This document shows, piece by piece, positions 1 to 64,000 of a stretch of 64,000 nucleotides of DNA; the first letter of the stretch is position 1, and the number at the start of each line of letters is the position of its first letter. The translations under genes were made by a program, and so were the position numbers. The notes under the pieces were generated by a model that made no database searches, was not told where the DNA came from, and was given only the letters and a program-made list of their open reading frames with translations. Source of the stretch: Escherichia coli (GTDB lineage: Bacteria > Pseudomonadota > Gammaproteobacteria > Enterobacterales > Enterobacteriaceae); NCBI RefSeq assembly GCF_017348835.2, contig NZ_CP071375.1. One strand, written 5' to 3'.

Positions 1-721
1 GCTGGTGGCGATTGGTTTTGTTCCGTGGTTTCGCCCACTGGCGGTGTGCCTGTTCAGTTTTGGTGTCGTGGTGCAACTGGCTTATGCCGCATGGCAAACT
101 GCGGGATTATGGCGCGGATCTCACCCTGAAGAAGCTACCACGCCTGGACTGTATCTGCCGACAGTTGCCAACAACTTTATCAGCGCAATGGCCTGTGGTG
201 CGTTGGGCTACACCGACGCCGGTCTGGTGTTTTTAGGCGCAGGCGTTTTCTCATGGCTAAGCCTTGAACCGGTGATCTTGCAGCGTCTGCGCAGTTCGGG
301 AGAATTACCCACGGCACTGCGGACATCACTCGGCATTCAGCTCGCTCCTGCGCTGGTGGCCTGTAGTGCCTGGCTGAGCGTCAACGGCGGCGAGGGTGAC
401 ACGCTGGCGAAAATGCTTTTCGGTTATGGACTGTTGCAACTGCTGTTTATGCTACGTCTGATGCCATGGTATCTCTCCCAGCCATTTAATGCTTCATTCT
501 GGAGTTTCTCGTTCGGCGTATCTGCACTGGCAACCACCGGTTTGCATCTGGGGAGTGGCAGCGATAATGGATTTTTCCATACACTGGCGGTGCCGCTGTT
601 TATCTTTACCAATTTTATTATTGCAATACTGCTCATCCGTACTTTGGCGCTTCTGATGCAGGGAAAATTGTTAGTCAGAACCGAGCGCGCCGTTTTAATG
701 AAAGCAGAGGACAAAGAATGA
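1..721 (+). CDS. tehA: TehA tellurite-resistance / TDT-family membrane transporter, C-terminal part (5' end outside window)
   Basis: Frame open from window start to TGA 719-721; multi-pass hydrophobic protein; stop overlaps the next ATG (ATGA) as in a tehAB operon. Confidence 0.9.
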
Positions 722-1311
722 TCATTCGTGACGAAAATTATTTTACTGATAAATATGAATTAACCCGCACACACTCTGAAGTACTGGAAGCGGTGAAAGT
801 GGTTAAACCGGGTAAAACGCTGGATCTGGGCTGTGGCAATGGTCGTAACAGTCTTTACCTGGCAGCCAATGGTTATGATGTTGACGCATGGGATAAAAAT
901 GCCATGAGTATCGCCAACGTCGAGCGCATTAAATCTATTGAAAATCTGGATAATTTACACACTCGGGTCGTTGATCTGAATAACCTCACATTTGCTGGAC
1001 AGTACGATTTTATTCTTTCGACTGTGGTGCTGATGTTCCTTGAGGCTAAAACCATCCCAGGGCTGATTGCCAATATGCAACGTTGCACGAAACCTGGCGG
1101 TTACAACCTGATTGTGGCGGCGATGGATACCGCCGATTATCCATGTACTGTCGGCTTCCCGTTTGCCTTCAAAGAGGGAGAATTACGTCGATATTACGAA
1201 GGCTGGGAGAGGGTGAAATACAATGAAGACGTCGGCGAGCTGCACCGCACCGACGCCAACGGTAATCGTATTAAACTACGTTTCGCCACGATGCTGGCAC
1301 GTAAAAAATGA
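718..1311 (+). CDS. tehB: TehB SAM-dependent tellurite methyltransferase
   Basis: 197-aa ORF with methyltransferase glycine motif [11 protein letters not shown]; translationally coupled to tehA. Confidence 0.93.
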
Positions 1312-1613
1312 CCCGGTAAGAACAAAGCGCGTGAAAATTCCCCACGCTGAGATGGTTTACTGTTCTTCTTTTCGGTAAGCATATTTTTTATCGAAGGGAT
1401 GTGAAATTAATCACAGTAGTCGAAGTTTTTTAGCAGCTTAACTTACTGAAATTTAACTACTGATGATTGACTTAGCCCCTTTTTCGGCATTGACTATGTC
1501 GTCTGAAAAGGGGCTGAAAAATTTATTTTCACCAACACTTTTTTTGCCACAACACGAAGCGGCGCTTTTTGCTATAACTTAGAAAGTAATATAATCATCT
1601 CAGGAAACTATTC

Positions 1614-2282
1614 ATGCGTACCACATCATTTGCGAAAGTTGCAGCTTTATGCGGCTTGTTGGCTCTGTCTGGTTGTGCCTCTAAAATCACCCAGCCAGAC
1701 AAATATTCTGGTTTTTTAAACAATTACTCTGATTTAAAAGAAACAACCTCGGCTACAGGTAAACCTGTTTTACGTTGGGTAGACCCGAGTTTTGATCAAA
1801 GCAAATATGACAGCATCGTCTGGAACCCAATCACTTATTATCCGGTACCGAAACCGTCGACCCAGGTAGGGCAGAAAGTTCTGGATAAAATTTTGAACTA
1901 TACCAACACCGAAATGAAAGAAGCGATAGCGCAGCGTAAACCACTGGTTACCACCGCTGGGCCGCGTAGTCTGATTTTCCGTGGGGCCATTACCGGTGTA
2001 GATACCAGCAAAGAAGGGCTGCAATTCTATGAAGTGGTTCCTGTTGCATTAGTGGTTGCGGGGACGCAAATGGCTACAGGCCATCGTACCATGGATACTC
2101 GCCTCTATTTTGAAGGTGAGCTGATTGATGCAGCGACTAATAAACCGGTTATCAAAGTCGTTCGTCAGGGCGAAGGTAAAGACCTGAATAACGAAAGTAC
2201 GCCAATGGCTTTCGAAAATATTAAACAAGTTATTGATGACATGGCGACCGATGCCACCATGTTTGACGTTAACAAAAAGTAG
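1614..2282 (+). CDS. ydcL: YdcL lipoprotein
   Basis: 222-aa ORF; signal peptide with lipobox LSGC; position after tehB matches K-12 order. Confidence 0.9.
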   Translation: MRTTSFAKVAALCGLLALSGCASKITQPDKYSGFLNNYSDLKETTSATGKPVLRWVDPSFDQSKYDSIVWNPITYYPVPKPSTQVGQKVLDKILNYTNTEMKEAIAQRKPLVTTAGPRSLIFRGAITGVDTSKEGLQFYEVVPVALVVAGTQMATGHRTMDTRLYFEGELIDAATNKPVIKVVRQGEGKDLNNESTPMAFENIKQVIDDMATDATMFDVNKK

Positions 2283-2290
2283 TTCCAGAC

Positions 2291-2316
2291 GCGCCATCGT
2301 TAGATGGCGCTTTTTA
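2291..2316 (+). terminator. intrinsic terminator downstream of ydcL
   Basis: GC hairpin gcgccatc-gtta-gatggcgc followed by TTTTTA, 9 nt after the ydcL stop. Confidence 0.7.
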
Positions 2317-2805
2317 TCCGGTGCGCCGTAAAACCCCGTCCTTCAGGGCGGGGATATAAGGCGCGGTTTTCCACCTAACAGGTGTTTGCTGTTGTTCAAT
2401 GTATTGGCGGATGACGGATATTGGCGCACCTCCGCAGCTACTGGCAAAATAGCCAGGACTCCACAAAACGCCTTTGTAGTAATACCTGACTGCAATATCT
2501 GGTCGATCTCGTCGCAGTAACCTACCCGATACGCCTTTGAGGCTGTTTACCAGACTGGATATCGCCAGTTTGGGAGGTTAGTTAATTAACAAATGGACGT
2601 GATCTGGTTCGCCATCCATTTCAACCAGTTCAGCTTCAAAATCAGCACATACATTTGAAAAGTAACTGCGTAGTTTTTCTGTCGCGTCATGGTCAAAAAT
2701 CTGGCGTCGGTATTTGGTGACAAAGACCAGGTGAACATGCATCAGGGAAACACAATGCCTTCCACGCCGGATATCGGTTTCTTTTTTCACAGACCAAAGT
2801 ATCAT
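2314..2805 (-). pseudogene. IS200-family TnpA (Y1 HuH transposase) interrupted by one in-frame TAA
   Basis: 75-aa ORF 2578-2805 with HuH-type motifs (HVHLVFVTKYRR, DHVHLL) stops at TAA; the same frame continues downstream with TnpA-like C-terminus (SLKGVSGRLLRR, LWSPGYFASSCGGAPISVIRQYIEQQ). Confidence 0.65.
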
Positions 2806-2812
2806 TTGACCT

Positions 2813-4021
2813 GTGAAACGATTACAGGCATTTAAATTCCAGTTAAGACCAGGTGGTCAACAGGAGTGTGAAATGAGGCGCTTCGCAGGCGCATGTCGTT
2901 TCGTTTTCAATCGTGCTCTGGCACGTCAGAATGAGAATCATGAGGCAGGTAATAAATACATCCCTTACGGGAAAATGGCTTCCTGGCTGGTTGAGTGGAA
3001 AAATGCCACTGAAACGCAATGGCTTAAAGATTCTCCCTCACAGCCATTGCAACAGTCACTGAAAGACCTTGAGCGGGCTTACAAAAACTTCTTCCGGAAG
3101 CGGGCTGCTTTTCCCCGATTCAAAAAGCGGGGACAGAATGATGCATTCCGCTACCCGCAGGGCGTTAAGCTCGATCAGGAAAACAGCCGTATTTTTCTGC
3201 CGAAACTGGGCTGGATGGGCTACCGGAATAGCCGTCAGGTCACGGGTGTTGTGAAAAATGTCACTGTCAGCCAGTCCTGCGGTAAGTGGTACATCAGTAT
3301 TCAGACAGAAAGTGAAGTATCCACTCCGGTTCACCCTTCAGCATCAATGGTCGGGCTGGATGCTGGCGTGGCTAAACTCGCCACGCTGTCAGATTGCACA
3401 GTCTTTGAGCCTGTAAACAGTTTTCAGAAAAACCAGAAGACGCTGGCGAGACTTCAGCGACAGTTAAGCCGCAAGGTCAAATTCAGCAACAACTGGCAGA
3501 AGCAGAAACGCAAAATACAGCGACTGCATTCCCGTATCGCAAATATCCGCAGGGACTACCTTCACAAAGTCACAACGACCGTCAGCAAAAACCACGCAAT
3601 GATAGTCATTGAGGATTTGAAGGTCAGCAACATGTCAAAGTCAGCAGCGGGTACGGTCAGCCAGCCGGGGCGCAATGTCCGGGCAAAATCAGGTTTAAAC
3701 CGTTCGATACTGGATCAGGGCTGGTATGAAATGCGCCGCCAGCTTGAGTACAAGCAGCTCTGGCGTGGCGGTCAGGTGCTTGCTGTTCCGCCAGCGTACA
3801 CAAGTCAGCGTTGCGCGTGCTGTGGTCATACAGCGAAAGAAAATCGCCTGTCACAAAGTCAATTCAGATGCCAGGTATGTGGATATACAGCGAACGCCGA
3901 TGTAAACGGCGCTCGTAACATTTTAGCGGCGGGGCACGCCGTTCTTGCCTGTGGAGAGATGGTGCAGTCAGGCCGCCCGTTGAAGCAGGAACCCACCGAA
4001 ATGATTCAGGCGACAGCCTGA
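2813..4021 (+). CDS. insQ: TnpB (IS605 OrfB family, RuvC-like RNA-guided nuclease)
   Basis: 402-aa ORF with GTG start; RuvC-I GLDAGV, RuvC-II IVIEDL, zinc finger CxxC...CxxC, Ruv[12 protein letters not shown]. Confidence 0.9.
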
Positions 4022-4060
4022 ACGTAGCAGGGATCCACGTCCTTCAGGGCGTGGAGGATG

Positions 4061-5236
4061 TCAATATCGGTTTCTGTCAGCGATTAAATTCAACACCACG
4101 TAACAAACGCCTCCGGCAATTAATCCCCAGAACGCAGAACCAATCCCGACCAGCGTCAATCCACTTGCCGTTACCAGAAATGCCACCACCGCCGCGTCGC
4201 GCTCACGCTCATTATGCAGCGCCTGATACAAACTTCCGCCAATGGTACTCAACAGCGCCAGACCTGCCAGCATCTGGATCCAACTTACGGGCAGGGCAGC
4301 CATCATCCCGGTAATGGCACTACCAAACAGACCTGCGAGCAAATAGAAAATGCCTGCAACGGCAGCTGCCAGCCAACGTTGATCTTTATCCGGATGCGCT
4401 TCCGGGCTTTGGCAAATAGCCGCGGTGATTGCCGCAATACCGACGGAATAAACGCCGAAAGGGGAAAAAACCAGTGCCAGCAATCCAGTAAATACAATTA
4501 ATGGCGAAACAGGAGCCGAATATCCGGCGGCTTTCATTGCTGCGATACCCGGTGCGTTTTGCGATGCCATCGTCACCAGAAAAAGGGGGAGTGCAACGCT
4601 CAGGCTGTGAGCAAACGCAAAATCAGGGGTAATATAAGTGGGGAGAACGGGTTTAAAGACAACATCAGTTGTGACAACGTCACCTTGCGCGATAACGATC
4701 ACGATCCCAATAATCATCGCGGCAATTACCGCATAGCGCGGCGCAACGGCCTTGGTTGCCAGCCATACCAGCAACATACTGCCACACAACGTAAATTGAC
4801 CGTCCAGACTGGCAAACGCCTGTAAACCAAAGCGTAATAAAATCCCGGCAAGCATTGCCGCCGCAAGCGAGTGCGGAATAATGCACATCAGACGAGCAAA
4901 GAGTCCCGTTATGCCGCAGAGGACTATTAACGCGTTGGTGACAATAAAAACGCCGATGGCTTCGTTAAGTGTTAGTCCCTGCAATCCGGTGACCAACAAA
5001 GCCGCGCCAGGCGTTGACCATGCGGTGAGAACAGGTACGCGATACCATAATGTCAGAGCCAGCGTACTGACGCCCATTGCCAGCCCCAGCGCCGTCATCC
5101 AGCCAGAGATTTGTGCAGTGGTGGCTCCGGCGACAATCGCTGCTTGCCAGATTATTGCCGCTGAACTGGCGTAGCCAATTAATACCGCCAGAAACCCCGC
5201 CAGTAGCGTGGGTGGAGGAACAGAAAACAGACGCAT
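4061..5236 (-). CDS. ydcO: YdcO BenE-family inner-membrane transporter
   Basis: Polytopic membrane ORF; start placed at the ATG preceded by GAGGT (MRLFSVPPP); the longer ORF start at 5359 runs into upstream sequence and is less likely. Confidence 0.85.
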   Translation of the reverse strand: MRLFSVPPPTLLAGFLAVLIGYASSAAIIWQAAIVAGATTAQISGWMTALGLAMGVSTLALTLWYRVPVLTAWSTPGAALLVTGLQGLTLNEAIGVFIVTNALIVLCGITGLFARLMCIIPHSLAAAMLAGILLRFGLQAFASLDGQFTLCGSMLLVWLATKAVAPRYAVIAAMIIGIVIVIAQGDVVTTDVVFKPVLPTYITPDFAFAHSLSVALPLFLVTMASQNAPGIAAMKAAGYSAPVSPLIVFTGLLALVFSPFGVYSVGIAAITAAICQSPEAHPDKDQRWLAAAVAGIFYLLAGLFGSAITGMMAALPVSWIQMLAGLALLSTIGGSLYQALHNERERDAAVVAFLVTASGLTLVGIGSAFWGLIAGGVCYVVLNLIADRNRY

Positions 5237-5327
5237 AGTCACCTCGTGCGTTATAGCGTACAGGCACCGTAGCATTTGTCCGTTATAACGCACAAGTGAT
5301 AAACTTCCGTTTTGCCGGAGGAGTCGC

Positions 5328-5864
5328 ATGGAAAATCTCGCTCGCTTTTTATCCACCACACTTAAACAACTACGTCAGCAGCGCGGCTGGAGTCTTTCGC
5401 GACTGGCAGAAGCGACGGGCGTTTCTAAAGCGATGTTAGGGCAGATTGAGCGTAATGAATCCAGCCCGACGGTCGCGACATTATGGAAAATTGCCACCGG
5501 GTTGAACGTGCCATTTTCGACATTTATTTCTCCGCCACAGTCCGCTACGCCTTCAGTTTATGATCCACAACAGCAGGCGATGGTGATCACTTCACTGTTT
5601 CCTTATGATCCACAACTCTGCTTTGAACACTTCTCGATTCAGATGGCACCTGGTGCAATAAGCGAATCGACGCCCCATGAGAAGGGGGTAATCGAACATG
5701 TCGTCGTCATTGATGGACAACTTGATCTGTGCGTTGATGGGGAATGGCAGAGCCTTAATTGTGGGGAAGGCGCTCGATTTGCTGCAGACGTCACGCATGT
5801 CTATCGTAATGGTGGGGAGCAAACCGTACATTTTCATTCCCTCATCCATTACCCGCGCAGTTAA
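5328..5864 (+). CDS. sutR: SutR (YdcN) XRE-family HTH plus cupin regulator
   Basis: 178-aa ORF; N-terminal HTH (LSRLAEATGVSKAMLGQIERNESSP) and C-terminal cupin-like region. Confidence 0.9.
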   Translation: MENLARFLSTTLKQLRQQRGWSLSRLAEATGVSKAMLGQIERNESSPTVATLWKIATGLNVPFSTFISPPQSATPSVYDPQQQAMVITSLFPYDPQLCFEHFSIQMAPGAISESTPHEKGVIEHVVVIDGQLDLCVDGEWQSLNCGEGARFAADVTHVYRNGGEQTVHFHSLIHYPRS

Positions 5865-5936
5865 GCGGGAAAACTATTTCGCAACGTCGCGCTTGTGGCT
5901 AAAATAGCCGCCATTTTTCAGCTACTGGATAAGAAT

Positions 5937-7898
5937 GTGACCGTATCTTCTCATCGACTTGAACTGTTAAGCCCGGCACGCGATGCCGCCATTGCCCGCG
6001 AAGCTATTTTGCACGGTGCTGATGCTGTTTATATCGGCGGCCCTGGTTTTGGTGCCCGTCATAATGCCAGTAATAGCCTGAAAGATATTGCCGAGTTGGT
6101 GCCGTTTGCCCATCGTTATGGTGCAAAAATTTTCGTCACGCTTAACACCATTTTGCATGATGATGAGCTGGAACCCGCGCAACGGCTGATTACCGACCTC
6201 TACCAGACCGGCGTCGATGCGCTGATTGTTCAGGATATGGGGATTCTGGAACTTGATATTCCGCCGATTGAACTGCAGGCCAGTACGCAGTGCGACATTC
6301 GTACAGTAGAAAAAGCGAAGTTCCTCTCTGATGTTGGCTTCACGCAGATTGTGCTGGCGCGAGAGCTGAATCTTGAGCAGATCCGCGCGATTCACCAGGC
6401 TACGGACGCGACCATTGAATTCTTTATTCATGGCGCATTGTGCGTGGCCTATTCGGGTCAGTGCTACATATCTCATGCGCAAACAGGGCGTAGCGCCAAC
6501 CGTGGCGATTGTTCACAGGCGTGCCGTTTGCCATACACATTGAAAGACGATCAGGGGCGGGTGGTTTCCTATGAAAAACATCTGCTGTCGATGAAAGATA
6601 ACGATCAGACTGCCAACCTCGGCGCGCTGATTGATGCTGGTGTACGCTCCTTCAAGATTGAAGGGCGTTACAAAGATATGAGCTACGTGAAGAATATCAC
6701 CGCCCATTATCGCCAGATGCTGGATGCCATTATTGAAGAACGTGGCGATCTGACGCGTGCTTCATCAGGTCGTACTGAACATTTCTTTGTTCCATCGACG
6801 GAAAAGACTTTCCACCGTGGTAGCACAGATTATTTTGTGAATGCCCGTAAAGGCGATATTGGCGCGTTCGATTCGCCGAAATTTATCGGCCTGCCGGTAG
6901 GCGAAGTAGTGAAAGTGGCGAAAGATCATCTCGATGTTGCCGTTACCGAGCCACTGGCAAATGGCGATGGCCTGAACGTGTTGATTAAACGTGAAGTCGT
7001 CGGTTTTCGTGCCAATACGGTCGAGAAAACCGGAGAAAATCAGTACCGCGTCTGGCCCAATGAAATGCCAGCAGATTTGCACAAAATTTGCCCGCATCAC
7101 CCACTAAACCGTAATCTTGATCATAACTGGCAGCAGGCACTGACAAAAACCTCCAGCGAACGTCGGGTGGCGGTAGACATTGAACTGGGCGGTTGGCAGG
7201 AACAATTGATTCTGACTCTCACCAGTGAAGAGGGGGTCAGCATAACGCATACGCTGGATGGGCAGTTCGACGAAGCCAATAACGCCGAAAAAGCAATGAA
7301 CAATCTGAAGGATGGTCTGGCAAAACTGGGGCAAACCCTCTATTACGCCCGCGATGTGCAAATTAATTTGCCGGGGGCGCTGTTTGTACCAAACAGTCTG
7401 TTAAACCAGTTCCGCCGTGAAGCTGCTGACATGCTGGATGCTGCGCGTCTTGCCAGTTACCAGCGCGGCAGCCGTAAACCGGTTGCTGATCCTGCGCCGG
7501 TTTATCCGCAAACGCATCTGAGTTTCCTCGCGAACGTTTACAACCAGAAAGCGCGTGAATTTTATCATCGCTATGGTGTGCAGCTGATTGACGCGGCGTA
7601 TGAGGCACATGAAGAGAAGGGCGAAGTCCCTGTGATGATCACCAAGCATTGTCTGCGCTTTGCCTTTAATCTGTGCCCGAAACAGGCGAAAGGCAATATC
7701 AAAAGCTGGAAGGCGACGCCAATGCAACTGGTAAACGGCGATGAAGTATTAACGCTAAAGTTTGATTGCCGCCCATGCGAGATGCACGTCATTGGCAAAA
7801 TCAAAAATCACATACTGAAAATGCCGTTACCGGGAAGCGTAGTGGCATCCGTAAGTCCGGATGAGCTGCTGAAAACATTGCCGAAGCGAAAAGGGTAA
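5937..7898 (+). CDS. rlhA: RlhA (YdcP) peptidase U32-family protein, 23S rRNA 5-hydroxycytidine synthesis
   Basis: Long ORF of U32 family; start uncertain (GTG 5937 preferred from recalled protein length; GTG 5895 alternative). Confidence 0.85.
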   Translation: MTVSSHRLELLSPARDAAIAREAILHGADAVYIGGPGFGARHNASNSLKDIAELVPFAHRYGAKIFVTLNTILHDDELEPAQRLITDLYQTGVDALIVQDMGILELDIPPIELQASTQCDIRTVEKAKFLSDVGFTQIVLARELNLEQIRAIHQATDATIEFFIHGALCVAYSGQCYISHAQTGRSANRGDCSQACRLPYTLKDDQGRVVSYEKHLLSMKDNDQTANLGALIDAGVRSFKIEGRYKDMSYVKNITAHYRQMLDAIIEERGDLTRASSGRTEHFFVPSTEKTFHRGSTDYFVNARKGDIGAFDSPKFIGLPVGEVVKVAKDHLDVAVTEPLANGDGLNVLIKREVVGFRANTVEKTGENQYRVWPNEMPADLHKICPHHPLNRNLDHNWQQALTKTSSERRVAVDIELGGWQEQLILTLTSEEGVSITHTLDGQFDEANNAEKAMNNLKDGLAKLGQTLYYARDVQINLPGALFVPNSLLNQFRREAADMLDAARLASYQRGSRKPVADPAPVYPQTHLSFLANVYNQKAREFYHRYGVQLIDAAYEAHEEKGEVPVMITKHCLRFAFNLCPKQAKGNIKSWKATPMQLVNGDEVLTLKFDCRPCEMHVIGKIKNHILKMPLPGSVVASVSPDELLKTLPKRKG

Positions 7899-7947
7899 AA
7901 CGCCAGTTTTCTGGTTACTCACAACTTATTGAATCTGCATGATATTG

Positions 7948-7980
7948 CCTGCCGGGTAAGGCGTTACGCCGCATCCGGCA
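7948..7980. repeat. REP (repetitive extragenic palindrome)
   Basis: cctgccgggtaaggcgttacgccgcatccggca, a typical E. coli REP unit between convergent rlhA and yncJ. Confidence 0.7.
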
Positions 7981-7989
7981 TCAAATGAC

Positions 7990-8220
7990 TCAACGTTGTC
8001 CCGCTTCTGGTTTGCGCGATTTTTGCCAGTAAAAATGCTCGCGCAAACCTTCCGCCGACTCTTCCGCCACAGCACGCAATTCATCGCTGTCCGCTTCATG
8101 ACGCAGCTGATGATCCACATTCTTTACCCACACAAATTCATGTCCTTTGTGCCCTGCCATGAGTTGTCCTGAAAACAGAGCACACGTTAATAAGACAACC
8201 GATAACGCCTTCGTAAACAT
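7990..8220 (-). CDS. yncJ: YncJ small secreted DUF2554-family protein
   Basis: 76-aa ORF with N-terminal signal peptide; position matches K-12. Confidence 0.85.
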   Translation of the reverse strand: MFTKALSVVLLTCALFSGQLMAGHKGHEFVWVKNVDHQLRHEADSDELRAVAEESAEGLREHFYWQKSRKPEAGQR

Positions 8221-8441
8221 CCTGCCACCTTTTTCTTACCTTTTGCCGCTATGATGCCGATCGTTTCTTGAGGTTATTATTCAGTTTTGCAAATTAGCGC
8301 AAAGAAATTCTGGAATCTTCCTTCCTGATTTTGCATTGCATTCTGCCGTTGCGGCGATTTAGTGCTATTTTCGAGCAAATTACACACGGAGGTAAACACT
8401 AATGTTTACTTTGTTGATATACTCAGCGGCAGGGAGGCGAT

Positions 8442-8618
8442 GTGAAACAAAGCGAGTTCAGACGTTGGCTCGAATCTCAGGGCGTCGATGTAGCGAATGG
8501 CAGCAACCATTTGAAACTCAGGTTTCATGGGAGGCGCAGTGTCATGCCGCGTCACCCCTGCGATGAGATTAAAGAACCATTGCGTAAAGCAATCCTGAAA
8601 CAACTCGGTTTGAGTTAA
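8442..8618 (+). CDS. hicA: HicA toxin (mRNA interferase) of the hicAB type II toxin-antitoxin pair
   Basis: 58-codon ORF with GTG start, not in the ORF track; translation VKQSEFRRWLESQGVDVANGSNHLKLRFHGRRSVMPRHPCDEIKEPLRKAILKQLGLS; 24 nt upstream of hicB. Confidence 0.85.
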   Translation: MKQSEFRRWLESQGVDVANGSNHLKLRFHGRRSVMPRHPCDEIKEPLRKAILKQLGLS

Positions 8619-8642
8619 TCGCCAATTAAAAAGGTTAATGAC

Positions 8643-9080
<438 letters not shown>

Positions 9081-9158
9081 TTACAGTTAACGAAAAGTTG
9101 TCATTTTTAACAACTGATATAGACTGCCGAATCATCTGCACATAATTACGATTCGATA

Positions 9159-10568
9159 ATGAAAAAATACCAGCAGCTTGCAGAACAATTACGCGAGCAG
9201 ATTGCGTCGGGTATTTGGCAACCCGGCGATCGTTTGCCTTCGTTGCGTGACCAGGTGGCGCTTTCTGGCATGAGCTTTATGACTGTCAGCCATGCCTATC
9301 AGTTGCTCGAAAGTCAGGGATATATTATCGCACGCCCGCAGTCGGGTTATTACGTTGCGCCACAGGCAATAAAAATGCCGAAAGCGCCAGTCATTCCAGT
9401 CACTCGAGATGAAGCAGTCGATATCAACACTTATATTTTTGATATGTTGCAGGCCAGTCGCGATCCGTCGGTCGTTCCGTTTGCCTCGGCCTTTCCCGAC
9501 CCGCGACTTTTCCCCCTACAACAACTAAACCGCTCGCTGGCGCAGGTAAGCAAAACCGCCACAGCGATGAGCGTGATTGAAAACTTACCGCCAGGAAACG
9601 CAGAACTGCGTCAGGCTATTGCTCGTCGCTATGCCTTACAGGGCATCACCATTTCTCCTGATGAAATTGTCATTACTGCCGGGGCGTTAGAGGCATTAAA
9701 CCTCAGTTTGCAAGCGGTAACTGAACCGGGCGATTGGGTGATAGTAGAGAATCCTTGTTTCTATGGCGCGTTGCAGGCGCTGGAACGGCTACGGCTGAAA
9801 GCGTTATCGGTGGCGACGGATGTTAAAGAAGGGATAGATCTTCAGGCGTTGGAACTGGCGTTGCAGGAGTATCCGGTGAAAGCGTGCTGGCTGATGACTA
9901 ATAGCCAGAATCCACTCGGATTTACCTTAACGCCGCAAAAAAAAGCACAACTGGTGGCGTTGCTCAATCAGTACAACGTAACGCTGATTGAAGATGACGT
10001 TTACAGCGAACTTTATTTTGGACGGGAAAAACCGCTGCCTGCGAAAGCGTGGGATCGCCACGATGGCGTTTTGCATTGCTCTTCGTTTTCGAAATGTCTG
10101 GTGCCTGGTTTTCGTATTGGTTGGGTCGCCGCCGGAAAACATGCACGTAAAATTCAACGCTTGCAGCTGATGAGTACGCTTTCCACCAGCTCACCGATGC
10201 AGCTTGCGCTGGTGGATTACCTTTCCACGCGCCGATACGACGCCCATCTTCGTCGCCTGCGTCGCCAGCTTGCGGAACGTAAACAACGTGCCTGGCAGGC
10301 ACTGCTGCGTTATCTGCCTGCGGAAGTGAAAATTCATCATAATGACAGCGGTTATTTTCTCTGGCTGGAGCTTCCCGAACCGTTAGATGCCGGCGAATTG
10401 AGCCTGGCGGCACTGACGCATCATATCAGTATTGCGCCGGGTAAAATGTTTTCTACCGGTGAAAACTGGTCACGTTTTTTTCGTTTTAATACCGCGTGGC
10501 AGTGGGGAGAACGTGAAGAACAGGCGGTAAAACAATTAGGTCACCTTATTAAAGAATACCTGAAATAG
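9159..10568 (+). CDS. ydcR: YdcR MocR/GntR-family regulator with aminotransferase-like domain
   Basis: 469-aa ORF; N-terminal winged HTH then PLP aminotransferase-fold domain. Confidence 0.9.
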   Translation: MKKYQQLAEQLREQIASGIWQPGDRLPSLRDQVALSGMSFMTVSHAYQLLESQGYIIARPQSGYYVAPQAIKMPKAPVIPVTRDEAVDINTYIFDMLQASRDPSVVPFASAFPDPRLFPLQQLNRSLAQVSKTATAMSVIENLPPGNAELRQAIARRYALQGITISPDEIVITAGALEALNLSLQAVTEPGDWVIVENPCFYGALQALERLRLKALSVATDVKEGIDLQALELALQEYPVKACWLMTNSQNPLGFTLTPQKKAQLVALLNQYNVTLIEDDVYSELYFGREKPLPAKAWDRHDGVLHCSSFSKCLVPGFRIGWVAAGKHARKIQRLQLMSTLSTSSPMQLALVDYLSTRRYDAHLRRLRRQLAERKQRAWQALLRYLPAEVKIHHNDSGYFLWLELPEPLDAGELSLAALTHHISIAPGKMFSTGENWSRFFRFNTAWQWGEREEQAVKQLGHLIKEYLK

Positions 10569-10809
10569 ATCCCCATTCAATTTCTCTCAGGTTGGGTAAT
10601 ATGAATTTCGAATAGCAGTCATATTTCCTAACTCCTTGTCTATACTCCAGAAGATAACCTTACAGACGGCATAATGCGCGGTAGCTCACAACCTGATTAA
10701 ATTTTCTCAGGGGCGAAGGTGTGCCTGCAAGCCGCCGTCTATGGTTAAACAAGGAGATATTTTTACGGCACGGCGGCTGAACAATTAATTACGACAGGAG
10801 TAAGACCTT

Positions 10810-11955
10810 ATGAGCAAGACATTTGCCCGCAGCAGCCTGTGTGCGCTCAGCATGACAATAATGACCGCTCACGCCGCCGAACCGCCTACCAATTTAGATA
10901 AACCGGAAGGGCGACTGGATATTATCGCCTGGCCGGGATATATCGAACGCGGACAAACTGATAAACAATACGACTGGGTAACGCAATTCGAAAAAGAGAC
11001 AGGCTGCGCGGTGAATGTGAAAACCGCCGCGACTTCCGATGAAATGGTCAGTCTGATGACCAAAGGGGGTTACGATCTGGTTACGGCATCCGGCGATGCC
11101 TCGCTGCGTTTGATTATGGGTAAACGCGTGCAGCTGATTAATACCGCATTGATTCCCAACTGGAAAACGCTCGATCCGCGCGTGGTTAAAGGCGACTGGT
11201 TTAACGTGGGCGGCAAAGTCTATGGCACGCCATATCAATGGGGTCCGAACCTGCTGATGTACAACACTAAAACCTTCCCGACGCCGCCGGATAGCTGGCA
11301 AGTGGTTTTTGTTGAGCAAAATCTGCCGGACGGCAAGAGCAATAAAGGCCGCGTTCAGGCTTATGATGGCCCTATCTACATTGCGGACGCTGCGTTGTTC
11401 GTTAAAGCCACTCAGCCGCAGTTGGGCATCAGCGATCCGTATCAACTCACCGAAGAACAGTACCAGGCGGTGCTGAAAGTGCTGCGTGATCAACATAGTT
11501 TGATCCATCGCTACTGGCATGACACTACCGTGCAAATGAGCGATTTCAAAAACGAGGGTGTGGTTGCTTCCAGTGCCTGGCCCTATCAGGCCAACGCCCT
11601 GAAAGCCGAAGGCCAGCCTGTCGCTACCGTATTTCCGAAAGAGGGCGTTACCGGTTGGGCTGACACCACCATGCTACATAGCGAAGCGAAACATCCGGTT
11701 TGCGCCTACAAATGGATGAACTGGTCATTAACGCCAAAAGTGCAGGGCGATGTGGCGGCCTGGTTTGGCTCGTTACCGGTAGTGCCGCAAGGGTGTAAAG
11801 CCAGTCCGTTATTAGGCGAAAAAGGTTGTGAAACCAACGGTTTTAACTATTTCGACAAAATCGCCTTCTGGAAAACGCCTATAGCAGAAGGGGGCAAGTT
11901 TGTTCCCTACAGTCGCTGGACGCAGGATTACATTGCCATTATGGGCGGTCGCTAA
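10810..11955 (+). CDS. ydcS: YdcS periplasmic solute-binding protein of ABC transporter
   Basis: 381-aa ORF with signal peptide; first gene of a four-gene ABC transporter cluster. Confidence 0.9.
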   Translation: MSKTFARSSLCALSMTIMTAHAAEPPTNLDKPEGRLDIIAWPGYIERGQTDKQYDWVTQFEKETGCAVNVKTAATSDEMVSLMTKGGYDLVTASGDASLRLIMGKRVQLINTALIPNWKTLDPRVVKGDWFNVGGKVYGTPYQWGPNLLMYNTKTFPTPPDSWQVVFVEQNLPDGKSNKGRVQAYDGPIYIADAALFVKATQPQLGISDPYQLTEEQYQAVLKVLRDQHSLIHRYWHDTTVQMSDFKNEGVVASSAWPYQANALKAEGQPVATVFPKEGVTGWADTTMLHSEAKHPVCAYKWMNWSLTPKVQGDVAAWFGSLPVVPQGCKASPLLGEKGCETNGFNYFDKIAFWKTPIAEGGKFVPYSRWTQDYIAIMGGR

Positions 11956-11972
11956 CTTCGCTGGGGTGCTTT

Positions 11973-12986
11973 ATGACGTACGCAGTGGAGTTTGACAACG
12001 TCTCGCGGTTGTACGGTGACGTGCGCGCAGTAGATGGCGTCAGTATTGCGATAAAAGATGGTGAGTTCTTCTCAATGCTGGGGCCGTCCGGCTCCGGCAA
12101 AACCACCTGCCTGCGCCTGATTGCTGGCTTCGAACAGCTTTCCGGCGGGGCTATCTCTATCTTTGGTAAACCCGCCAGCAATCTGCCACCGTGGGAGCGG
12201 GACGTGAATACTGTCTTTCAGGACTACGCGCTATTTCCGCATATGTCGATTCTTGACAATGTCGCCTATGGGCTGATGGTCAAAGGCGTGAATAAAAAGC
12301 AGCGGCACGCAATGGCGCAAGAGGCGCTGGAGAAAGTGGCGTTGGGGTTTGTACATCAACGTAAACCGTCACAACTTTCTGGTGGTCAGCGCCAGCGGGT
12401 TGCTATCGCCAGAGCATTGGTGAATGAACCGCGCGTATTGCTGTTGGATGAACCGCTCGGCGCACTGGATCTCAAATTGCGTGAGCAGATGCAGCTGGAA
12501 CTGAAAAAACTGCAACAGTCTCTCGGTATCACTTTTATCTTCGTTACCCACGATCAGGGCGAAGCGTTATCGATGTCCGATCGTGTGGCGGTTTTCAATA
12601 ATGGACGCATTGAGCAGGTCGATTCCCCGCGCGATCTCTATATGCGCCCGCGCACGCCGTTTGTTGCCGGGTTCGTTGGTACATCGAATGTTTTTGATGG
12701 ACTGATGGCAGAGAAACTTTGTGGCATGACGGGAAGCTTCGCCCTGCGACCGGAACATATCCGCCTCAACACCCCTGGTGAACTGCAGGCCAATGGCACG
12801 ATCCAGGCGGTGCAATATCAGGGCGCGGCAACTCGTTTTGAACTGAAATTGAACGGCGGTGAAAAACTGCTGGTGAGTCAGGCCAATATGACAGGCGAAG
12901 AACTGCCTGCCACGCTCACGCCCGGACAACAGGTGATGGTTTCCTGGTCGCGTGATGTGATGGTGCCGCTGGTTGAGGAGAGGTGA
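11973..12986 (+). CDS. ydcT: YdcT ABC transporter ATP-binding protein
   Basis: Walker A GPSGSGKTT, signature LSGGQRQR, Walker B LLLDEP. Confidence 0.92.
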   Translation: MTYAVEFDNVSRLYGDVRAVDGVSIAIKDGEFFSMLGPSGSGKTTCLRLIAGFEQLSGGAISIFGKPASNLPPWERDVNTVFQDYALFPHMSILDNVAYGLMVKGVNKKQRHAMAQEALEKVALGFVHQRKPSQLSGGQRQRVAIARALVNEPRVLLLDEPLGALDLKLREQMQLELKKLQQSLGITFIFVTHDQGEALSMSDRVAVFNNGRIEQVDSPRDLYMRPRTPFVAGFVGTSNVFDGLMAEKLCGMTGSFALRPEHIRLNTPGELQANGTIQAVQYQGAATRFELKLNGGEKLLVSQANMTGEELPATLTPGQQVMVSWSRDVMVPLVEER

Positions 12987-13928
12987 ATGGCGATGAACGT
13001 ATTGCAATCACCTTCACGTCCAGGTCTGGGTAAGGTGTCCGGTTTCTTCTGGCGGAATCCGGGGCTGGGGCTGTTTTTACTGCTGCTTGGCCCGCTAATG
13101 TGGTTTGGCATTGTCTATTTCGGCTCGCTGCTAACGCTGTTATGGCAGGGCTTTTATACCTTTGACGATTTCACCATGTCGGTAACGCCGGAACTGACGC
13201 TGGCGAACATCCGTGCGCTGTTTAATCCGGCGAATTACGACATCATTCTCCGCACGCTGACTATGGCTGTGGCAGTCACTATCGCCAGCGCCATTCTGGC
13301 TTTTCCAATGGCGTGGTATATGGCGCGCTATACCAGCGGGAAAATGAAAGCGTTTTTTTATATTGCGGTAATGTTGCCGATGTGGGCGAGCTACATTGTT
13401 AAAGCCTATGCCTGGACGTTATTGCTGGCAAAAGATGGCGTGGCTCAGTGGTTTTTACAACATCTTAGGCTGGAACCACTGCTGACTGCGTTCCTTACAT
13501 TACCTGCGGTGGGCGGCAATACGCTGTCAACTTCCGGGCTGGGGCGCTTTCTGGTGTTTCTCTATATCTGGCTGCCGTTCATGATCCTGCCCGTGCAGGC
13601 GGCGCTTGAGCGTTTGCCGCCGTCATTGTTGCAGGCGTCAGCTGATCTCGGCGCACGTCCACGACAAACCTTTCGCTATGTGGTGCTGCCGCTGGCGATC
13701 CCGGGTATTGCCGCTGGCTCTATCTTTACCTTCTCACTCACACTGGGCGATTTTATCGTCCCGCAGCTGGTTGGCCCGCCAGGATATTTTATCGGCAATA
13801 TGGTTTATTCCCAGCAGGGGGCGATTGGCAATATGCCGATGGCGGCGGCATTCACCCTGGTGCCGATTGTTCTTATCGCACTGTACCTGGCGTTCGTGAA
13901 ACGTCTGGGAGCGTTCGATGCACTCTGA
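12987..13928 (+). CDS. ydcU: YdcU ABC transporter permease
   Basis: 313-aa polytopic membrane ORF; start abuts ydcT stop. Confidence 0.9.
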
Positions 13929-14712
13929 ACGCGCACCGTTTTTCCTCAAACTGGCGGCCTGGGGCGGCGTTGTTTTCCTACATTTTCCCATCCTGATAAT
14001 CGCCGCCTATGCGTTTAACACTGAAGATGCGGCGTTTAGTTTTCCACCGCAGGGCCTGACGCTGCGCTGGTTTAGCGTGGCAGCACAGCGTAGTGATATT
14101 CTTGATGCCGTGACACTGTCACTTAAAGTGGCGGCGCTGGCGACATTAATGGCGCTGGTGTTAGGGACGCTGGCAGCTGCCGCGCTGTGGCGACGAGACT
14201 TTTTCGGCAAAAACGCCATTTCGCTGTTACTGCTGCTGCCCATTGCGCTGCCGGGCATTGTCACTGGTCTGGCGTTATTAACCGCCTTTAAAACCATCAA
14301 TCTGGAGCCGGGATTTTTCACCATCGTGGTCGGTCATGCGACTTTTTGTGTAGTTGTGGTGTTTAACAATGTCATCGCCCGTTTTCGCCGCACCTCGTGG
14401 AGTCTGGTTGAGGCGTCAATGGATCTTGGGGCCAATGGCTGGCAAACCTTCCGCTACGTAGTGTTGCCGAATCTCAGTTCGGCGTTACTGGCAGGAGGAA
14501 TGCTGGCGTTTGCCTTGTCGTTCGATGAAATCATCGTTACGACCTTTACGGCAGGTCATGAACGAACGTTACCGTTGTGGTTGCTCAATCAGCTTGGGCG
14601 ACCGCGTGATGTACCGGTAACTAACGTGGTGGCACTGCTGGTTATGTTGGTAACAACCTTGCCGATCCTGGGGGCCTGGTGGCTAACCCGCGAAGGCGAC
14701 AATGGTCAATAA
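13918..14712 (+). CDS. ydcV: YdcV ABC transporter permease
   Basis: 264-aa polytopic membrane ORF overlapping ydcU end. Confidence 0.9.
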
Positions 14713-14733
14713 CCACTGATACAGGAATATGCT

Positions 14734-16158
14734 ATGCAACATAAGTTACTGATTAACGGAGAACTGGTTAGCGGCGAAGGGGAAAAACAGCCTGTCTATA
14801 ATCCGGCAACGGGGGACGTTTTACTGGAGATTGCCGAGGCATCCGCAGAGCAGGTCGATGCTGCTGTGCGCGCGGCAGATGCAGCATTTGCCGAATGGGG
14901 GCAAACCACGCCGAAAGTGCGTGCGGAATGTCTGCTGAAACTGGCTGATGTTATCGAAGAAAATGGTCAGGTTTTTGCCGAACTGGAGTCCCGTAATTGT
15001 GGCAAACCGCTGTATAGTGCGTTCAATGATGAAATCCCGGCGATTGTCGATGTTTTTCGCTTTTTCGCGGGTGCGGCGCGCTGTCTGAATGGTCTGGCGG
15101 CAGGTGAATATCTTGAAGGTCATACTTCGATGATCCGTCGCGATCCGTTGGGGGTCGTGGCTTCTATCGCACCGTGGAATTATCCGCTGATGATGGCCGC
15201 GTGGAAACTGGCTCCGGCGCTGGCGGCAGGGAACTGCGTAGTACTTAAACCATCAGAAATTACCCCGCTGACCGCGTTGAAGTTGGCAGAGCTGGCGAAA
15301 GATATCTTCCCAGCAGGCGTGATTAACGTACTGTTTGGCAGAGGCAAAACGGTGGGCGATCCGCTGACCGGACATCCTAAAGTGCGGATGGTGTCGCTGA
15401 CGGGCTCTATCGCCACTGGGGAACACATCATCAGCCATACTGCGCCGTCCATTAAGCGTACTCATATGGAACTTGGTGGCAAAGCGCCAGTGATTGTTTT
15501 TGATGATGCGGATATTGAAGCAGTGGTCGAAGGTGTACGTACATTTGGCTATTACAATGCCGGACAGGATTGTACTGCGGCTTGTCGGATCTACGCGCAA
15601 AAAGGCATTTACGATACTCTGGTGGAAAAACTGGGTGCTGCGGTGGCAACGTTAAAATCTGGTGCGCCGGATGACGAGTCTACGGAGCTTGGACCTTTAA
15701 GCTCGCTGGCGCATCTCGAACGCGTCAGCAAGGCAGTAGAAGAGGCGAAAGCGACAGGGCACATCAAAGTGATCACTGGCGGTGAAAAGCGCAAGGGTAA
15801 TGGCTATTACTATGCGCCGACGCTGCTGGCTGGCGCATTACAGGACGATGCCATCGTGCAAAAAGAGGTATTTGGTCCAGTAGTGAGTGTTACGCTCTTC
15901 GACAACGAAGAACAGGTGGTAAACTGGGCGAATGACAGCCAGTACGGACTTGCATCTTCGGTATGGACGAAAGATGTGGGCAGGGCGCATCGCGTCAGCG
16001 CACGGCTGCAATATGGTTGTACCTGGGTCAATACCCATTTCATGCTGGTAAGTGAAATGCCGCACGGTGGGCAGAAACTTTCTGGTTACGGCAAGGATAT
16101 GTCACTTTATGGGCTGGAGGATTACACCGTCGTCCGCCACGTCATGGTTAAACATTAA
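14734..16158 (+). CDS. patD: PatD (YdcW) gamma-aminobutyraldehyde dehydrogenase
   Basis: 474-aa aldehyde dehydrogenase-family ORF directly after ydcSTUV. Confidence 0.92.
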
Positions 16159-16197
16159 GGATAATATTGCAGATCGTAAGAGTATGAGATGATCTTG

Positions 16198-16232
16198 CGT
16201 ACTGTCAGAGCACTGATTTCTCTGACAGTACG
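16198..16232. terminator. palindromic hairpin between convergent patD and yncL (candidate bidirectional terminator)
   Basis: 13-bp perfect inverted repeat cgtactgtcagag / ctctgacagtacg with 9-nt loop. Confidence 0.5.
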
Positions 16233-16254
16233 TGCTGCGTGCAAAATCACTACA

Positions 16255-16350
16255 TCAAATAAACCAGCCAAATCTCATAGAGATAAGAGTAAGCAAACCA
16301 ACAGCAGCAAAGACATTTATCAGTACTACAGTTCTACTGGAAACATTCAT
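16255..16350 (-). CDS. yncL: YncL small membrane protein (31 aa)
   Basis: Minus-strand ORF translating to MNVSSRTVVLINVFAAVGLLTLISMRFGWFI; below the ORF-track size cutoff. Confidence 0.75.
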   Translation of the reverse strand: MNVSSRTVVLINVFAAVGLLTLISMRFGWFI

Positions 16351-16544
16351 TTTTGCCACCTTTTATCATTGCCCCTATGTGTATAGTACGGGTTAAGAAA
16401 ATCCGCAATAATACTCATTCTGAAGATGGATAAGGGCAAGTTGCTGTTTGATGTTTTTTTCTCAAACCGGTTAAAAAACTTGATGCACGTCAAAAAATGA
16501 CGCATATTTGCGCGCGTTTTATTCATCTGGCTGGACGCCCGTAC

Positions 16545-16718
16545 ATGTCTCTCTATCAACACATGCTTGTTTTTTATGCGGTTATGGCAGCAATCGCATT
16601 TCTTATCACCTGGTTTCTTTCTCACGATAAGAAACGCATCCGTTTCTTAAGCGCCTTTCTGGTGGGGGCAACATGGCCGATGAGTTTCCCGGTGGCGCTG
16701 TTGTTTTCACTGTTTTAA
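16545..16718 (+). CDS. ortT: OrtT (YdcX) small membrane orphan toxin
   Basis: 57-codon hydrophobic ORF (MSLYQHMLVFYAVMAAIAFL...) inside the longer 16497 ORF. Confidence 0.75.
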   Translation: MSLYQHMLVFYAVMAAIAFLITWFLSHDKKRIRFLSAFLVGATWPMSFPVALLFSLF

Positions 16719-16803
16719 ATCTTACTCACTGGCTTGACGGCACCACGCAGACTTATATCATTTGGATAAATCGATAAATTTCACAAGTGGCTAAGGAGAA
16801 AGT

Positions 16804-17037
16804 ATGTCGCATCTGGATGAAGTCATCGCGCGCGTGGATGCCGCGATTGAAGAGAGCGTCATTGCCCATATGAACGAATTATTAATCGCCCTGAGCGATG
16901 ACGCGGAGTTAAGTCGGGAAGATCGCTACACCCAGCAGCAGCGTTTGCGCACCGCTATTGCTCATCACGGTCGCAAGCATAAAGAAGATATGGAAGCGCG
17001 CCATGAACAGTTAACCAAAGGCGGCACCATCCTGTGA
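16804..17037 (+). CDS. ydcY: YdcY small protein of unknown function
   Basis: 77-aa ORF at K-12-equivalent position. Confidence 0.8.
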   Translation: MSHLDEVIARVDAAIEESVIAHMNELLIALSDDAELSREDRYTQQQRLRTAIAHHGRKHKEDMEARHEQLTKGGTIL

Positions 17038-17487
17038 TTAAAATGAGCGTCTGGCTACCAACCAGGCGCCAACCACAAGTAAAATTGCGCCACAAATTGG
17101 GCCGAACAACGCCCGTAGTGGTACGCCATGACTGCGGAAGATATCCAGAACCAGACCGCCAATCAGCTGGCTGGCGACCAGTACTGCAATAGTTGTCGCC
17201 GCTCCCACATTCTGATATCCGCTGATACTGGCGAAGACAAAAAACGATCCCAGCAAGCCAGGTATAAGTGTCCACCAGCGCACGCTGGACACCAGTTCGC
17301 CAAACCCCGCCATACCTTGTTTAAACCATAAAATAGAAACAAAGAGCACAATCCCCACCAGTGAGTTCAGCAACATGGCGATGAGAATGGTAGAGGAGGT
17401 CTGGGTGATGCGCACCATCAGCGTGTTCTGGACTACCAGACCAATTCCGGCGGCAATCAAAAAGGCAAGGGTGAGCGACTGATTCAT
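17038..17487 (-). CDS. ydcZ: YdcZ DMT-superfamily inner-membrane protein
   Basis: 149-aa hydrophobic ORF; start overlaps mnaT stop by 4 bp. Confidence 0.88.
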   Translation of the reverse strand: MNQSLTLAFLIAAGIGLVVQNTLMVRITQTSSTILIAMLLNSLVGIVLFVSILWFKQGMAGFGELVSSVRWWTLIPGLLGSFFVFASISGYQNVGAATTIAVLVASQLIGGLVLDIFRSHGVPLRALFGPICGAILLVVGAWLVARRSF

Positions 17488-18002
17488 CCAATCGCGTCCG
17501 GTTCAGTGCGTTCGTCGAGTTGCAACTGCATAAATGTCAGATCCAGCCAGCGCCCAAATTTAGTGCCCACCTGCGGCATTTGTGCGGTGACGACAAATCC
17601 CAGCGACTGGTGCAGATGCAGCGAGGCCTGATTTTGCGATTCGATCCCGGCGACCATGACATGCTTCCCGCAATCCCGCGCTTCATCAATCAATCGGCTT
17701 AACAATTTACGCCCCAGACCTTTGCCCTGATGATCGGGATGGACATAAACCGAATGTTCCACGGTATGGCGAAAACCATCGAAACTACGCCAGTCGCCAA
17801 ATGAGGCATATCCCGTAACTACGCCATCTTCTTCACTTACCAGCACCGGATAACCTGCTATGGTCCGCGCTTCAAACCAGGCAATGCGGTTATCTGCATC
17901 CACCGTTTGGTCATTCCAGATAGCCGCCGTATACAACACGGCGTGGTTATAAATTTCCGCAATGGCAGCACAGTCGGCTTTGCGGGCAAAACGGATGGAC
18001 AT
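17484..18002 (-). CDS. mnaT: MnaT (YncA) GNAT-family L-amino-acid N-acyltransferase
   Basis: Start placed at MSIRFARKADCAAIAEIYN; the longer ORF to 18236 is probably not translated. Confidence 0.85.
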   Translation of the reverse strand: MSIRFARKADCAAIAEIYNHAVLYTAAIWNDQTVDADNRIAWFEARTIAGYPVLVSEEDGVVTGYASFGDWRSFDGFRHTVEHSVYVHPDHQGKGLGRKLLSRLIDEARDCGKHVMVAGIESQNQASLHLHQSLGFVVTAQMPQVGTKFGRWLDLTFMQLQLDERTEPDAIG

Positions 18003-18182
18003 GTCTGGCCTCAATAAAATAATGATGATGATGTTATCAATACTATCGAAAACAGCCCGAAGCAACGGATTCCTCGATGAAATTATTGCGTGTTGCAGAG
18101 GGGATGTGACGGCTGCAAACAAAACCAATCCCGTGAGCCTGCTACTATTGATGGATTCATGCCAAAAGCACAGGAGAGCATT

Positions 18183-19220
18183 ATGGGGCAACAAAAGCAG
18201 CGTAATCGACGTTGGGTTCTGGCCTCGCGTCCGCATGGCGCACCGGTTCCGGAGAATTTCCGTCTTGAAGAAGATGATGTCGCCACACCGGGTGAAGGAC
18301 AGGTGTTACTGCGCACAGTTTATTTGTCCCTGGACCCGTATATGCGTGGACGTATGAGCGATGAGCCATCTTATTCACCGCCGGTTGATATTGGCGGCGT
18401 GATGGTCGGCGGTACGGTGAGCCGTGTCGTGGAGTCGAATCATCCTGATTATCAGCCTGGCGACTGGGTGCTGGGCTACAGTGGATGGCAGGACTATGAC
18501 ATATCCAGTGGTGATGATCTTGTGAAACTTGGCGATCATCCGCAAAATCCATCGTGGTCGCTGGGTGTGCTAGGGATGCCAGGCTTTACCGCTTATATGG
18601 GCCTACTGGATATCGGTCAACCTAAAGAGGGCGAAACATTGGTGGTTGCTGCGGCGACAGGTCCTGTGGGAGCAACGGTAGGGCAAATCGGCAAACTTAA
18701 AGGTTGCAGGGTGGTGGGGGTAGCCGGTGGCGCGGAAAAATGCCGCCATGCTACCGAGATGTTAGGCTTCGATGTTTGTCTTGACCATCACGCGGATGAT
18801 TTTGCCGATCAACTGGCGAAAGCGTGCCCAAAAGGTATTGATATCTATTATGAAAACGTGGGCGGTAAGGTATTCGATGCGGTGCTACCGTTACTTAATA
18901 CATCTGCGCGCATTCCCGTTTGCGGCTTAGTGAGCAGCTATAACGCTACAGAGCTACCACCCGGTCCGGATCGTTTACCCCTGTTGATGGCAACGGTGCT
19001 GAAAAAACGTATTCGCTTGCAAGGGTTTATTATCGCTCAGGATTATGGTCACCGCATCCATGAGTTTCAGAAGGAGATGGGGCAATGGGTGAAAGAGGAT
19101 AAAATCCACTACCGAGAAGAAATTACTGACGGTTTAGAGAATGCGCCACAGACGTTTATCGGCCTGCTGAAGGGTAAAAACTTCGGCAAAGTGGTGATCC
19201 GCGTGGCGGGTGATGATTAA
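18183..19220 (+). CDS. curA: CurA (YncB) NADPH-dependent curcumin/dihydrocurcumin reductase (MDR family)
   Basis: Start at ATG 18183 preceded by AGGAGAG; medium-chain dehydrogenase fold. Confidence 0.88.
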   Translation: MGQQKQRNRRWVLASRPHGAPVPENFRLEEDDVATPGEGQVLLRTVYLSLDPYMRGRMSDEPSYSPPVDIGGVMVGGTVSRVVESNHPDYQPGDWVLGYSGWQDYDISSGDDLVKLGDHPQNPSWSLGVLGMPGFTAYMGLLDIGQPKEGETLVVAAATGPVGATVGQIGKLKGCRVVGVAGGAEKCRHATEMLGFDVCLDHHADDFADQLAKACPKGIDIYYENVGGKVFDAVLPLLNTSARIPVCGLVSSYNATELPPGPDRLPLLMATVLKKRIRLQGFIIAQDYGHRIHEFQKEMGQWVKEDKIHYREEITDGLENAPQTFIGLLKGKNFGKVVIRVAGDD

Positions 19221-19417
19221 AGTTTCAACGGCGGCGTAAGCCGCCATAAAAATCCAGGCAAAAAGCTTATTTTCAGCTTTAATTAACTAACCACGTCATT
19301 GTTCTGCTGCTAATAACAACAAAGGTGAGTGGTTTATGATTATTCACTTTAATACACCAGGTGAACTCCTTCTGCCATGCAGGCAGGGTTGGACAGAAAA
19401 CACGCGAAGGAATTAAA

Positions 19418-20083
19418 ATGCCTGGAACGGGAAAAATGAAACATGTCAGTTTGACTCTGCAGGTTGAGAACGACCTGAAACATCAGCTTAGTATTGGCGC
19501 ATTAAAACCTGGCGCACGCCTGATTACTAAAAATCTGGCGGAGCAATTAGGTATGAGTATTACACCTGTGCGTGAAGCATTATTACGTCTGGTTTCGGTG
19601 AATGCGCTTTCTGTCACACCAGCGCAAGCATTTACAGTTCCGGAAGTGGGGAAACGTCAATTAGACGAAATCAATCGGATCCGCTACGAACTGGAATTAA
19701 TGGCAGTTACTCTGGCTGTTGAAAACCTCACACCGCCAGACCTGGCGGAACTCCAGGAATTGCTTGAGAAATTACTGCAGGCGCAAGAAAAGGGCGACAT
19801 GGAACAAATCATTAATGCGAACAGGCTATTTCGCTTAGCGATTTATCATCGCTCAAATATGCCCATCCTGTGTGAGATGATTGAGCAACTGTGGGTCAGG
19901 ATGGGACCTGGTTTACATTATCTCTATGAAGTGATTAATCCAGCGGAATTACGGGAGCGTATAGAAAACTATCGTCTATTACTCGCCGCGTTAAAAGCAA
20001 AAGACAAAGAGGGATGCAGACATTGTCTTGCTGAAATTATGCAACAAAATATTGCTATTTTATACCAGCAATACAATCGTTAA
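19418..20083 (+). CDS. mcbR: McbR (YncC) GntR/FadR-family regulator
   Basis: Start at ATG 19418 preceded by GAAGGA; N-terminal HTH. Confidence 0.88.
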   Translation: MPGTGKMKHVSLTLQVENDLKHQLSIGALKPGARLITKNLAEQLGMSITPVREALLRLVSVNALSVTPAQAFTVPEVGKRQLDEINRIRYELELMAVTLAVENLTPPDLAELQELLEKLLQAQEKGDMEQIINANRLFRLAIYHRSNMPILCEMIEQLWVRMGPGLHYLYEVINPAELRERIENYRLLLAALKAKDKEGCRHCLAEIMQQNIAILYQQYNR

Positions 20084-20088
20084 AGTAA

Positions 20089-20110
20089 ATGCCCGGCAAA
20101 TACCGGGCAT
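20089..20110. terminator. hairpin between convergent mcbR and yncD (candidate bidirectional terminator)
   Basis: atgcccgg-caaata-ccgggcat perfect 8-bp stem; flanking U-tracts weak. Confidence 0.45.
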
Positions 20111-20118
20111 CAAGGTAA

Positions 20119-22221
20119 TTACTCAAATCGCCATGCGATATTCACGCCGACACCATAATTTCGCCCGGGCGCAGGTTCGTAATATCGCCCGTTTGACTCA
20201 TTGACAATGACAGAGCCAACGTATTCTTTATCGAATAAATTATCGACACGACCAAATAAATCCACAGTTAAATTGTGGTAATTGTATTTATACCCGGTGA
20301 ATAAGCCGACGAGAGTATAAGACGGCGCTTTGGCCGTATTTTCATCATCTGCCATAATATCGCCCATATAACGCGCTTCCGTGCCTGCATACCAACCATC
20401 TTCCGGTACATAACCTATCGACGCAAAGCCCATATTACGGGCGATCCCTGGCATCCGATTACCGTTACAATCCTGTTCGTTGCAAACATTGCTGCGATAG
20501 GTCGCATCAAGCCAGGTCCAGGACGCGTTTACGCGAAAATCTCCCGCGAAACGTTGATCCCATGCCAGTTCAGCGCCTTGACGACGGGTCTTTCCGGCAT
20601 TTTTGTAAGTCGTACGCCCACCGCTACTGCTATCGACAACAATTTCATCATCGGTGTCGGTCTGGAACAATGCGAGACTAAGCAGCCCATCACCAATACG
20701 CGTTTTACTGCCGATCTCAATTGTATCGTTGGTGGATGGTTTTAAACCAAAGTTCATACCGCTTTGCCCATCAGCGCGATAAGACAGCTCATTAATCGTC
20801 GGCGTTTCAAAACCACGCCCGGCTGCCAGATAGATATTCCAGGCATCGGTCATTGCATATTTTAACGATCCGGCTGGTAGCCATTTGTGGTAACTGGCAT
20901 CACCGCTGTCATCGCCGTTACCCGGAGTAATGTAATGGTCGTTGGAATCAAACCACACGGAGCTGTAGCGCACGCCAGCATCCAGCGACAGTTTTTCGCT
21001 CAGCTGCCACTGCGTCTGTAAATAGGGATCGATGTTCCACATCAGATTGCGTTCGTCGCGACGCAACTCACCTTTTTGCCCGTACTCCGGCATGCCGCTA
21101 TTCAGGCGGAAGTTATTGTAGCCCTTGCGGTTTTCACTCATGTTTTCGTAGTTCAGGCCGGTAGTGAACGTGACCGGAACGCCCAGTTCACCACGGTGTG
21201 TCCAGCGGCTGTCTATTCCCTGGTAATGGCGTTGCAGGGTAATCACGCCGCCCGCATGTGACGGGTTAAGTTGTGGTGCCATGGGTATTGACTGGTACTG
21301 GGTCGTTTCTCGCTCTCCGGCATACATCATCACACTCATATCATCCCGCGAACTCAGGCTACGTTCATAGCGCAACCCAGCCTGAGTTTGCTTGATGGTT
21401 TTTCGCGTGTCGTACTGTTCTGCACGAGGCGCTTGTTGTGGATTCGCCTTCCATTCTGCTTTGGTTAGCCCACCTGGGTCATCTGCTTTGATATCCACAC
21501 TATTGAAAATCAGGCTTAATTTGCTGGCTTCATCAATGCGTACGCCCAGTTTGGCATTGGCTAAATTTTTCTGTGCGCCACTATGGTCACGATATCCGTG
21601 GGTCGTAAAACGCGTGGTTGAGACGGTGTAATCAACATCGCCGGGCTGTGTGCCGTCTCCCGTTGCGCCCGTTGCTTTCAGCCCATAGCGCCAGCTGCCA
21701 AAACTGCCGTAGTAACTACTGGCTTCAATGGTTGGTGGCTGTTGTCCGGTCTGGGTGGTGACATTCATTACACCGCCAGACGCGTTGCCATACAGGGCAG
21801 AAAAGGGGCCACGCAGCACTTCCACATTTTGCACACTGCTTAAATCGATGTTGGATGTTTGCCCTTGCCCGTCGGGCATGGTGGCGGGAATACCGTCCAC
21901 ATACAGGCGAATACCGCGAATTCCGTAAGTGGAACGGGAGCCAAATCCGCGAATCGACAGCTGTAAATCTTGCGCATAGTTCTGCCGGTTTTGTACCTGC
22001 AAACCAGGCACGCCGGTCAGTGATTCGGACAAGTTAATGCGCGGTGTTGCCAGGCGCATCTCCTCGCCATCCTCCACGCTTACTGCTGCAGGGGTATCCA
22101 GTTCTGAAACCACCTGCGGCGCGGCACTGACAATCATGGTCTGTTCATCAGCGGCAAAAACAACGGGGGAAAGGACAAGCAGGGCGGGCAAAACGGTCTG
22201 TCGAACAAAAACAATCTTCAT
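20119..22221 (-). CDS. yncD: YncD TonB-dependent outer-membrane receptor
   Basis: 700-aa ORF with signal peptide and C-terminal terminal aromatic (…AWRFE) beta-barrel end. Confidence 0.92.
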   Translation of the reverse strand: MKIVFVRQTVLPALLVLSPVVFAADEQTMIVSAAPQVVSELDTPAAVSVEDGEEMRLATPRINLSESLTGVPGLQVQNRQNYAQDLQLSIRGFGSRSTYGIRGIRLYVDGIPATMPDGQGQTSNIDLSSVQNVEVLRGPFSALYGNASGGVMNVTTQTGQQPPTIEASSYYGSFGSWRYGLKATGATGDGTQPGDVDYTVSTTRFTTHGYRDHSGAQKNLANAKLGVRIDEASKLSLIFNSVDIKADDPGGLTKAEWKANPQQAPRAEQYDTRKTIKQTQAGLRYERSLSSRDDMSVMMYAGERETTQYQSIPMAPQLNPSHAGGVITLQRHYQGIDSRWTHRGELGVPVTFTTGLNYENMSENRKGYNNFRLNSGMPEYGQKGELRRDERNLMWNIDPYLQTQWQLSEKLSLDAGVRYSSVWFDSNDHYITPGNGDDSGDASYHKWLPAGSLKYAMTDAWNIYLAAGRGFETPTINELSYRADGQSGMNFGLKPSTNDTIEIGSKTRIGDGLLSLALFQTDTDDEIVVDSSSGGRTTYKNAGKTRRQGAELAWDQRFAGDFRVNASWTWLDATYRSNVCNEQDCNGNRMPGIARNMGFASIGYVPEDGWYAGTEARYMGDIMADDENTAKAPSYTLVGLFTGYKYNYHNLTVDLFGRVDNLFDKEYVGSVIVNESNGRYYEPAPGRNYGVGVNIAWRFE

Positions 22222-22356
22222 GAAAAAAGCCAGGTTAAGAATGGGAAAACACCGTCATGGTAATAAAATTGTAAATTTATGGAAAACGAAACGGCACTAT
22301 ACGTTAATTAATTGAGAAAATTGTAGTCGTAACGGCAAGAAATGCTCCACATTTGA

Positions 22357-22376
22357 GAAAATAATGATTACCATTC
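22357..22376. promoter_or_regulatory. candidate Fur box in the yncD-yncE divergent intergenic region
   Basis: gaaaATAATGATtAcCATTc resembles the Fur consensus GATAATGATAATCATTATC. Confidence 0.4.
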
Positions 22377-22462
22377 CCATTTATAACAAGAGCGTAACGA
22401 TGATTACGCTTAGCGAAGCATTGTGAAGCAGCAAAAATATCGGTTCATCAAAGGGAGTCGTC

Positions 22463-23524
22463 ATGCATTTACGTCATCTGTTTTCATCGCGCCTGCGTGG
22501 TTCATTACTGTTAGGTTCATTGCTTGTTGCTTCATCATTCAGTACACAGGCCGCAGAAGAAATGCTGCGTAAAGCGGTAGGTAAAGGTGCCTACGAAATG
22601 GCTTATAGCCAGCAAGAAAACGCGCTGTGGCTCGCCACTTCGCAAAGCCGCAAACTGGATAAAGGTGGCGTGGTTTATCGTCTTGATCCGGTCACTCTGG
22701 AAGTTACGCAGGCGATCCACAACGATCTCAAGCCGTTTGGTGTCACCATCAATAACACGACTCAGACGTTGTGGTTTGGTAACACCGTAAACAGCGCGGT
22801 CACGGCGATAGATGCCAAAACGGGCGAAGTGAAAGGCCGTCTGGTGCTGGATGATCGTAAGCGCACGGAAGAGGTGCGCCCGCTGCAACCGCGTGAGCTG
22901 GTAGCTGATGATGCCACGAACACCGTTTACATCAGTGGTATTGGTAAAGAGAGCGTGATTTGGGTCGTTGATGGCGAGAATATCAAACTGAAAACCGCCA
23001 TCCAGAACACCGGGAAAATGAGTACCGGTCTGGCGCTGGATAGCAAAGGCAAACGTCTTTACACCACTAACGCTGACGGCGAAATGATTACCATCGACAC
23101 CGCCGACAATAAAATCCTCAGCCGTAAAAAGCTGCTGGATGACGGCAAAGAGCACTTCTTTATCAACATTAGCCTTGATACCGCCAGGCAGCGTGCATTT
23201 ATCACCGATTCTAAAGCCGCAGAAGTGTTAGTGGTCGATACCCGTAATGGCAATATTCTGGCGAAGGTTGCGGCACCGGAATCACTGGCTGTGCTGTTTA
23301 ACCCCGCGCGTAATGAAGCCTACGTAACGCATCGTCAGGCAGGTAAAGTCAGTGTGATTGACGCGAAAAGCTATAAAGTGGTGAAAACGTTCGATACGCC
23401 GACTCATCCAAACAGCCTGGCGCTGTCTGCCGATGGCAAAACGCTGTATGTCAGTGTGAAACAAAAATCCACTAAACAGCAGGAAGCTACCCAGCCAGAC
23501 GATGTGATTCGTATTGCGCTGTAA
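22463..23524 (+). CDS. yncE: YncE periplasmic beta-propeller protein
   Basis: 353-aa ORF with signal peptide. Confidence 0.9.
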   Translation: MHLRHLFSSRLRGSLLLGSLLVASSFSTQAAEEMLRKAVGKGAYEMAYSQQENALWLATSQSRKLDKGGVVYRLDPVTLEVTQAIHNDLKPFGVTINNTTQTLWFGNTVNSAVTAIDAKTGEVKGRLVLDDRKRTEEVRPLQPRELVADDATNTVYISGIGKESVIWVVDGENIKLKTAIQNTGKMSTGLALDSKGKRLYTTNADGEMITIDTADNKILSRKKLLDDGKEHFFINISLDTARQRAFITDSKAAEVLVVDTRNGNILAKVAAPESLAVLFNPARNEAYVTHRQAGKVSVIDAKSYKVVKTFDTPTHPNSLALSADGKTLYVSVKQKSTKQQEATQPDDVIRIAL

Positions 23525-23607
23525 TAGATATGGCGAGGGTGAAAACGGAGAGACTTGCCTGACTTTTATCACGCCGCATGCGGCACCTTCGTCAGTAATC
23601 TAAATTT

Positions 23608-23630
23608 GCCCGGCACGTAGCCGGGCAATT
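23608..23630. terminator. bidirectional intrinsic terminator between yncE and ansP
   Basis: gcccggc-acgta-gccgggc flanked by AAATTT upstream and AATTTT downstream. Confidence 0.65.
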
Positions 23631-23636
23631 TTGCAA

Positions 23637-25136
23637 TTAGCTCGCCGTTTCAGGCTTAAACACAATTTCCTGTTTTTCTTCATCTTCCTCGACGACTGGC
23701 GCAGTGCTGTGAATTTCAGCAACGCGTTTGCGCACACCAAACCAGCCTATAACCAGCAGAATACCGATAATCGGCAGCGCCGCGATAGTATAAGTCCCGT
23801 TCGGGTAATCGAACGCCATCAGCACAAGGACACTCAGTAAAAACAGTAATGTCAGCCAGGAAGTGAAGGGCGCGCCAGGCAGTTTAAAACTGACATCCGC
23901 TGCTTTGCCTTCTTTAATCGCTTTACGCAGGCGCATCTGGCACACGATGATAAACGCCCATGAAGCGATGATTCCCAGCGACGCGAAGTTCAACACAATC
24001 TCAAATACGCGCGACGGCACCAGATAGTTGAGGAATACGCCGACGACATACACAACCAGTGTCGCCAGAATCCCGGCATACGGCACATGCTGACGACTCA
24101 TTTTCGCCATAAAACTCGGTGCGGAACCGCCCATCGCCATTGAGCGCAGAATACGTCCGGTGCAGTACAGACCTGAATTCAGGCTGGAGAGGGCAGCGGT
24201 CAGCACCACAATGTTCATAATGCTGCCGATATATGGCACACCCAGTTTAGAGAAAAACGTCACGAACGGACTTTGCCCCGCCTGATACGCGCTCCACGGC
24301 AATAACATAACCAGCAACACCACGGAGCCGACGTAAAACAGGCCAATACGCCAAATCACACTGTTAATCGCTTTAGGTACCATGGTCTGCGGATCTTTAC
24401 ATTCTCCGGCAGCTGTACCCACCATTTCAATGGAGGCAAAAGCAAACACTACGCCCTGAATCAACACCAGCGCAGGCAGCAAACCGTGGGGGAAGAAGCC
24501 GCCATTATCGGTGATTAAATGAAAGCCTGTGGTGTTGCCATCCAGCGGCTGACCACTACCGAGGAACACTGTACCTACGACCAAAAAGGTCACAATGGCG
24601 AGCACTTTAATAAGCGCAAACCAGAACTCCATCTCCGCAAACCATTTCACACCGATCATATTCATGGTGCCAACGATGGTAAGTGCAGCGAGCGCAAAGA
24701 CCCACTGCGGCACGCCGCCAAACGCACCCCAGTAATGCATATACAGAGCGACGGCGGTAATATCAACAATCCCCGTCATCGCCCAGTTGATGAAGTACAT
24801 CCAGCCAGCAACATAAGCGGCTTTCTCACCCAAAAACTCACGGGCATAAGAGACAAAACTGCCACTGGAAGGGCGGTGTAGCACCAGCTCACCCAATGCA
24901 CGCAGAATAAAAAACGAAAACAAGCCACAAATTAAATAAACCAGTGCCAGTGCTGGACCCGCCATTTGCAGTCGGGCTCCTGCACCTAAAAACAAGCCGG
25001 TGCCAATCGCGCCGCCAATGGCGATCATCTGTACCTGGCGATTGCCCATCGCTTTGTGATACCCCTCTTCGTGGGCATTAAGCCAGCGGCGTTTCGCGGC
25101 GTGTTGATCTGAAGTGTCGGTGTCGTGTTTACTCAT
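23637..25136 (-). CDS. ansP: AnsP L-asparagine permease (APC family)
   Basis: Start placed at MSKHDTDTSDQHAAKRRW; amino-acid permease fold. Confidence 0.9.
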   Translation of the reverse strand: MSKHDTDTSDQHAAKRRWLNAHEEGYHKAMGNRQVQMIAIGGAIGTGLFLGAGARLQMAGPALALVYLICGLFSFFILRALGELVLHRPSSGSFVSYAREFLGEKAAYVAGWMYFINWAMTGIVDITAVALYMHYWGAFGGVPQWVFALAALTIVGTMNMIGVKWFAEMEFWFALIKVLAIVTFLVVGTVFLGSGQPLDGNTTGFHLITDNGGFFPHGLLPALVLIQGVVFAFASIEMVGTAAGECKDPQTMVPKAINSVIWRIGLFYVGSVVLLVMLLPWSAYQAGQSPFVTFFSKLGVPYIGSIMNIVVLTAALSSLNSGLYCTGRILRSMAMGGSAPSFMAKMSRQHVPYAGILATLVVYVVGVFLNYLVPSRVFEIVLNFASLGIIASWAFIIVCQMRLRKAIKEGKAADVSFKLPGAPFTSWLTLLFLLSVLVLMAFDYPNGTYTIAALPIIGILLVIGWFGVRKRVAEIHSTAPVVEEDEEKQEIVFKPETAS

Positions 25137-26086
25137 TGCTCTCCCTGATTGCTTTAATGAAAAAGTCATATAAGTTGCCATGAACAATGTTTATTCATCC
25201 TGGCGATGATAGTTATCACCATTATTCTTTATGGGTATAAAACTATCGGCGCAGAATCCTACCTTTTATCGTGTAACGATGCAAAATAATCCCGCTATAC
25301 ATATGTGGGGATGAAGGCGGCGGCGACAAAATAGCAACCTGATGAAATTATGACGGAAACAACCACTATTAGTTTGATGATACCCGACTGCAGTCCAACT
25401 CTTTCGCCACTCGTTCGTCGCTCTGAAAGCCTGTGGTTGCAGTGGACACTGGTGTGGTTGGTCTTCGCTGTTTATCATTGAATAGTGAGGGGCTAGCACA
25501 TGACGGGTTTTAGGGGTAATACGCCAAATACCAATACAATTGCTGATTAGATGTGCCAGTTACCGACGTTACAGAAAGTGCCAAAAAATGTAAGAGGGAT
25601 GTCGGGTGATAAACGCGCTATTGCCCAACAGGAGTTTCTGGAATTAGTCCTGTTCCATGGTCATTACAACTCTTAAAACATTACTTCAATATAATTAATG
25701 TGTATATCATTCTCGATATTAATTTATGAAGTGAATTTGATATATTCCGAATTCTTAATTTACATTACTAATGTATGGGGCATAACGTTAAGATTGATAT
25801 GTGCAGATTAAGATATCAGGGTGGGGCGGTAGCGTTTACAGATATTAATCAATTGATGAGAATTATGTTAACTGCGTAATCATTTTCATCGGTTATTGAT
25901 ATTGAAGATAGATTAATAAAAATGCTGATAATTAATGTTAAGAAATAGAAATGGGAAACGTTGATAACTTGCTTTGATTTCATTTTCTATGAAGATGATG
26001 CCATCAATACTGTATAAAGTAAGAATGTTGAAAATCAAAGAGCGTTTGTGTTTTATCTGAAAGATATTATATCCAGGGGAAAGGAT

Positions 26087-26617
26087 ATGTCTTTAAGGAG
26101 AATGACATCTGGTGAATTAACATTGGCTAGATCGATTTTTGAGAATACAATTGATTATAGCAAGGTATGGATCCACAATGAAAAATATCTGCCTGGTCAA
26201 GGGGAAAGAACAGCGATGACCCCAAACGGGGAAATGTATTATCCTGATGCTGTTTATAGTTCAGATTATTCATCGCAAACAATGCCTGGTGATCGTGAAA
26301 CAGTAGCAGGTGCTTCTCACTTGTTTATTCATGAAATGATGCATGTTTGGCAATATCAGAAAGGGTATGCAGTTAAGTTGCGTGGTTTATTTTCCTGGGC
26401 GGCAAATTATCATTACGTTCTTAATTTACAGTCAATTTCTTCTTATTCCATGGAACAACAAGCATCTATAGTTGCTGATTATTGGCTATTGATTAACTAT
26501 GGACTGGTGGCTGATTTGGCAAATGTTAACTATGTAGGTGATACAACTGAATCAGTTAACACTCTATCGGAAAAATACAAAAAGGTGCTTAATTTATTTC
26601 CTGCGGGTGTCATATGA
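26087..26617 (+). CDS. DUF4157-like putative zinc metallopeptidase (HExxH); candidate polymorphic-toxin / T6SS effector domain protein
   Basis: ORF with HLFIHEMMHVWQYQ motif; start at ATG 26087 after AGGGGAAAGGA; lies in AT-rich DNA; absent from K-12 at this locus as recalled. Confidence 0.6.
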   Translation: MSLRRMTSGELTLARSIFENTIDYSKVWIHNEKYLPGQGERTAMTPNGEMYYPDAVYSSDYSSQTMPGDRETVAGASHLFIHEMMHVWQYQKGYAVKLRGLFSWAANYHYVLNLQSISSYSMEQQASIVADYWLLINYGLVADLANVNYVGDTTESVNTLSEKYKKVLNLFPAGVI

Positions 26618-26970
26618 AGAGGTTCTTTTTGTTTTTCTTTTTGTCGGGATGCACTGTTGGTGATTATGTTCGCCCATTGTTACCCGGTAATGTATATTTA
26701 CAAGATGGACGGGTTTGTTCAAAACCAGACGATGGAGATATTATTTCAAATTATATTTTATATGAAGGTAAATATGGCAATGCAATAAAGCTGAAAAGAG
26801 TAACAGGTCAGTTCGATCCCGTATGTATTGACATAAGTGAGCTATCTCCAGATGTTATTTATATCGGGCAATATATGCTCTCCTCCGGAAGTAAAAAAGA
26901 ATACTATGGTTTTAGGATAATTAGATCCGGAGTACGTATTTTAAGACTTGATGATAACCATATCAAATAA
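26614..26970 (+). CDS. small lipoprotein, candidate cognate immunity protein
   Basis: 118-aa ORF, signal peptide plus lipobox FFLSGC; ATG overlaps upstream stop (ATGA). Confidence 0.6.
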   Translation: MKRFFLFFFLSGCTVGDYVRPLLPGNVYLQDGRVCSKPDDGDIISNYILYEGKYGNAIKLKRVTGQFDPVCIDISELSPDVIYIGQYMLSSGSKKEYYGFRIIRSGVRILRLDDNHIK

Positions 26971-27190
26971 CAGATTAAAAATTTTATTAGTTTCATTAAT
27001 GTGCTTTAGGTGAATGTTTTCACCAGGTTAACATGACGGTGCATTCTTCAAGGCATATATGGTTGATAGTATCTTCAGTAGCTCGCATAAGTATTGAGAT
27101 GTTTTACGCCAGTTACGAATATATTGCATATTTTATTCTCTGTAAGATTTCTTATTAGCACTTAGCCATTTCTAGTTAAAAGGATTAATT

Positions 27191-29185
27191 ATGAGTTTTG
27201 CAGCTACAGATTATCCATCCGGCGCACTAACTGGATCGGGTACACATAACGTGACTTTGAGCGGCAGCGCAGTTCCTGATGGAATGTTACTGTTTGCAAG
27301 CTTAGGGGGTACAGAAACAGTAGGGGAACTATTTACTTATTCTATTAAATTAAAAACTCCTGACATCCTGAACCTGGGCTATGTTTCCCCTGCCGCAAAC
27401 CTGCAGCTCAAACCGATGGTGGGCAAAGATCTGTGCGTCCATATCGAACTGGATGGCGGCGGAAAACGTTATATCAGCGGGCTGGTGACGGCGGCACGCG
27501 TGGCTGGTCATCAAGGACGTTCGGTGGTGTATGAACTGCGGCTCGAACCGTGGTTAAAAATACTGACCCACACTAGTGACTACAAAGCGTTTCAGAATAA
27601 AAACGTGGTGGACATCCTGGATGAGGTACTGGATGAGTATCCCTGGCCAGTGGAAAAACGGCTGGTGGAAAATTATCCGACTCGCGCCTGGCAGGTGCAG
27701 TACGGTGAAACAGATTTCGCTTTTATTCAGCGCCTGATGCAGGAGTGGGGTATCTACTGGTGGTTTGAGCACAGCGAGAACAGTCACACGTTAGTGCTGG
27801 CTGATGCCATTAATGTCCACAAGGCATGCGCAGATTCGCCGCTGGTGTGTTATTACCAGAAAGGGCTGAAACTGGACAAGGAGTTTATCCATACCATCAC
27901 AGCAAATGAAAGTCTGCGCAGCGGACAGTGGGTGCTGAATGATTTCGACTTTATGAAGCCGCGTTCACTGCTGAAGAGCACCGTGGCTAATCCGCGTGAA
28001 ACCGGCCTTGCTGAATATGAGCACTACGAATGGCCGGGAGATTACTTCACAAAGAGTGAAGGTGAAATGCTGACACGCATTCGCATGGAAGAACAGCGTA
28101 GCCCCGGTAGTCGGGTACAGGGCAGCGGCAATATTCGTACCCTGATGACAGGTTTTTCCTTCACCCTGGAAAACTATCCGACAGCCGAAGTGAACCGGGA
28201 ATATCTGCTGGTACAGACCACGCTATTTATACAGGACAATGCGCAACACAGCGGCCAGGAGCAGCATTTCTCTTACTCAACCAGTTTTGAACTGCATCCC
28301 ACCAGCGAAGTTTACCGCCCACAACGAACCCTGAGTAAACCCCACACTAAAGGCCCGCAGAGCGCCATCGTCACCGGCCCGGCAGGGCAGGAAATCTGGA
28401 CAGATAAATATGGCCGGGTGAAAGTTCAGTTTGGCTGGGATCGTTACGGTAAGAATGACGAAAACAGCTCCTGCTGGGTCCGTGTCAGTTATCCGTGGGC
28501 GGGTAAAGGATTCGGTGGCATTCAGATCCCGCGCATTGGTCAGGAAGTACTGGTGGATTTCAAAAACGGTGATCCGGATTTACCGATAATCGTTGGGCGT
28601 ACCTACAACCAGGACACCATGCCACCGTGGGGACTACCGGGCGCAGCGACGCAAAGCGGGTTTTACAGCCATACTATCGGCGGCGGCCCAACCAATGCCA
28701 ACGCACTACGTTTTGAGGATAAACCTGGCGGTGAAGAGGTCTGGCTACATGCCGAAAAAGATCAGCGGATTGAAGTAAATAATAATGAAAGCCACTGGGT
28801 GGGCAATAATCGCCTTAAAGTCATTGATAAAACAGAAACAGCGATAATTGGTGAGGAACGTTCTCTTACAGTTCAGATGGATGATACCTCCCTTGCCGGA
28901 CAAAATAAAACGATTCAGGCCGTACAGAATTTACGCCTTGCTGCGGGAGATTCCATAATTCTTAGTTGTGGGAAAACTATCCTGCAAATGACCAGTGACG
29001 GAATATTTAATATAACCTGTAAGAATTTTAATATTACTGCAACAGAAAATGGAAAGATAAATACACAATCAGGTCAGCTTGATTTAAATATGAATGACAG
29101 GGCTGCAGATATACTTCCGCCTGGAGCATCGGAAAAAACAGCCCTTCAGTTGGCGATAGACGTCGCCTTCATGACTAAAAAATAA
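27191..29185 (+). CDS. vgrG: VgrG type VI secretion spike protein (orphan, Rhs-associated)
   Basis: 664-aa ORF with gp27/gp5-like VgrG signatures ([45 protein letters not shown]). Confidence 0.88.
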
Positions 29186-29235
29186 ATAAAAACCATCATT
29201 AAATAATTTATTAATTAAAAAGGACTCATATCATT

Positions 29236-29688
29236 ATGACGGAGTATTATCTCAATGAAACTGTTGTAACTTTTCCCGGGAATATTATTCAGGACAGCAC
29301 TATTAATATGCTGCGCCTCAGCGATCCCGACGCTGCACTCATTATCAGTCGGGGCCAGATGCAGGAAGGAGACGAATTAGCCTCCCAGATTGAACAGCAA
29401 ATGAAAAAACTGGAGAAACAGGTAAAGGATCTTCACTACACGCCCGTTCAGGTAACACGGGTAGGGATTAATGACGGTGAACAAGGGCTGGAAATACAGA
29501 GCCAGTTTCTCAGGGGTAACGAGCAGGTGTACCAGTGTCAGGTGGCATTTGTGTTGCCGGGTGAGCGAGTCATGATGGCCTTCACCTACGCCAGAACCAC
29601 ACCGCTGACCCCGGCAGATATGACGCGCTGGGCTGAAATTAAAAAGAATCTGCGCTTCAGGATGCGGCAGGAAGCCAGGACGAATTAA
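29236..29688 (+). CDS. DUF1795-family Eag chaperone for prePAAR effectors
   Basis: 150-aa ORF between vgrG and the prePAAR-Rhs gene, the canonical chaperone position. Confidence 0.7.
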   Translation: MTEYYLNETVVTFPGNIIQDSTINMLRLSDPDAALIISRGQMQEGDELASQIEQQMKKLEKQVKDLHYTPVQVTRVGINDGEQGLEIQSQFLRGNEQVYQCQVAFVLPGERVMMAFTYARTTPLTPADMTRWAEIKKNLRFRMRQEARTN

Positions 29689-29706
29689 TCATACAGGGAA
29701 CGGGAC

Positions 29707-31077
29707 ATGGAAGAGGCATTCTGGGCGGCAAGACAGGGTGATGCCCTGCTGCATACGTCGTTTATGGCAGATGTGCTGGGGGCGGTGCTGGAGGTGGCCG
29801 CAAATGTCGTTATTGATGCCCTCATTGTCGGCACAACCTCGTTACTGGCGACGTCAGTGGGGATCACGATGGGGTGCACGGCCGTCGTGCTGACCGGTTT
29901 TGTGGCGGGTGTGGCGATGGTGTACACCGGCGTGACAGAAAAGGTCAGCGAAGCCTGTTCAGCCCTCGCAAATATGCTTTTCCCGCCTCAGATTGAAGGT
30001 TACATCCTCACCGGCTCTGGTGACACATGGATCAACAGCAAACCTGCCGCGCGGGCAGCGGCTACTGCGGCATCGCGGCAGGACATTGAGGCGCAGGACG
30101 CGCAGGCGAAGGCGGAACAGGAAGAAGCGCAGCGTCAGGAGGATGCCAGAACGTTCCGGGATGTGGCCGGGGAATATCTGGAAATGGCGGGGGCCATAGC
30201 CCTGGCGGTTAACCCGGTGACAGGGCCTGTGCTGATGTCCCGGGCGCTGCACGACCAGCTCAGCACGGAAGAAGGGCGTTCTGAAATGGTGGATGGCGTG
30301 ACACATTTTGTGTCGGAACTATGGCAGCCCACTGTGGCCAGTGCGGCCCCGGGCTCCACCCCGACCCCTGACGATAAAATCGACTGCCATAAACATCCTT
30401 CCTCACTGACGCAGTTTCTCGCACAAAAAAAAGCCGCCTTTCTGGATGCCCCCCTGGGAACGGCCCTTAACCTGCTGAGTCCGGACGGTATGCTGGAAAC
30501 CGCCTTTCAGGGAGTGAATGCGGTTATTGGCAGCATCAGTAATCTGTTCAAAGGCGATGACGAGCCGCCCGCAGCGGAATATATCGCGGAAGGCGCGCGG
30601 GATGTGCGTATCAACAGCCAGCCGGCGGCACGCAGCGGGGCACGCTGTACCTGCGAGGCCAGGGTGGTGAATGAGCCGGGGAACGGGGCGTTTGTGTCAC
30701 CGGATGTGCGCATTGGCGGTCCGTTACTGGTGGCCAGGGATATCAGAAGCGGCAGGTCGCAGATAACCCTGGTGGCAACCGTGGCGCTGATGTTTCTTCG
30801 CCCGGGCAAAATGCTTTCTAAAATCGCCTGTTTTGCTGCCAGTGTCGGGATGAGCATGCTGACGCAGAAGGCCACCAGTGCCCTTCCGCATCCGGTCAAT
30901 GCCGCCACCGGGGCCAAATACCTGGCCGATGACGATGACTTCGATTTCAGTCTGCCGGGCCACTTTCCGCTGGACTGGCAGCGCGTGTACAGCAGTCGTG
31001 ACGAACGCACGGAAGGAATGTTTGGTCAGGGCTGGAGTGTGATGTATGAAGTCAGCCTCGTGCGCACACCGGGTATC
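29707..31077 (+). pseudogene. Rhs polymorphic toxin, N-terminal fragment (prePAAR, TM helices, PAAR, start of Rhs core) truncated by deletion
   Basis: prePAAR motif AARQGDALLH at residues 7-16; hydrophobic helices; PAAR-region homology (HPVNAATGAKYL...FGQGWS); reading frame then runs into nhoA-derived sequence. Confidence 0.75.
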
Positions 31078-31475
31078 GGTTGTTGCAGGAGGGTGATGAT
31101 TGGGTGTTGCAGTTTAATCATCATCAGCATTGGCAGTCGATGTACCGTTTTGATCTCTGCGAGCAGCAACAAAGCGATTATGTGATGGGCAATTTCTGGT
31201 CGGCGCACTGGCCGCAGTCGCATTTTCGCCATCATTTGCTGATGTGCCGCCATTTGCCGGACGGCGGCAAGCTGACACTGACCAATTTTCATTTTACCCA
31301 TTATGAAAATGGGCACGCGGTGGAGCAGCGAAATCTACCGGATGTGGCGTCGTTATATGCTGTGATGCAAGAACAGTTTAGTCTGGGCGTGGACGATGCG
31401 AAACATGGCTTTACCGTGGATGAGTTGGCGCTGGTGATGGCGGCGTTTGATACGCACCCGGAGGCGGGAAAATAA
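31078..31475 (+). pseudogene. nhoA: nhoA (arylamine N-acetyltransferase) 3' fragment lacking 5' half
   Basis: Translation LLQEGDDWVLQFNHHQHWQSMYRFD...THPEAGK matches the NhoA C-terminal region as recalled; no N-terminus or start codon present. Confidence 0.75.
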
Positions 31476-31479
31476 TTTA

Positions 31480-31550
31480 TGTCAGGTTGCCGGATGCGGC
31501 GTAAACGCCTTATCCGGCATACATTAGCCCGGTTGTAGACCTGACAGGCG
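31480..31550. repeat. REP element(s) between nhoA remnant and yddE
   Basis: gccggatgcggcgtaaacgccttatccggc core with flanking gtcagg/cctgac inverted repeat. Confidence 0.75.
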
Positions 31551-31570
31551 AAGCGCATCAGACAACGGTT

Positions 31571-32464
31571 TCAGAGTTCAATTGCCCATTCGGCATGAAA
31601 CAAAATCACCGCCGCGCCAGAAATGGTGACTTTTTCCGGTTGGTTATCACGAATTGTCACCGTCACTTCAATCACGCCGTCACGCCCCAATGCGCGCCCC
31701 TGATGGCCTTTAACACGCAGCACCTTGCCATCGTGGGGCAATACGTTGTGATGTACCAACCATGCACCCATCGGGCCATTGGCATTGCCAGTCACCGGAT
31801 CTTCCACAATACCAATCGCAGGCGAGAACATGCGACCATCGGTTTCGTTTTTGCCTGGGCGGATCTGGAACGGGAAGAAACCATTGCAGCCAATCTGTTT
31901 GCTGATAGCGCTCAGCGCAGCAAGATCAGGCGAAAGGGCGTCGATATCCACTTCTGGTTTCAACGGGATCATCACTTTTGAGTGTCCTGTTGTTGCCACC
32001 TGAATTGGCAAGCCTGCCAGAATATCGTCCTCAGTGAGATGAAGCGCGTTGATAATCGCCGCACGTGTTTCACCTTCCAGCGGTGGCTCAAAGCCCGGCG
32101 TACCTTGTTCCAGCGAAATACGATAATCATCGTTGTGCTTTTCGATAGTCACGCGATGTTTTCCTGCCAGTGACGTTTGCCAGATCGTGCAATTTCCTAA
32201 ACCTAACACCTTCGCACGTACATAGTGCGCAGCTACTGTCGCGTGACCGCAAATCGGCACTTCAACCGTTGGCGTAAAGTAGCGGATGCGCACATCGCTG
32301 TCGTCGCTGTGCAGCAGAAAAGCAGTTTCCGAATGGCCTAACTCGCGGGCGATAAGCTGCATTTGCGCTTCGCTAAGATTATCGGCGGGGAAAACAACAC
32401 CGGCAGAATTGCCGCGAAATGGTTGAGAGGTAAAAGCATCGACGTGGTAAACCTGCGGTTTCAT
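31571..32464 (-). CDS. yddE: YddE PhzF-family isomerase-like protein
   Basis: 297-aa ORF of PhzF fold family at K-12-equivalent position. Confidence 0.88.
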   Translation of the reverse strand: MKPQVYHVDAFTSQPFRGNSAGVVFPADNLSEAQMQLIARELGHSETAFLLHSDDSDVRIRYFTPTVEVPICGHATVAAHYVRAKVLGLGNCTIWQTSLAGKHRVTIEKHNDDYRISLEQGTPGFEPPLEGETRAAIINALHLTEDDILAGLPIQVATTGHSKVMIPLKPEVDIDALSPDLAALSAISKQIGCNGFFPFQIRPGKNETDGRMFSPAIGIVEDPVTGNANGPMGAWLVHHNVLPHDGKVLRVKGHQGRALGRDGVIEVTVTIRDNQPEKVTISGAAVILFHAEWAIEL

Positions 32465-32543
32465 TAACGTTCTCCTGTGGCTGGAGAACTATCATAGCCT
32501 GCAAGTGGCCGGAGAGCGAAGGGCTATCCGGCCAGGGTGAAAA

Positions 32544-64000: not shown

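Follow-up and report, generated by a model that had tools for sequence, protein, structure and literature searches.

IS608 of Helicobacter pylori (TnpA structures 2a6m and 2vjv) and ISDra2 (TnpA 2xm3, TnpB 8exa) are built like IS609 of Escherichia coli: their TnpA is a Y1 HuH transposase with a Tyr...Gln arrangement on the C-terminal helix, their TnpB carries a RuvC triad, subterminal hairpins stand at both ends, and insertion takes place 3' of a short target without duplication. The IS609 proteins are nevertheless distant from those of IS608 and ISDra2, with E-values of about 1e-20 for TnpA and 1e-54 for TnpB. The right end of IS608 finishes in TCAA, as that of IS609 does. tnpA and tnpB point in the same direction in IS608 and ISDra2 but are divergent in IS609, and the targets are TTAC for IS608, TTGAT for ISDra2 and TTAT for IS609.

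The IS609 insertion examined here, in a 64,000-nucleotide stretch of an E. coli chromosome (the window), is located between ydcL and ydcO and is shared with E. coli K-12, where it is the only IS609. Element, chromosomal site and divergent tnpA/tnpB layout are the same, and both K-12 and the window combine a tnpA pseudogene, interrupted by an internal stop, with an intact insQ (tnpB). The K-12 pseudogene has been printed as 'ynck' (PMC2891674); the K-12 copy was reported as non-transposing, and mutation-accumulation lines yielded no new IS609 among 758 IS insertions (PMC5009759). The two copies differ in how tnpA was broken: K-12 carries TTA>TGA at codon 96 and keeps TAT at codon 76, whereas the window carries TAT>TAA at codon 76 and keeps TTA at codon 96, and the natural stop was lost by TAG>CAG in K-12 and by a 1-bp deletion in the window. 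Intact IS609 also exists at other chromosomal sites, for example inserted in a TetR-family gene next to ytfB (TnpA WP_000604912 / WP_000604943; strains SJC33 and 121), with ~98% nucleotide identity to the window element. Its ends and tnpB length are alike, and its TnpA is an uninterrupted protein of 143 aa with Tyr76, ending in QQQTPG. Our reading of the window locus is that tnpA is very probably a decaying pseudogene and the copy non-autonomous, with tnpB, both ends and the cleavage sites apparently intact.

An IS609 copy between ydcL and ydcO

The window is E. coli chromosome with the gene order tehA-tehB-ydcL-IS609-ydcO-sutR, and by its sequence the segment 2318-4064 is one copy of IS609, of the IS200/IS605 family, with divergent tnpA and tnpB. 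Strain PE164 (NZ_CP114128.1) has 100% identity to a 1,801-base query across the element, and its PGAP annotation lists tnpA as an IS200/IS605 family transposase pseudogene with 'internal stop' and the downstream insQ as an intact 'RNA-guided endonuclease InsQ/TnpB family protein'. The tnpA defect is thus correctly read but already known, both in kind and in annotation, through this PGAP flag and the K-12 pseudogene.

We place the limits of the element at 2318-4064 because the joined flanks reproduce an uninterrupted empty site. The query was 80 nt of joined flanking sequence (...GCGCTTTTTAT followed by TATCGGTTTC..., the junction being TTTAT/TATCGG), and it was found without interruption, at 100% identity, in genomes that lack the element, with at least 80% query coverage in 2,020 genomes. 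The element inserted between ydcL and ydcO, within the T-tract that follows the hairpin of the ydcL terminator and on the 3' side of TTAT; this exact comparison shows no target-site duplication. For IS609 copies at other loci the match begins at window 2313/2314, and these copies too start directly after TTAT; the ydcL-ydcO copy occupies an identical position in all strains examined. IS609 accordingly inserts as its family does, on the 3' side of a fixed tetra- or pentanucleotide and without duplicating the target.

The ydcL-ydcO insertion is polymorphic in E. coli. Of 5,386 genomes, 2,020 have the exact empty site, among them the type strain ATCC 11775 and strains of O157:H7, and most of the others appear occupied at ydcL-ydcO, with the insertion in roughly 3,300 genomes. 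Strain HH45 was considered as an empty site and rejected, since TTTTTAT is followed there by ~20 G and a right-end remnant; of the IS609 right end, no more than the final ~22 nt are kept after the G-run (L005:413-460), which is probably an assembly artefact or a deletion. Strain 7/2 carries IS200C instead of IS609 at the same ydcL-ydcO spot (L006:413-1127), no more than ~2 nt from the point at which IS609 inserted into the ydcL terminator T-tract. The spot appears to serve as a hotspot for both of these IS200/IS605-family elements. In ~114 genomes the ydcL-ydcO flanks are <725 bp apart, yet no empty site is present.

The left end (LE; 2318..2372, plus strand), whose boundary comes from the empty-site comparison, contains a subterminal hairpin at 2334-2353 on the plus strand (CCCCGTCC-TTCA-GGGCGGGG; DNA fold -14.1 kcal/mol, z = -2.46) that is identical in alignment to the hairpin of intact IS609 copies. 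The right end (RE; 4022..4064, plus strand), bounded by the empty site and by copies at other loci, contains a hairpin at 4034-4055 on the plus strand (CCACGTCC-TTCA-GGGCGTGG; DNA fold -9.9 kcal/mol, z = -2.53), and the element finishes in GTCAA at 4064. Both hairpins are on the plus strand and have the common core CGTCCTTCAGGGCG; the ends of IS609 are marked by subterminal imperfect hairpins on the same strand, not by terminal inverted repeats. Directly 5' of the left end and outside the element, as the empty site and the other loci show, TTAT occupies 2314..2317 on the plus strand (TTTAT with 2313). It is the predicted cleavage and target site of TnpA and, by analogy with the family, the predicted TAM of TnpB, TTAT plus TATCGGTTTCTGTCAG being a predicted candidate target of TnpB. 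The hairpins and cleavage sites of the window copy look intact.

The interrupted tnpA gene

The window tnpA, an IS200/IS605 Y1 HuH transposase pseudogene, occupies 2314..2805 on the minus strand and consists of 75 codons, TAA, 87 codons and TAA. Retranslation of 2314-2805 on this strand reproduced every coordinate and sequence given in an earlier sequence-only reading of the same DNA: the translation of 164 codons runs from MILWS to DHVHLLIN, meets TAA, resumes with PPKLAISS, passes through RQYIEQQQTPVRWK and ends in RRTG before the TAA at 2314-2316. The premature stop is codon 76 (2578-2580, minus strand), which is TAT (Tyr) in intact copies, and DNA alignment with these copies reduces the change to a single T>A, at plus-strand 2578. 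The complete E. coli records that contain the exact 61-mer with TAA number 1,017, and strains of O26, O103, O111 and O121 are among them.

That reading had placed the stop between the HuH motif and the catalytic tyrosine, and alignment to IS608 TnpA (PDB 2a6m) confirms it. His69 and His71, in the His-Val-His motif of codons 69-71 (2593..2601, minus strand), fall on His64/His66 of IS608 TnpA; downstream of the stop, codon 135 (TAC; 2401..2403, minus strand) encodes the catalytic tyrosine, aligned to Tyr127, and Gln139, four codons past Tyr135, aligns to Gln131. That these aligned residues are catalytic in IS608 TnpA is known from the IS608 structural literature. Its second proposal, that the 87 aa beyond the stop are homologous to TnpA, also holds. 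The upstream 75 aa match NCBIfam NF033573 over profile positions 2-64 of 126 (E = 3.3e-20) and the downstream 87 aa over positions 66-126 of 126 (E = 1.4e-15), so that each half alone exceeds the curated cut-off and the stop corresponds to profile position 65; Pfam Y1_Tnp matches the downstream part over positions 60-121 of 121 (E = 1.3e-16). When Tyr is put in place of the stop, the resulting protein matches the Sulfolobus, IS608 and ISDra2 TnpA structures with E = 1e-17 to 4e-20. The gene is that of a Y1 HuH transposase, with His-u-His and catalytic Tyr, in a frame that is broken in the window copy.

The proposal of a single nonsense codon stood in part. TAA at codon 76 is the sole in-frame stop inside tnpA, but it is not the sole lesion. 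Compared with the intact 143-aa TnpA, the window gene also has a 1-bp deletion in codon 143 (2375..2382, minus strand; listed as G427-), where the intact CCT GGT TAG has become CCT GTT AGG. The deleted base lies near plus-strand 2379/2380, and the former TAG (2375-2377) has been shifted out of the frame; the natural stop is lost and the frame gains 20 codons, running through the LE hairpin to the TAA at 2314-2316 that overlaps the target site. The frame downstream of codon 76 has 87 codons, against 67 in the repaired wild-type gene, because the deletion removes the natural stop. This allele is young, as judged from its exact 61-mer, which only 13 records share. Among the copies compared, the substitutions F20S and T47S are restricted to that of the window; the intact copy and the structural homologues have an aromatic residue at position 20, which suggests that F20S may be damaging. 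K51N and A131V, by contrast, give no evidence of inactivation because they also occur in the intact tnpA at the yoaG-yeaQ locus. With several lesions in the window tnpA, reversion of the TAA alone would not restore the wild-type protein.

The proposed course of inactivation begins with TAT>TAA at codon 76, by which translation would end after 75 residues. The truncated product would keep the HuH metal-binding motif and lose the helix with Tyr135 and Gln139, and, to judge from the IS608 TnpA structures, would be unable to cleave or join single-stranded DNA; loss of activity is expected because the stop precedes the catalytic residues, Tyr135 among them. The later 1-bp deletion in codon 143, as well as F20S and T47S, would represent further decay.

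tnpB and the decay of tnpA across E. coli

The sequence-only reading had described tnpB as intact, and so it is. tnpB (insQ; 2813..4021, plus strand) is an open frame of 402 codons for an RNA-guided endonuclease, divergent from tnpA with a 7-bp gap between them, and intact in PGAP as well. It matches NCBIfam guided_TnpB (NF040570) with 382 bits against a cut-off of 100, and ISDra2 TnpB (PDB 8bf8/8exa) with E = 2e-54. Its RuvC triad is kept, Asp183, Glu267 and Asp363 aligning to the GVDVG, TEH and DRDEN motifs of ISDra2, and a CxxC...CxxC zinc finger is present; the accessory gene of this element is accordingly a tnpB with both the Asp-Glu-Asp triad and the zinc finger. From what is known of TnpB biology, an omega RNA (reRNA) scaffold is predicted at about 3894..4064 on the plus strand, across the 3' end of tnpB and into the right end. 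An Rfam search for omega RNA gave only matches below the gathering score (HgcC 22.2, sot0042 18.9 and RAGATH-18 25.4 bits), and a literature search on IS609 with TnpB, and on insQ, turned up a mention of the element in a TnpB screen and no functional study of it.

We compared the ydcL-ydcO copies of the window and 12 other strains, which represent 11 distinct locus sequences. All 12 other strains have a tnpA pseudogene and an intact insQ of 1,209 nt. The stop Y76* (TAA) is found in the window and PE164 and in F8111-1SC3, and together with a 5-bp deletion in H19 and O104:H4; L96* (TGA) is found in K-12, O157:H16, NCTC9038, SCU-152 and ET729; and E62* (TAA) is found in 035152 and AR145.2, and together with a 1-bp deletion in EC21Z-137. 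The TAG>CAG stop-loss is present in all ydcL-ydcO copies except those of the window's clade. Searched as a 57-mer, L96* is present in 2,597 records; E62*, searched as a 61-mer, is present in 719. Seven different disabling changes of tnpA thus segregate among the 11 distinct locus sequences.

The two genes differ in their substitutions. Of the segregating changes in tnpA, 4 are synonymous, 15 missense and 3 nonsense; three indel events come in addition, and the pN/pS-like ratio is 1.34. Over its 1,206 nt, insQ has 20 synonymous and 26 missense changes, lacks both stops and indels, and has a ratio of 0.37. In their synonymous/nonsynonymous counts the two genes differ only marginally (Fisher p = 0.058), in a sample of 11 distinct sequences that is affected by gene conversion. 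Several independent disabling mutations and a ratio near 1 show relaxed constraint on tnpA, within a small sample. The lack of any disabling change in insQ, the longer gene, is striking.

This pattern extends to the other sites of the element. tnpB is intact (1,209 nt) in all 17 IS609 copies at five loci, while tnpA is intact in 3 of the 17 and disabled in 14, by at least eight different lesions. Both genes are intact at yoaG-yeaQ; at yidH tnpA is frameshifted and at yhgE-hslO internally deleted, tnpB being intact in each. The yhgE-hslO copy of an ST131 strain (L020:2501-2760) has a 246-bp deletion corresponding to window 2361-2606, with loss of tnpA codons 67 onward, and retains the LE hairpin and an intact insQ.

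Alternative readings and implications

A copy whose transposase is dead in cis may still move if an intact IS609 TnpA from elsewhere acts on its LE and RE. The sequence-only reading had called the element immobilised. Its own transposase indeed cannot be supplied, but the word is too strong because the ends look intact and PE164 has a second IS609-related place; broken alleles at two loci point the same way. Mobility in trans would find what it needs in the window copy: both hairpins, the LE one being that of the intact copies, the TTAT site and the TCAA end, and some strains have intact tnpA genes elsewhere in the genome. The second place in PE164, which includes part of the tnpA 5' region, is consistent with it, and so is the occurrence of one broken allele at two sites, since the ydcL copy of EC21Z-137 (L016) and the yidH copy of ATCC 8739 (L018:2526-2956) have a common interior tnpA allele that combines E62* with a 1-bp deletion at T42 and six further changes.

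The details of these cases speak less for transposition. The EC21Z-137 and ATCC 8739 copies differ at the LE-proximal markers T430C and C469T, differences that fit gene conversion between copies better than transposition, and their mosaic structure is best explained by such conversion, ahead of mobilisation in trans. The window copy is also a mosaic, with Y76* present and T430C and C469T absent. In PE164, the second place is not at yoaG-yeaQ, where the site is empty, and BLAST of two 50-kb chunks of this genome (yoaG-yeaQ and near 4.6 Mb) found no IS609. Furthermore, the ydcL-ydcO copy stands at the same position in every strain examined. Mobility of the window copy in trans is, on this evidence, possible but on the doubtful side. 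As a separate observation on the PE164 chromosome, the order yjcO...malE in 4,580,000-4,630,000 (L021) is opposite to that of K-12, with ydcL and yeaQ in K-12 orientation; the reversed order indicates that PE164 carries a large chromosomal inversion.

Far less probable is that the TAA is read through or recoded to give full-length TnpA at a low, regulated level. The frame is open for 87 codons past the stop, and an ochre-suppressing tRNA-Tyr would restore the wild-type residue. UAA is, however, an efficient terminator in E. coli, and we know of no recoding signal in the IS200/IS605-type family. The stop is not conserved: codon 76 is an ordinary TAT in the intact copies, and the gene is broken in other lineages by stops at codon 62 or 96 or by frameshifts. 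Moreover, tnpA evolves as if neutral, and a second lesion lies downstream of the TAA. We reject programmed readthrough on these grounds. Least credible of all, and also rejected, are a sequencing or assembly error, given the TAA 61-mer in 1,017 independent complete records, and a TnpA that in this subgroup naturally ends after the HuH motif, given the 143-aa TnpA with Tyr76 of the same element and an NF033573 profile that spans both halves.

We retain the reading of the window tnpA as a decaying pseudogene in a non-autonomous copy. Alone it has little importance, being a routine case of an IS that loses its transposase. For annotation, the window IS609 copy is to be treated as non-autonomous, and within E. 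coli the tnpA allele (Y76*, L96* or E62*) marks the lineage. A mildly interesting thread is the rapid decay of tnpA against the lasting intactness of tnpB at the same fixed sites. The persistence of tnpB after loss of the transposase suggests selection or homogenisation. We put forward only tentatively, as an idea we hold to be rather unlikely, that selection keeps tnpB (insQ) at fixed IS609 sites long after tnpA has died; candidate reasons for its retention include retention or homing via the TnpA of other copies, gene conversion between copies, and a host function. If selection does keep it, the role of TnpB may be independent of the transposase of its own copy.

Follow-up and report, generated by a model that had tools for sequence, protein, structure and literature searches.

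Paired subterminal hairpins of an Escherichia coli IS609 copy as probable TnpA-recognized ends of an IS200/IS605-family element

The stretch of E. coli DNA analyzed here (the window, 64 kb in full) carries a copy of IS609 at the ydcL-ydcO locus, with a transposase gene, tnpA, a nuclease gene, tnpB, and an imperfect hairpin close to each end (Table 1). As in IS605, tnpA and tnpB are divergent, whereas the two genes of IS608 are co-directional. TnpB contains the Pfam domains HTH_OrfB_IS605, OrfB_IS605 and Cas12f1-like_TNB (the TNB zinc ribbon) and is homologous over its full length to the ISDra2 TnpB structures 8bf8, 8exa and 8h1j (E = 2.3e-54). The motifs GLDAG, VIEDL and NADVNGA and two CxxC are visible in its translation, and from motif reading we take them to be candidate catalytic residues. 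MG1655 has the same element at the same locus with the same genes (yncK/tnpA pseudogene, insQ/tnpB), and the two copies are about 98.3% identical over a 1,801-bp query that includes short flanks (2300-4100).

In contrast to tnpB, tnpA is dead, here as in MG1655. Both tnpA fragments in the window match Pfam Y1_Tnp, as does the 143-aa protein of the intact copy L003 (WP_000604943.1; 1.8e-41), and base-by-base comparison with that copy located the nonsense codon and the 1-bp deletion listed in Table 1; compared with MG1655 IS609, both lesions are the window copy's own. The intact frame stops at about window position 2375, short of the left hairpin, whereas the frame of the window copy runs on to a TAA at 2314-2316. 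A preliminary description of this DNA had placed the left hairpin inside an extended tnpA frame, which is literally correct, with a minus-strand ORF (2314-2466) covering the hairpin, but the overlap is not a natural one: it exists only because the deletion removes the natural stop, and is exposed as a pseudogene artifact. With tnpA dead, the ends of the window copy could be mobilized only in trans by an intact copy elsewhere, and they may have ceased to function.

Table 1. Features of the IS609 copy and its flanks (window coordinates)
Feature	Position	Strand	Remarks
TTTAT target motif, left flank, outside the IS	2313-2317	+	Left cleavage site C_L: TTAT (2314-2317); predicted TnpB TAM: TTTAT
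tnpA pseudogene (Y1/HUH transposase)	2314-2805	-	Nonsense codon 2578 (Tyr76 to stop); 1-bp deletion near 2378
IS609 element	2318-4064	+ (active "top" strand)	1,747 bp; from empty-site alignment, copies at other loci and the curated MG1655 feature
Outer left-end stem, 5' arm GCGCC	2323-2327	+	Predicted by ssDNA folding to pair with 2360-2364, enclosing guide and IP_L
Left guide tetranucleotide G_L (AAAA)	2330-2333	+	4 nt 5' of the IP_L foot; pairs with TTAT under the IS608 rule
Left subterminal imperfect palindrome (IP_L)	2334-2353	+	CCCCGTCC TTCA GGGCGGGG; T2339·G2348
3' flank of IP_L (ATATAA), then outer-stem 3' arm GGCGC (2360-2364)	2354-2364	+	ATATAAGG, almost invariant among relatives
tnpB/insQ, RNA-guided nuclease gene	2813-4021	+	Intact, 402 aa; RefSeq name InsQ/TnpB
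Predicted ωRNA scaffold	3914-4064	+	tnpB 3' end plus right end; RNAalifold
Right guide tetranucleotide G_R (GGAT)	4031-4034	+	Pairs with TCAA; GAAT in most relatives
Right subterminal imperfect palindrome (IP_R)	4035-4054	+	CCACGTCC TTCA GGGCGTGG; T4040·G4049; also terminal stem-loop of the predicted ωRNA
Right-end tail AGGATGTCAA	4055-4064	+	10 nt; ends, together with the IS, in TCAA (4061-4064), the right cleavage site C_R
Right flank, predicted ωRNA guide portion (TATCGGTTTCTGTCAG)	4065-4080	+	By analogy with ISDra2 and ISGst TnpB

The boundaries of the element are well defined. Empty ydcL-ydcO sites read ...GCGCTTTTTAT/TATCGG (slashes mark junctions) and give the same boundaries as the curated MG1655 feature; a comparison of empty with filled sites shows that insertion adds and removes no bases of the target and leaves no duplication. 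The termini, CCGGTGCG... and ...GGATGTCAA, do not form inverted repeats. At all five independent E. coli sites of insertion, TTTAT stands directly 5' of CCGG or CCAG and is preceded by a base that varies, and the element ends in GGATGTCAA in most relatives and in all E. coli copies that have a right end except one on a plasmid (L009), which ends in TCAC; the flanks beyond are unrelated. Empty sites, the five independent insertions and curated MG1655 IS609 give the boundary consensus TTTAT/CCGGTG...GATGTCAA/. The curated MG1655 feature "insertion sequence:IS609" (NC_000913.3, 1503161..1504908) has end sequences identical to those at window positions 2318 and 4064, and its end regions match the window copy base for base, except that the K-12 left hairpin differs by one base (CCCCATCC). 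The preliminary description had proposed comparison with curated IS609 ends both as a check and as the place where its reading could fail; the boundaries agree and do not refute it, and they put the left hairpin 16 nt from the left end and the right hairpin 10 nt from the right end. Furthermore, the conserved cleavage tetranucleotide that it expected beside each hairpin is present on both sides, as TTAT in the left flank and as TCAA at the very end of the element. C_L lies outside the IS, 16 nt 5' of the IP_L foot (15-17 nt among relatives), and C_R lies inside, ending 10 nt 3' of the IP_R foot.

Both hairpins are 20 nt long with eight stem pairs and carry the T·G pair at the same stem position. 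They differ at a single pair, C2336:G2351 in IP_L against A4037:T4052 in IP_R, a compensatory change. The left hairpin lies exactly where it was first described (2334-2353), whereas the right one has the sequence given for it but had been placed one base too far to the right, at 4036-4055. The shared core and common wobble noted at that time hold: a 14-nt core, CGTCCTTCAGGGCG, occurs in exactly two copies in the 64-kb window (2337-2350 and 4038-4051), both on the + strand. If up to two mismatches are allowed, the window has four matches against 0.29 expected, and none of 100 shuffles reached at least four. Intergenic DNA of E. coli is rich in short palindromes of high GC content, and one of the loci (L011) has a run of other palindromic repeats, which might suggest that the hairpins are chance matches or generic REP-like chromosomal palindromes unrelated to the IS. 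However, within 64 kb the core is found nowhere but at the two ends, it is absent at empty sites, and it accompanies the element at five different loci and in other genera; this distribution refutes such an origin, and we regard its probability as negligible.

The folding check suggested in the preliminary description came out in favor of the hairpins. Folded as ssDNA, both end regions are more stable than shuffled sequences, the left one at −14.1 kcal/mol (z = −2.75) and the right one at −7.7 kcal/mol (z = −2.08). At the left end, the predicted outer stem of 5 bp encloses guide and hairpin, unlike in IS608; it is 85% paired among 26 distinct relatives and has one compensatory pair (CG 16/UA 5). 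In IS608, the bases 3' of IP_L make base triples with G_L and the target, and the flank 3' of IP_L in IS609 (2354-2364) may play the same role. In the E. coli copies, IP_R could be closed by a ninth pair, T4034-A4055, which is impossible in the Photorhabdus group; T4034 was assigned to the guide and not to the stem because in that group column 9 changes together with the element's final base.

For comparison, 43 loci were found with TnpA, and about 30 relatives were compared for stems and guides. Hairpins of the relatives were taken by anchored extraction, as a permissive fuzzy pattern gave mostly false positives, and pairs were counted in fixed-register sequences from which the variable left spacer had been removed; a MAFFT alignment of full left ends misplaced the target tetranucleotide where the spacer is 15 or 17 nt long and was not used for the counts. 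Across the relatives, 93.8% of the cells are paired in IP_L and 96.4% in IP_R, the latter with compensatory changes at two pairs and with UG, AU, CG and UA all occurring at one position. The stems of both hairpins are kept through compensatory changes. Whole-structure co-variation exceeded that in 500 of 500 shuffles, a control that overstates the significance, since the relatives share ancestry, and pairing dropped to 38-63% with slid partners. The T·G wobble is not essential, because the right-end hairpins of a few relatives are fully Watson-Crick.

The guides co-vary with the cleavage sites. Under the guide rule described for IS608 (-4:pos2, -3:pos1, -1:pos4), the left pair -1:pos4 is UA in 14, CG in 6 and GC in 5 sequences with one exception, in a set in which three rows are gapped at guide position 1 and which leaves the G:C pairs of L035 and L051 outside the count. 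The left combinations of C_L with G_L are TTAT with AAAA, TTAC with AAAG, TTAG with AAAC and TGAT with CAAA; one relative (L010) breaks the rule by having TTAC with AAAA. At the right end, TCAA goes with G(A/G)AT and TCAC with GAAG. The right pair pos1:-3 is GC in 31 of 32, pos2:-4 is AU in 19 and GU in 13, and pos4:-1 is UA in 26 and GC in 5, the last a compensatory change; the window copy makes a G·T and not an A:T with G_R position 2. For the most distant elements (L035, L051 and the Photorhabdus group), the boundaries rest partly on the motif itself.

In sum, our data support the view that the hairpin pair is IP_L and IP_R of IS609, an IS200/IS605-family element at 2318-4064 that would work by the mechanism of its homologs IS608, ISDra2 and ISGst, and we put the probability of this reading at roughly 93%. 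The original suggestion of TnpA-recognized IS200/IS605 end hairpins is supported by the curated ends, the empty sites, the cleavage tetranucleotides and the co-varying stems and guides. TnpA recognition of such ends is ordinary, already known biology; these are the structures expected of a known E. coli insertion sequence. A literature search on IS609 and on insQ with TnpB found no study of IS609 ends and no data on IS609 TnpB activity.

The boundaries, the geometry, the conserved stems and the guide/cleavage-site co-variation are observed; how they would act in IS609 we propose by analogy. When the + ("top") strand becomes single-stranded, each hairpin would fold and be bound by one site of a dimeric Y1/HUH TnpA. 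The guides AAAA and GGAT would pair with TTAT and TCAA, respectively, and so place the cleavage sites in the active sites; cuts after T2317 and after A4064 would release a single-stranded circle and reseal the donor as TTTAT/TATCGG, and the circle could re-insert 3' of another TT(T)AT. In addition, the right hairpin may serve as the final stem of an ωRNA that would be transcribed from the tnpB 3' end into the flank (4065 onward); with this RNA, TnpB could cut a TTTAT-flanked site vacated by the element, and copying would restore the element there. TnpA binding, cleavage and ωRNA expression at IS609 are presumed from homologous elements.

IS608 of Helicobacter pylori shares with IS609 the subterminal imperfect palindromes on the same strand at both ends, the lack of target duplication, a left cleavage site outside the IS, a right TCAA within the IS at 10 nt from the foot of IP_R, and 4-nt guides 5' of each foot that pair according to the same rule. 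G_R is GAAT in IS608, as it is in most IS609 relatives. However, IS608 has the target TTAC and a left spacer of 19 nt, compared with TTAT or TTTAT and 16 nt in IS609, and the irregularity in its stems is an extrahelical T instead of a T·G pair. Because of the 16-nt left spacer and the T·G pair, the exact recognition determinants of IS609 may differ from those of IS608.

The position of the left hairpin, on the minus strand about 20 nt past the natural stop of tnpA and directly before TTTT, would also suit a transcription terminator, with the left hairpin ending tnpA (stem, then TTTTAC) and the right one ending tnpB. Yet the terminator and promoter scan flagged neither hairpin on either strand, just four T follow the left stem, and a C·A mismatch interrupts that stem on the minus strand. 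Downstream of the right hairpin comes the tail AGGATGTCAA, which contains no T-run, and the ωRNA would have to be read through it. Furthermore, termination leaves the identical same-strand hairpins at both ends and their co-variation with the cleavage sites unexplained, and we consider this explanation extremely improbable.

RNAalifold on 14 relatives predicts, for the tnpB 3' end together with the right end, a multistem fold of 44 pairs, including 13 that show compensatory changes, in a region that is partly coding; the last stem of this fold is IP_R. The right hairpin is therefore predicted to be also the last stem of a TnpB ωRNA. In an E-value scan of Rfam, the terminal hairpin and tail of HgcC (RF00062; ccCGcccUUuAgggCGggGAGGAGGUCA) align to window positions 4034-4063 (22.2 bits against a gathering threshold of 50), sot0042 (RF02656) matches each of the two hairpins (18.9 against 88), and RAGATH-18 (RF03064) scores 25 against 45, all far below threshold; at gathering thresholds, no Rfam family was found in the element. 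HgcC and sot0042 are archaeal RNAs of tnpB 3' ends, and RAGATH-18 likewise overlaps the tnpB 3' end; the IS609 right end resembles these RNAs but is not a member of any of the families.

One could go further and assume that the right hairpin is kept mainly or only as the terminal ωRNA stem, with its likeness to the left hairpin a relic. The multistem fold with its compensatory pairs and the weak Rfam matches over the right hairpin would fit, as would an intact tnpB with a pN/pS of about 0.2 beside a tnpA that is dead both here and in K-12. Moreover, in K-12 the left hairpin has a G to A mismatch and the right hairpin is unchanged, although in the window copy the left hairpin is intact. Against this assumption, the left hairpin lies outside any ωRNA and is yet equally conserved, with the same guide/cleavage-site co-variation, and the co-variation of G_R with C_R (UA 26/GC 5) is a DNA-level feature of TnpA. 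Retention mainly or only as RNA is, in our view, very unlikely. The TnpA and ωRNA roles of the right hairpin are compatible, and an RNA role would therefore be added to its function as a TnpA-recognized end and not replace it.

The TnpB proteins of ISDra2 (Deinococcus radiodurans) and ISGst2 (Geobacillus stearothermophilus) are homologous to that of IS609, and their ωRNAs span the tnpB 3' end and the right end, as predicted in IS609. In both, as predicted for IS609, the TAM is the transposon target. TTTAT has been shown experimentally to be the TAM of ISGst2 TnpB, and co-variation of TAM and TEM with the DNA guide has already been reported for ISGst families; the target of ISDra2 is TTGAT, unlike TTTAT of IS609.

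The ydcL-ydcO copy is present in about 90% of complete E. coli genomes, with roughly 4,900 copies at this locus. As tnpA is dead in both copies examined at this locus (window and K-12), it is imaginable, although unlikely, that what persists there is a retained TnpB-ωRNA module and no longer a transposon. If so, selection acting on the RNA would preserve the right hairpin, either because the module retains itself selfishly or because it has a function for the host; the left end, whose conserved outer stem encloses the guide, would decay or have some regulatory role. Beyond a correct annotation that fixes the IS609 boundaries (2318-4064), the target and predicted TAM TTTAT, the cleavage sites and the guide tetranucleotides, the significance of our results is small. 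Within this clade, the joint changes of guide and cleavage site (TTAT, TTAC, TTAG, TGAT) illustrate cleanly how such elements are retargeted in nature, a principle that experiments on IS608 and ISGst elements had already demonstrated.

The predicted guide portion TATCGGTTTCTGTCAG occurs once in the window, and the empty allele reads TTTAT followed by TATCGGTTTCTGTCAG. A 12-nt exact repeat, ATATCGGTTTCT (2771-2782 and 4064-4075), overlaps this guide portion; we judged it to be due to chance, because its internal copy has no TTTAT upstream and lies within conserved tnpA coding sequence.

Our data identify the two matching hairpins at the Escherichia coli ydcL-ydcO locus as the left and right subterminal imperfect palindromes (IP_L and IP_R) of IS609. 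The family of this curated element is well understood, and the finding is already known biology. Two empty ydcL-ydcO sites read ...GATGGCGCTTTTTAT|TATCGGTTTCTG.... In the filled site of the window, the left junction is ...CTTTTTAT|CCGGTGCG... and the right junction is ...GGATGTCAA|TATCGG..., and therefore, the element spans 2318-4064 (1747 bp). It lies directly 3′ of TTTAT, ends in TCAA, and shows no target duplication when empty and filled sites are compared. In megablast searches, matches at other loci covered only window 2313-4064/4067, and element-free genomes matched the window from 4065/4066 onward. All five independent E. coli insertions (ydcL/ydcO, a TetR gene near ytfB, yfaY/yfaV, gltX/yfeD, and yhgE/hslO) have the left junction TTTAT|CC(G/A)G, with a variable base upstream, and the right junction ...GGATGTCAA| followed by unrelated sequence. 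Furthermore, the MG1655 mobile-element feature "insertion sequence:IS609" (1503161..1504908) has the ends ggcgctttttat|CCGGTGCG and GGATGTCAA|tatcgg, exactly those seen in the window at 2318 and 4064. The preliminary description named differing curated boundaries as a refutation of its reading; they do not differ. At least 80% of a 2300-4100 query is present in 4,858 of 5,426 complete E. coli genomes (megablast).

IS609 interrupts the ydcL terminator in its T-tract (GCGCCATC-GTTA-GATGGCGC-TTTTTAT; window 2291-2317, 4061-4066) and, at the same time, splits the stop codon of ydcO, a convergent gene, so that YdcO ends in ...ADRNR-TAA without the IS and in ...ADRNRY-TGA with it, the new TGA coming from the last IS bases (TCA). 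The net GC skew of the + strand is positive (+0.023, whole window), that is, leading-strand-like, which would put the top strand of IS609 on the lagging-strand template, the orientation that IS200/IS605 elements favor; coming from a single insertion, this is weak evidence.

Both hairpins are present as read on the + strand, the right one starting one base lower than the 4036-4055 first assigned to it. As described, they share a core and a T·G wobble: the 14-nt core CGTCCTTCAGGGCG is exact, and the T·G occupies an equivalent position (2339:2348 and 4040:4049) in stems of 8 pairs, whose sole differences are compensatory (C2336:G2351 versus A4037:T4052). Across the 64-kb window, the core has two exact occurrences (2337-2350 and 4038-4051), on one strand; with 2 mismatches allowed, there were 4 matches compared to 0.29 expected, a count that none of 100 shuffles attained. 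Folding as single-stranded DNA gave −14.1 kcal/mol (z −2.75) for the left region and −7.7 kcal/mol (z −2.08) for the right. The two-only core, its absence at empty sites, and its presence at other loci and in relatives rule out a chance match or a generic chromosomal palindrome. That the hairpins are transcription terminators is not supported: a terminator scan flags neither of them, and the T-runs amount to only four T after the left stem (minus strand) and none after the right stem.

Features of IS609 in the window
Feature	Position	Strand	Sequence	Remarks
Left hairpin (IP_L)	2334-2353	+	CCCCGTCC-TTCA-GGGCGGGG	
Right hairpin (IP_R)	4035-4054	+	CCACGTCC-TTCA-GGGCGTGG	
Left cleavage site (C_L)	2314-2317	+	TTAT	16 nt 5′ of left foot, outside IS
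Right cleavage site (C_R)	4061-4064	+	TCAA	ends exactly 10 nt 3′ of right foot; last 4 nt of IS
Left guide (G_L)	2330-2333	+	AAAA	pairs with T-4, T-3, T-1
Right guide (G_R)	4031-4034	+	GGAT	pairs G:C-3, T:A-1, G·T-4
Outer left-end stem	2323-2327 with 2360-2364		GCGCC/GGCGC	5 bp; encloses guide, hairpin, and ATATAA as 6x6 internal loop
tnpA	between hairpins	-		split by stop codon; fragments Y1_Tnp (Pfam)
tnpB/insQ	2813-4021 (between hairpins)			intact, 402 aa; HTH_OrfB_IS605, OrfB_IS605, Cas12f1-like_TNB (Pfam)

The geometry is close to that of IS608, whose TnpA recognizes subterminal imperfect palindromes. In IS608, each foot is preceded on its 5′ side by a 4-nt guide (AAAG for G_L, GAAT for G_R) that pairs with its cleavage site (A+16 with T-3, A+17 with T-4). 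The left site, TTAC, is located outside the IS, 19 nt from the IP_L foot on the 5′ side, and the right site, TCAA, inside it, 10 nt 3′ of the IP_R foot. Extending the published pairs, G+19 would pair with C-1, giving the rule that cleavage positions -4, -3, and -1 pair with guide positions 2, 1, and 4. A cleavage tetranucleotide was indeed found near each IS609 hairpin, although the left spacing is 16 nt with TTAT compared to 19 nt with TTAC in IS608. Boundaries, geometry, and co-variation agree, and the proposed reading as IS200/IS605 end hairpins is supported; recognition by TnpA would be as in IS608.

For the comparison with relatives, one genome per species was scanned with intact TnpA, yielding 43 loci, mostly from Enterobacterales and a few distant, from which 30 left and 33 right ends were extracted in window orientation. 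Hairpin cells were paired in 96.4% (right ends) and 93.8% (left ends, aligned in fixed register), the most variable pair being UG13/AU7/CG7/UA2 on the right and UG18/CG4/GC1 on the left. Cleavage -3 and guide position 1 form GC in 31/32 right ends and an invariant UA on the left; -4 and position 2 form AU19/GU13 and, again, an invariant UA; -1 and position 4 form UA26/GC5 on the right and UA14/CG6/GC5 on the left, with one exception. The GC5 right ends are Photorhabdus-type elements (GAAG with TCAC). Left-end cleavage/guide combinations are TTAT/AAAA, TTAC/AAAG, and TTAG/AAAC, and TGAT occurs with CAAA or CATA in two distant elements; for the most distant elements, the motif itself served in part to set the boundaries. 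The whole structure was paired in 96.8% (right) and 92.0% (left), dropping to 38 to 63% and 40 to 51% once partners were slid, and 0/500 shuffles at either end reached the observed co-variation, although the relatedness of the sequences inflates the significance of these controls. Even so, this is the pattern expected from the IS608 mechanism, and comparable guide/cleavage-site co-variation has already been reported for ISGst families.

The exception, L010 (Escherichia sp. MOD1-EC7003), has TTTAC beside an AAAA guide and a degraded left hairpin (CCCCATCC/GGGCAGGG); the left hairpin of K-12 (L004/L054) has the same CCCCATCC mismatch, and its right hairpin is unchanged. In Buttiauxella warmboldiae (L023, L025), TTATAT replaces the GTAAAx guide segment, and TTTAC still precedes the left end, which has thereby become a perfect palindrome of 20 bp (TGTGCCTTATATCCCCGTCC/GGGCGGGGATATAAGGCACG). 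A tnpB-only relative without tnpA (plasmid pCRECTL20-3, 1400-2760; 95% identity) carries the right hairpin variant CCACGCTC-CGAA-GGGCGTGG, with the T·G shifted one position, a terminal TCAC adjoining a GAAT guide, and a rearranged left-end region. Near-identical IS609-family elements also lie on very short contigs attributed to unlikely hosts (L022, L045, L046, L051: Streptomyces mutabilis and Collinsella, Paceibacterota, and "Chlamydia trachomatis" MAGs); contamination or mis-binning is a possible cause. In several contigs (L017, L030, L044), IS boundaries are exact contig ends.

At least one T·G is kept in nearly all hairpins, at stem position 6 or 3, and its position is movable (CCCCGTCC/GGGCGGGG versus CCTCGCCC/GGGCGGGG). 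It is missing from 1/30 left ends, which has a T·T mismatch instead, and from 4/30 scorable right ends (three fully Watson-Crick, one with another mismatch), and therefore, the imperfection is typical, not obligatory. On the bottom strand, the T·G turns into a C·A mismatch, which would agree with top-strand specificity. The outer left-end stem is 85% paired in relatives, with one compensatory pair (CG to UA); if formed, it would sequester the guide tetranucleotide.

The preliminary description also placed the left hairpin inside an extended tnpA frame, which holds for this copy but not as a functional feature. Compared with the intact copy L003 (143 aa), Tyr76 of window tnpA is replaced by a stop codon (at 2578), and a 1-bp deletion near 2378 abolishes the natural stop. 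Hence, the frame crosses the hairpin and reaches a TAA (2314-2316) that is part of the TTTAT target. Intact copies end at about window 2375, short of the hairpin; the overlap has no functional meaning. K-12 tnpA is likewise a pseudogene.

In RefSeq, the two products are named "IS200/IS605 family transposase" and "RNA-guided endonuclease InsQ/TnpB," and the closest natural solved relatives of the window TnpB are ISDra2 TnpB structures (E 2.3e-54). tnpB stays intact, with a pN/pS of ~0.2 to 0.3 between copies (K-12, L003, L005-L008) on small counts, and window and K-12 differ at the same locus by 12 synonymous and 8 non-synonymous changes; in L005, tnpB stops prematurely, four codons short of its end.

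When the terminal 150 nt of the element from 14 relatives were folded with RNAalifold, the consensus had 44 pairs, 13 of them with compensatory changes. The right hairpin forms its final stem, and a long-range helix connects ACAUUUU with the tail AGGAUGU. If this hairpin acted in RNA only, neither the equal conservation of the left hairpin nor the co-variation of the right guide with its cleavage site would be explained; as IP_R of IS609, it may in addition belong to a TnpB guide RNA (ωRNA). At gathering score, Rfam gave no family within the element, and the only match in the window was the selenocysteine insertion element SECIS_3 (46789-46847, +, 84.3 bits), presumably in a formate dehydrogenase gene. 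An Rfam E-value scan gave only sub-threshold matches in the element, although the families are suggestive: HgcC and sot0042, RNAs overlapping archaeal tnpB 3′ ends, align the right hairpin plus tail, and RAGATH-18 matches 3948-3991. By analogy with ISDra2 and ISGst2 (for ISGst2, TTTAT is a demonstrated TAM), the predicted ωRNA would extend into 4065-4080 and would direct TnpB to the donor joint left once the element is gone, TTTAT+TATCGGTTTCTGTCAG, the exact sequence that empty alleles carry. An exact 12-nt direct repeat, ATATCGGTTTCT, at 2771-2782 (tnpA coding) and 4064-4075 (right junction and flank), overlaps the predicted guide and is probably due to chance, since no TTTAT lies upstream of the internal copy.

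Follow-up and report, generated by a model that had tools for sequence, protein, structure and literature searches.

Between ydcL and ydcO, many Escherichia coli chromosomes carry a copy of the insertion sequence IS609. The question is whether the tnpB gene of this copy and the sequences at its right end still form an RNA-guided nuclease system, or whether they are what is left of a dead transposon. We addressed it in a window of 64,000 nucleotides of E. coli DNA (contig NZ_CP071375.1). All positions below are those of the window, and features lie on the plus strand unless stated otherwise. The best explanation, which we consider likely to be right, is a dead tnpA, an intact insQ (the E. coli name of tnpB) and a right-end omega-RNA that guides TnpB to the empty ydcL/ydcO site.

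The gene order in the window is tehB-ydcL-IS609-ydcO. The region shares 98.6% identity with the copy at the same locus in BL21(DE3) and is 100% identical to strain PE164. In K-12 (NC_000913.3), the same ydcL-ydcO locus with the same boundaries is annotated as 'insertion sequence:IS609'; it contains insQ (b1432), described as 'putative RNA-guided DNA endonuclease InsQ' and also encoding 402 aa, and tnpA, here too a pseudogene (yncK). The insQ genes of K-12 and the window differ by 20 nucleotides, whereas those of K-12 and BL21(DE3) differ by two synonymous changes only. The element has subterminal hairpins, a short conserved motif 5' of it and a Y1 tnpA, and lacks a target duplication. By its sequence, it is the E. 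coli chromosomal copy of IS609, of the IS200/IS605 family, and the name 'IS609-like', given to the 402-aa TnpB by the first-pass annotation, was well chosen.

The boundaries of the element were mapped using one empty allele and two IS609 insertions at other loci. The empty allele runs from GCGCTTTTTAT directly into TATCGG. On the left, the TAM and cleavage motif TTTAT (2313-2317) is host sequence and belongs to the ydcL terminator, where it lies within the U-tract. TTTAT is also found 5' of the two IS609 copies elsewhere, and in 32 related loci the TAM is TTTAT or TTTAC. The first-pass annotation gave no TAM; the one at 2313-2317 is added here. The left end (2318-2373), its boundary set by the empty site and the other insertions, includes a subterminal hairpin CCCCGTCC-TTCA-GGGCGGGG (2334-2353) with AAAA (2330-2333) directly 5' of its foot. 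The left end is kept in the 32 related loci, and AAAA/AAAG covaries there with the last TAM base, T/C. IS608 of Helicobacter pylori, studied by Barabas and Guynet, reportedly inserts 3' of TTAY without target duplication and has a TCAA right end and subterminal hairpins; the 4-nt segment 5' of its hairpin foot is said to match the cleavage site. IS609 runs parallel to it, with AAAA/AAAG tracking TTAT/TTAC across relatives. IS609 differs from IS608 in that its genes are divergent and the transposase of the window copy is inactive.

On the right, the element ends with GTCAA at 4064, and the terminal TCAA (4061-4064) is the right cleavage site. The sequence GGATGTCAA is invariant in 72 related loci, and directly beyond it the sequences are unrelated, with complete divergence. 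The subterminal hairpin CCACGTCC-TTCA-GGGCGTGG, previously noted at 4036-4055, does exist and lies one base to the left, at 4035-4054. Compensatory changes occur in seven of its eight pairs among relatives. The ydcO gene is a minus-strand reading frame that ends at 4061. The complement of TCAA gives its present stop codon TGA (4061-4063); the insertion altered the ydcO stop. Since the right-end boundary lies at 4064, according to the empty allele and the other insertions, the flank TATCGGTTTCTGTCAG (4065-4080) occupies the guide position. A flank-derived guide of about 16 nt has a precedent in ISDra2. The predicted 16-nt guide is antisense to the last ydcO codons and identical in all eight ydcO-locus copies compared. 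The placing of the guide in the flank, at the 3' end of ydcO, by the first-pass annotation is supported; that annotation had closed the region at 4075, which covers 11 of the 16 predicted guide nucleotides.

The tnpA gene (2374-2805, minus strand) encodes the Y1 transposase and is a pseudogene. Both of its fragments match the NCBIfam IS200/IS605 transposase NF033573. An alignment to an intact 143-aa copy revealed a nonsense mutation TAT>TAA in codon 76 (2578-2580) and, close to the normal stop, the loss of 1 nt, which shifts the 3' reading frame; this is not a functional transposase. PGAP flagged tnpA with 'internal stop' in a strain with the identical sequence. The tnpA and tnpB genes are divergent, unlike those of ISDra2, and their start codons are 7 bp apart. 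The copy in the window is, on this reading of tnpA, non-autonomous. Because tnpA is dead in cis, excision would require a transposase from another copy.

The insQ gene (2813-4021), in contrast, starts with GTG and is an intact reading frame of 402 aa. InsQ scores 382 bits against NCBIfam NF040570 (cutoff 100). In Pfam, it matches HTH_OrfB_IS605 (PF12323, residues 1-48), OrfB_IS605 (PF01385, residues 162-277) and the Cas12f1-like TNB domain (PF07282, residues 304-370). This is the domain set of TnpB, with N-terminal HTH/REC-WED, RuvC and zinc-ribbon TNB. All four motifs listed in the first-pass annotation were present: RuvC-I (GLDAGV at 181), RuvC-II (IVIEDL at 264), RuvC-III (DVNGARN at 363) and a CCCC zinc finger (C334xxC337...C353xxC356), invariant in 71 homologues. 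Using a HMMER alignment with TnpB of ISDra2 from Deinococcus radiodurans (8bf8/8exa; E 2e-54, residues 3-376), we found that D183, E267 and D363 of InsQ align with D191, E278 and D361, and that C334, C337, C353 and C356 correspond to C331, C334, C351 and C354. In ISDra2 TnpB, these residues are the catalytic triad and the zinc cysteines (PMC10097598). No substitution was found at the Asp/Glu/Asp positions, and InsQ keeps the conserved residue in each of the 121 columns with at least 95% conservation among the 71 homologues. As far as the residues alone can tell, the enzyme is catalytically intact, as had been proposed. InsQ is a putative RNA-guided endonuclease with an intact gene.

The omega-RNA had been expected to combine the tnpB 3' end with the right-end hairpin. 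We compared 80 related loci (58-95% aa identity), using a near-colinear MAFFT subset of 31 sequences and a model-fitted alignment of 82 sequences. These replaced a raw MAFFT alignment of 72 sequences, on which RNAalifold found little beyond stem 1 and some fragments, as the loops of stems 3 and 4 contain insertions that put the pairing partners out of line. Covariation strongly supports a conserved multi-stem structure on the plus strand in the final ~140 nt of the element, at the expected place; this is the predicted omega-RNA scaffold (3926-4064; the 5' end is approximate). Stem 1 (3926-3931/3937-3942) closes the loop GGGCA (3932-3936). It is followed by a RAGATH-18-like stem (3948-3952/3985-3989) with inner helices 3956-3958/3976-3978 and 3960-3963/3972-3975, by stem 2 (3996-3997/4030-4031), by stem 3 (4001-4003/4023-4025 and 4006-4011/4016-4021) and by stem 4 (4035-4042/4047-4054), which as DNA is also the hairpin recognised by TnpA. 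In the proposed pseudoknot, bases 3933-3936 pair with 4059-4062. The stem-1 loop, GGRCA among relatives, is complementary to UGUC, with 96.7% of the cells paired but no more than one double change, and 72 of 75 sequences have a purine as the third base of the Gly codon in this loop.

In the MAFFT alignment of 31 sequences, 90.3% of the cells were paired, compared with 32-46% when partners were slid, and 17 of the 41 pairs had double changes. The model-fitted alignment gave 96.1% of the cells paired and double changes in 28 of the 41 pairs. Its covariation score was 0.366, the slid controls did not exceed 0.107, and none of 500 shuffles reached 0.366. Across both alignments, 32-49% of the cells were paired in slid controls and 90-96% in the real structure. 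A covariance model search of the window returned one match only (3915-4064, plus strand, 170 bits); there was neither a second scaffold copy nor a second target within the window. In the MAFFT count, lower stem 3 was used in a register one base off, with 63% of this helix paired; it was corrected before the model was built. RNAalifold also proposed a long-range helix between ACAUUU (3918-3923) and GGAUGU (4056-4061). We left this helix out of the model: it would compete with the pseudoknot, it is beyond a covariation check because its 3' strand is invariant, and in the ISDra2 structure the tail pairs with a stem-1 loop instead. When the single sequence was folded, the result was another structure, at a modest z-score (-2.3), and was excluded as evidence.

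It is possible to see in all this a decaying relic: a dead insertion sequence in which insQ is intact because little time has passed, and in which the RNA structure is inherited and now unused. The tnpA gene is a pseudogene in all eight ydcO-locus copies examined. In six related loci from other species, tnpB itself has internal stops. No sigma-70-like promoter for or within tnpB was found on the plus strand by a consensus scan, a result that is uninformative either way. Besides, one helix of the window copy contains an A-C mismatch (3957/3977). However, the same pair has been repaired in other lineages, in two different ways. The eight copies carry at least three independent inactivating lesions in tnpA (432 nt), different across E. 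coli lineages (Y76* in the window, L96* in K-12 and BL21), and not one in insQ (1209 nt). The insQ gene is intact in all eight, with a dN/dS of 0.19-0.37, a value that comes from few substitutions and may include sequence exchange between loci. The scaffold is better conserved than the remaining gene: ydcO-locus copies diverge by 0-1.3% in the scaffold and by 1.4-2.1% in the rest of tnpB. We consider a relic unlikely.

It could also be that the structure is real and serves another role, either as a single-stranded DNA fold of the transposon ends for TnpA or as a 3' stabiliser or regulator of the tnpB mRNA. In IS200/IS605 elements, TnpA recognises the subterminal hairpins in their DNA form. The right-end hairpin at 4035-4054 has a near-identical counterpart in the left end at 2334-2353, and covariation alone does not distinguish RNA from top-strand DNA. 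However, four covarying helices lie inside the tnpB coding sequence, 40-140 nt in and upstream of the subterminal hairpin, and these have no counterpart in the left end. G-U pairs are frequent in the scaffold, which fits a plus-strand RNA. The proposed layout matches that of the solved ISDra2 omega-RNA, with stem 1 and a loop that would hold the pseudoknot strand, stems 2-3, a terminal UUYA hairpin and a short tail ahead of the guide. The three best Rfam near-matches on the plus strand (3894-4074), taken solely as a lead, point in the same direction. They are RAGATH-18 (25.4 bits against a gathering score of 44.9), HgcC (22.2 against 50) and sot0042 (18.9 against 88). RAGATH-18 is the guide RNA of IS607 TnpBs (PMC11061315), and HgcC and sot0042 are transcripts overlapping tnpB 3' ends. 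A role other than that of a guide RNA scaffold seems highly improbable to us. At a permissive E-value, no Rfam family reached its gathering score in the search, and the IS609 RNA thus stands outside these three families, even though the RAGATH-18 consensus CCUGUGGAG...GAAGCAGGAA is nearly exact at 3948-3991.

The precedent for the mechanism is ISDra2 (PDB 8bf8, 8exa, 8h1j), in which the D/E/D triad and the CCCC zinc finger are in register with InsQ. As predicted here, the guide RNA of ISDra2 combines the tnpB 3' end with the right end and carries a 16-nt guide from the flank. In both systems, the terminal hairpin has a UUYA loop and lies about 10 nt before the guide. The ISDra2 pseudoknot joins the stem-1 loop with bases -6 to -3 (PMC10097598), which the proposed IS609 layout matches. 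The differences are the TAM (TTGAT in ISDra2, TTTAT here), the 5-nt loop of the proposed stem 1, and the extra RAGATH-18-like stem-loop (3948-3989) between stems 1 and 2. This stem-loop accounts for a scaffold of ~140 nt in IS609 versus 116 nt in ISDra2.

With a dead tnpA, an intact insQ and a right-end omega-RNA, the system would most likely work as follows. A transcript sense to tnpB would span the 3'-terminal ~95 nt of the gene plus the right end of 43 nt and continue into the flank. It would be trimmed to an omega-RNA of ~150-160 nt, whose scaffold (~3926-4064) would bind TnpB and whose last ~16 nt (4065-4080) would serve as the guide. The target of the complex would be TTTAT and, after it, TATCGGTTTCTGTCAG, which together are exactly the empty ydcL/ydcO junction. 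Such a junction would be restored by excision of the element, and it is the natural allele in ~38% of E. coli. The RuvC centre D183/E267/D363 would cut the empty site, and the element would then be restored when the cut site recombines with an occupied copy. The occupied site is no target since the guide match is preceded there by GTCAA and not by TTTAT. An IS609-type TnpB has been purified with its omega-RNA, with TTAT used as the TAM; it did not come out on top in a trans-cleavage screen. Searches of the literature on insQ and the IS609 omega-RNA turned up no study of RNA or cleavage for the copy on the E. coli chromosome.

Among complete E. coli genomes, ~60% (3264 genomes) carry the insertion and 38% have an empty, targetable site. 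Domestication of InsQ and its RNA, be it to bind DNA under RNA guidance, to regulate ydcO in antisense or in some other way, has hardly any probability: the insertion is kept in most genomes despite the loss of tnpA, the guide with any read-through RNA would be antisense to ydcO, and the insertion altered the ydcO stop codon, but InsQ retains the full RuvC triad and zinc finger at its full 402 aa and resembles neither a nuclease-dead or C-terminally truncated TnpB nor the known domesticated TnpB-like repressors (TldR), which are not known to keep the nuclease residues, the guide is simply the flank, as for mobile copies at other loci, and 38% of the genomes do without the element. As an extension of an RNA-guided TnpB aimed at the empty site, we tentatively suggest that IS609 at the ydcO locus might be a transposase-independent, self-preserving TnpB/omega-RNA module, which persists by means of its guide against the empty allele. 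The repeated independent loss of tnpA with retention of insQ and the scaffold led us to this idea, which we hold as possible rather than probable. If it is true, precise loss of the element or recombination with an empty allele would be followed by cutting and repair back to the occupied state. The locus would then act as a homing, or allele-drive, system occurring naturally on the chromosome, and it would hinder recombination locally.

IS609/InsQ at this locus is nothing unusual: the system is known, and this member of it had been annotated before. The E. coli reference annotation had named a putative RNA-guided endonuclease, and NCBI has a protein family named InsQ/TnpB. Added here are the exact boundaries, the TAM, the predicted guide and a scaffold model, supported by covariation, for the copy resident in the laboratory strains K-12 and BL21. 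An intact endogenous TnpB and its predicted guide are present in E. coli hosts commonly used for interference assays of TnpB and Cas12. The polymorphism of occupied and empty sites offers a natural system for the homing, or transposon-retention, model of TnpB in the host to which it is native.

The genes tehB, ydcL, ydcO and sutR of E. coli lie in the window, with an IS609 element between ydcL and ydcO. The region 2283-4100 is 100% identical to that of strain PE164 and 97.7-98.6% identical to that of sampled strains with the element at the same locus. In K-12 MG1655, this locus is annotated as "insertion sequence:IS609", its insQ gene (b1432) as "putative RNA-guided DNA endonuclease InsQ", and what remains of tnpA as the pseudogene yncK. 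Since the element, the TnpB family and its mechanism are established, and the reference genome already has this ydcO-locus element annotated, this much is already known and of little interest.

The insQ (tnpB) gene is an ORF at 2813-4021 on the plus strand with a GTG start, encoding 402 aa. InsQ scored 382 bits against the NCBIfam model "RNA-guided endonuclease TnpB family protein" (cutoff 100) and contains the three Pfam domains expected for TnpB: HTH_OrfB_IS605, OrfB_IS605 and Cas12f1-like TNB. The first-pass annotation had described a catalytically intact protein, and the RuvC motifs that it named were found (GLDAGV with D183, IVIEDL with E267, DVNGARN with D363), as was the zinc finger (C334-x-x-C337, C353-x-x-C356). 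Residues 3-376 align with the solved TnpB of ISDra2 from Deinococcus radiodurans (E 2e-54), and D183, E267 and D363 are positioned on its D191, E278 and D361. These residues form the RuvC centre of ISDra2 TnpB, and its zinc ligands are C331/C334/C351/C354 (PMC10097598). Using 71 homologues recovered from other genomes, we identified 121 columns with at least 95% conservation, and InsQ keeps the consensus residue in 121 of 121. Thus, the motifs, the unsubstituted Asp/Glu/Asp triad and the conserved columns give no sequence sign of InsQ inactivation, catalytic integrity being judged from the sequence. Internal stop codons interrupt six related tnpB genes from other species (loci L015, L016, L019, L021, L062 and L083), so the gene is not intact throughout the family.

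The region was compared by BLAST with 5426 complete E. coli genomes, and the sites were of three kinds: occupied at the ydcO locus, occupied elsewhere in the genome, and empty. The occupied right junction was present in 3264 of the 5426 genomes and the intact empty site in 2048, including strain MS6198 and at least one O157:H7 genome (PV15-279). The boundaries were set from one empty allele (MS6198) and two insertions at other loci. The empty allele reads ...GATGGCGCTTTTTAT|TATCGGTTTCTG..., and the occupied site reads ...TTTAT|CCGGTG...GGATGTCAA|TATCGG..., with no target duplication. The TAM TTTAT lies at 2313-2317, the element starts at 2318 and stops at 4064, and the flank TATCGGTTTCTGTCAG occupies the guide position at 4065-4080. 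This flank belongs to the 3' end of ydcO, a minus-strand gene, as had been stated in the first-pass annotation, whose observation and interpretation were right and whose coordinates needed small corrections. TTTAT also precedes both insertions at other loci. Related elements have TTTAT or TTTAC at this position, and the final T/C covaries with the final base of AAAA/AAAG, the segment 5' of the left-end hairpin. Covariation of the cleavage motif with this segment is the cleavage-site recognition rule of IS608. TTAT has been used as the TAM for an IS609-type TnpB (2026 paper). The only TAM-plus-guide-like sequence in the window is the occupied site itself, with TCAA in place of TTAT, so the element is not its own target.

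The insertion also altered the end of ydcO. The stop codon that ydcO has in the empty allele (...AAC CGA TAA; L002 1535-1537) overlaps the TAM and was lost. The present stop, TGA (4061-4063, minus strand), is supplied by the complement of the right-end TCAA, and ydcO therefore ends in ...NRY* in occupied strains versus ...NR*. The TAM is also the U-tract of the ydcL intrinsic terminator (2291-2317, stem 2291-2310), so the element is inserted exactly at the end of the terminator common to the convergent ydcL and ydcO.

We scored the proposed omega-RNA structure pair by pair on two alignments. In the MAFFT alignment (31 near-colinear sequences), which does not lean towards this structure, 90.3% of cells were paired versus 32-46% with partners slid, both sides changed in 17 of 41 pairs, and the covariation score was 0.282 versus 0.051-0.120. 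In the model-fitted alignment (82 sequences), which does lean towards it, the values were 96.1% versus 37-49%, 28 of 41 pairs, and 0.366 versus 0.042-0.107. None of 500 shuffles reached the covariation score in either alignment. The subterminal hairpin of IS200/IS605 elements is read as DNA by the transposase. Four of the covarying helices lie well beyond this hairpin, inside the coding sequence (3926-4025), and G-U pairs are numerous on the plus strand; this points to conservation of the tnpB 3' end as RNA. A model search for the scaffold gave exactly one match in the 64-kb window (3915-4064, plus strand, 170 bits).

The predicted layout (stem 1, stems 2-3, terminal hairpin, tail, guide) parallels the solved ISDra2 omega-RNA, in which the stem 1 loop holds the 5' pseudoknot strand, stems 2 and 3 follow, and a UUYA-loop terminal hairpin precedes a short tail and the guide (PMC10097598). 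In IS609 the stem 1 loop GGRCA (3932-3936) is complementary to UGUC (4059-4062), and G3932 stands opposite A4063, like the G:A pair of ISDra2. Of 75 sequences, 72 have a purine at the third position of the Gly codon that overlaps the loop, which preserves pairing with U4061; the proposed pseudoknot shows conservation and complementarity, with one double change only. Unlike ISDra2, IS609 has an extra stem-loop (3948-3989) that matches the RAGATH-18 consensus. The sole weak pair of the window scaffold is the A3957-C3977 mismatch in the inner helix of this extra stem-loop, which is G-C in the E. coli copies of STN0717-20 and L004 and A-U in those of KD602 and N1193.

Rfam gave no match at the gathering score. 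Its three best sub-threshold matches (RAGATH-18, HgcC and sot0042) all fell on the plus strand at the tnpB 3' end. RAGATH-18 is the guide RNA of IS607 TnpBs (PMC11061315), and sot0042 is a transcript that overlaps IS1341-type tnpB genes in the sense direction. A genome-collection scan gave 80 related loci (protein identity 58-95%); in 72 of them unrelated sequence directly follows the invariant GGATGTCAA, with the hairpin and two conserved blocks, AGGAAU and GAAGCAGGAACCC, upstream of it. In many betaproteobacterial relatives (L031, L037, L041, L042, L047, L052, L057, L060, L065, L068, L069, L073, L074, L076, L078, L080, L082), the loop of stem 4, the right-end hairpin, is expanded by 35-45 nt of inserted sequence with additional nested hairpins, and the stem foot and GGATGTCAA are retained. 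In an Alcaligenaceae MAG (L070, ~2745-3100), the right end is broken after GGATGT by sequence beginning GTGCGCCC; group II intron domains just downstream (Rfam RF02001, 101 bits; RF01998, 45.9 bits) place an intron within the last bases of the scaffold. In a Hahellaceae MAG, the main element is followed ~1.1 kb downstream by a second, weak match to the omega-RNA model (L028, 3847-3971, 29.6 bits), perhaps a solo right end or a remnant. In L006, L025, L049 and L068, tnpA is absent and the left end precedes the tnpB start by 82-114 nt (~100 nt rather than ~500 nt); these are tnpB-only derivatives of the family.

PGAP flags the window tnpA (2374-2805, minus strand) as pseudogenic, with an internal stop, and matches to the IS200/IS605 Y1 transposase are split into two minus-strand fragments (2578-2805 and 2314-2466). 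We compared eight ydcO-locus copies from divergent strains (including L085-L091) with an intact tnpA copy. The primary lesion was Y76* in the window (PE164), H10 and SC492, with a 5-bp deletion in the latter two; L96* in K-12 and BL21, where no further lesions were seen; and E62* in KD602, STN0717-20 and N1193, with a 1-nt deletion in the first two. Judging by these three distinct lesions, tnpA at this locus has been inactivated at least three times independently. The insQ gene is intact (1209 nt) and the guide flank identical in all eight copies. Pairwise dN/dS of insQ was 0.19-0.37, and the scaffold diverged by 0-1.3% versus 1.4-2.1% for the remaining tnpB, the substitution counts being small in both cases. 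Y76* also occurs in the IS609 copy at tsx/yajI of strain ECSC054 (L004, 1569-1994). IS609 copies may therefore be mobilised in trans once inactivated, or exchange sequence by gene conversion. Only 7 bp separate the start codons of the divergent tnpA and tnpB (2805-2813), so the promoter of each gene must lie within the coding sequence of the other; a simple promoter scan found no consensus plus-strand promoter.

Beyond the encoded sequence, the most likely mechanism is modelled on the ISDra2 precedent. A sense transcript through the tnpB 3' end and the right end would be trimmed to omega-RNA, whose scaffold would be bound by InsQ. The 16-nt flank-derived guide and the TTTAT TAM would specify the empty ydcL/ydcO junction, and its cleavage, followed by recombination, would restore or spread the element. 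Because the element's own tnpA is inactive, its excision would depend on transposase made by a second IS609 copy. An intact tnpA copy is present elsewhere in many strains, for example at yjfZ/ytfB in strain 319; if no transposase were supplied in trans, recombination with an empty allele would introduce the target. A tentative possibility is that, independently of any transposase, the IS609 module serves for its own retention or homing within E. coli.

Follow-up and report, generated by a model that had tools for sequence, protein, structure and literature searches.

The 58-codon toxin gene hicA of the chromosomal hicAB operon in Escherichia coli falls below the length cut-off of an open reading frame track

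The window analyzed here is a stretch of 64,000 nucleotides of Escherichia coli DNA. Within it, the coding sequence of hicA occupies positions 8442–8618 on the plus strand: it consists of 58 codons, opened by GTG, followed by a TAA stop, and its product (MKQSEFRRWLESQGVDVANGSNHLKLRFHGRRSVMPRHPCDEIKEPLRKAILKQLGLS) is the HicA mRNA interferase toxin, with the catalytic His23 at codon 23. The closest in-frame stop on the 5′ side is TGA 8415–8417, and because no in-frame start other than GTG 8442 precedes codon 24 (TTG 8511), the start of hicA is unambiguous. A Shine-Dalgarno-like sequence, GGGAGG (8432–8437, plus strand), is read 4 nt 5′ of this GTG and would serve as its ribosome-binding site. 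The initial annotation had placed a GTG-started reading frame of 58 codons at 8442–8618, and its coordinates, start codon and length were all exact. The GTG is itself part of the hexamer ATGTGA (8440–8445), which in another frame reads as an ATG immediately followed by TGA, or a "start-stop". This ATG (8440) lies only 2 nt past the Shine-Dalgarno sequence of hicA.

The partner gene, hicB, follows on the same strand at 8664–9080 and encodes the antitoxin and repressor, a protein of 138 aa (RefSeq WP_001270286.1). The order is toxin first with a short gap: hicA ends at 8618, 45 nt 5′ of the RefSeq start of hicB (8664) and 24 nt 5′ of the first ATG of the hicB open reading frame (8643). This reading frame (8643–9080, plus strand) would give 145 aa if translated from its first ATG. 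HicB matched two Pfam families above their cut-offs, HicB_lk_antitox in the N-terminal part (32.8 bits, cut-off 27) and HTH_3 in the C-terminal part (31.4 bits, cut-off 23). The protein is identical both to chain B of PDB 6HPB and to 6HPC in its 138-aa form, starting MRYPVTL, and to PDB 6U0I in its 145-aa form, starting MRETVEI. The start of hicB is accordingly ambiguous between ATG 8643 (MRETVEIM..., with AAGG 7–8 nt 5′) and ATG 8664, the start used by RefSeq and in 6HPB and 6HPC. In a divergent allele, one codon of the seven-codon extension is altered non-synonymously, from E to K.

RefSeq gives the gene order as sutR-rlhA-yncJ-hicA-hicB-ydcR-ydcS in both K-12 MG1655 and PE164. Upstream, rlhA (ydcP) encodes the 23S rRNA 5-hydroxycytidine C2501 synthase, of the peptidase U32 family; its longest reading frame in the window is 5895–7898 on the plus strand, opening at GTG 5895 with 667 aa, and RefSeq starts the gene 14 codons further downstream, at window position 5937 (653 aa). 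Downstream, ydcR (9159–10568, plus strand) encodes 469 aa in the window and in PE164 compared with 468 aa in K-12 MG1655. The coding sequences are 1410 and 1407 nt long, respectively, a small length polymorphism at the 3′ end.

The open reading frame track that accompanied the window did not list hicA. Run at its default minimum of 60 aa, the lister showed a single reading frame between 8230 and 8640, an antisense one of 65 aa with a TTG start (8406–8603, minus strand). Lowering the minimum to 30 aa made it report hicA, with its GTG start. Since 58 aa is shorter than 60 aa and the lister accepts GTG starts, the omission was purely an effect of length. The initial annotation had blamed the omission on a length cut-off and on the GTG start; the first part held, and the start codon played no role. 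The absence is also confined to the length-filtered list, as the gene is present in the RefSeq reference annotation. One further reading frame overlaps hicA, a 54-aa ATG-started frame at 8402–8566. It belonged to no Pfam family and carried no RefSeq annotation in K-12 or PE164, and it was ruled out as a real gene on these grounds.

Several lines of evidence identify the product of the 58-codon frame. Among PDB sequences, chain A of 6HPB, whose deposited name is "mRNA interferase toxin HicA", agrees with it at 58 of 58 residues. The Pfam family HicA_toxin (PF07927; COG1724) was matched as well, with an E-value of 3e-7 and a score of 30.9 bits (gathering score 27), residues 5–57 aligning to profile positions 3–58 of 58. 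At 58 residues, and identical to the 6HPB chain, the product has the size of a small single-domain HicA (50–100 aa) and its dsRBD-like alpha-beta-beta-beta-alpha fold, a topology described for the HicA chain of 6HPB in PMC10865869. Residue 23 of the translation is a histidine (..GSNH23LKL..), at the conserved catalytic position. The profile search and the look at reference genomes that the initial annotation had proposed as checks thus both bore out its description of the product as HicA-like: in RefSeq, the K-12 MG1655 and PE164 coding sequence hicA (WP_000813794.1), "type II toxin-antitoxin system mRNA interferase toxin HicA", corresponds to exactly 8442–8618 of the window. At the DNA level, positions 8200–9200 match the E. 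coli strains PE164 and F2_81 without a single difference (100% identity) and K-12 MG1655 at 99.6% identity; within the aligned stretch 8221–9160, the differences from K-12 fall in hicB. A scan of HicA and HicB against the NCBIfam models (release 20) gave no match for either protein, so the family call for HicA rests on Pfam and on the identity to a solved, named protein.

E. coli hicA is the founding, biochemically and structurally characterized member of its toxin family. As a side observation, its product exceeded the Pfam gathering threshold by only 3.9 bits, a marginal profile detection for a founding member.

Could the 58-codon frame be a chance open reading frame, a noncoding stretch in an untranslated leader of hicB? 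Its shortness, the modest excess of its Pfam score over the threshold and the empty NCBIfam scan would all be in keeping with this idea. Against it stand the identity of every residue to a crystallized protein deposited as HicA, the RefSeq annotation, a Shine-Dalgarno sequence at the right distance from the start, and the way in which the sequence varies. In a natural allele from strain 20Ec-P-124, which is 94% identical, hicA differs from the window at ten positions, and seven of these are third codon positions. Only three residues of HicA are changed (H29Q, C40S and S58N). The substitutions in this divergent allele follow the pattern of a coding frame and point to hicA as the frame under purifying selection, and we consider the probability of a chance frame to be practically nil.

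The same allele bears on the antisense frame at 8406–8603, which might be proposed as the real gene at this position. It is longer than hicA and was the sole frame listed here at the default cut-off, but it has no Pfam family and no RefSeq annotation, and the ten substitutions that alter three residues of HicA alter six in the antisense frame. We regard its claim to be the gene as equally negligible: the 65-aa frame is the usual shadow reading frame opposite a real gene.

The reading frame at 8442–8618 is thus, with near certainty, the chromosomal hicA of E. coli, the toxin half of the reverse-order type II operon hicAB between yncJ and ydcR. Its identity, its start, its family membership, its partner gene and its annotation are all direct observations on the window. 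As the initial annotation had proposed, the frame lies directly 5′ of hicB and is the toxin half of a type II pair, an assignment confirmed by the HicB_lk_antitox and HTH_3 matches, the identity of HicB to 6HPB chain B and the hicAB annotation in RefSeq. The co-crystal 6HPB contains, as its two chains, the same HicA (A) and HicB (B) as the window, and the complex of the two is thereby given by identity to a solved structure. None of this is new: hicA is already annotated, crystallized and mechanistically characterized. As a textbook toxin gene of E. coli, it makes the finding one of little biological import.

The region upstream of hicA contains two features that resemble published regulatory elements of the operon. 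The first is a perfect palindrome with 7-bp arms, GTAAACA-N4-TGTTTAC (8392–8409), which was spotted on visual inspection and then verified with a script; a search of 8200–8680 for inverted repeats of at least 8 bp found none. The second is TGaTATACT (8415–8423, plus strand), an extended −10-like element. A transcript from this element would start at about 8430, at the ribosome-binding site of hicA (8432–8437). Because this layout fits the published description of the P2 promoter, we propose 8392–8409 as a candidate for the HicB operator at P2 (hicO) and 8415–8423 as a candidate for the P2 −10 element; both positions are inferred from the sequence. A scan of 7900–9300 for consensus sigma-70 promoters and terminators found no promoter-like site in 8221–8441 and no terminator. 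The P2 candidate was missed by this consensus scan because it has no −35 match, and the scan carries no information on either P1 or P2.

The second published promoter, P1, was not placed in the window, because the consensus promoter scan and a search for a symmetric CRP-S site were both empty. The latter used the consensus TGCGA-N6-TCGCA with at most three mismatches and found no match in 8240–8441. Across the window as a whole, this pattern gave 268 matches at the same tolerance, below the chance expectation of about 301. For CRP-Sxy sites, an asymmetric layout has been described (PMC10767902).

What the two proteins would do can be read from the literature on the K-12 toxin, to which the HicA of the window is identical. 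The E. coli toxin is a bacteriostatic, mRNA-cleaving protein of 58 aa in which the conserved His23 is important for RNase activity, and HicA proteins in general adopt the dsRBD fold and need no ribosome to degrade RNA (PMC11594946). Ribosome-independent RNase activity and growth arrest are reported for the identical K-12 protein (Jorgensen et al. 2009, as summarized in PMC11594946), and His23 is named as the catalytic residue (PMC11594946; PMC8138530). The antitoxin HicB is fully folded and, on binding HicA, covers His23 (PMC8138530), and the complex of the two is an A2B2 heterotetramer dimerized via the HTH domains of HicB (PMC10865869). Regulation of hicAB by P1 and P2 has also been described (PMC8138530; PMC10865869; PMC6957337; PMC7167474).

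In the mechanism published for this protein, HicA cleaves mRNAs without the ribosome by means of His23, and translation and growth are arrested. HicB binds HicA through its N-terminal partial RNase H-like domain and covers His23, while its C-terminal HTH domain binds the operator. The upstream promoter P1, with a CRP-S site and dependent on CRP-Sxy, produces an mRNA yielding both HicA and HicB. [quoted passage not shown] For the window, the RNase activity, its neutralization and this two-promoter logic are expected by extension from work on the identical K-12 protein.

Among 5,426 complete E. coli genomes, 5,416 have the sequences flanking the locus, and only 4,253 contain hicA DNA. Two deletion alleles were seen. 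The larger, 445 bp in length, was found in about 1,160–1,200 of the 5,426 genomes, in which the flanks are kept and hicA is missing. A MAFFT alignment places it at window positions 8397–8841, so that it starts within the palindrome and ends about 59 codons into hicB. As seen in NZ_LR778146.1, it takes half of the palindrome and the whole of hicA, and what is left of hicB is annotated as a pseudogene, "missing N-terminus". The smaller deletion, of 22 bp, covers window positions 8559–8580 and is flanked by TGCG microhomology; its junction sequence occurs in 811 of the 5,426 genomes. As seen in NZ_CP032426.1, it shifts the frame of hicA past codon 39 ("mRNA interferase, frameshifted" in RefSeq) and leaves hicB intact. 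What remains in this allele is an orphan antitoxin gene next to a dead toxin gene.

Full-length hicA is kept in roughly 63% of the genomes, the window included, and lost in about 37%. According to a published survey (PMC10790755), HicA-domain toxins are rare both in phylogroup B2 and in ST410, which belongs to phylogroup C; this is compatible with lineage-specific loss of hicA. With the gene lost or inactivated in so large a share of complete genomes, the copy in the window might be supposed to be decayed and non-functional, as it is in many E. coli lineages. But it is full length and free of either deletion, its protein is 100% identical to the K-12 toxin, and the adjoining hicB is intact; the chance that it is a decayed copy is very small. 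An intact toxin gene is the reading we retain.

Two more speculative readings arise from these observations. In the first, initiation at the dead-end ATG 8440 would compete with initiation at GTG 8442 and help to hold the synthesis of HicA below that of HicB. Such start-stop competition, if true, would add a translational layer on top of the published two-promoter control. In the second, the 811 genomes that combine an intact hicB with a frameshifted hicA would reflect a role of HicB as a transcription factor independent of its toxin. Taken jointly, we consider these two readings unlikely.

The more practical lesson concerns the track. A fixed 60-aa cut-off hides real small toxin genes, here one of 58 aa, and displays a spurious, longer antisense frame in its place. 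Open reading frame tracks meant for reading genomes should use a minimum shorter than 60 aa, or profile searches should be run alongside them.

Among known systems, the closest to the pair described here is that of E. coli K-12 itself (hicA/yncN; 6HPB chain A; WP_000813794.1). The two share the same protein (58 of 58 residues), the GTG start, the HicB partner and the yncJ-hicA-hicB-ydcR context. Their HicA proteins do not differ, and their DNA is 99.6% identical over 8200–9200. Further relatives are the HicA toxins of Burkholderia pseudomallei, Yersinia pestis (HicA3), Streptococcus pneumoniae and Sinorhizobium meliloti, which have PF07927, the dsRBD-like fold and the catalytic histidine in common with the HicA of the window. 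This histidine is His23 in E. coli, His24 in B. pseudomallei and S. meliloti, and His36 in S. pneumoniae (PMC11594946). In contrast to the E. coli system, several HicA toxins of other bacteria pair with a ribbon-helix-helix HicB instead of an HTH one, and the oligomeric states differ (PMC10865869; PMC8138530).

In its organization, hicAB resembles other type II operons of reverse order. In mqsRA, higBA and rnlAB of E. coli and toxTA of Haemophilus influenzae, as in hicAB, the toxin gene comes first and extra promoters secure the antitoxin (PMC7167474; PMC6957337). The toxTA operon, like hicAB, combines a CRP-S promoter with an antitoxin-repressed P2 (PMC7167474; PMC6957337). The toxins themselves are of another kind: those of mqsRA, higBA, rnlAB and toxTA have folds and families unrelated to HicA (RelE/ParE-like or RnlA), whereas HicA acts independently of the ribosome.

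Follow-up and report, generated by a model that had tools for sequence, protein, structure and literature searches.

YncL has been described as a 31-aa single-helix inner-membrane protein that is induced in minimal medium, in stationary phase and upon heat shock, and whose production leads to membrane depolarisation and nucleoid condensation (PMC12542507). Its induction by stress and in stationary phase is credited, in the papers citing them, to Hemm et al. 2008 and 2010. YncL also belongs to the in vivo substrates of the protease RseP (PMC10470546), and the sRNAs KilS and RprA have the yncL mRNA among their partners. In Salmonella, the yncL transcript initially entered the catalogue of non-coding sRNAs as STnc1110; a yncL-lacZ translational fusion was expressed in a sigma-S-dependent manner, and the 3xFlag-tagged protein was undetected (PMC5437024). 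With regard to transcript 3' ends, Dar & Sorek 2018 (PMC6061677) described Rho-dependent transcripts that end precisely after stable, U-poor stem-loops, which protect them from PNPase and RNase II, and that are followed by mildly C-over-G sequence. A further class, bidirectional terminators (Ju et al. 2019; Wang et al. 2022, bioRxiv 10.1101/2022.10.23.513370), is presented as Rho-independent and unlike intrinsic terminators, and is characterized by a U-less palindromic hairpin in the overlap of a convergent gene pair and by uniform 3' ends.

The locus studied here lies in a 64-kb stretch of Escherichia coli DNA, referred to as the window, and carries the annotated genes patD, yncL and ortT. 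An ORF at 16255..16350 (-), comprising 31 codons and a TGA stop (16255-16257) and starting with an ATG at 16350, is the catalogued small membrane-protein gene yncL. The encoded peptide, MNVSSRTVVLINVFAAVGLLTLISMRFGWFI, matches the NCBIfam equivalog NF000537 ('stress response membrane protein YncL') with 73.4 bits (cut-off 35, E = 9e-21), residues 1-30 aligning to a profile of 30 positions, and precomputed hits of yncL orthologues to the Pfam entry PF28073 (YncL) are on record. Residues 7-25 form the best 19-residue Kyte-Doolittle window, with a mean of 2.27, which suffices for one transmembrane helix. These data bear out the initial annotation in its reading of a 31-codon minus-strand ORF as yncL, encoding a hydrophobic single helix. 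Its remark that the gene had been missed by the ORF track holds only in a loose sense: the public annotation has yncL, and the ORF is merely short, being present in the list at 16255..16359 (-) as a 34-aa ORF with a GTG start. We dropped this longer version and preferred the ATG because the GTG falls within the Shine-Dalgarno sequence (AAGGTGG, 16356-16362 (-), 5 nt upstream of the ATG), and the start of Salmonella yncL was likewise assigned to the ATG and not the GTG (PMC5437024). The Shine-Dalgarno region, AAAGGTGGC, is kept in E. coli, Citrobacter and the more distant comparison locus L088.

The counterpart in E. coli K-12 is yncL b4598 at 1517099..1517194, K-12 MG1655 coordinates being obtained by adding a verified offset of 1,500,844 to those of the window. 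Compared to this gene, and to the entries represented by NF000537, PF28073 and Salmonella STnc1110, the window has the same gene and the same neighbours, patD and ortT, and the conserved Shine-Dalgarno sequence, sigma-S-type -10 element and 3' hairpin are all found in it. Across 410 bases compared with K-12 MG1655 there are five differences, none within the hairpin, and the two YncL proteins are identical at 29 of 31 residues, differing only by the conservative exchanges F13V and F20L (window 16314 and 16293). Both exchanges fall in or beside the transmembrane helix, and in Escherichia and Citrobacter the residue at position 13 is V, F, L or I. RefSeq annotates yncL in ~5,400 E. coli genomes, the identical sequence being annotated as well, and the 461 bases around the hairpin are 100% identical to strain PE164, with a match in 5,415 of 5,426 complete E. 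coli genomes. To examine the gene beyond the species, we compared 11 orthologues from E. coli, a second Escherichia genome, three Citrobacter, Superficieibacter and four other enterobacterial contigs. Where dS was estimable (it is saturated between genera), dN/dS ranged from 0.0 to 0.26, indicating purifying selection, and the 54 variable columns were distributed over codon positions 3, 1 and 2 as 27, 17 and 10. A search of representative proteins with YncL returned eight relatives at E<=1e-3, and within the 2.5-kb flanks inspected, yncL was found next to patD in none of the Enterobacter, Pseudomonas and other loci examined; the search returned no locus from Salmonella.

Upstream of yncL, a putative promoter at 16380..16408 (-) consists of a -35 element TTGCGG (16403-16408), a 17-nt spacer and a -10 element TATACA (16380-16385). 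This -10 element is preceded by a C, which yields CTATACA at 16380-16386 and includes the sigma-S-type extended -10 motif CTATAC. Judged by these motifs, CTATACA and the upstream TTGCGG likely constitute a sigma-S-type yncL promoter. The promoter region, GTACTATAC, is kept in E. coli, Citrobacter and L088, and a SELEX peak of the sigma-S holoenzyme has been reported within the yncL/ydcX spacer (PMC5493296). If the start deduced from this promoter is right, the yncL mRNA would measure about 180 nt up to its mapped 3' end. An Rfam scan of 15800-16900 at E<=1 gave no match, STnc1110/yncL being matched by no family.

The gene converges on patD, encoding gamma-aminobutyraldehyde dehydrogenase (14734..16158 (+), TAA at 16156-16158), and the 96-nt gap between the two stop codons harbours the inverted repeat CGTACTGTCAGAG / CTCTGACAGTACG at 16198-16210 and 16220-16232. 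As the initial annotation had stated, the repeat is perfect, all 13 of its 13 nucleotides being complementary across a 9-nt loop. The hairpin is separated from the patD stop by 39 nt and from the yncL stop by 22 nt. Seven of the 13 base pairs in the stem are G-C, and the RNA is predicted to fold with -21.6 kcal/mol in the yncL orientation and -23.8 kcal/mol in the patD orientation (z between about -3.3 and -3.6). The window contains no second perfect inverted repeat with a stem of 13 bp or more and a loop of 3-12 nt, and 40 composition-preserving shuffles yielded no comparable repeat. A REP or other repeat element was considered and ruled out, the region being single-copy with a median of one place per genome. 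In its 13-bp stem, its 7 G-C pairs, its stability of about -22 kcal/mol and its position soon after a stop codon, the element resembles a canonical intrinsic terminator; it differs in having a 9-nt loop and no U-tract on either strand, whereas orthologues at loci L088-L092 have the canonical form. The tails following the stem, CAAGATCATC on the yncL strand and TGCTGCGTGC on the patD strand, are devoid of a U-tract, and the longest U run in the yncL-strand sequence beyond the hairpin, CAAGAUCAUCUC, is 2. A consensus terminator scan made no call at the hairpin, the 9-nt loop exceeding the scan maximum of 8.

To address which of the two genes the hairpin belongs to, we aligned the yncL 3' UTR of seven Escherichia and Citrobacter sequences, a small sample that captures ~3 events. 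Of the cells representing 14 tested pairs (the 13-bp stem and one adjacent pair), 91.8% showed standard pairing, and three stem pairs were altered on both sides (GC<->CG, UA->CG and UA<->GC). One further change, AU->GU, maintains pairing solely in the yncL-sense RNA, and the loops are unrelated among the seven sequences, the loop being free to vary. In all yncL orthologues examined, the stop codon is followed by a hairpin at a distance of 20-60 nt. U-less hairpins follow yncL also in Superficieibacter and at locus L087, whereas L088-L092 have canonical terminators, with A-tract, GC hairpin and U-tract, 30-80 nt after yncL, at the place where Escherichia and Citrobacter are U-less. The terminators of L088-L092 are two-sided and common to yncL and a convergent gene, for example one encoding a Pmp3-family small membrane protein.

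The arrangement of the neighbouring genes is more variable. In an insert haplotype that accounts for 1,140 of the 5,426 complete E. coli genomes (21%), ~1.3 kb separate patD from the yncL hairpin. Downstream of patD in these genomes come, in this order, a separate 11-bp patD hairpin with TCGTTTT, a gene for a CatB-related O-acetyltransferase and, ~1.3 kb further on, the yncL hairpin. The insert is found at L083 188-1500 and also at L085 and L086, and the acetyltransferase gene is frameshifted in O103 RM8385. In the insert strains the stem of the yncL hairpin is identical and the loop is different in some. In Citrobacter, patD and yncL are set apart by two genes, one for an MFS transporter and one of the AraC family, and the hairpin still accompanies yncL. 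The covariation of the stem, together with its retention beside yncL away from patD, argues that the hairpin belongs to yncL; on these sequence comparisons it is, in evolutionary terms, a yncL element and not one of patD. In the window, patD adjoins the yncL hairpin because this haplotype is without the 1.3-kb segment, and patD is left with no hairpin of its own. The description of the palindrome as shared with patD is therefore not upheld: the sharing is incidental, given that 1.3 kb and a separate patD hairpin intervene in 1,140 of the 5,426 genomes while the hairpin stays with yncL.

The 1.3-kb segment has ATTAAG at both flanks, and the window represents the fused form, with its junction at 16150-16165. 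Because the distal ATTAAG copy, ATATTAAGGATAAT, is also present beside the yncL hairpin in Citrobacter, the fused form looks like the product of a microhomology deletion. Such a deletion between the ATTAAG copies probably removed the patD-proximal hairpin and its T-run, a direction of change that we infer from the sequences. Two further arrangements were observed. Strain SY033 (L084 268-1496) has an IS3-family element between the hairpin and the yncL stop and thereby represents a natural hairpin-separation mutant. In E. albertii (L004 3922-4981), patD is followed by a canonical terminator, AGCTGGAATA...TATTCCAGCT and then ATTTTT, beyond which lie AT-rich DNA and a long ORF starting MTMVNKKLRRKA; no yncL is present within 1 kb of patD at this locus.

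Since a perfect palindrome may also act as DNA, for instance as the operator of a dimeric regulator, as a cruciform or as a recombination hotspot, the RNA hairpin could in principle be a by-product. The repeat is perfectly symmetric, and the compensatory changes keep the symmetry of the DNA as well as the pairing of the RNA. The ATTAAG deletion/insertion junction is ~40 bp off, and the IS3 element in one strain inserted beside the hairpin. Furthermore, the half-sites TACTGT and ACAGTA look like LexA half-sites. We rejected a LexA box, however, as the spacing is 19 nt and not 8, and no CTGT-N8-ACAG occurs in 16101-16400. The palindrome is located downstream of both genes, away from promoters, the AU->GU change preserves pairing only in RNA of the yncL sense, and loop and arm sequences vary between genera with pairing retained. 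Considering also that an RNA 3' end maps at the base of the stem, as detailed below, we regard a function at the DNA level as highly improbable.

Published transcript-end maps place a yncL 3' end directly at the hairpin. In the Term-seq data of Adams et al. 2021 (PMC7815308, supplementary file 1), a 3' end is reported at 1517039(-), corresponding to window position 16195, in three conditions, with 75,265 reads in LB at OD 0.4, 536,300 reads in LB at OD 2.0, and an entry for M63. The printed 61-nt context of this end is identical to the window, placing the end 3 nt past the stem; owing to its distance of 60 nt from the yncL stop, it carries the tag 'antisense patD' in that table. In the TRS data (PMC10687069), the 'Primary yncL' terminus spans 1517026-1517043 and is dominated by positions 1517034/35 (window 16190/91), 7/8 nt past the stem; the identical fold is printed there with -21.6 kcal/mol and a maximum U-tract of 2. 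The 3' end at the hairpin is thus documented by two independent studies and at least five datasets, and the mapped steady-state ends cover 16190..16195 (-), 3-8 nt beyond the stem. An absence of 3' ends at the hairpin, which the initial annotation had named as evidence against its proposal, is not what is found, because the yncL-strand end maps there. The 13-bp stem and 9-nt loop at 16198..16232 (-) accordingly form the 3'-terminal stem-loop of the yncL mRNA, as indicated by stability, non-chance occurrence and covariation, and the complement of this stem-loop is present in the patD 3' UTR. Around this element, at 16186-16246 (-), a 9-bp lower stem (UGAUUUUGC / GCAAGAUCA) can lengthen the 13-bp stem across a 9-nt bulge on the yncL strand. 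The dominant TRS end coincides with the end of this lower stem, the Term-seq end falls within it, and a GATC in it is invariant across the seven-sequence alignment.

Transcription itself appears to continue beyond the mapped end. DirectRNA-seq in the presence of the Rho inhibitor bicyclomycin (BCM; PMC7815308, supplementary file 2) revealed a Rho termination region with its peak at 1516753(-), corresponding to window 15909. Coverage in the upstream and downstream windows was 220 and 9 without BCM and 106 and 72 with BCM, giving a Rho score of 16.6 (p = 5e-21), that is, ~16-fold more read-through past the hairpin (PMC7815308). This score is based on windows of 800 nt, and BCM is also able to expose antisense promoters within patD, so some of the BCM signal may have a source other than yncL read-through. 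The BCM-sensitive coverage indicates that polymerase passes the hairpin and is halted by Rho a few hundred nucleotides into antisense patD, delineating a Rho-stopped read-through stretch at 15909..16197 (-), antisense to the patD 3' end. Because BCM raises yncL read-through ~16-fold, Rho, acting downstream, and not the hairpin would do most of the stopping. In 78-nt windows along the yncL strand downstream of the hairpin, the C/G ratio ranges from 1.2 to 1.9, which is a mild bias compared to the window-wide median of 1.0 and the 90th percentile of 1.57.

A weak, non-canonical intrinsic terminator would account for part of these observations. In this scenario the hairpin, perhaps aided by NusA/NusG, would free some polymerases at 16190-16195 and Rho would clear the rest. 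The yncL 3' end is precise, very abundant and located 3-8 nt after a stable stem, and the canonical terminators at the same place in L088-L092 imply that termination right after yncL is ancestral. Against this stand the missing U-tract, with a maximum U run of 2, the consensus terminator scan, which made no call, and the coverage in BCM, which more than 286 nt downstream still amounts to 68% of that upstream. On balance, we consider intrinsic termination at this hairpin improbable. Instead, the lack of a U-tract on either strand and the rise in read-through upon Rho inhibition fit the U-less class of Dar & Sorek. With this class the yncL hairpin shares a stable stem-loop, a 3' end directly downstream, the lack of a U-rich tail and of an upstream A-tract, and BCM-sensitive read-through; the C-over-G bias downstream is mild, as in the description of the class, and may point the same way, while protection from PNPase and RNase II, a feature of the class, would apply to yncL by analogy. 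In the mechanism we propose, RNA polymerase would run through the U-less 13-bp hairpin into antisense patD, where Rho would terminate it on untranslated, C-over-G RNA. As suggested by the behaviour of the class, 3'-to-5' exonucleases may then trim the yncL RNA back to the hairpin, which would block them, and trimming against this block would generate the precise and abundant 3' end 3-8 nt beyond the stem. Taken together, we consider it probable that the locus comprises the known yncL gene and a yncL-owned U-less hairpin that sets the mRNA 3' end after Rho termination and exonuclease trimming. The hairpin should be read as the Rho-associated 3'-end stem-loop of yncL, and not as an intrinsic or a proven bidirectional terminator.

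The opposite strand gave a different picture. Neither Term-seq nor TRS contains an entry for a patD (plus-strand) 3' end or a Rho region in 1516800-1517350, patD possibly being poorly expressed in LB and M63. Sequence features of this strand are compatible with termination of a related kind: the patD-strand hairpin is stable (-23.8 kcal/mol), and the C/G ratio past it is 1.3-2.1 across ~160 nt, which makes a Rho-plus-hairpin 3' end for patD plausible. ExcludonFinder lists patD-yncL among 165 convergent 'excludons', with boundaries overlapping in at least 50% of 58 MG1655 transcriptomes. As this 'excludome' derives from RNA-seq coverage and a listing in it denotes overlapping transcript boundaries only, the overlap fits read-through and a shared 3' element equally well.

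These observations bear on a collision-type bidirectional terminator (Ju et al. 2019; Wang et al. 2022), an idea close to that of the initial annotation. According to this model, the hairpin would pause the polymerases of patD and yncL, and head-on and trailing collisions would release both, predicting overlapping 3' ends for the two genes independent of Rho or a U-tract. The locus has several of the expected attributes, namely a convergent pair with a U-less palindromic hairpin in the 96-nt gap and, at least for the yncL strand, a uniform 3' end; the class is set apart from intrinsic terminators, the pair is among the listed excludons, and the patD-strand form of the hairpin is the slightly more stable one. 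In contrast to the class, which is described as Rho-independent, the yncL locus shows a 3' end on one strand only, and yncL read-through is BCM-sensitive. A plus-strand 3' end at the hairpin is absent from the three Term-seq conditions and from TRS, and the hairpin is retained beside yncL where patD is 1.3-2.3 kb off and other genes converge. Termination by collision is therefore unlikely in our assessment, though it keeps more weight than the intrinsic scenario. With respect to the suggestion that the palindrome could terminate both convergent transcripts, the half concerning yncL is borne out insofar as its 3' end lies at the hairpin; termination of both strands there is argued against by the missing U-tract, the BCM-sensitive read-through of yncL and the lack of a listed patD-strand end.

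Further along the plus strand, Term-seq lists a weak 'orphan' 3' end at window 16513 (K-12 1517357 +), 32 nt upstream of the ortT start, with 848 reads and an intrinsic-terminator score of 3.18, and classified as not Rho-dependent. The end coincides with a small hairpin, ACGCATATTTGCGCGCGT (16500-16517), that has a T-run on both strands and could be an ortT leader or attenuator, or a stop for patD read-through. The program-made ortT ORF spans 16497-16718 (+) and comprises 73 aa from an ATG at 16497, and the annotated OrtT, of 57 aa, begins with the Met of MSLYQH inside this ORF (~16545); the 16 additional codons overlap both the hairpin and the orphan 3' end.

In sum, the locus appears ordinary and of little significance beyond housekeeping, and its reading as a bidirectional terminator is unproven. 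The yncL gene is already annotated and under study, and its 3' hairpin with the predicted fold is contained in a published table of transcript termini. What the present analysis adds is the reading of this hairpin as a Rho-associated 3' stem-loop of yncL, and the finding that contact with patD is limited to the haplotype without the 1.3-kb segment. A more far-reaching possibility, to which we assign a low probability, is that the deletion in the common haplotype fused the patD stop to the yncL hairpin such that a putrescine-catabolism gene and a sigma-S small-protein gene now share one 3' element. If true, the shared palindrome could function as a bidirectional 3' end of the collision type or of a two-sided Rho-plus-hairpin type, and the two genes could be subject to a mutual, excludon-like interference that is lacking in the 21% of strains with the insert. 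The two haplotypes would then lend themselves, as a natural pair, to studying whether and how a U-less hairpin is shared by convergent genes.

Follow-up and report, generated by a model that had tools for sequence, protein, structure and literature searches.

A Fur operator at the yncE promoter of Escherichia coli and its relation to the divergent receptor gene pqqU

The pqqU-yncE Locus

The DNA described here is a 64-kb stretch (hereafter the window, meaning the whole stretch that was analysed), which over its yncD-yncE part is 100% identical to strain PE164 and belongs to the species Escherichia coli. Two divergent genes, pqqU (formerly yncD) and yncE, are separated by a spacer of 241 bp (22222..22462) that is 98% identical to that of K-12 MG1655, all five differences lying on the yncD side. 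The features of the locus are collected in Table 1. YncE is a vaccine antigen. The initial annotation of this DNA had pointed to a Fur-box-like string of 20 nt, gaaaataatgattaccattc, between the two genes. This placement is exact, as the string occupies precisely 22357..22376 inside the pqqU-yncE spacer, and the full site extends a further 5 bp to the right, to 22381.

Table 1. Genes and sequence elements of the pqqU-yncE locus; positions are counted from the first nucleotide of the window.
Feature	Position	Strand	Basis
pqqU (formerly yncD) coding sequence, divergent TonB-dependent PQQ importer	20119..22221	minus	ORF, annotation, Pfam Plug and TonB_dep_Rec barrel
Conserved block CTCCAC(A/T)TT holding the -35-like TCCACA (22346..22351)	22345..22353	plus	Conservation of at least 90% in most columns; putative -35 role
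Second, overlapping Fur register GAAAATAATGATTACCATT, 6 bp upstream of the main box, approximately the interval of the initial annotation	22357..22375	none	8.7 bits
Main Fur box AATGATTACCATTCCCATT, 19 bp, near-palindromic, 7-1-7 type	22363..22381	none	19.0 bits, de novo matrix
Probable -10 hexamer TACCAT (TACTAT in most other genera), within the Fur box	22369..22374	plus	Predicted
yncE transcript 5' end as in published reporters	22379..22383	plus	Reporter designs of two laboratories, not a mapped 5' end
Hairpin of 7 bp with a 6-nt loop, AGCGTAA-cgatga-TTACGCT	22391..22410 (22391-22397 with 22404-22410)	plus	Covariation, RNAalifold
Conserved motif GAAGCATTGTGAAGCAG, complementary to the RyhB core UUGCUCACAUUGCUUC	22415..22431	plus	Duplex test against RyhB nt 31-70
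yncE coding sequence, periplasmic 7-bladed beta-propeller, regulated gene	22463..23524	plus	ORF, annotation, Pfam YNCE-like beta-propeller

Similarity to the Fur Motif

When compared with the classical 19-bp Fur consensus (GATAATGATAATCATTATC), the site has its best register at 22360..22378, where 14/19 positions agree in the forward and 15/19 in the reverse orientation. It is the sole 15/19 site in the window. A search of the window for the classical consensus with three or fewer mismatches returned nothing, the yncE site having four to five. The classical consensus is a weak criterion at this level of agreement: approximately 1.3 positions with at least 14/19 matches are expected per random 64 kb, and 14/19 is reached by 1.9% of random 241-bp spacers of the same composition.

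A Fur matrix was therefore not taken from the consensus; it was obtained by an unseeded EM motif search in the upstream regions of 21 established MG1655 Fur promoters (fepA-fes, fepD-entS, fepB-entC, fhuA, fiu, cirA, fecI, fecA, exbB, tonB, fhuE, fhuF, sufA, ryhB, feoA, sodA, mntH, nrdH, bfd, yddA and efeU), yncE being excluded from the training. All good EM starts led to AATGATAATcATTATCATT, an 18-bit motif that equals the textbook Fur box. The matrix is specific, since 29 of the 30 matches of at least 15 bits in 163 kb of MG1655 control sequence fall at known Fur promoters. Scoring with a position-weight matrix, which had been suggested as a check of the Fur likeness, placed the main box at the top of the window with 19.0 bits, the next best match reaching 14.95 bits. 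The chance of a 19.0-bit match is approximately 2e-7 per position, which corresponds to 0.013 expected matches per 64 kb, or to 6e-4 per spacer at the composition of the spacer. Ranked among the leave-one-out scores of the 21 known Fur promoters, which range from 5.8 to 24.4 bits, the yncE box is number 11 of 22. The 6-bp offset between the main box and the second register (Table 1) is also found between high-scoring registers in several of the known Fur promoters. Beyond this array the matrix scan revealed no further Fur-like site in the pqqU-yncE spacer.

The next-best matches of the window (14.3-15.0 bits) are all below the level of proven sites. One of them (55188-55206) is situated in the bdm-osmC spacer and another (18837-18855) within curA, and two (44843-44861 and 44961-44979) immediately precede a frameshifted ompC-like porin gene beside yddG. 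The adhP gene (51596-52606, minus strand) is a published Fur ChIP target; its upstream spacer (52607-52739) contains none of the 15 best matrix matches of the window, all of which score at least 8.6 bits.

Conservation of the Box

Scanning one genome per species gave 80 yncE loci, which represent more than 20 enterobacterial genera; 78 of these loci had enough upstream sequence. In every one of the 78 orthologous loci the matrix finds a box of at least 12 bits; 64 reach at least 15 bits, and many score 22.6-24.7 bits. The top-scoring site is located between -94 and -107 relative to the yncE ATG in 72 loci and at -55/-59 in three loci with a shorter leader. In three Kluyvera loci the top match is elsewhere, yet the alignment has the box in its usual place. 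The commonest form of the box, AATGATTACTATTCTCATT, scores 22.6 bits, which is above the score of the E. coli box itself. At the level of the whole spacer (79 sequences) the box is the most conserved block, with a mean column conservation of 0.94 against 0.6-0.7 in the flanks, and only the ribosome-binding region of yncE is comparably conserved. Among 76 aligned sequences the core of the box, TAATGATT..ATTC.CA, does not vary.

Within E. coli the box is nearly uniform. It is identical in K-12, and the locus is present in 5,411 of the 5,426 complete E. coli genomes. The 32 nt centred on the box are identical in 5,013 records and carry one difference in 397 (approximately 7%). The one variant examined (strain PNUSAE014970) has T in place of A at 22358, a position that belongs to the weaker upstream register but not to the main 19-mer.

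The site is not evolutionarily tied to the receptor gene. In nine Citrobacter-type loci (L009, L010, L012, L013, L016, L017, L019, L024 and L076) yncD is absent within 3 kb and a remnant of it could not be detected either, and yet the box is found 97-100 bp upstream of the yncE ATG, where it is still preceded by the conserved block. In L012, the only one of these loci checked for its neighbours, a curA-like oxidoreductase gene on the same strand as yncE is followed directly by the yncE promoter, and mcbR is also missing.

Probable Architecture of the yncE Promoter

Two published reporters define the 5' end of the yncE transcript used here: the insert of pXG10-yncE starts with ATTTATAACAAG, that is at 22379, and the construct of Wang et al., described as carrying the whole 5' UTR, begins at -80 from the ATG, that is at 22383. 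Relative to these 5' ends the box spans approximately -20 to +3. The probable -10 hexamer TACCAT is situated 5-9 nt upstream of them and 17 bp downstream of TCCACA, the putative -35 element, with four of six matches in each hexamer. The block CTCCAC(A/T)TT around TCCACA is near-invariant across genera, more than would be expected of a 4/6 -35 element, and could possibly be the site of an unidentified activator.

A generic sigma-70 scan did not call the yncE promoter. Its sole call was a minus-strand TTCACA-16-AATCAT in the yncE leader; as a yncD promoter this was dismissed, the -10 being AGTCAT in most genera. TATAAC (22382-22387) was also considered as the -10 of yncE and dismissed. Its conservation is 0.61, it lies downstream of the 22379 reporter end (the 22383 end falls inside it), and it would put the start within the conserved hairpin. 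As this hairpin begins at 22391, the start needs to be upstream of that position, which rules TATAAC out. RegulonDB gives a MarA site at -41.5, where by eye no convincing conserved marbox was seen; Reg-Seq likewise did not detect this site.

Fur Occupancy and Expression of yncE

The Fur box of yncE and its control by Fur have been known since 2003, with repeated confirmation by ChIP and RNA-seq since then. Strong repression of the gene by Fur and iron and the presence of a Fur box in its promoter have been stated with credit to McHugh et al. (2003), and the gene is also described as Fur-bound upstream. It is a member of both Fur iModulons, belongs to the direct Fur regulon of MG1655 and CFT073, and is upregulated 16-fold under iron limitation. 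RegulonDB reportedly has no annotated Fur site at yncE. Expression in a fur mutant, a further check suggested with the initial annotation, can be read from the fur-deletion RNA-seq of the Fur pan-regulon dataset (PMC10164565): the log2FC of yncE is 3.10 in MG1655 (8.6-fold) and 8.14 in W3110 (approximately 280-fold), and it is also positive in the other strains listed there.

Fur ChIP, the third of these checks, is likewise available in published form. The ChIP-exo peak P44 (1521238-1521250 in the older MG1655 numbering, iron-replete) is the yncE intergenic peak after re-alignment of the table rows (PMC10164565). It corresponds to 22370-22382 of the window and thus lies on the box, with an overlap of 12 bp and centres 4 bp apart. 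Coordinate conversion was checked on 10 control peaks, which fall within 28 bp of matrix sites. No Fur-matrix match above 3 bits was found beneath a second published MG1655 ChIP-exo peak, P43, in yncD (22076-22112, approximately 110-145 bp into the coding sequence), which carries the label yncD intragenic after correction of the table rows. Taken together, the matrix score, conservation, promoter overlap, ChIP-exo peak and derepression in the fur deletion bear out that the site is a genuine Fur box and that yncE is regulated by Fur, as the initial annotation had suggested.

In the copy of Dataset 2 (PMC10164565, MG1655 sheet) that was read, the gene labels and the peak coordinates are out of step by one row from P37 on: P37 is at tonB (labelled acnA), P45 at adhP and P46/47 at yddA, and the yncE label stands on a peak within yncD. 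Reusing this table by gene name would give wrong coordinates.

The Divergent Receptor Gene

A second claim had been that the site fits iron-responsive control of the TonB-dependent receptor. According to Grinter and Lithgow and to Hantke and Friz, YncD/PqqU is neither iron- nor Fur-regulated; it imports PQQ and gives no growth on iron sources. Fur is not discussed in the P. aeruginosa PqqU preprint or in the Sci Adv PqqU paper. In the fur-deletion RNA-seq (PMC10164565) yncD is unchanged in MG1655 (log2FC 0.12, not significant) and increased in W3110 (2.95) and in strain 042 (2.02). The claim thus fails for MG1655 and does not suit the PQQ-importer function, and a modest, strain-dependent effect of Fur on yncD is conceivable. 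None of the sequence differences examined explains why the strains differ. In MG1655, pqqU is probably not under control of this box.

These data bear on the suggestion that Fur acts on both yncE and yncD/pqqU from this box as a common bidirectional operator, in analogy to fepA-fes or fepB-entC. Such an operator would agree with the derepression of yncD in W3110 and 042, with the W3110 intergenic ChIP-exo peak, which has been assigned to both genes (PMC10164565), and with the array being the sole Fur-like site of the spacer. We nevertheless consider it unlikely, given the unchanged expression of yncD in MG1655, the two reports of no Fur or iron regulation and the role of PqqU as a PQQ importer without effect on iron status. 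The position of the box also speaks against it: the box is 142-160 bp away from the yncD ATG, overlaps the core promoter of yncE, and keeps its distance from yncE in the nine loci that have no yncD. Finally, yncD rises approximately 4- to 8-fold against approximately 280-fold for yncE in W3110, the only strain for which both values were read. As the rise of yncD is small beside that of yncE, strong divergent transcription could account for it indirectly.

The yncE Leader and RyhB

Downstream of the box the transcribed leader contains a conserved hairpin (Table 1). Across the alignment 94.6% of the cells are paired, compared with 34-53% in controls with the partner displaced by 1-3 columns. Compensatory changes occur at 7/7 pairs, and the covariation score was reached by 0 of 500 shuffles. 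RNAalifold independently gave the same helix, and the local dG is -8.8 kcal/mol. G-U pairs exceed A-C mismatches when the plus strand is read, which indicates that it is the yncE transcript that folds. Conservation extends to the loop, C(C/G)ATGA. An Rfam search of the leader returned no family. The hairpin may serve as a 5' stabiliser. The minimum free energy fold of the 117-nt leader as a whole is no better than that of shuffled sequences (z 0.65).

By eye, the ATG of the hairpin loop opens a frame of eight codons (22400-22426, ATG ATT ACG CTT AGC GAA GCA TTG TGA). As this frame is lost in the Enterobacter and Klebsiella leaders and has no obvious ribosome-binding site, it is probably untranslated.

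Activation of yncE by the small RNA RyhB has been published on the basis of Ribo-seq, lacZ fusions, RIL-seq and MAPS, and a fusion with a constitutive promoter and the 5' UTR alone still responds to RyhB. In the literature examined we found no published model of the RyhB-yncE pairing. Unrestricted folding of the duplex between RyhB and the leader was uninformative (p approximately 0.06, with the hybrid spread across both RNAs) and a test restricted to the RyhB core was used instead. With the duplex confined to RyhB nt 31-70, the best pairing takes in the motif GAAGCATTGTGAAGCAG in nearly every one of 76 species. Compared with shuffled leaders, the RyhB-core duplex gave p of approximately 0.04 in E. 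coli and p of 0-0.02 in eight further species, so that it stood out in 9/9 of those tested. Complementarity of this kind makes GAAGCATTGTGAAGCAG a candidate pairing site for the RyhB activation of yncE. Leader folding revealed no structure sequestering the ribosome-binding site that pairing would have to relieve.

A Model for yncE Regulation

The sequence between the two genes is best explained as the Fur operator of the yncE promoter, and for the model of Fur occlusion as a whole we estimate a probability of approximately 0.93. The match to the motif, its conservation, the overlap with the ChIP-exo peak and with the reporter 5' ends, and the Fur-dependent expression of yncE are its observed components. 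The exact -10/-35 assignment, the geometry of two dimers and the occlusion itself are the components that we infer. When iron is sufficient, Fe2+-Fur would be bound to the array 22357..22381, probably as two dimers in registers 6 bp apart, the main box being the high-affinity one. The array would then cover both the -10 hexamer and the start at approximately 22379-22383, so that RNA polymerase would be excluded and yncE kept off. When iron becomes scarce, Fur would leave and yncE would be transcribed. RyhB, which is itself repressed by Fur, would add a post-transcriptional boost via the yncE leader, and the whole would form a coherent feed-forward loop.

It is highly improbable that the conservation reflects only the core promoter of yncE or the site of another regulator, with an incidental likeness to Fur in an AT-rich spacer: the box does overlap the probable -10, so that promoter function alone would conserve a part of it, and the match to the classical consensus is one that random spacers can equal, but the invariant positions span at least 17 bp and track the Fur matrix rather than only a hexamer, the box is nearer to the Fur consensus in many genera than in E. 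coli, and the ChIP-exo peak and the strong fur-dependent expression coincide with it.

The operator of yncE could have a wider role, and here we are considerably more tentative. It would require pqqU/yncD to be gated by the same single Fur array in W3110 and 042, though not in MG1655, and, separately, the leader hairpin and the RyhB-complementary motif to form an undescribed cis-element for the RyhB activation of yncE. We regard this combined proposal as rather doubtful. If true, the import of PQQ would be coupled to iron limitation in a strain-dependent manner, either directly or via the derepressed divergent promoter of yncE.

The value of the present check lies mainly in attribution: the site belongs to yncE, and its neighbour PqqU is not iron-regulated in K-12 MG1655. 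In addition, the hairpin, the RyhB-complementary motif and the strain-dependent response of yncD offer handles on the way in which yncE is wired into the iron-starvation response.

Comparison with Known Fur Systems

The Fur boxes of ryhB, sodA, fecI, fhuF, cirA, exbB, fhuA and other iron-uptake promoters are built on the same 19-bp near-palindrome with registers 6 bp apart, and among them the score of the yncE box is mid-range. Like these canonical boxes, that of yncE is near or on the promoter core and is occupied by Fur when iron is replete, and its gene is derepressed in a fur mutant. It differs from them in the gene that it controls, as YncE is a periplasmic beta-propeller and not a recognised iron transporter. 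In E. coli the right half-site of the yncE box is degenerate (ATTCCCATT versus ATTATCATT), whereas it is stronger in most other genera.

With cirA the yncE gene shares the combination of Fur-repressed transcription and post-transcriptional activation by RyhB; shiA is another gene activated by RyhB. In contrast to cirA and shiA, the RyhB-complementary motif of yncE is situated approximately 20-30 nt upstream of the ribosome-binding site, and no obvious inhibitory structure was found for it to open.

Like the pqqU-yncE spacer, those of fepA-fes, fepD-entS and fepB-entC contain a Fur box and separate two divergent genes, one of them coding for a TonB-dependent receptor. In these three systems, however, Fur peaks are seen for both units and each spacer has several high-scoring boxes, while the pqqU-yncE spacer carries a single array, placed on the yncE promoter, and its receptor gene is Fur-unresponsive in MG1655.

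Follow-up and report, generated by a model that had tools for sequence, protein, structure and literature searches.

Orphan type VI secretion (T6SS) loci have been described at two places in E. coli O157:H7, vgrE and vgrG-2 (PMC5363993, PMC12981562), which correspond to genes Z2253-Z2262 at ansP and Z0700-Z0707 at cusS. The T6SS of EHEC is repressed by H-NS (PMC5363993), a protein for which a high-affinity site, TCGATATATT, is known at proV, with the motif tCGATAAATT (Lang et al. 2007). Here we consider a related locus in a stretch of E. coli DNA of 64 kb (hereafter the window), which is 100% identical to strain PE164. It shares the chromosomal slot ansP...nhoA with the O157:H7 ansP locus, and with both O157:H7 loci it shares the order vgrG, DcrB-related gene, Rhs, as well as a conserved leader element upstream of vgrG. 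Unlike them, it carries a VgrG2b-C-like effector gene and a lipoprotein gene between leader and vgrG, its yncG is reduced to debris, yncH (present in K-12) is absent, and its truncated Rhs is fused to an nhoA fragment. The vgrG of the window is a divergent allele with at most 67% nucleotide identity to those of O157:H7. The best explanation is that the window holds a third allelic type of the vgrE locus at ansP, a horizontally acquired orphan type VI secretion island.

Our interest is in the DNA that separates ansP from this island's first gene. In the PGAP annotation of the identical PE164 record, ansP occupies 23637-25136 on the minus strand with its ATG ending at 25136, and the next gene starts at 26087, so that the true intergenic interval is 25137-26086 (950 bp). 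An earlier reading made from the sequence only had placed here an AT-rich, non-coding block (25188-26086), at the island boundary and downstream of ansP. The right edge of that block stands; its left edge does not, position 25187 being merely the end of a TTG-extended ansP ORF, and with ansP running on the minus strand the block lies upstream of it, not downstream. Nor is the left edge the island boundary, since the first 165 bp are core-genome sequence upstream of ansP and the next ~350 bp are a pseudogene of ordinary GC content, the conserved left end of the island being found at ~25691.

Base composition is similarly divided. In a sliding-window analysis of the 64 kb (mean 50.0% GC), 25188-26086 has 36.8% GC and falls within the lowest 6.6% of 899-bp windows, the lowest such window elsewhere reaching 30.8% at ~41031. 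The average hides 36.4% for 25137-25301, a near genome-typical 46.7% for 25302-25650, and 28.8% (71% A+T) for 25651-26087, the lowest 437-bp stretch of the whole 64 kb. The term AT-rich is apt for the last of these, which is far below the mean of the window, and fails for the middle part. The low-GC tract continues across both downstream genes to ~27190 (33.3% over 1540 bp), and vgrG is back at 49%. As to coding content, PGAP annotates no gene in the interval in PE164, the longest ORFs being 77 aa (minus strand) and 43 aa (plus strand), and a Pfam search of these small ORFs gave no matches; searches for tRNA/tmRNA and tandem repeats found nothing relevant. The absence of an intact gene is therefore confirmed, with the qualification that two remnants of a yncG-like glutathione S-transferase (GST) lie within the supposedly non-coding block, and that PGAP annotates a 39-aa ‘glutathione S-transferase’ at the place equivalent to the first of them in strain R32_14_1F. 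The interval is a composite of the ansP promoter region, a dead GST gene and the AT-rich leader of a vgrG-Rhs island (Table 1), and it would have been built from three unrelated pieces. As first described, the block is ordinary: an acquired island contributes its AT-rich leader, and beside this lie pseudogene debris and the promoter of a neighbouring gene.

Table 1. Features of the ansP-vgrG interval and the adjoining island genes, in window coordinates.
Feature	Position	Strand	Basis
ansP 5′ region (promoter and 5′ UTR), core genome	25137..25301	-	genome matches, K-12 identity
yncG-like GST pseudogene, remnant A (~aa 61-105 of K-12 YncG)	25341..25475	+	tblastn
yncG-like GST pseudogene, remnant B (~aa 174-200)	25506..25586	+	tblastn
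Conserved leader element, leftmost segment of the vgrG-Rhs orphan island (~190 bp)	25691..25880	+	cross-locus alignment
Block A, GTGAATTTGATATATTCC, with H-NS high-affinity-like site TTGATATATT at 25737-25746	25731..25748	.	alignment, motif match
-10-like hexamer TAAGAT of the predicted rightward promoter	25789..25794	+	comparison of 15 sequences
GTGCAGAT, predicted transcription start region	25801..25808	+	invariant in all copies found
G-rich core TATCAGGGTGGGGCGGTAGCG	25814..25834	+	motif count, cross-genus copies
AT-rich spacer specific to the allele (28% GC), ending at the effector start codon	25881..26086	+	GC, alignment
HExxH metallopeptidase-like T6SS effector gene (‘DUF4157-like’ in the earlier reading)	26087..26617	+	structure-database match
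Lipoprotein gene, putative cognate immunity protein	26614..26970	+	NCBIfam NF045617 and lipobox FLSGC
vgrG of the orphan island	27191..29185	+	PGAP, identical PE164 record

The ansP 5′ region is found in 5405 of 5426 complete E. coli genomes (query 1-165 typically covered, ~94%). Identity to K-12 is 97.6% up to 25286, and to the right of about this point it falls to ~65-70% or to nothing. The full block is carried by 214-229 of the 5426 genomes and its AT-rich part belongs to the vgrG-Rhs orphan island; this patchy distribution, together with the collapse of K-12 identity, supports the horizontal acquisition that had been proposed.

The two GST remnants align at the same genomic position as the putative GST gene yncG of K-12. 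By tblastn, remnant A is 55.6% identical to YncG (E=3.6e-9) and remnant B, in the same frame, 51.9% (E=7e-4); taken together they share 52-56% amino-acid identity and 65-70% nucleotide identity with K-12 yncG, from which they are further set apart by two internal deletions and three stops. The N-terminal ~60 codons are missing, the stops lie in frame in the translation of 25341-25586, and between alleles the remnants show many substitutions and indels. With only residues 61-105 and 174-200 alignable, this is not a functional yncG GST. The stretch ~25302-25650 would then be the debris of a divergent yncG-like GST, now decaying neutrally, that came in or was exchanged along with the variable region.

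On the other side of the interval, the product of the 26087 gene gives a match to the VgrG2b effector domain of P. aeruginosa (PDB ID: 6H56; E=1.8e-20). Pfam does not support the earlier label DUF4157-like, in that PF13699 gives no match up to E=1 and the only Pfam match is DUF6782 (E=0.17). The lipoprotein gene matches NF045617, ‘putative T6SS immunity periplasmic lipoprotein’, with E=3e-8, which is under the curated cut-off. PGAP annotates a DcrB-related gene and then a truncated Rhs gene after vgrG. The vgrG type of the window occurs with its lipoprotein junction in 222-230 of the 5426 genomes. A 30-nt inverted repeat (77%; 25925-25954 and 27166-27195) had suggested that leader and vgrG were once adjacent and the effector-immunity pair came between them as an inserted cassette; we rejected this, as 222 of the 230 genomes with this vgrG type keep the lipoprotein junction and no variant lacking the pair was found.

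The leader element shares ~70-76% identity with the yncH-rhsE spacer of K-12 and with the cusS-vgrG locus; outside the element the spacer cannot be aligned. At both ansP and cusS it is the leftmost island segment. The O157 islands at these two sites are 87.8% identical from exactly the element's left edge through vgrG. When the window type is compared with the others, the alignable parts are the element (~70%) and a 300-nt segment of vgrG (67%), and the spacer that follows the element aligns with neither the K-12/O157 nor the cusS types. A comparison with the empty site at cusS was uninformative, because cusS 3′ ends differ between alleles. Within the element, 25720-25840 is 98.3% identical to both E1V33 and R32 (1.7% mismatches), compared to 92.3% (7.7%) and 87.7% (12.3%) for the pooled flanks against R32 and E1V33 respectively (Fisher, p=0.007 and p=7e-5). 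Of the four alleles compared, only these two give a significant difference, and no107 and E. whittamii do not; in the latter, which has lost the island through an ISEc1-like deletion, the core is not conserved beyond its flanks (7.4% vs 9.4% mismatches).

Several parts of the element recur more widely. Block A is nearly invariant across the vgrG-leader copies, and the universal core has a fixed order: a TAnnAT hexamer, GTGCAGAT 6-7 nt further on, and then TATCAGGGTGGGGCGGTAGC. The G-rich core TATCAGGGTGGGGCGGTAGCG occurs once in the window with no copies expected by chance, and is found, unchanged or differing at 1-2 positions, in Escherichia spp., Superficieibacter and metagenome contigs; to its right the sequence varies with the context. 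In all, the core motif is kept across genera and in at least six unrelated flanking contexts. The other copies show what these contexts are. In L023 a gap of 6 nt separates the end of the module from an orphan RHS-WHH nuclease ORF, behind which comes a SUKH immunity gene. The module of L024 has an Rhs-CT ORF and an Imm8 immunity gene on its left and more ORFs on its right, and a SymE-family frame on the reverse strand is open through it. The immediate left neighbour of the module in R32, L016, L017 and most metagenome copies is a SymE-family gene on the opposite strand, with the module antisense to the 5′ region of that gene. A tblastn search with four SymE proteins gave no match next to the element in the window, L005 or L011, and the genes downstream of the Superficieibacter copy matched no Pfam families. 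The conserved module marks where vgrG-Rhs orphan islands, and likewise orphan Rhs-toxin/immunity cassettes, have their 5′ edge, and it does so in Escherichia and at least one other genus. We found neither an annotation nor a description of it.

What might this element do? All 15 sequences compared, from several sequence contexts, have TAAGAT, TAAAAT, TAACAT or TAGAAT 6-7 nt before GTGCAGAT, with T1, A2, A5 and T6 of the hexamer invariant, and a start at GTGCAGAT at this distance fits a sigma-70 promoter. The -35 region of the leader copies is weak and variable (2-3 of 6 positions matched by eye), with no good hexamer at 16-18 nt; only copies of type Y have TTGGAA 16 nt upstream of TAGAAT (read by eye), and K-12 SymR has an analogous layout of TAGAAT plus 7 nt. 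A consensus promoter scan did not list the TAAGAT promoter, and gave as other candidates TTTACA-17-GAGAAT (25835-25863) and TTGATA-16-AAAAAT (25896-25923). No terminator-like site was found in 24900-26400. The homologous yncH>rhsE spacer of K-12 has a sigma-70 holoenzyme genomic-SELEX peak and an ‘HNS’ flag (PMC3946193), the peak having been assigned by Shimada et al. to a different hexamer pair ~100 nt downstream (PMC3946193). The supplements of PMC10301672 and PMC7815308 contain no TSS entry near K-12 1,527,577 (NC_000913.3, plus strand), the homologous position, which in O157 lies ~370 nt upstream of Z2262 and of Z0707.

From this comparison we consider it slightly better than an even chance that, within the composite interval, 25691-25880 is an H-NS-targeted promoter and leader firing rightward into an effector-immunity-vgrG operon. 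The element would be a conserved cis element that combines the promoter and operator of the island. TAAGAT would be its sigma-70 -10 hexamer and transcription would start at ~25801, giving a transcript with a conserved 35-nt 5′ end, through GGGUGGGGCGGUAGC, that may run on rightward past no terminator-like site into the effector, immunity, vgrG, DcrB and Rhs genes. The same module recurs just upstream of orphan Rhs-toxin/immunity cassettes, pointing away from SymE-family toxin genes and lying antisense to their 5′ region. The suggestion of the sequence-only reading that the block carries the promoter of the downstream pair thereby gains comparative support; the anatomy, conservation and distribution are shown, and promoter activity, start site and H-NS silencing are predictions from them. 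If the module is a promoter, it offers a handle on the expression and silencing of ‘orphan’ T6SS cargo and immunity genes, and on why SymE-family toxin genes are interleaved with Rhs arrays. It counts against this reading that a promoter does not obviously explain the strong conservation of the first 35 transcribed nucleotides, nor the sharp stop of conservation after GCGGTAGC.

The operator part of this proposal concerns H-NS. The site TTGATATATT in block A matches the proV site at 9 of 10 positions and is the only such match in the block; matches of this quality number 17 in the 64 kb, compared to 7.9 expected. In K-12, a region ~250-390 bp downstream of the homologue of the element (1527469-1527614) is listed as H-NS-bound (PMC10294691). 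The leader resembles H-NS-silenced acquired promoters with nucleation sites of the proU/bgl type in its 71% A+T, its patchy distribution among strains, its candidate motif in a conserved block and the reported H-NS binding of the homologous spacer in K-12. It differs from typical H-NS-silenced AT-rich DNA in that only the right-hand 437 bp of the block have such a composition. Silencing of the window allele by H-NS is plausible: an upstream AT-rich block carries the nucleation-like site, and H-NS would keep the island promoter largely silent under laboratory conditions.

One alternative, which follows the sequence-only reading, is that the whole block is neutral, acquired AT-rich filler, coated by H-NS, with the promoter a chance site and the 190-bp similarity a sign of shared ancestry only. 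We regard this as unlikely, though it accounts for a good deal: the very low GC content of 25651-26087, the promoter-like sites found by the scan (9 vs 5.3 expected), and the lack of significant core conservation against no107 and E. whittamii. It is also in keeping with the other candidate promoter TTGATA-16-AAAAAT, which is retained in alleles that keep the gene pair (unchanged in R32, with 1-2 bases changed in no107 and E1V33). Against it, one third of the block is a pseudogene of ordinary GC content and one sixth is core-genome ansP upstream sequence. Moreover, the element can be aligned between island types that have otherwise unalignable spacers and vgrG genes of only 67% identity, and the core motif is preserved across genera in the unrelated contexts described above.

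A bolder view extends the promoter reading. The 45-nt module (TAnnAT, 6-7 nt, GTGCAGAT, 5-13 nt, TATCAGGGTGnGGCGGTAGC) could be a portable promoter and RNA start whose transcript both expresses the downstream cargo and immunity genes and serves as an antisense RNA to the mRNA of the adjacent SymE-family toxin. The comparison with K-12 symE-SymR cuts both ways. As there, the modules elsewhere are antisense to SymE-family 5′ ends and have TAnnAT 6-7 nt before a conserved start; unlike symE-SymR, the window element has no adjacent symE, no similarity to SymR, no terminator hairpin and no overlap with a start codon. We think this dual role rather improbable. If true, it would tie Rhs arrays to an addiction or regulatory circuit like those of type I toxin-antitoxins, the module would travel with T6SS cargo units, vgrG islands and orphan Rhs-toxin/immunity cassettes alike, and the copy at 25789-25834 would be a unit bereft of its symE partner.

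The module could instead be a joint, a homology anchor or pseudo-end at which T6SS cargo is joined, exchanged or deleted, and be conserved because it is borne by cassettes without any regulatory role. It does lie at the left island boundary at three chromosomal sites or genera and at the 5′ edge of orphan Rhs cassettes, and its universal conservation stops abruptly after GCGGTAGC, with context-specific sequence to the right. Its conserved core begins with CAGGG, like ISEc1/H-repeat ends, and in an estimated ~560 E. coli genomes the left end of ISEc1 is fused exactly at CAGGG and the entire island is gone; E. whittamii has another, independent ISEc1-like junction close by. Yet only these 5 nt are common with the IS ends, there is neither a partner repeat at the right end of the island nor a recombinase nearby, and 35-45 nt is short for homologous exchange. 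The -10-like substitution pattern and the extra 100 bp conserved leftward in vgrG leaders would also go unexplained, and we hold such a joint to be doubtful.

There is a slimmer chance that the element is the remains, or an active copy, of a SymE-family type I antisense gene, which would make a short RNA from GTGCAGAT that pairs with SymE-like 5′ UTRs. The SymE-family genes on the opposite strand to the left of R32, L016, L017 and most metagenome copies agree with this, as does the similar promoter layout of K-12 SymR, and conserved nucleotides upstream of SymE homologues have been noted and sRNAs predicted (Kawano et al. 2007). An RNA acting by duplex formation needs no intramolecular structure, in agreement with the flat folding results: RNAalifold gave -4.65 kcal/mol with no compensatory pairs and no covariation, and single-sequence z-scores were -0.03 to +0.8 on both strands. 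However, neither in the window nor at the O157 loci does a symE remnant accompany the element, no terminator follows it, Rfam gave no match to SymR, and an nhmmer search of K-12 symER with the module profile gave nothing (E>2); the start codon of SymE would also stay uncovered. Homology of the core to K-12 SymR or the symE 5′ UTR, which had seemed possible by eye, was rejected by the same search.

That the core encodes a small protein, MCR..YQGGAVA.. on the plus strand or LPPHPDI.. on the minus strand, is disfavoured and barely credible: the two variable core positions of the cusS type are third codon positions in the plus-strand frame, and in L024 and L025 the minus-strand frame reads without a stop across the core into SymE, but the plus-strand ORF varies from ~15 to ~40 aa (hand translation), loses its start codon in E. 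whittamii and has its GTGCAGAT frame shifted in Superficieibacter, the minus-strand frame meets a stop within 14 codons in all leader copies (hand translation), lacks a start codon and has the core out of the SymE frame in the R32/L030 type, and there are no Pfam matches. An Rfam scan of 24500-27500 gave, up to E=1, a single cmscan match, a chance eukaryotic snoRNA (E=0.4). The conserved element is probably neither a structured RNA nor a protein.

Several further candidates were tried and set aside. Ad hoc consensus scans for Fur, RcsAB, sigma-54, CRP, FNR, IHF, Fis, LexA, SlyA and Lrp sites were unconvincing and left the core empty; these scans are weak because the scoring counted N positions as matches. 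Reading GG-N10-GC in the core as a sigma-54 promoter gave a poor fit beyond the GG and GC dinucleotides (by eye). A second, att-like copy of the element at the right end of the island was not found in R32. With the end of ISAs1/ISEc1 (H-repeat), CAGGG(A/C)AAGAT, the element has only CAGGG in common, and transposase and partner repeat are absent from the window. In AVS0790-type genomes the left end of ISEc1 is found fused at the CAGGG of the G-rich core, and the module can serve as a practical marker of island boundaries and of ISEc1-mediated island loss.

E. coli strain PE164 carries the interval and its flanks at 100% identity, and we took the gene coordinates from the PGAP annotation of that genome. 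The sequence-only reading placed an unusually AT-rich block without a convincing ORF downstream of ansP, but it actually lies upstream of that gene, and its left edge at 25188 came from a TTG-extended ansP ORF; the true interval is 25137-26086. The AT-richness holds for 25188-26086 overall (36.8% GC against a window mean of 50.0%, within the lowest 6.6% of 899-bp windows, with the minimum elsewhere), but not as a uniform property: GC is 36.4% in 25137-25301, 46.7% in 25302-25650 and 28.8% in 25651-26087, the lowest of all 437-bp stretches in the 64 kb. Low GC extends across both small genes as far as about 27190; vgrG, beyond it, has 49%. An ORF search, the PGAP annotation of PE164 and Pfam gave no intact gene in 25137-26086, though pseudogene remnants are present. 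The finding is real and ordinary in kind, while its description was wrong on position, heterogeneity and the pseudogene. The other strongly AT-rich stretch lies at about 41031 (30.8% GC over 899 bp), within 40991-43572, where two adjoining minus-strand genes encode leucine-rich-repeat proteins of 424 and 421 aa; these resemble the K-12 yddK/yddL region, and we take the gene next to them to be narU.

Annotated genes around the interval and positions of the promoter-like module in the window
Feature	Coordinates	Strand	Source
yncE	22463-23524	+	PGAP, PE164
ansP	23637-25136	-	PGAP, PE164
-10-like TAAGAT	25789-25794		module position in window
GTGCAGAT	25801-25808		module position in window
core (G-rich piece)	25814-25834		module position in window
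unnamed gene	26087-26617	+	PGAP, PE164
118-aa gene	26614-26970	+	PGAP, PE164
vgrG	27191-29185	+	PGAP, PE164
DcrB-related gene	29236-29688	+	PGAP, PE164
truncated DUF6531/Rhs pseudogene	29707-31074		PGAP, PE164
nhoA fragment	31065-31475		PGAP, PE164
yddE		-	PGAP, PE164

The part next to ansP, 25137-25301, is core genome, being found in 5405 of 5426 complete E. coli genomes, with 97.6% identity to K-12 up to 25286. The minus-strand promoter and 5′ UTR of ansP itself must lie here; no convincing hexamer pair for that promoter could be picked. The fall in identity to about 65% at about 25286-25340 marks the real start of the variable region. K-12 has yncG and yncH at the same position, and YncG residues 61-105 and 174-200 align to 25341-25475 (E=3.6e-9) and 25506-25586 (E=7e-4). 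This glutathione S-transferase (GST) segment, where PGAP places a 39-aa ‘glutathione S-transferase’ in R32_14_1F (R32), has three stop codons, 65-70% nucleotide identity to K-12 with two large deletions, and is the most variable part among alleles, with indels; it is ordinary pseudogene decay.

To the right lies a conserved leader element (25691-25880). A distant search found relatives of 25691-25838 in 4612 genomes, mostly at two places per genome, the yncH-rhsE (vgrE) locus of K-12 and O157 and a site downstream of cusS, with the element about 340-360 nt upstream of vgrG at both. The two islands of one O157 genome type share 87.8% identity, and their homology sets in precisely at the left edge of the element (L011:5310 and L005:5002, one in each island) and continues through vgrG, which makes the element the first part of the island. 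Between the window island and these two types, only the element (~70%) and a 300-nt vgrG stretch (67%) can be aligned. Compared with R32 and Escherichia sp. E1V33, both window-type alleles, mismatches in the core (25720-25840) stand at 1.7%, against 7.7% (p=0.007) and 12.3% (p=7e-5) in their flanks; the excess is not significant for no107, nor for E. whittamii, whose island is deleted. In K-12 and O157 (6445-6470 of the K-12 locus L004, 5285-5310 of L011) a GC-rich hairpin, GGTCCCCTCGGGGGAG, and then a T-rich run come directly before the element's left edge; together they are likely a terminator that closes the yncG-yncH side, and they mark the island boundary at those loci. Nothing comparable is present in the window.

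Most is explained by an alignment of all types of the element, to which a metagenome scan for variants with longer internal spacers added 15 loci. The universal module consists of TAnnAT, 6-7 nt, an invariant GTGCAGAT, 5-13 nt and TATCAGGGTGnGGCGGTAG(C), beyond which the sequence varies with context. The hexamer occurs as TAAGAT, TAAAAT, TAACAT and TAGAAT, with positions 1, 2, 5 and 6 invariant, and type Y copies have, in our reading, TTGGAA 16 nt upstream of it. In this alignment the module's substitutions and spacing are those of a sigma-70 -10 element whose putative start lies at GTGCAGAT. Since no terminator-like site follows the core in the window, transcription beginning at about 25801 would run on into the gene at 26087. 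A second core copy in the R32 island lies between an opposite-strand, 5′-truncated SymE-family gene and an orphan RHS fragment, as in two other genomes. Cargo is found right of the module: at locus L023 an orphan RHS-WHH nuclease ORF starts 6 nt right of it, followed by a SUKH immunity gene, while L024 has further ORFs on the right, a reverse-strand SymE-family reading frame open through the module, and on the left an Rhs-CT ORF together with an Imm8 immunity gene. Of the whole block, only this conserved promoter-like module, common to other T6SS cargo units, is of wider interest.

Other identities fared poorly. A small ORF was rejected, with start, stop and frame not conserved and Pfam matches absent, as was a tRNA by tRNA search. 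The element has no Rfam match, RNAalifold gave -4.65 kcal/mol without compensatory pairs, single-sequence folding z-scores were about 0 on both strands, and consensus scans for common regulators gave nothing informative. An antisense RNA is a minor alternative, and also enters a more speculative reading of the module. SymE-family genes adjoin RHS genes (Kawano et al. 2007), and the module is very likely the conserved sequence of that study, for the Rhs-associated SymE subfamily; it is oriented antisense to symE. Against such a role, the window has no symE remnant beside the element and no detectable similarity of the element to K-12 SymR, and because both are absent we do not class it as a SymR homologue. 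In the orphan Rhs arrays of L016, L017 and L024, opposite-strand SymE-family genes recur between successive Rhs-CT/immunity cassettes, several of them 5′-truncated or given an ATT start, and one (L017 5104-5397) abuts an H-repeat right end. At 13530-13900 of the R32 locus (L014), Rfam matches to Ssr1, a Shigella sRNA (E=1.6e-81, below the gathering score), and isrA (E=4e-5) lie antisense to an Rhs-associated SymE-family gene and end about 30 nt before the conserved core; published ‘island sRNAs’ may be antisense transcripts of symE-like genes.

The evidence bearing on H-NS occupancy is indirect: in K-12 the homologous spacer is listed with both an H-NS flag and a SELEX peak of the sigma-70 holoenzyme (PMC3946193), and a PhoB ChIP peak at K-12 1,527,862, about 250-390 bp from the element's homologue, is marked within an earlier-reported H-NS-bound region (PMC10294691). 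H-NS also represses the EHEC T6SS (PMC5363993). In the leader's invariant left block, TTGATATATT (25737-25746) matches the proV H-NS site (Lang et al.) at 9 of 10 positions, though with 17 such matches in the 64 kb it is weak evidence. The proposal of acquired DNA, probably H-NS-silenced and carrying a promoter, is reasonable and has comparative support, the promoter being putative.

Among GTDB species representatives, three have the exact 20-mer of the core: Superficieibacter electus and two Escherichia. In S. electus (L008 829-3915) the core lies where a GC-rich gene meets an AT-rich series of four or five small ORFs (97-196 aa, one with a signal-peptide-like N-terminus); these have no Pfam families, and may represent an array of orphan immunity or effector genes beyond Escherichia. 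The window-type allele is found in about 780 E. coli records, with the whole block kept in 214-229. In the remainder (an estimated ~560, for instance AVS0790) the ISEc1 left end (CAGGGAAAGATC...) is joined exactly at the core's CAGGG, and all DNA is missing as far as the ISEc1 copy found at the island's usual end, which looks like an IS-mediated adjacent deletion. An independent ISEc1-like junction in E. whittamii (L009 ~10530-10560) lies about 130 bp right of this point. Each of these ISEc1 (H-repeat) left-end fusions (L003 6660-6690, of AVS0790 type, and L009) deletes the whole vgrG-Rhs island.

The gene at 26087, previously called DUF4157-like, has no DUF4157 match in Pfam. Its protein has HEMMH and a match (E=1.8e-20) to PDB 6H56, the metallopeptidase effector domain of VgrG2b from P. 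aeruginosa. The protein of the following gene contains a lipobox and, below threshold, matches NCBIfam ‘putative T6SS immunity periplasmic lipoprotein’. The two are found together with the window vgrG type in 222 of 230 genomes, and are probably a free-standing effector-immunity pair heading the vgrG operon. A 30-nt inverted repeat (25925-25954 and 27166-27195, 77% complementary), whose right arm overlaps the vgrG start codon, flanks the pair; with no genome found to lack the pair, chance similarity within AT-rich sequence is the probable explanation. The vgrG-Rhs island is decaying in the window strain (29707-31475): all that is left of its Rhs gene is the DUF6531/PAAR-like N-terminal part, joined at about 31065-31074 to a 3′ portion of nhoA. 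Relative to R32_14_1F, a deletion took the toxin and core of Rhs along with the immunity gene and the orphan cassettes, a symE-like gene, ISEc1 and yddH, as well as the 5′ portion of nhoA.

Follow-up and report, generated by a model that had tools for sequence, protein, structure and literature searches.

A 64,000-nucleotide stretch of Escherichia coli DNA (hereafter the window), 99.995% identical to strain PE164, carries two overlapping genes that very probably encode a Tpe/Tpi-type T6SS effector-immunity module whose effector can no longer be delivered in that strain. The reading draws on homology to validated pairs and on conserved synteny, and it upholds the central proposal of the first-pass annotation, a periplasm-acting zincin toxin paired with a lipoprotein antidote in a vgrG-eag-Rhs island. 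The same annotation knew of no characterized function for such a pair. In this it was mistaken, since for the relatives Tpe1/Tpi1, VgrG2b C-ter/PA0261 and SARI_02727/SARI_02726 there are a crystal structure and toxicity, immunity and competition data. The pair belongs to this already characterized family and reveals no new mechanism. The main outcome is instead a correction of annotation: in RefSeq the zincin of 176 aa appears as "type IV secretion protein Rhs" and the 118-aa partner as "hypothetical protein", whereas the two very probably form a Tpe/Tpi-type T6SS effector-immunity pair.

Organization of the island beside ansP

The stop codon of the effector gene and the start codon of the lipoprotein gene share an ATGA at positions 26614-26617, and the RefSeq CDS in PE164 are the same two genes with identical starts (Table 1). 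GC content is 0.33-0.36 over positions 25500-27000 versus about 0.50 in the flanks, and 220 nt separate the stop of the lipoprotein gene from the start of vgrG. ORFs, RefSeq CDS and GC content agree with the arrangement originally described, in which an HExxH ORF overlaps, through ATGA, an LSGC lipoprotein gene in AT-rich DNA at that distance upstream of vgrG. The suggestion that the island replaces yncG/yncH also holds, K-12 carrying the order ansP-yncG-yncH-rhsE' at the same position. The PE164 chromosome as a whole has a large inversion relative to K-12. Judging by the conservation of their products, both ORFs are real genes and not chance ORFs, because homologs reach E = 3.5e-111 and 3162 relative clusters are found at E ≤ 1e-3.

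Table 1. Features of the effector-immunity locus, in window coordinates
Feature	Position	Strand	Details
AT-rich non-coding island leader	25500..26086		GC about 0.33; from composition
tpe-like effector gene	26087..26617	+	ATG start, TGA stop; 176 aa; ORF and RefSeq CDS
HExxH codons H82-E83-M-M-H86 (HEMMH)	26330..26344	+	zinc-binding/catalytic motif, read from sequence
E123 codon, invariant MEQQ motif	26453..26455	+	predicted third zinc ligand
tpi-like lipoprotein gene	26614..26970	+	ATG start, TAA stop; 118 aa; predicted outer-membrane lipoprotein immunity protein
Lipobox L10-S11-G12-C13 (LSGC) codons	26641..26652	+	read from sequence
vgrG, T6SS spike gene, intact	27191..29185	+	664 aa; ORF and RefSeq annotation
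eag / DcrB-family (DUF1795) chaperone gene for PAAR-Rhs	29236..29688	+	RefSeq "DcrB-related protein"; PF08786 on Citrobacter ortholog
Truncated PAAR-Rhs remnant	29707..31185	+	492-aa ORF; ORF list and RefSeq pseudogene annotations

Downstream of the pair, the order vgrG, eag, PAAR-Rhs was correctly recognized at first pass, but the Rhs member of this module is a 492-aa truncated remnant. It has been joined to the 3' end of nhoA by a deletion whose junction lies at about 31065-31075, and RefSeq labels the pseudogenes "DUF6531... missing C-terminus" and "arylamine N-acetyltransferase... missing N-terminus". An intact 1547-aa Rhs and its immunity gene are found in strain PapRG-06-5.

No recognizable gene or RNA family was found in the leader (25500-26086). 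Within it, a promoter scan counted promoter-like sites at a number not above the shuffled expectation, and tblastn of VgrG detected no vgrG remnant 5' of the effector gene of the kind seen in Citrobacter. A search of Rfam over 25000-27400 returned a single sub-threshold, snoRNA-like chance match (E = 0.32), and the interval from the lipoprotein gene to vgrG revealed no terminator-like site.

The HExxH protein and its lipoprotein partner

Searching the 176-aa protein against PDB chains with phmmer yielded a sole match, 6h56_A (E = 1.8e-20, residues 4-138). PDB 6H56 is the effector domain of VgrG2b from P. aeruginosa, determined by crystallography. Structure prediction, a check for a zincin fold that the first-pass annotation had suggested, led to the same entry: the AF2 model has a pLDDT of 90.2, and the only significant Foldseek matches in the PDB were two 6h56 chains (E = 2.9e-9, probability 1.00, TM 0.64), the next match having E = 1.4. 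Identity to the VgrG2b domain is about 30%, and identity to the S. arizonae SARI_02727 ortholog is 44% (E = 1e-48).

The predicted active site is conserved throughout the family. H82, E83, H86 and E123 are invariant across 34 members (alignment A1) and align residue-for-residue with H935, E936, H939 and E983 of VgrG2b, so that HEMMH is matched with HEMTH and E123 with the E of "NIEQQ" in 6h56. The 37-residue spacing between H86 and E123, together with 7 gap positions, corresponds to the 44 residues between H939 and E983. The protein has no signal peptide. On the evidence of these alignments and the model, it is a predicted free-standing thermolysin-like zinc metallopeptidase (gluzincin) and a homolog of the VgrG2b C-terminal domain. 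Pfam scans of this protein and of the lipoprotein returned nothing significant, and PADLOC defence models gave no match. In the E. coli/Citrobacter clade, an extra segment of ~10 residues (TMPGDRETVAG) lies immediately N-terminal to the catalytic helix.

The first-pass reading of the protein as DUF4157-like stands as a statement of resemblance and fails as one of membership. PF13699 (DUF4157, now eCIS_core) did not match the 176-aa protein even at E ≤ 10. Across the 34 family members it gave no match at E ≤ 1e-3 and 19 at E ≤ 0.1 (best 4.9e-3), and a Pfam scan of the 34 homologs produced sub-threshold matches to eCIS_core and DUF6782 only. What the two families have in common is a short, HExxH-centered zincin core, with weak matches in over half of the members. 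As a term for mere resemblance "DUF4157-like" is fair, because Wood et al. (2019; PMC6899460) record that the family is "frequently annotated as DUF4157". The weak matches and this annotation history would suit a DUF4157/eCIS-type cargo toxin that uses an extracellular contractile injection system in place of a T6SS. We nevertheless consider that route extremely improbable. In addition to the failure of PF13699 at stringent thresholds, no eCIS genes are annotated within the 42 kb around the pair; the neighbors here and in related loci are vgrG, hcp, tss genes, eag and PAAR-Rhs, and the best match in both sequence and structure is a T6SS spike domain.

Outer-membrane sorting is predicted for the 118-aa partner because the Thr at +2 is no Lol-avoidance residue. 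Comparison of the lipoprotein with immunity families by profile HMM, also proposed at first pass, favored an immunity function: NCBIfam NF045617, "putative T6SS immunity periplasmic lipoprotein", matched at E = 3e-8, though at 33.8 bits, under the curated cutoff of 43. Among other partners, the Citrobacter ortholog scores 31.1 bits and those of Enterobacter and Kosakonia 101-102 bits. Pfam DUF7480 did not match the E. coli protein. With respect to NF045617/DUF7480, then, the lipoprotein lies below the score cutoff and possesses the lipoprotein signal, the position 3' of a Tpe gene and the conserved cysteines, C13, C35 and C71 being shared by the E. coli, Citrobacter, Enterobacter and Kosakonia partners.

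More distant relationships were recovered by jackhmmer. Started from the window lipoprotein, it reached 60 of the 83 genes located directly 3' of Tpe homologs, the S. arizonae partner included, and 0 of 83 shuffled decoys; this propagation, free of decoy matches, was obtained at the true database size and did not occur at Z = 1e6, a harsh database size. A word-index homolog search from the lipoprotein found E. coli alleles only, and in a pairwise BLASTP comparison the S. arizonae immunity protein showed no significant similarity to it (E = 0.64). The E. coli/Citrobacter subclade is thus peculiar both in the loop before the catalytic helix and in an immunity protein that is unusually short (118 aa) and has diverged beyond pairwise recognition.

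Taken together, the pair displays the marks of Tpe/Tpi modules: sequence homology, HExxH with a distal Glu, the 6H56 fold, a downstream gene for an envelope-targeted product and association with T6SS spike or tube genes. By homology, the effector, which lacks a signal peptide, would be synthesized in the cytoplasm and loaded for T6SS export, either onto the VgrG whose gene follows the pair or into the Hcp tube, and would then be injected into the periplasm of neighboring Gram-negative cells. There, its HExxH...E active site may cause envelope damage, which in characterized relatives appears as mid-cell membrane blebbing and then lysis; release of lipoproteins from membranes is the activity suggested for the family. 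The 118-aa outer-membrane lipoprotein would face the periplasm and neutralize its cognate toxin by binding.

Genomic context and the fate of the T6SS

Gene order in other genomes is consistent with this assignment. An ORF with a lipobox immediately follows the homolog in 66 of 83 loci, and at least 10 other species share the order tpe-tpi-vgrG, with the three genes on one strand. In Citrobacter farmeri, the order tpe-tpi-vgrG-eag-Rhs lies inside a tssM-tagF cluster. Nine other loci have hcp within 500 nt of the homolog, and in other lineages the metallopeptidase domain is fused to VgrG-sized proteins. We describe T6SS linkage as frequent and not universal because, of 49 free-standing homologs for which 15 kb or more of context was available, 31 show no detectable T6SS gene within 10 kb.

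The many homologs far from T6SS genes might be taken to indicate a common housekeeping or stress protease paired with a lipoprotein, or a prophage-borne lysis accessory, as might a Kosakonia pair situated directly after a prophage holin-lysozyme-Rz cassette and the three phage records that contain a homolog. We find such a role very improbable. Phage records seldom contain homologs (3 of 50,697), no PHROG family matches, and the validated relatives are T6SS-dependent antibacterial toxins. Moreover, only 230 of 5426 complete E. coli genomes (about 4%) have the pair, here in AT-rich accessory DNA. Comparative genomics of the locus, which the first-pass annotation had recommended, therefore identifies an accessory pair and not a common housekeeping gene.

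Genomes with the pair or with SPI-6-type tssC number 236, with 350 places between them; therefore, in raw genome counts that ignore kinship, about 110 have both, about 120 have the pair only and at most 6 have tssC only. The common O157-type tssC is present in at most about 12 pair-bearing genomes. From these counts, the pair appears to occur almost exclusively with the rare SPI-6-like T6SS, and we suggest that the tpe-tpi-vgrG-eag-PAAR-Rhs accessory island beside ansP accompanies this system, located at aspV.

Strain MIN6 has an intact SPI-6-like cluster at aspV. At the same locus, PE164 retains only tssF-tssG-tssA, a vgrG pseudogene and Rhs fragments. Neither O157-type nor SPI-6-type tssC was detected in PE164, the two chimeric searches each giving one place only and no second match. 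A complete T6SS core set was not found in this strain by a scan of O157-type tssC, SPI-6-type tssC and the aspV locus, and the paper describing PE164 makes no mention of a T6SS. The pair is probably stranded in PE164, with an effector that is not deliverable, because the T6SS is cut to tssF-tssG-tssA and the adjacent Rhs is truncated.

An active weapon in PE164 would call for an overlooked T6SS, such as a cluster of i4b, a third T6SS type of E. coli, or dispersed genes, working with the intact vgrG at 27191. We judge this unlikely. None of the effector, immunity, vgrG and eag ORFs is disrupted, and the PE164 scan covered two tssC types and one chromosomal locus, both of which leave some room for it; against it, the cognate SPI-6-like cluster is clearly deleted, the two tssC searches agree, and the adjoining Rhs toxin has decayed too. 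Loss of the machinery also extends beyond PE164, as SPI-6-type tssC is absent from about half of the pair-bearing genomes and the island has been eroded by IS elements in other strains. If the module is indeed a stranded Tpe/Tpi pair, only its immunity gene could still be useful in PE164, providing protection from T6SS-positive relatives with the same toxin.

It is doubtful, though conceivable, that the E. coli/Citrobacter subclade is functionally distinct, either in having a periplasmic target different from that of VgrG2b/SARI_02727 or in a T6SS-independent role that keeps the intact pair in the ~120 E. coli genomes without the cognate sheath gene. A T6SS-independent role, if true, could consist of standing immunity against T6SS-positive relatives or of an addiction-like function. 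For a Tpe/Tpi module of the known type, the E. coli distribution shows clearly how an accessory effector island can outlast its secretion apparatus: roughly half of the carriers no longer have the sheath gene. This bears on the persistence of orphan immunity genes. Finding the target of this effector family should also be tractable in E. coli, which has a native member and natural carriers both with and without the T6SS.

Comparison with characterized systems

The VgrG2b C-ter of P. aeruginosa is toxic in the periplasm, and this toxicity is abolished by E936A, H935A or H939A; PA0261, which shows DsbA dependence, binds and neutralizes it (PMC6899460). The E. coli pair shares with this system the domain family (E = 1.8e-20), the fold (TM 0.64), the aligned HExxH and distal Glu ligands, a small gene for an envelope-targeted immunity protein directly 3' and, by homology, action in the periplasm. 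The two differ in architecture, VgrG2b carrying the domain as a C-terminal extension of a VgrG spike whereas the E. coli protein is free-standing at 176 aa. They differ as well in sequence, given the identity of about 30% and the pre-helix segment peculiar to the E. coli/Citrobacter clade. PA0261 is a soluble periplasmic protein, unlike the E. coli lipoprotein; the enterobacterial immunity proteins are described as outer-membrane lipoproteins, with the Salmonella ortholog located in the outer membrane (PMC6899460).

Closer still is the SARI_02727/SARI_02726 pair of S. enterica subsp. arizonae (SPI-20), which was validated in 2026 by competition and PelB-directed toxicity (PMC12992299). Its effector is likewise free-standing (189 aa, 44% identity), an overlapping lipoprotein immunity gene lies downstream, and the tpe-tpi-vgrG order is the same. 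The Salmonella pair lies within a complete T6SS cluster, whereas that of E. coli occupies a satellite island beside ansP. The immunity proteins also contrast: the Salmonella protein has 154 aa, belongs to DUF7480 and scores well over the NF045617 cutoff, and the E. coli protein has 118 aa, no Pfam match and 33.8 bits. Cross-protection between them appears unlikely because their pairwise similarity is not significant.

Tpe1/Tpi1 of Acinetobacter baylyi (ACIAD0053/0054; Ringel et al. 2017, as cited in PMC6899460) is the namesake of the family. As described in that citing paper, it resembles the E. coli pair in consisting of a free-standing cargo metallopeptidase with a downstream immunity gene and periplasmic action, and it departs from it in that a transmembrane helix holds Tpi1 in the inner membrane, in contrast to the lipid anchor predicted for the E. 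coli partner.

A broader parallel is with Tae4/Tai4 and other small Hcp-loaded periplasmic effectors of SPI-6-like systems, which are similarly ~20 kDa in size, lack a signal and adjoin a gene for a periplasmic immunity protein. Tae4/Tai4 is encoded by the same T6SS type in E. coli MIN6, and several Tpe homologs adjoin hcp. The fold and chemistry are unrelated, however, Tae4 being an amidase and the effector described here a predicted zinc peptidase.

Identity of the HExxH protein

The two overlapping genes next to ansP are a toxin-immunity pair of the already known Tpe/Tpi family (T6SS gluzincin effectors of the VgrG2b C-terminal type and their immunity proteins), and the SPI-6-like T6SS of this pair has largely been deleted in PE164, the E. 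coli strain of the window. The first-pass annotation had described both ORFs, the span they cover, the HExxH motif, the ATGA in which the stop of ORF A (effector, tpe) overlaps the start of ORF B (lipoprotein, tpi), and the LSGC lipobox exactly as they read in the sequence, and homology to validated relatives indicates that it also read the biology essentially correctly. Its remark that the pair had no characterised function did not hold, as the family already has a crystal structure (6h56) and functional validation (PMC6899460, PMC12992299).

Coordinates of the pair and associated features (window positions unless a locus is named)
Feature	Position	Strand	Detail
ORF A (effector, tpe)	ATG 26087 - TGA 26617	+	176 aa, read from sequence
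HEMMH codons of ORF A	26330-26344	+	read from sequence
TMPGDRETVAG segment of ORF A	~26276-26308		residues 64-74
ORF B (lipoprotein, tpi)	ATG 26614 - 26970	+	118 aa; lipobox L-S-G-C, residues 10-13
AT-rich stretch	25500-27000		GC 0.33-0.36; ~0.50 in both flanks
Region of the cut-off PAAR-Rhs gene fused to nhoA	29707-31475
Rhs-nhoA junction	~31065-31075
espR1 and leucine-rich-repeat pseudogene	~40991-42975	-	PE164
Citrobacter farmeri vgrG fragment	L002, 7000-8594		326 aa
Kosakonia pairs	L006, 8001-8958; L007, 8001-8958
Truncated effector gene, strain JML285	L018, 5001-6409		first 130 nt retained
PE164 aspV locus	L014, chromosome 3973000-4022999

With ORF A as a single query, Pfam returned nothing significant (DUF6782 alone at E=0.29, DUF4157 absent), and NCBIfam and PADLOC scans gave no match. 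Among all PDB chains, a sequence search found a single match, 6h56, titled "Effector domain of Pseudomonas aeruginosa VgrG2b" (E=1.8e-20, query residues 4-138). Residues H82, E83, H86 and E123-Q124-Q125 are invariant across A1, our alignment of 34 effector homologs, and the HMMER alignment places them on two VgrG2b motifs, HEMTH and NIEQQ. The spacing also agrees: 37 residues of ORF A plus 7 gap positions equal the 44 residues from H939 to E983 of VgrG2b, E983 being the third zinc ligand in the crystal structure (PMC6899460). An AlphaFold2 model built from A1 was confident (pLDDT 90.2, pTM 0.89); a Foldseek search of the PDB was significant only for the two chains of 6h56 (E=2.9e-9, probability 1.00, TM 0.64), with the runner-up at E=1.4. 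The catalytic residues and fold of Tpe are thus all conserved in ORF A. The protein is 44% identical to the SARI_02727 ortholog of the S. arizonae type strain (E=1e-48), and it lacks a Sec signal, since a hydrophobic N-terminus is absent. Just before the catalytic helix, ORF A carries an extra segment of ~10 residues, TMPGDRETVAG, which the sequences from E. coli, Citrobacter and the closest metagenomic homologs have in common and the other 29 homologs of A1 lack.

The DUF4157 likeness proposed initially was partly borne out. When the 34 homologs were compared one by one with PF13699 (now eCIS_core), 19 matched at E<=0.1 and none at E<=1e-3. At the level of sequence, the resemblance is real for the zincin core but does not amount to membership in the Pfam family. 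Proteins of this effector family are "frequently annotated as DUF4157" (PMC6899460). RefSeq annotation of the region surrounding the pair lists no eCIS-like genes.

The lipoprotein partner

A Pfam scan of ORF B gave no match. NCBIfam model NF045617, "putative T6SS immunity periplasmic lipoprotein", did match at E=3e-8, but its 33.8 bits fall short of the curated 43-bit cutoff, as do the 31.1 bits of the Citrobacter ortholog; effector partners from Enterobacter and Kosakonia score 101-102 bits and contain DUF7480. Sorting of lipoproteins by the Lol pathway is governed by the residue at position +2, and the Thr found there in ORF B predicts transfer to the outer membrane. The lipobox cysteine, C35 and C71 are kept across the E. 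coli, Citrobacter, Enterobacter and Kosakonia partners, which fits the disulfide and DsbA dependence of PA0261, the immunity protein of VgrG2b (PMC6899460).

Because pairwise BLAST of ORF B against the Salmonella immunity protein was not significant (E=0.64), we checked homology by gene position, using the gene directly downstream of effector relatives at 83 loci. A lipobox is present in 66 of these 83 genes, and jackhmmer seeded with the window lipoprotein reached 60 of them, the S. arizonae partner included, and 0 of 83 shuffled decoys. The partners of one VgrG-fused and one N-terminally extended relative are lipoproteins too, with weak similarity to NF045617. The NF045617 similarity, the conserved cysteines and the positional jackhmmer test are the grounds on which we assign ORF B, as a diverged and short member, to the Tpi-type immunity family. 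Such divergence is typical of immunity proteins, and here suggests pair-specific protection.

The island and its relatives in other genera

The AT-rich setting and the vgrG gene (664 aa) beginning 220 nt past the lipoprotein stop were confirmed by composition and ORF positions, and the island indeed stands in place of yncG/yncH (ansP-yncG-yncH-rhsE' in K-12). A scan of the window found no terminator-like site between the lipoprotein gene and vgrG, so co-transcription of the two may be possible. Beyond vgrG lie a gene of the Eag/DcrB family and an ORF for PAAR-Rhs. The vgrG-eag-Rhs order described earlier is present, but Rhs is only a 492-aa stump that a deletion has fused to the 3' end of nhoA; the intact island of strain PapRG-06-5 encodes an Rhs of 1547 aa and its immunity gene. 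The deletion took the Rhs core, toxin tip, immunity gene, symE, pptA and yddH, all present in PapRG-06-5. Over 41,991 nt the window is 99.995% identical to the PE164 chromosome, where RefSeq calls both CDS and names ORF A "type IV secretion protein Rhs" and ORF B "hypothetical protein". The name given to ORF A, met in RefSeq/NCBI records generally, is a misnomer, as this 176-aa zincin is neither type IV nor Rhs; VgrG-fused relatives are its probable source.

Searching 1.84 billion representative proteins with a profile yielded 3162 clusters at E<=1e-3 (233 at E<=1e-30), in three architectures: the domain alone (~170-200 aa), after an N-terminal extension (280-450 aa), or ending a VgrG-sized protein (825-1280 aa), one of which is a confirmed VgrG within a T6SS cluster. 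Published forms are likewise fused to VgrG, fused to PAAR or free-standing, the last exemplified by S. arizonae SARI_02727 and A. baylyi Tpe1 (PMC6899460). Species-representative genomes hold at least 529 effector relatives, often several per genome, and homologs occur on 61 plasmid and 3 phage records. The three phage records are from 50,697 searched, and one protein is labelled "similar to VgrG protein" (Pseudomonas phage vB_PaeM_GXNNB6). Several genomes carry at least three diverged effector copies, each followed by a lipoprotein gene of its own, such as Cedecea neteri (L019/L047/L067), Serratia plymuthica (L023/L033/L060) and Kosakonia cowanii (L035/L070/L074).

Citrobacter farmeri (67% identity) arranges its genes as tssM-tagF-...-truncated vgrG-tpe-tpi-vgrG-eag-PAAR-Rhs, so the E. 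coli island is the distal part of such a T6SS cluster. In C. farmeri 20 nt separate the truncated vgrG from the effector gene downstream of it, and residues 87-299 of this fragment match window VgrG residues 4-216 at 82% identity, suggesting that recombination among vgrG copies may shuffle these modules; no vgrG remnant is present upstream of the effector in the E. coli window. The tpe-tpi-vgrG order, with all three genes on one strand, recurs in S. arizonae, Lelliottia, Pseudescherichia, Pluralibacter, Cedecea and Enterobacter. At such loci of other genera vgrG starts ~590-880 nt past the effector stop and hcp lies ~2.8 kb upstream. The partner is a lipoprotein of a known immunity family, and the tpe-tpi-vgrG layout is conserved.

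For 49 free-standing homologs whose available context spans at least 15 kb, hcp lies within 500 nt in nine and vgrG within 1 kb in six; around 31 of them no T6SS gene was detectable up to 10 kb away. In various Enterobacterales hcp is within 500 nt of the pair and vgrG distant (L024, L027, L038, L041, L050, L054, L062, L064), a hint that some free-standing members may be Hcp-associated cargo. The E. hormaechei pair adjoins a remnant tssB-tssC cluster. Kosakonia pairs directly follow a prophage holin-lysozyme-Rz lysis cassette, close to an RNase_A_bac/CdiI_2 toxin-immunity module, and look like prophage cargo; a PHROG scan gave no match.

Distribution in E. coli and loss of the T6SS

The pair occurs in 230 of 5426 complete E. 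coli genomes, always on the chromosome and at 90-100% identity. To see which T6SS co-occurs with it, we searched with chimeras of the island and a 900-nt piece of tssC. When that piece came from the common O157/aspV-type gene (strain Sakai), 3068 genomes matched something and only 12 records matched in two places, so pair-bearing genomes almost never hold this T6SS. PE164, a hybrid aEPEC/ExPEC pig isolate (O108:H9), holds a decayed SPI-6-like T6SS at its aspV locus, where nothing is left but tssF-tssG-tssA, a pseudogene of vgrG and several Rhs fragments. The Rhs fragments come with orphan toxin/immunity genes (AHH domain, imm11). Just 170 genomes have a tssF-G-A block of the PE164 type. In pair-bearing MIN6 this block sits in a complete SPI-6-like cluster (tssA-G-F-E, tagJ, tagK, clpV, tssB, tssC, tae4-tai4, hcp, tssJ-K-L-M, tagF, vgrG).

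The chimera with MIN6 tssC matched a union of 236 genomes in 350 places, which with 230 pair carriers gives ~110 genomes with both, ~120 with the pair alone and no more than 6 with tssC alone (odds ratio ~800, uncorrected for phylogeny). By these counts the island belongs, as an accessory module, to a T6SS that is rare in E. coli. PE164 matched in one place in each chimeric search; the sheath gene is gone from it and from about half of the pair carriers. The pair is coupled to the SPI-6-like T6SS, and PE164 has lost that system.

In some strains the island itself erodes through IS elements: in JML285 the truncated effector gene abuts an ISAs1/ISEc1 element, and CREC-2 and A31 have IS903B or ISAs1 insertions within the pair. 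Unrelated to the pair, PE164 carries espR1 (a T3SS effector) with an adjacent leucine-rich-repeat pseudogene and, beyond them, a frameshifted ompC-like porin pseudogene (RefSeq). Its ydcO-fdnG segment, which includes the window, runs in the K-12 direction and the 1.08 Mb and 3.86 Mb regions run opposite, indicating that PE164, compared with K-12, has a large inversion around the terminus.

By homology to studied relatives, the effector would have a zinc-dependent peptidase active site, be delivered by a T6SS and act in the periplasm, where the cognate downstream envelope protein, presumably at the outer membrane, would neutralise it. Conserved adjacency suggests loading on the downstream VgrG; the 20-kDa size and the hcp-adjacent copies suggest, alternatively, loading in the Hcp tube. 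In PE164, we infer, immunity is the only function still able to matter.

For the C-terminal domain of VgrG2b, Wood et al. 2019 (PMC6899460) describe a thermolysin-like gluzincin that the H2-T6SS secretes and that is toxic only in the periplasm, where it causes mid-cell membrane blebbing and then lysis. The substitutions E936A, H935A and H939A each inactivate the domain, and PA0261, the product of a small downstream gene, binds and neutralises it; lipoprotein release from membranes was seen in vitro (PMC6899460). Wood et al., who proposed the name Tpe/Tpi, found a small ORF downstream of the effector domain to be invariable and the Enterobacteriaceae immunity proteins to be outer-membrane lipoproteins (PMC6899460). 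SARI_02727/SARI_02726 has been validated in competition assays and through the toxicity of a PelB-directed form, which was partially rescued (PMC12992299, 2026).

Follow-up and report, generated by a model that had tools for sequence, protein, structure and literature searches.

When a vgrG gene, the gene of a DUF1795-type chaperone and an rhs gene stand side by side in a stretch of DNA that encodes no T6SS machinery, the question arises whether such an orphan module is still part of a weapon, or merely what a weapon has left behind. The stretch analysed here, 64,000 nucleotides in length and hereafter called the window, is the ansP–nhoA interval of the E. coli PE164 chromosome. A first-pass annotation, made from the letters alone, had described the module as a class I prePAAR effector locus that lacks its toxin end and has no T6SS core genes around it. 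For the comparison we used the RefSeq annotation of the PE164 chromosome, which is 100% identical to the window over positions 25200-31600; positions 1-25158 and 19200-37600 are likewise identical, and the right-hand 32.5 kb differs at 3 bases. The absence of T6SS core genes holds for this annotation across the full 64 kb. Intact versions of the vgrG-eag-rhs locus are present between ansP and nhoA in no fewer than 187 complete E. coli genomes. As argued below, the locus in PE164 is very probably a decayed auxiliary T6SS vgrG island of this interval, in which the toxin end has been deleted and for which the machine has been lost as well.

Gene content of the island

All three genes lie where the first-pass annotation had put them, Table 1, except that the Rhs-derived sequence ends at 31075 instead of 31077. 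The extent of the module has to be redrawn on both sides: the open frame runs on to 31185, and the island starts at 26087, with a putative effector-immunity pair that was absent from the earlier list.

Table 1. Features of the vgrG island and of its junction with nhoA (nt, window positions; aa, residues of the Rhs product)
Feature	Position	Strand	Basis or detail
Stand-alone metallopeptidase effector gene, 176 aa, first in island	26087-26617	+	RefSeq CDS WP_053883764.1
Lipoprotein gene, 118 aa	26614-26970	+	Lipobox LSGC, Cys13; NF045617
vgrG (tssI), 664 aa, intact, spike gene of auxiliary island	27191-29185	+	TIGR03361, TIGR01646, Pfam
eag chaperone gene (DcrB/DUF1795 family), 150 aa, intact	29236-29688	+	PF08786, SciW
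Class I prePAAR Rhs effector gene, truncated; 5' codons 1-456 retained, full length about 1550	29707-31075	+	Homology
prePAAR motif	aa 7-16, nt 29725-29754	+	AARQGDALLH, exact AARxxDxxxH
TMD region	aa 17-78, nt 29755-29940	+	Kyte-Doolittle hydropathy
Split PAAR	aa about 97-119 and 287-330	+	PF05488, 7q97 alignment
First Rhs-shell segment, DUF6531	aa 395-452, nt 30889-31062	+	Pfam
Deletion junction, GTA 3-bp microhomology	31073-31075		Alignment to two parental sequences
Out-of-frame nhoA read-through	31076-31185	+	Stop 31183-31185; total ORF 492 aa
nhoA 3' remnant (N-hydroxyarylamine O-acetyltransferase), about C-terminal 132 codons	31076-31475	+	NF011621

The vgrG product matches TIGR03361 with an E-value of 2e-167 (557.9 bits, against a cut-off of 186.35) and TIGR01646 with 8.7e-125, contains the Pfam domains Phage_GPD, Phage_base_V and Gp5_trimer_C of the gp27-gp5 hub architecture, and differs by one residue from the copy in a strain with an intact Rhs. 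Its gene is about 83% identical at the nucleotide level to the vgrG fragment of the aspV island, and this identity to the cluster's own vgrG, together with the same gene order, suggests that the protein would work with the T6SS-1 encoded at aspV. The chaperone gene starts 50 nt past vgrG and ends 18 nt ahead of the rhs start. Its 150-aa product, assigned to DUF1795 in the first-pass annotation, indeed matches Pfam PF08786 (DcrB, E 3.9e-19), which we take to be the family once named DUF1795, as well as the structures 6xrb, 6xrr and 9mvg of the Eag chaperone SciW (E about 7e-4). The identity was provided by Pfam; NCBIfam returned no family for this protein, and the sole match found there, to RNase M5 (E 0.007), is spurious. 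The protein is identical to WP_032280514.1, which is found in strains with full-length Rhs.

The surviving part of rhs begins with a sequence that fits the prePAAR consensus at every fixed position, and since the Pfam prePAAR_I model reaches only an E-value of 0.86 on this protein, it is the exact motif on which the call is based. It is followed by a single hydrophobic block (Kyte-Doolittle, window 19), which peaks at 2.2, while the profile from aa 79 to the junction never exceeds 1.41; by a PAAR region, recognised by PF05488 at aa 291-321 (E 2e-5) and weakly in its first half; and by DUF6531 (E 2.9e-17). The earlier description of a prePAAR N-terminus leading into predicted transmembrane helices and then PAAR is thereby upheld, and the arrangement of vgrG, Eag and prePAAR/TMD/PAAR-Rhs agrees with the definition of class I prePAAR Rhs effectors, which combine one TMD region with an Rhs cage (Ahmad et al. 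2020, PMC7773334). The fragment aligns to the solved Rhs effector 7q97 with an E-value of 1.7e-53, and it shares 446 of its 456 residues with the N-terminal part of the 1550-aa Rhs that NZ_OZ197100.1, an otherwise 98%-identical relative, encodes in intact form.

The same relative reveals what has disappeared. The RHS_core model is matched at positions 34-104 of its 1261, and the fragment contains neither an Rhs cage, nor a DPxGL autocleavage motif, nor a toxin, with DUF6531 alone remaining of the shell. In the intact protein, a pattern search located DPIGL at 1411 and DPLGL at 1433, and a toxin tail and a small downstream gene come after them. Relatives carry Imm8-family or other small genes directly downstream of rhs; 3' of the PE164 fragment there is no cognate immunity gene, and the nhoA remnant and yddE stand there instead. 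The earlier suspicion of decay with loss of the toxin end is thus fully borne out by comparison with the intact relative. RefSeq lists the fragment as 'DUF6531 domain-containing protein, incomplete, missing C-terminus'. A reading as a natural short PAAR protein was rejected.

For the first gene of the island, neither Pfam nor NCBIfam returned a significant family, and it was a PDB sequence search that resolved its identity: residues 4-138 match 6h56, the effector domain of VgrG2b from P. aeruginosa (E 1.8e-20), and HEMMH at aa 82-86 constitutes an HExxH zinc-binding motif. We use the RefSeq start; the mechanical open reading frame begins at a GTG at 26048. The lipoprotein gene overlaps it by 4 nt, and its product matches NF045617, 'putative T6SS immunity periplasmic lipoprotein', with an E-value of 3e-8 and 33.8 bits where the curated cut-off is 43; it is the likely periplasmic immunity protein for the metallopeptidase. 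The resemblance to the C-terminal metallopeptidase domain of VgrG2b (PDB 6h56; Wood et al. 2019, PMC6899460) comprises 135 aligned residues and the HExxH motif, with a lipoprotein gene following the effector here, whereas the E. coli protein is small and free-standing and the Pseudomonas domain is fused to VgrG. Rfam gave no match in the region, and a scan of 25100-31700 for consensus promoters and terminators turned up 18 promoter-like sites where 10.9 ± 3.2 were expected, and no site was compellingly placed.

The junction with nhoA

The rhs gene is truncated at codon 456 because a deletion fuses it to the last 400 nt of nhoA. Window positions 25200-31075 map to the intact loci and positions 31065/31074-32500 to nhoA and onwards, the parental sequences being …CCGGGTA/GCGCAG in rhs and …GAGAGTA/TCGGTT in nhoA (the slash marks the joint); no IS or repeat is present at the joint. 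In a single event of illegitimate recombination, 5.9 kb or more were deleted, and codon 457 of rhs came to adjoin the middle of nhoA at the shared GTA. Measured against GF3-3 the deletion spans 12.3 kb, and against NZ_OZ197100.1 5.9 kb; in the relatives examined, the deleted interval also contains a variable set of orphan toxin/immunity modules. PE164 has lost the cage and toxin parts of Rhs along with the immunity gene, and also pptA, yddH and the 5' half of nhoA. Together with the junction codon 457 (31075-31077), the read-through lengthens the Rhs part by 36 hydrophobic residues that are unrelated to it (IGCCRRVMIGCCSLIIISIGSRCTVLISASSNKAIM). The nhoA remnant matches profile positions 151-281 of the 281 in NF011621 (E 5.9e-87) and is listed in RefSeq as 'arylamine N-acetyltransferase, incomplete, missing N-terminus'; the pseudogene status of the rhs and nhoA halves is thus already known, as both are flagged there. 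Among 5426 complete E. coli genomes, the junction occurs in two, PE164 (pig, China) and F2_81 (pig, Australia).

Related islands and the T6SS machinery of PE164

Modules of the layout vgrGO1-eagR(DUF1795)-PAAR-Rhs-CT are known in E. coli as 'vgrG islands' (Ma et al. 2017, as summarised in PMC6730261), vgrG islands have likewise been described in EHEC EDL933 (PMC7216683), and the vgrG-eagR-rhs islands of E. coli depend on VgrG and EagR (PMC6730261, PMC7216683). The PE164 locus shares with them the species, the order vgrG, DUF1795/Eag, PAAR-Rhs and the location away from the main T6SS cluster, but its rhs breaks off after codon 456 and continues into nhoA, the toxin and immunity genes are absent, and the cognate T6SS core has been deleted. 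Also close are the class I prePAAR systems with an Eag partner, Rhs1-SciW of Salmonella Typhimurium and RhsA-EagR1-VgrG1 of Pseudomonas protegens (PMC7773334; Günther et al. 2022, PMC8765631): AARxxDxxxH, one TMD region, PAAR, the start of the Rhs shell and the adjoining eag and vgrG genes are all shared, whereas in PE164 the N-terminal 29% of the effector alone survives. In contrast to 7q97, the E. coli PAAR region contains two extra segments (about aa 133-187 and 241-286), which are common to the whole E. coli family. K-12 also has a decayed Rhs element between ansP and nhoA, the rhsE pseudogene (b1456), although its locus consists of an rhsE fragment, ydcD and H-repeat genes without vgrG and eag, while in PE164 vgrG, eag and the 5' end are kept and the remainder is lost. 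Because the K-12 ansP-pptA interval, which includes rhsE, gave no megablast alignment to the window or to the locus of the intact relative, the tie to rhsE is one of position only.

In E. coli LF82 and other B2 strains, T6SS islands occupy two sites, aspV and metZWV (PMC2941450). As references for an intact T6SS-1, NZ_OZ197100.1 was rejected for a cluster interrupted by a resistance island and XJ34 for a clpV fused to rhs fragments; the cluster of LHM10-1 is near-complete, with tssL, tagJ and a small hypothetical gene flagged as pseudogenes. Compared with LHM10-1, the aspV island (T6SS-1) of PE164 has a 20.8-kb gap that reaches from tssE to the 5' end of vgrG, so that tssA, tssG, tssF and an internal vgrG fragment are all that is left of the cluster, and tssH, tssB, tssC, hcp, tssJ, tssK, tssL and tssM are lost. 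The metZWV (metV) site is empty. By megablast against the chromosome record, a scope that a divergent (T6SS-3 type) or plasmid-borne system would escape, T6SS-1 tssC, T6SS-2 tssC and T6SS-1 tssM were found nowhere on the PE164 chromosome, nor in F2_81: a chimeric probe, composed of the junction anchor and 300 nt of each of these genes, matched a single place in both strains, namely the anchor. Among the matches listed, no genome with several places serves as a positive control; the total of 7277 places in 5423 records (at most 7 per genome) shows only that the probes match elsewhere. For the chromosome as a whole, the check for T6SS core genes thus returned a gutted aspV cluster, an empty metV site and blank sheath and membrane-complex probes.

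Origin and persistence of the remnant

Judging from its homologues, an intact island would operate as follows. An Eag dimer would cover the N-terminal prePAAR and transmembrane part of the Rhs effector, the trimeric VgrG spike would be capped by the PAAR domain, and the C-terminal toxin would be carried by the Rhs cage; the T6SS-1 encoded at aspV would then fire the spike into neighbouring bacteria, with the producer protected by the downstream immunity gene. The upstream metallopeptidase and lipoprotein would form a second, periplasm-acting effector-immunity pair. In addition to the deletion at rhs, a separate loss has taken about 20.8 kb out of the aspV cluster in the PE164 lineage, which, as far as the megablast probing of the chromosome reaches, has no T6SS-2 either, and we infer that nothing can be secreted by a T6SS of this strain. 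The PE164 module is very probably a non-functional relic of a well-known module. Taken alone, the intact vgrG, eag, metallopeptidase and immunity ORFs could suggest continued use; vgrG, eag and the effector genes are probably still open because the deletions are recent.

One could also speculate that the remnant persists for the sake of immunity, with the putative lipoprotein encoded at 26614-26970 guarding a strain without a weapon of its own against the metallopeptidase effector of related E. coli that are armed. The pair is intact and nearly identical to that of relatives (175 of 176 residues in the effector, 117 of 118 in the lipoprotein), and immunity genes kept without a working weapon have been described in E. 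coli (PMC6730261). The recency of the deletions accounts for this intactness equally well, however, and we consider such retention conceivable but doubtful. Protection cannot be a general rule here, since the deletion also took the immunity gene of rhs; at the very most, armed relatives may still be warded off through the lipoprotein immunity gene.

Far less credible is the idea that the 492-aa product, together with vgrG and eag, is kept as a toxin-less spike tip that supports T6SS firing. While vgrG and eag are intact and all N-terminal loading elements are kept in the truncated protein, the sheath, tube, membrane-complex and ATPase genes of T6SS-1 are deleted, the T6SS-2 sheath gene was not found on the chromosome, and the C-terminus of the protein is junk sequence produced by the deletion. 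The intact ORFs are explained by recency, with PE164 and F2_81 showing 10 base differences across 46.4 kb, and the Rhs cage itself is reportedly required for T6SS activity in Enterobacter. We attach just as little weight to the related scenario, in which the truncated Rhs would still be made, held by Eag and placed on VgrG, to serve as the toxin-independent tip of a divergent T6SS or to act on the membrane of the producer.

Even more improbable is a split gene, with the prePAAR/PAAR part and the Rhs cage working jointly as separate neighbouring ORFs, despite the precedent of S. flexneri SF0266/SF0267, where a prePAAR/PAAR N-terminal ORF stands apart from the Rhs body and chaperone binding was still recovered (Ahmad et al., PMC7773334). 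In Shigella the Rhs body is the next ORF, whereas in PE164 it is deleted: no Rhs-like sequence follows the fragment, only nhoA codons about 150-281 and then yddE and narVWYZ, the 36-residue tail is out-of-frame nhoA, and some 1090 codons are missing along with the immunity gene. Rhs loci are repeat-rich and frequently misassembled, but an assembly error masking an intact Rhs locus has a negligible chance of being correct, given the identical junction in independent complete assemblies from different continents, its position within unique sequence with a clean 3-bp microhomology and no repeat, and flanks collinear with other E. coli genomes; because the two assemblies share it, we regard the junction as real and lineage-level.

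With the locus read as a decayed vgrG island, its significance is slight outside strain bookkeeping. As the rhs-nhoA junction is unique, it provides a handy lineage marker, and as collateral of the deletion nhoA, pptA and yddH are gone or inactivated. Presence calls for vgrG, eag or 'PAAR-Rhs' cannot be read as T6SS competence in PE164. The locus is an example of a lineage disarming itself: in these pig-associated E. coli from China and Australia, the T6SS-1 core and the Rhs toxin were lost separately.

A larger effector module in a PE164-type chromosome

The window can be read with the RefSeq annotation of E. coli PE164, a pig isolate from Nanjing, because it corresponds to that strain's chromosome (NZ_CP114128.1): positions 25200-31600 show 100% identity along the entire stretch, positions 1-25158 and 19200-37600 are likewise identical, and the right-hand 32.5 kb differs at 3 positions. 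Its genes run in the order tehA … curA-mcbR-pqqU-yncE-ansP, the island, then nhoA'-yddE-narVWYZ-narU … fdnGHI … ddpFD, and no T6SS core gene is annotated across the 64 kb, as the first-pass annotation had claimed.

That annotation had also described an orphan vgrG, a DUF1795-type chaperone gene and an Rhs N-terminus composed of prePAAR motif, transmembrane region and PAAR in the class I layout, all of which we recovered (see table below). The vgrG product carries the expected Phage_GPD, Phage_base_V and Gp5_trimer_C domains, and the 150-residue chaperone, of a Pfam family formerly named DUF1795, shows similarity to SciW, an Eag chaperone with a crystal structure (E about 7e-4). The rhs' product has, after its exact AARxxDxxxH motif, one hydrophobic block (residues 17-78), a PF05488 PAAR domain (E 2e-5) and a first Rhs-shell segment (DUF6531, E 2.9e-17), and can be aligned at E 1.7e-53 with 7q97, a solved Rhs effector. 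The layout is that of the class I prePAAR effectors, which Ahmad et al. define by a single TMD region together with an Rhs cage and an Eag chaperone (PMC7773334). Compared with 7q97, the product of 29707-31075 contains two extra segments in the PAAR region (residues 133-187 and 241-286), one of them highly acidic and charged (…AKAEQEEAQRQEDA…), so that Pfam recognises PAAR in two parts separated by about 170 residues. This N-terminus recurs, at 98% identity, in the intact relatives examined.

The island extends beyond the genes listed in the first-pass annotation. Upstream of vgrG lies a free-standing homologue of the C-terminal metallopeptidase effector domain of P. aeruginosa VgrG2b, a periplasm-acting toxin (PMC6899460), followed by a lipoprotein gene whose product scores 33.8 bits, below the 43-bit cut-off, against the NCBIfam model 'putative T6SS immunity periplasmic lipoprotein'. 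Since the pair was found in all relatives examined, the unit is effector-immunity-vgrG-eag-rhs', with a likely immunity role for the lipoprotein. RefSeq calls the effector a 'type IV secretion protein Rhs', apparently a misnomer.

Features of the island, of related loci and of the aspV region
Feature	Sequence	Coordinates	Product or content	Evidence or state
Effector gene	window	26087-26617	176 aa, HEMMH motif	PDB 6h56, E 1.8e-20
Lipoprotein gene	window	3' of effector gene (4-nt overlap), to 26970	118 aa	lipobox LSGC
vgrG	window	27191-29185	664 aa	TIGR03361, 557.9 bits (cut-off 186)
eag ORF	window	29236-29688	150 aa	PF08786 (DcrB), E 3.9e-19
rhs' ORF	window	start 29707		AARQGDALLH, aa 7-16
nhoA remnant	window	31076-31475		profile positions 151-281 of 281
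GF3-3 locus	L002	24507-29135		frameshifted Rhs
KW21 locus	L005	17980-25126		internal stop in vgrG, frameshifted Rhs
Reduced aspV T6SS-1 island	L009 (PE164 aspV region)	33473-38884 (PE164 3978472-3983883)	tssA, tssG, tssF, vgrG fragment

Several further features of the window were recorded. The AT-rich spacer between ansP and the island (25188-26086, GC about 0.35-0.40) varies more than any other part of the locus, differing from relatives at 17-53 positions per kb, and K-12 has yncG and yncH in its place. An IS200/IS605 tnpA pseudogene with an internal stop lies beside an intact insQ, encoding a TnpB-family RNA-guided endonuclease (2314-4021), and a SECIS element (RF01989, 84.3 bits; 46789-46847) lies within fdnG, where the selenocysteine codon of formate dehydrogenase-N calls for one. 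In a low-GC stretch (40991-44835, 0.32-0.41), espR1, a T3SS effector gene, is accompanied by a truncated LRR paralogue and by a frameshifted gene with the annotation porin OmpC; this suggests that the strain carries the type III secretion system (LEE) of attaching-effacing E. coli.

A deletion joins rhs to nhoA

Alignment to two relatives, GF3-3 and NZ_OZ197100.1, shows that the toxin end of rhs is missing through a simple deletion. Positions 25200-31075 are collinear with the island of both, and the sequence from 31065/31074 on is collinear with mid-nhoA and the genes past it. The parental sequences (…CCGGGTA|GCGCAG in rhs, …GAGAGTA|TCGGTT in nhoA) meet at 31073-31075 in the trinucleotide GTA, a microhomology of 3 bp, and the joint carries no mobile element. 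Relative to GF3-3, 12.3 kb is deleted, comprising the Rhs body, an Imm8 immunity gene and orphan Rhs-CT/immunity modules, along with SymE genes, a GGDEF gene and a sulfatase pseudogene, and further pptA, yddH and the first half of nhoA. The loss is only 5.9 kb when measured against NZ_OZ197100.1, which has a shorter array. This genome encodes an intact 1550-residue Rhs, with DPIGL at 1411, DPLGL at 1433 and then a toxin tail, of which only the first 456 residues are matched by the window fragment (446/456, 98% identical), bearing out the earlier reading of a decayed module without its toxin end. The Rhs frame runs on out of frame through nhoA for 36 hydrophobic junk residues to a stop at 31183-31185, and RefSeq already flags the rhs fragment and the nhoA remnant as incomplete pseudogenes.

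The junction is real. Although at least 80% of the 6.4-kb query is present in 187 of 5426 complete E. coli genomes, the junction is spanned in only 2, PE164 and F2_81, the latter from a pig rectal swab in Australia; a 500-nt probe over the joint confirmed this, all other genomes matching only from probe position 46-50 on. PE164 and F2_81 differ by 10 bases in 46.4 kb, and the deletion is therefore recent and a marker of one lineage; its recency also accounts for the intact state of the neighbouring genes. The window region and the aspV island have the same orientation in PE164 and opposite orientations in F2_81; the inverted arrangement is presumably that of PE164, judging from gene order and the K-12 map, so that PE164, or its assembly, may contain a large inversion spanning the terminus region.

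Loss of the secretion machinery

The T6SS islands of LF82 and other B2 strains sit at aspV and metZWV (PMC2941450), and we searched PE164 for core clusters, as the first-pass annotation had proposed. The metZWV site is empty, with amiC and three tRNA-Met genes followed by mltA. At aspV, all that is left of the island is tssA (ImpA family), tssG, tssF and a fragment from the interior of vgrG, followed by Rhs debris. Compared with the near-complete LHM10-1 cluster (tssA-G-F-E, tagJ, tagK, tssH, tssB, tssC, hcp, tssJ, tssK, tssL, tssM, tagF, effectors, vgrG, eag, rhs), 20.8 kb is missing, from inside tssE to 96 nt into vgrG, as are the 3' end of that vgrG, the eag next to it and the beginning of the cluster's rhs; the reduction reflects this deletion and a second one into the rhs array. 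The breakpoint is common to PE164 and F2_81 and occurs in no other genome. A chimeric chromosome query, combining a lineage-specific 500-nt anchor with 300-nt pieces of T6SS-1 tssC, T6SS-2 tssC and T6SS-1 tssM, matched PE164 and F2_81 in one place each, the anchor, with no match to either tssC or to tssM. On the chromosome, the lineage therefore has no recognisable genes for the sheath or the membrane complex of the two T6SS types common in E. coli; a divergent third type or a plasmid-borne copy would have escaped this query.

Decay of the ansP-nhoA island is common and independent in other strains, as in GF3-3 and KW21, and K-12 has only an rhsE pseudogene in this interval. The orphan-toxin array of KW21 has a primase/XerC element inside it, and in XJ34 (L013, 37065-38036) a truncated AAA-family ATPase gene abuts rhs fragments where LHM10-1 has tssH/clpV. 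The T6SS of NZ_OZ197100.1, the strain with the intact Rhs, is probably dead too. A resistance island with IS1/IS26 at its borders and a length of about 26 kb (mer operon, TEM-1, sul2, aph genes, aac(3)-IId, dfrA17, intI1) splits the aspV cluster of this strain (L010, 7292-33788), and the tssM there is frameshifted.

A relic of a standard module

When intact, the island is a standard auxiliary T6SS module. By analogy with characterised homologues, Eag would shield the prePAAR/TMD segment of the Rhs effector, PAAR would cap VgrG, and the Rhs cage would carry the toxin for delivery into neighbouring cells by T6SS-1. Islands of the vgrG-eagR-PAAR-Rhs kind in E. coli, and their need for VgrG and EagR, have been published (PMC6730261, PMC7216683), class I architecture and structures are established (PMC7773334, PMC8765631, PMC8636562), and the window module is of a known kind throughout, its exact sequence already in RefSeq. 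What is new is at strain level only: where exactly the deletion breaks and how far it reaches, the additional gene pair upstream, and the fact that the T6SS core was lost in parallel. The PE164/F2_81 lineage has lost the toxin together with its immunity gene, as well as the machine to fire it, and the module is a relic, for which the putative lipoprotein immunity gene is the sole plausible residual benefit.

Follow-up and report, generated by a model that had tools for sequence, protein, structure and literature searches.

A truncated rhs gene joined to the 3' half of nhoA in pig-associated Escherichia coli

Organization of the locus

The window (the whole stretch of 64,000 bases analysed here) spans the genes from tehA through ansP, the rhs/nhoA junction, yddE and narVWYZ-narU to ddpD. 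It corresponds to positions 2472843-2536842 of the chromosome of E. coli PE164 (NZ_CP114128.1), with three mismatches in 64,000 bases, and sites 38802, 39299 and 50720 account for all of the differences from the current RefSeq record of this strain; they may reflect a different assembly version or an isolate nearly identical to PE164. PE164, a hybrid aEPEC/ExPEC strain of serotype O108:H9, was isolated in China from a piglet with diarrhoea, as given in its record and in the publication on this strain (PMC12233904), which does not mention nhoA, Rhs or T6SS.

Two intact genes that are partners of the truncated rhs sit upstream of it. The vgrG gene (27191..29185, + strand) encodes a T6SS spike protein of 664 aa that matches NCBIfam TIGR03361 above its curated cutoff (E=2e-167) and is called a Vgr family protein in the PE164 annotation. 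It is followed by a gene of 150 aa (29236..29688, + strand) annotated by RefSeq as ‘DcrB-related protein’, and the identical product matches Pfam PF08786, the former DUF1795. In view of this family identity and of the Eag chaperones that accompany class I prePAAR Rhs effectors (Ahmad et al. 2020, PMC7773334), the gene is a putative Eag-type chaperone gene for the rhs N-terminus.

The rhs gene itself is reduced to a stump (29707..31075, + strand) comprising the first 456 native codons of a class-I-like prePAAR Rhs effector gene of approximately 1,540-1,550 codons. As far as 31075, the stump is 99% identical to the rhs genes of intact relatives. A stump of nhoA with codons 149-281 and the stop codon (31074..31475, + strand) is joined to it, recognizable by its alignment with K-12 NhoA and by the RefSeq annotation. 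In RefSeq, a ‘DUF6531 domain-containing protein’ at 29707-31074 is noted as lacking its C-terminus, and an ‘arylamine N-acetyltransferase’ at 31065-31475 as lacking its N-terminus. Further to the right, yddE (31571..32464, − strand) is intact according to its open reading frame, annotation and BLAST collinearity, so that collinearity with other E. coli is maintained beyond the junction.

Between ansP and vgrG, two small overlapping open reading frames of 176 aa and 118 aa are located at 26087-26970 (+ strand). The first is annotated by RefSeq as ‘type IV secretion protein Rhs’ and has no significant match in Pfam or NCBIfam, and the second shows a weak match, below cutoff, to ‘putative T6SS immunity periplasmic lipoprotein’ (NF045617, E=3e-8). 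The two look like an orphan toxin/immunity pair.

Base-level structure of the junction

A base-by-base comparison with E. coli GF3-3 places the joint at 31073..31075, within the interval 31060-31090 in which a deletion junction had been predicted from the sequence of the window. The match to the rhs genes of intact relatives runs through 31075 and the match to nhoA starts at 31073, so that three bases, GTA, are common to both parents. The last rhs base before the joint is rhs nucleotide 1368, and nhoA resumes at codon 148/149. Alignment to other E. coli genomes, which had been proposed for defining breakpoints and any microhomology, thus fixed the breakpoints and left a microhomology of 3 bp only. 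A longer overlap of 11 bp (31065-31075) was suggested by BLAST and was discarded, as an ungapped comparison revealed it to be a gapped artefact.

A microhomology of at least 3 bp arises in about 5% of joins placed at random in this region, and the overlap thus does not stand out strongly from chance. The imperfect similarity around GTA, GCGCACACCGGGTA vs GCCACACGGAGAGTA, does not exceed chance, with 21% of random site pairs scoring as high (Monte Carlo), and the overlap itself is weak evidence on the mechanism. Neither an IS end nor an IS remnant, a repeat or rhs-like sequence is present at the joint, as seen in the sequence of 31040-31110 and in the annotation. The junction as such is a deterministic structural feature and not a statistical one.

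The original prediction described an Rhs-like translation switching to the C-terminal sequence of NhoA within a few codons. Both peptides are encoded, the second being 99% identical to residues 149-281 of K-12 NhoA, and the switch falls in the predicted interval, but the two strings lie in different frames, a point that had been missed: codons begin at 31072 in rhs and at 31074 in nhoA. The fusion therefore exists at the DNA level, and an in-frame Rhs-NhoA hybrid protein is not encoded. The rhs frame stays open to give an ORF of 492 aa (29707..31185), in which ...FGQGWSVMYEVSLVRTPG is followed by IGCCRRVMIGCCSLIIISIGSRCTVLISASSNKAIM up to the stop. Codon 457 of this ORF starts at 31075, and from there 36 codons of nhoA DNA are read in the wrong frame, forming an out-of-frame tail (31076..31185, + strand, including the stop) that terminates in ...TPGIGCCRRVMIGCCSLIIISIGSRCTVLISASSNKAIM with the stop codon at 31183-31185. 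The nhoA frame, 31074-31475, reads YRLLQEGDDWVLQFNHHQHW...EAGK, and the NhoA peptide quoted in the prediction corresponds to (L)LQEGDDWVLQFNHHQHW....

The corresponding interval in related genomes

Relatives were identified by a search with the ansP-to-vgrG segment in 5,426 complete E. coli genomes, of which 224 have the same left side. This search replaced the use of the best rhs matches as reference relatives, which had led to a different locus, kdp-ybfA (rhsC in K-12). The small pair of open reading frames upstream of vgrG is kept in the 224 genomes that carry the island.

The closest left side among the 224 was found in GF3-3, with 99.1% identity over the ansP-to-vgrG segment. The gene order in this genome starts with ansP, the small orphan pair, vgrG, the DcrB-related gene, an rhs gene of 4.6 kb and an Imm8 immunity gene, proceeds with orphan rhs fragments carrying HNH/SMI1 and other modules, two symE genes and an ISAs1 remnant, and ends with a GGDEF gene, a sulfatase pseudogene, pptA, yddH, nhoA, yddE and the nar genes. 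Compared to GF3-3, 12,305 bp are missing in the window. Compared to the Dutch isolate 23S01245-7, the missing DNA amounts to 5,941 bp, consisting of the rest of rhs, one immunity gene, symE, pptA, yddH and the 5' half of nhoA, and in KW21 the interval is approximately 16 kb long (from its annotation) and includes an integrase/primase element. All three genomes possess an intact or near-intact rhs as well as pptA-yddH-nhoA between matching flanks, and the lost content that is constant across these relatives comprises rhs from codon 457 to its end, an immunity gene, pptA, yddH and nhoA codons 1-148. How much was lost would thus hinge on the gene content of the true ancestor, with about 5.9 kb as the lower and about 16 kb as the upper figure.

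The interval is highly variable among the relatives. Orphan rhs C-terminal fragments and immunity genes (HNH/SMI1, HYD1 ADP-ribosyltransferase) were seen in GF3-3 (29673-33334) and KW21 (29664-39890), together with repeated symE and, in KW21, also a primase/XerC-type integrative element. Three genomes hold three different contents downstream of rhs, with a span from rhs to nhoA of about 5.9 to about 16 kb. The left flanks of the closest relatives are 98.9-99.1% identical to the window and the right flanks of the same relatives approximately 97.6%, a gap which implies that the region also underwent recombination.

The rhsE locus of K-12 occupies the same position (ansP to nhoA/yddE/narVWYZ) and likewise holds a decayed, non-functional rhs, but the two genomes have kept opposite ends. 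K-12 retains the 3' part of rhs without its N-terminus, ydcD, ISAs1 copies, pptA, yddH and an intact nhoA, and has no vgrG, whereas the window retains vgrG, the chaperone gene and the first 1,368 nt of rhs, all of the DNA from there to nhoA codon 148 being gone. In BLAST comparisons, K-12 matches the window up to 25301 and again from 31065. The stretch in between (25302-31064) has no high-identity counterpart in K-12, where yncG, yncH, the 5'-truncated rhsE, ydcD and two ISAs1-family genes are found instead. As a reference for the left side, K-12 was dropped as uninformative, given that vgrG and the rhs N-terminus are missing there. As to the expectation that the genes between rhsE and nhoA of K-12 had been lost, pptA and yddH are indeed gone, but K-12 is a poor guide to the lost interval, since ydcD and the ISAs1 genes are strain-specific and rhsE is a 5'-truncated pseudogene without vgrG. 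GF3-3, 23S01245-7 and KW21 are closer models of the ancestral locus, and pptA, yddH and the 5' half of nhoA are the only genes that stay constant in the lost part.

Remnants of rhs and nhoA

The retained 5' 456 codons of rhs, along with vgrG and the DcrB-family gene, are 98-99% identical to those of intact relatives. The stump carries a prePAAR motif (AARQGDALLH, residues 7-16), a single hydrophobic region at residues 18-77 according to hydropathy, a PAAR motif (Pfam PAAR_motif, residues 291-321, E=2e-5) and a DUF6531 domain (Pfam, residues 395-452) that is cut at model position 55 of 74. The Pfam prePAAR_I model gave only a weak match (E=0.86) and the score of NCBIfam T6SS_PAAR_dom was far below cutoff. 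There were no matches to RHS_repeat or RHS of Pfam in the 492-aa product, and a Pfam scan of an intact relative located all RHS repeats and the RHS core domain (PF03527) after residue 456. The original prediction had an Rhs core fused to nhoA; rhs is indeed the gene that was joined, but the joined part is the N-terminal module preceding the repeats, with prePAAR, transmembrane region, PAAR and partial DUF6531. The predicted loss of the Rhs core, the toxin tip and the immunity gene is corroborated, as all of them lie downstream of codon 456 in intact relatives.

Compared to class I prePAAR Rhs T6SS effectors (PMC7773334), the stump shares the AARxxDxxxH motif, one N-terminal hydrophobic region and PAAR, and the locus also shares an adjacent vgrG and an Eag-family (DUF1795/PF08786) chaperone gene. 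In contrast to such loci, it is devoid of the Rhs/YD-repeat shell, the RHS core, the C-terminal toxin and the immunity gene; nhoA DNA follows directly after codon 456, and immunity genes were found only in the relatives. The stump thus does not qualify as a functional class I prePAAR Rhs effector, because shell, core, toxin and immunity gene are missing. It would code at most for a toxin-less protein of 492 aa that has prePAAR, a transmembrane region and PAAR and ends in a nonsense tail of 36 residues.

The nhoA stump aligns to residues 149-281 of K-12 NhoA, starting at Y149. Functional NhoA proteins (NF011621/PF00797) are about 281 aa long; in comparison, the stump lacks full length, the curated score and the catalytic triad, covering profile positions 150-281 of 281 in NCBIfam NF011621 with a score of 295.4 vs a cutoff of 493. 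The intact NhoA of GF3-3 covers positions 1-237 of Pfam PF00797. The 5' half is gone as predicted, and the missing residues 1-148 include Cys69 (in RRGGYCFEQ), His107 and Asp122, presumably the NhoA catalytic triad as known for bacterial arylamine N-acetyltransferases. The stump is thus left without promoter, start codon and catalytic triad.

A second copy elsewhere was sought with a concatenated query of a PE164-specific marker (window 29200-31072) and the pptA-yddH-nhoA 5' region of GF3-3 at megablast sensitivity. PE164 and F2_81, the second genome with the junction, each had one matching place, and control genomes each had one place more than in a marker-only search. At this sensitivity, the chromosomes of PE164 and F2_81, which are the replicons covered individually by this search, accordingly lack pptA, yddH and the 5' half of nhoA altogether. 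The prediction that the strain is without NhoA activity gains good support from the lost triad and the single chromosomal locus, and NhoA activity is most probably absent.

Distribution of the junction

The left side of the island is shared by 224 complete genomes and the nhoA 3' half is present in nearly all genomes, and the junction occurs in only two of the 5,426 genomes searched: PE164, from a pig in China, and F2_81, from a pig rectal swab taken in Australia. The two differ at four sites in 18.8 kb and are thus related but separate sequences. Two of these four differences are non-synonymous and located in the island, namely Ser/Thr at VgrG codon 323 (28157) and Asp/Glu at rhs codon 131 (30099), which is too few to speak on selection. 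A literature search on F2_81 returned nothing relevant.

The exact 492-aa junction ORF was also found in the draft genome GCA_019365205.1 and in Logan assemblies including ERR9804580, SRR30937708 and SRR31611469, and a 48-nt string across the junction was confirmed in those draft and Logan loci. The same exact 48-nt string had no matches in JGI metagenome contigs.

Origin of the junction

The most plausible explanation, to which we assign a probability of roughly 0.93, is a chromosomal deletion specific to one lineage, a clone of pig-associated E. coli that includes PE164 and F2_81. The ancestor would have carried an island on the ansP side with the small orphan pair, vgrG, the eag-like chaperone gene, a full-length prePAAR-PAAR-Rhs effector gene and its immunity gene, continuing with variable orphan toxin/immunity/SymE modules, pptA, yddH and nhoA. 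One illegitimate (homology-independent) recombination event would then have fused nhoA at codon 148/149 to rhs nucleotide 1368 over the GTA overlap, e.g. by replication slippage or by misrepair of a break at the 3-bp overlap, turning both rhs and nhoA into pseudogenes. The flanks are collinear with those of relatives that bear the intervening DNA, few bases are shared at the joint and there is no IS or long repeat, which is the pattern of an illegitimate deletion. The single step and the route of joining are what we infer from this pattern.

Other origins of the joint are far less probable. An adjacent deletion driven by an IS element, or homologous recombination among rhs or orphan repeats, would find suitable substrates in this region, as ISAs1-family elements or remnants and repeated rhs fragments are located in the matching interval of GF3-3, KW21 and K-12. 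However, a deletion of the former type usually leaves the IS at the joint, and no IS element, IS remnant or rhs-derived repeat occurs at or beside it; moreover, the nhoA coding sequence on the right side is unique and resembles rhs no more than expected by chance, and the interval of 23S01245-7 has no annotated IS anywhere. The absence of an IS end or repeat at the joint thus makes both variants very unlikely. Alternatively, the vgrG-rhs island could have inserted into nhoA, the junction being the end of the island, which would be in line with its accessory nature (absent from K-12, left side in 224 of 5,426 complete genomes). This is highly improbable given that the left end of the island abuts ansP exactly as it does where an intact nhoA lies downstream, that rhs is cut in the middle of the DUF6531 domain and that the 5' half of nhoA is found nowhere else on the chromosome.

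A chimeric join made while assembling the repetitive rhs region, a doubt raised along with the original prediction, is conceivable in principle because the PE164 genome was assembled from Illumina reads with Unicycler (PMC12233904) and rhs loci are rich in repeats and prone to collapse in assembly. The identical joint is nevertheless present in F2_81, an independent complete genome from another continent, as well as in a separate NCBI draft and several independent Logan run assemblies, and the parents share 3 bp only, which leaves nothing for a graph assembler to collapse. Misassembly is therefore effectively excluded.

Implications

Decay of rhs loci and deletions of the microhomology type are commonplace, and the RefSeq annotation already treats the two stumps as partial pseudogenes; the deletion is an ordinary one. 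The junction adds one further example of rhs locus decay and carries little weight beyond strain bookkeeping. Nonetheless, a phenotype can be predicted for the clone, which would be devoid of NhoA activity (arylamine/N-hydroxyarylamine activation, detoxification), PptA and YddH. The loss of the Rhs toxin together with its immunity gene could make the clone sensitive to relatives that keep this toxin. Further, the unique 48-nt junction is a handy PCR or k-mer marker for the pig-associated lineage, which has been recovered in China, Australia and several public sequencing runs.

A more far-reaching interpretation is that the toxin-less rhs stump, rather than being a dead remnant, has been kept and is expressed, serving in T6SS spike assembly as a ‘blank’ PAAR tip, or that losing the Rhs toxin/immunity pair, PptA, YddH and NhoA together was adaptive and marks a pig-associated O108:H9 aEPEC/ExPEC clone that has spread globally. 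We regard this as speculative and unlikely.

Three further features of the window lie outside the rhs/nhoA locus. In the ydcL-ydcO interval (2314-4021), an IS200/IS605 tnpA pseudogene with an internal stop adjoins an intact insQ, which encodes a TnpB-family RNA-guided endonuclease. The stretch 40991-44835 (− strand) contains the T3SS effector gene espR1 and, after it, a fragment of a truncated leucine-rich-repeat gene and an ompC-like porin pseudogene with a frameshift, at the position where frameshifted LRR and yddL remnants are located in K-12. Finally, the osmC-ddpF interval (55859-62604) harbours an accessory cluster with genes for 3-hydroxybutyrate dehydrogenase, a GntP permease, 3-hydroxyacyl-CoA dehydrogenase, thiolase, the A and B subunits of a CoA transferase and a LysR regulator.
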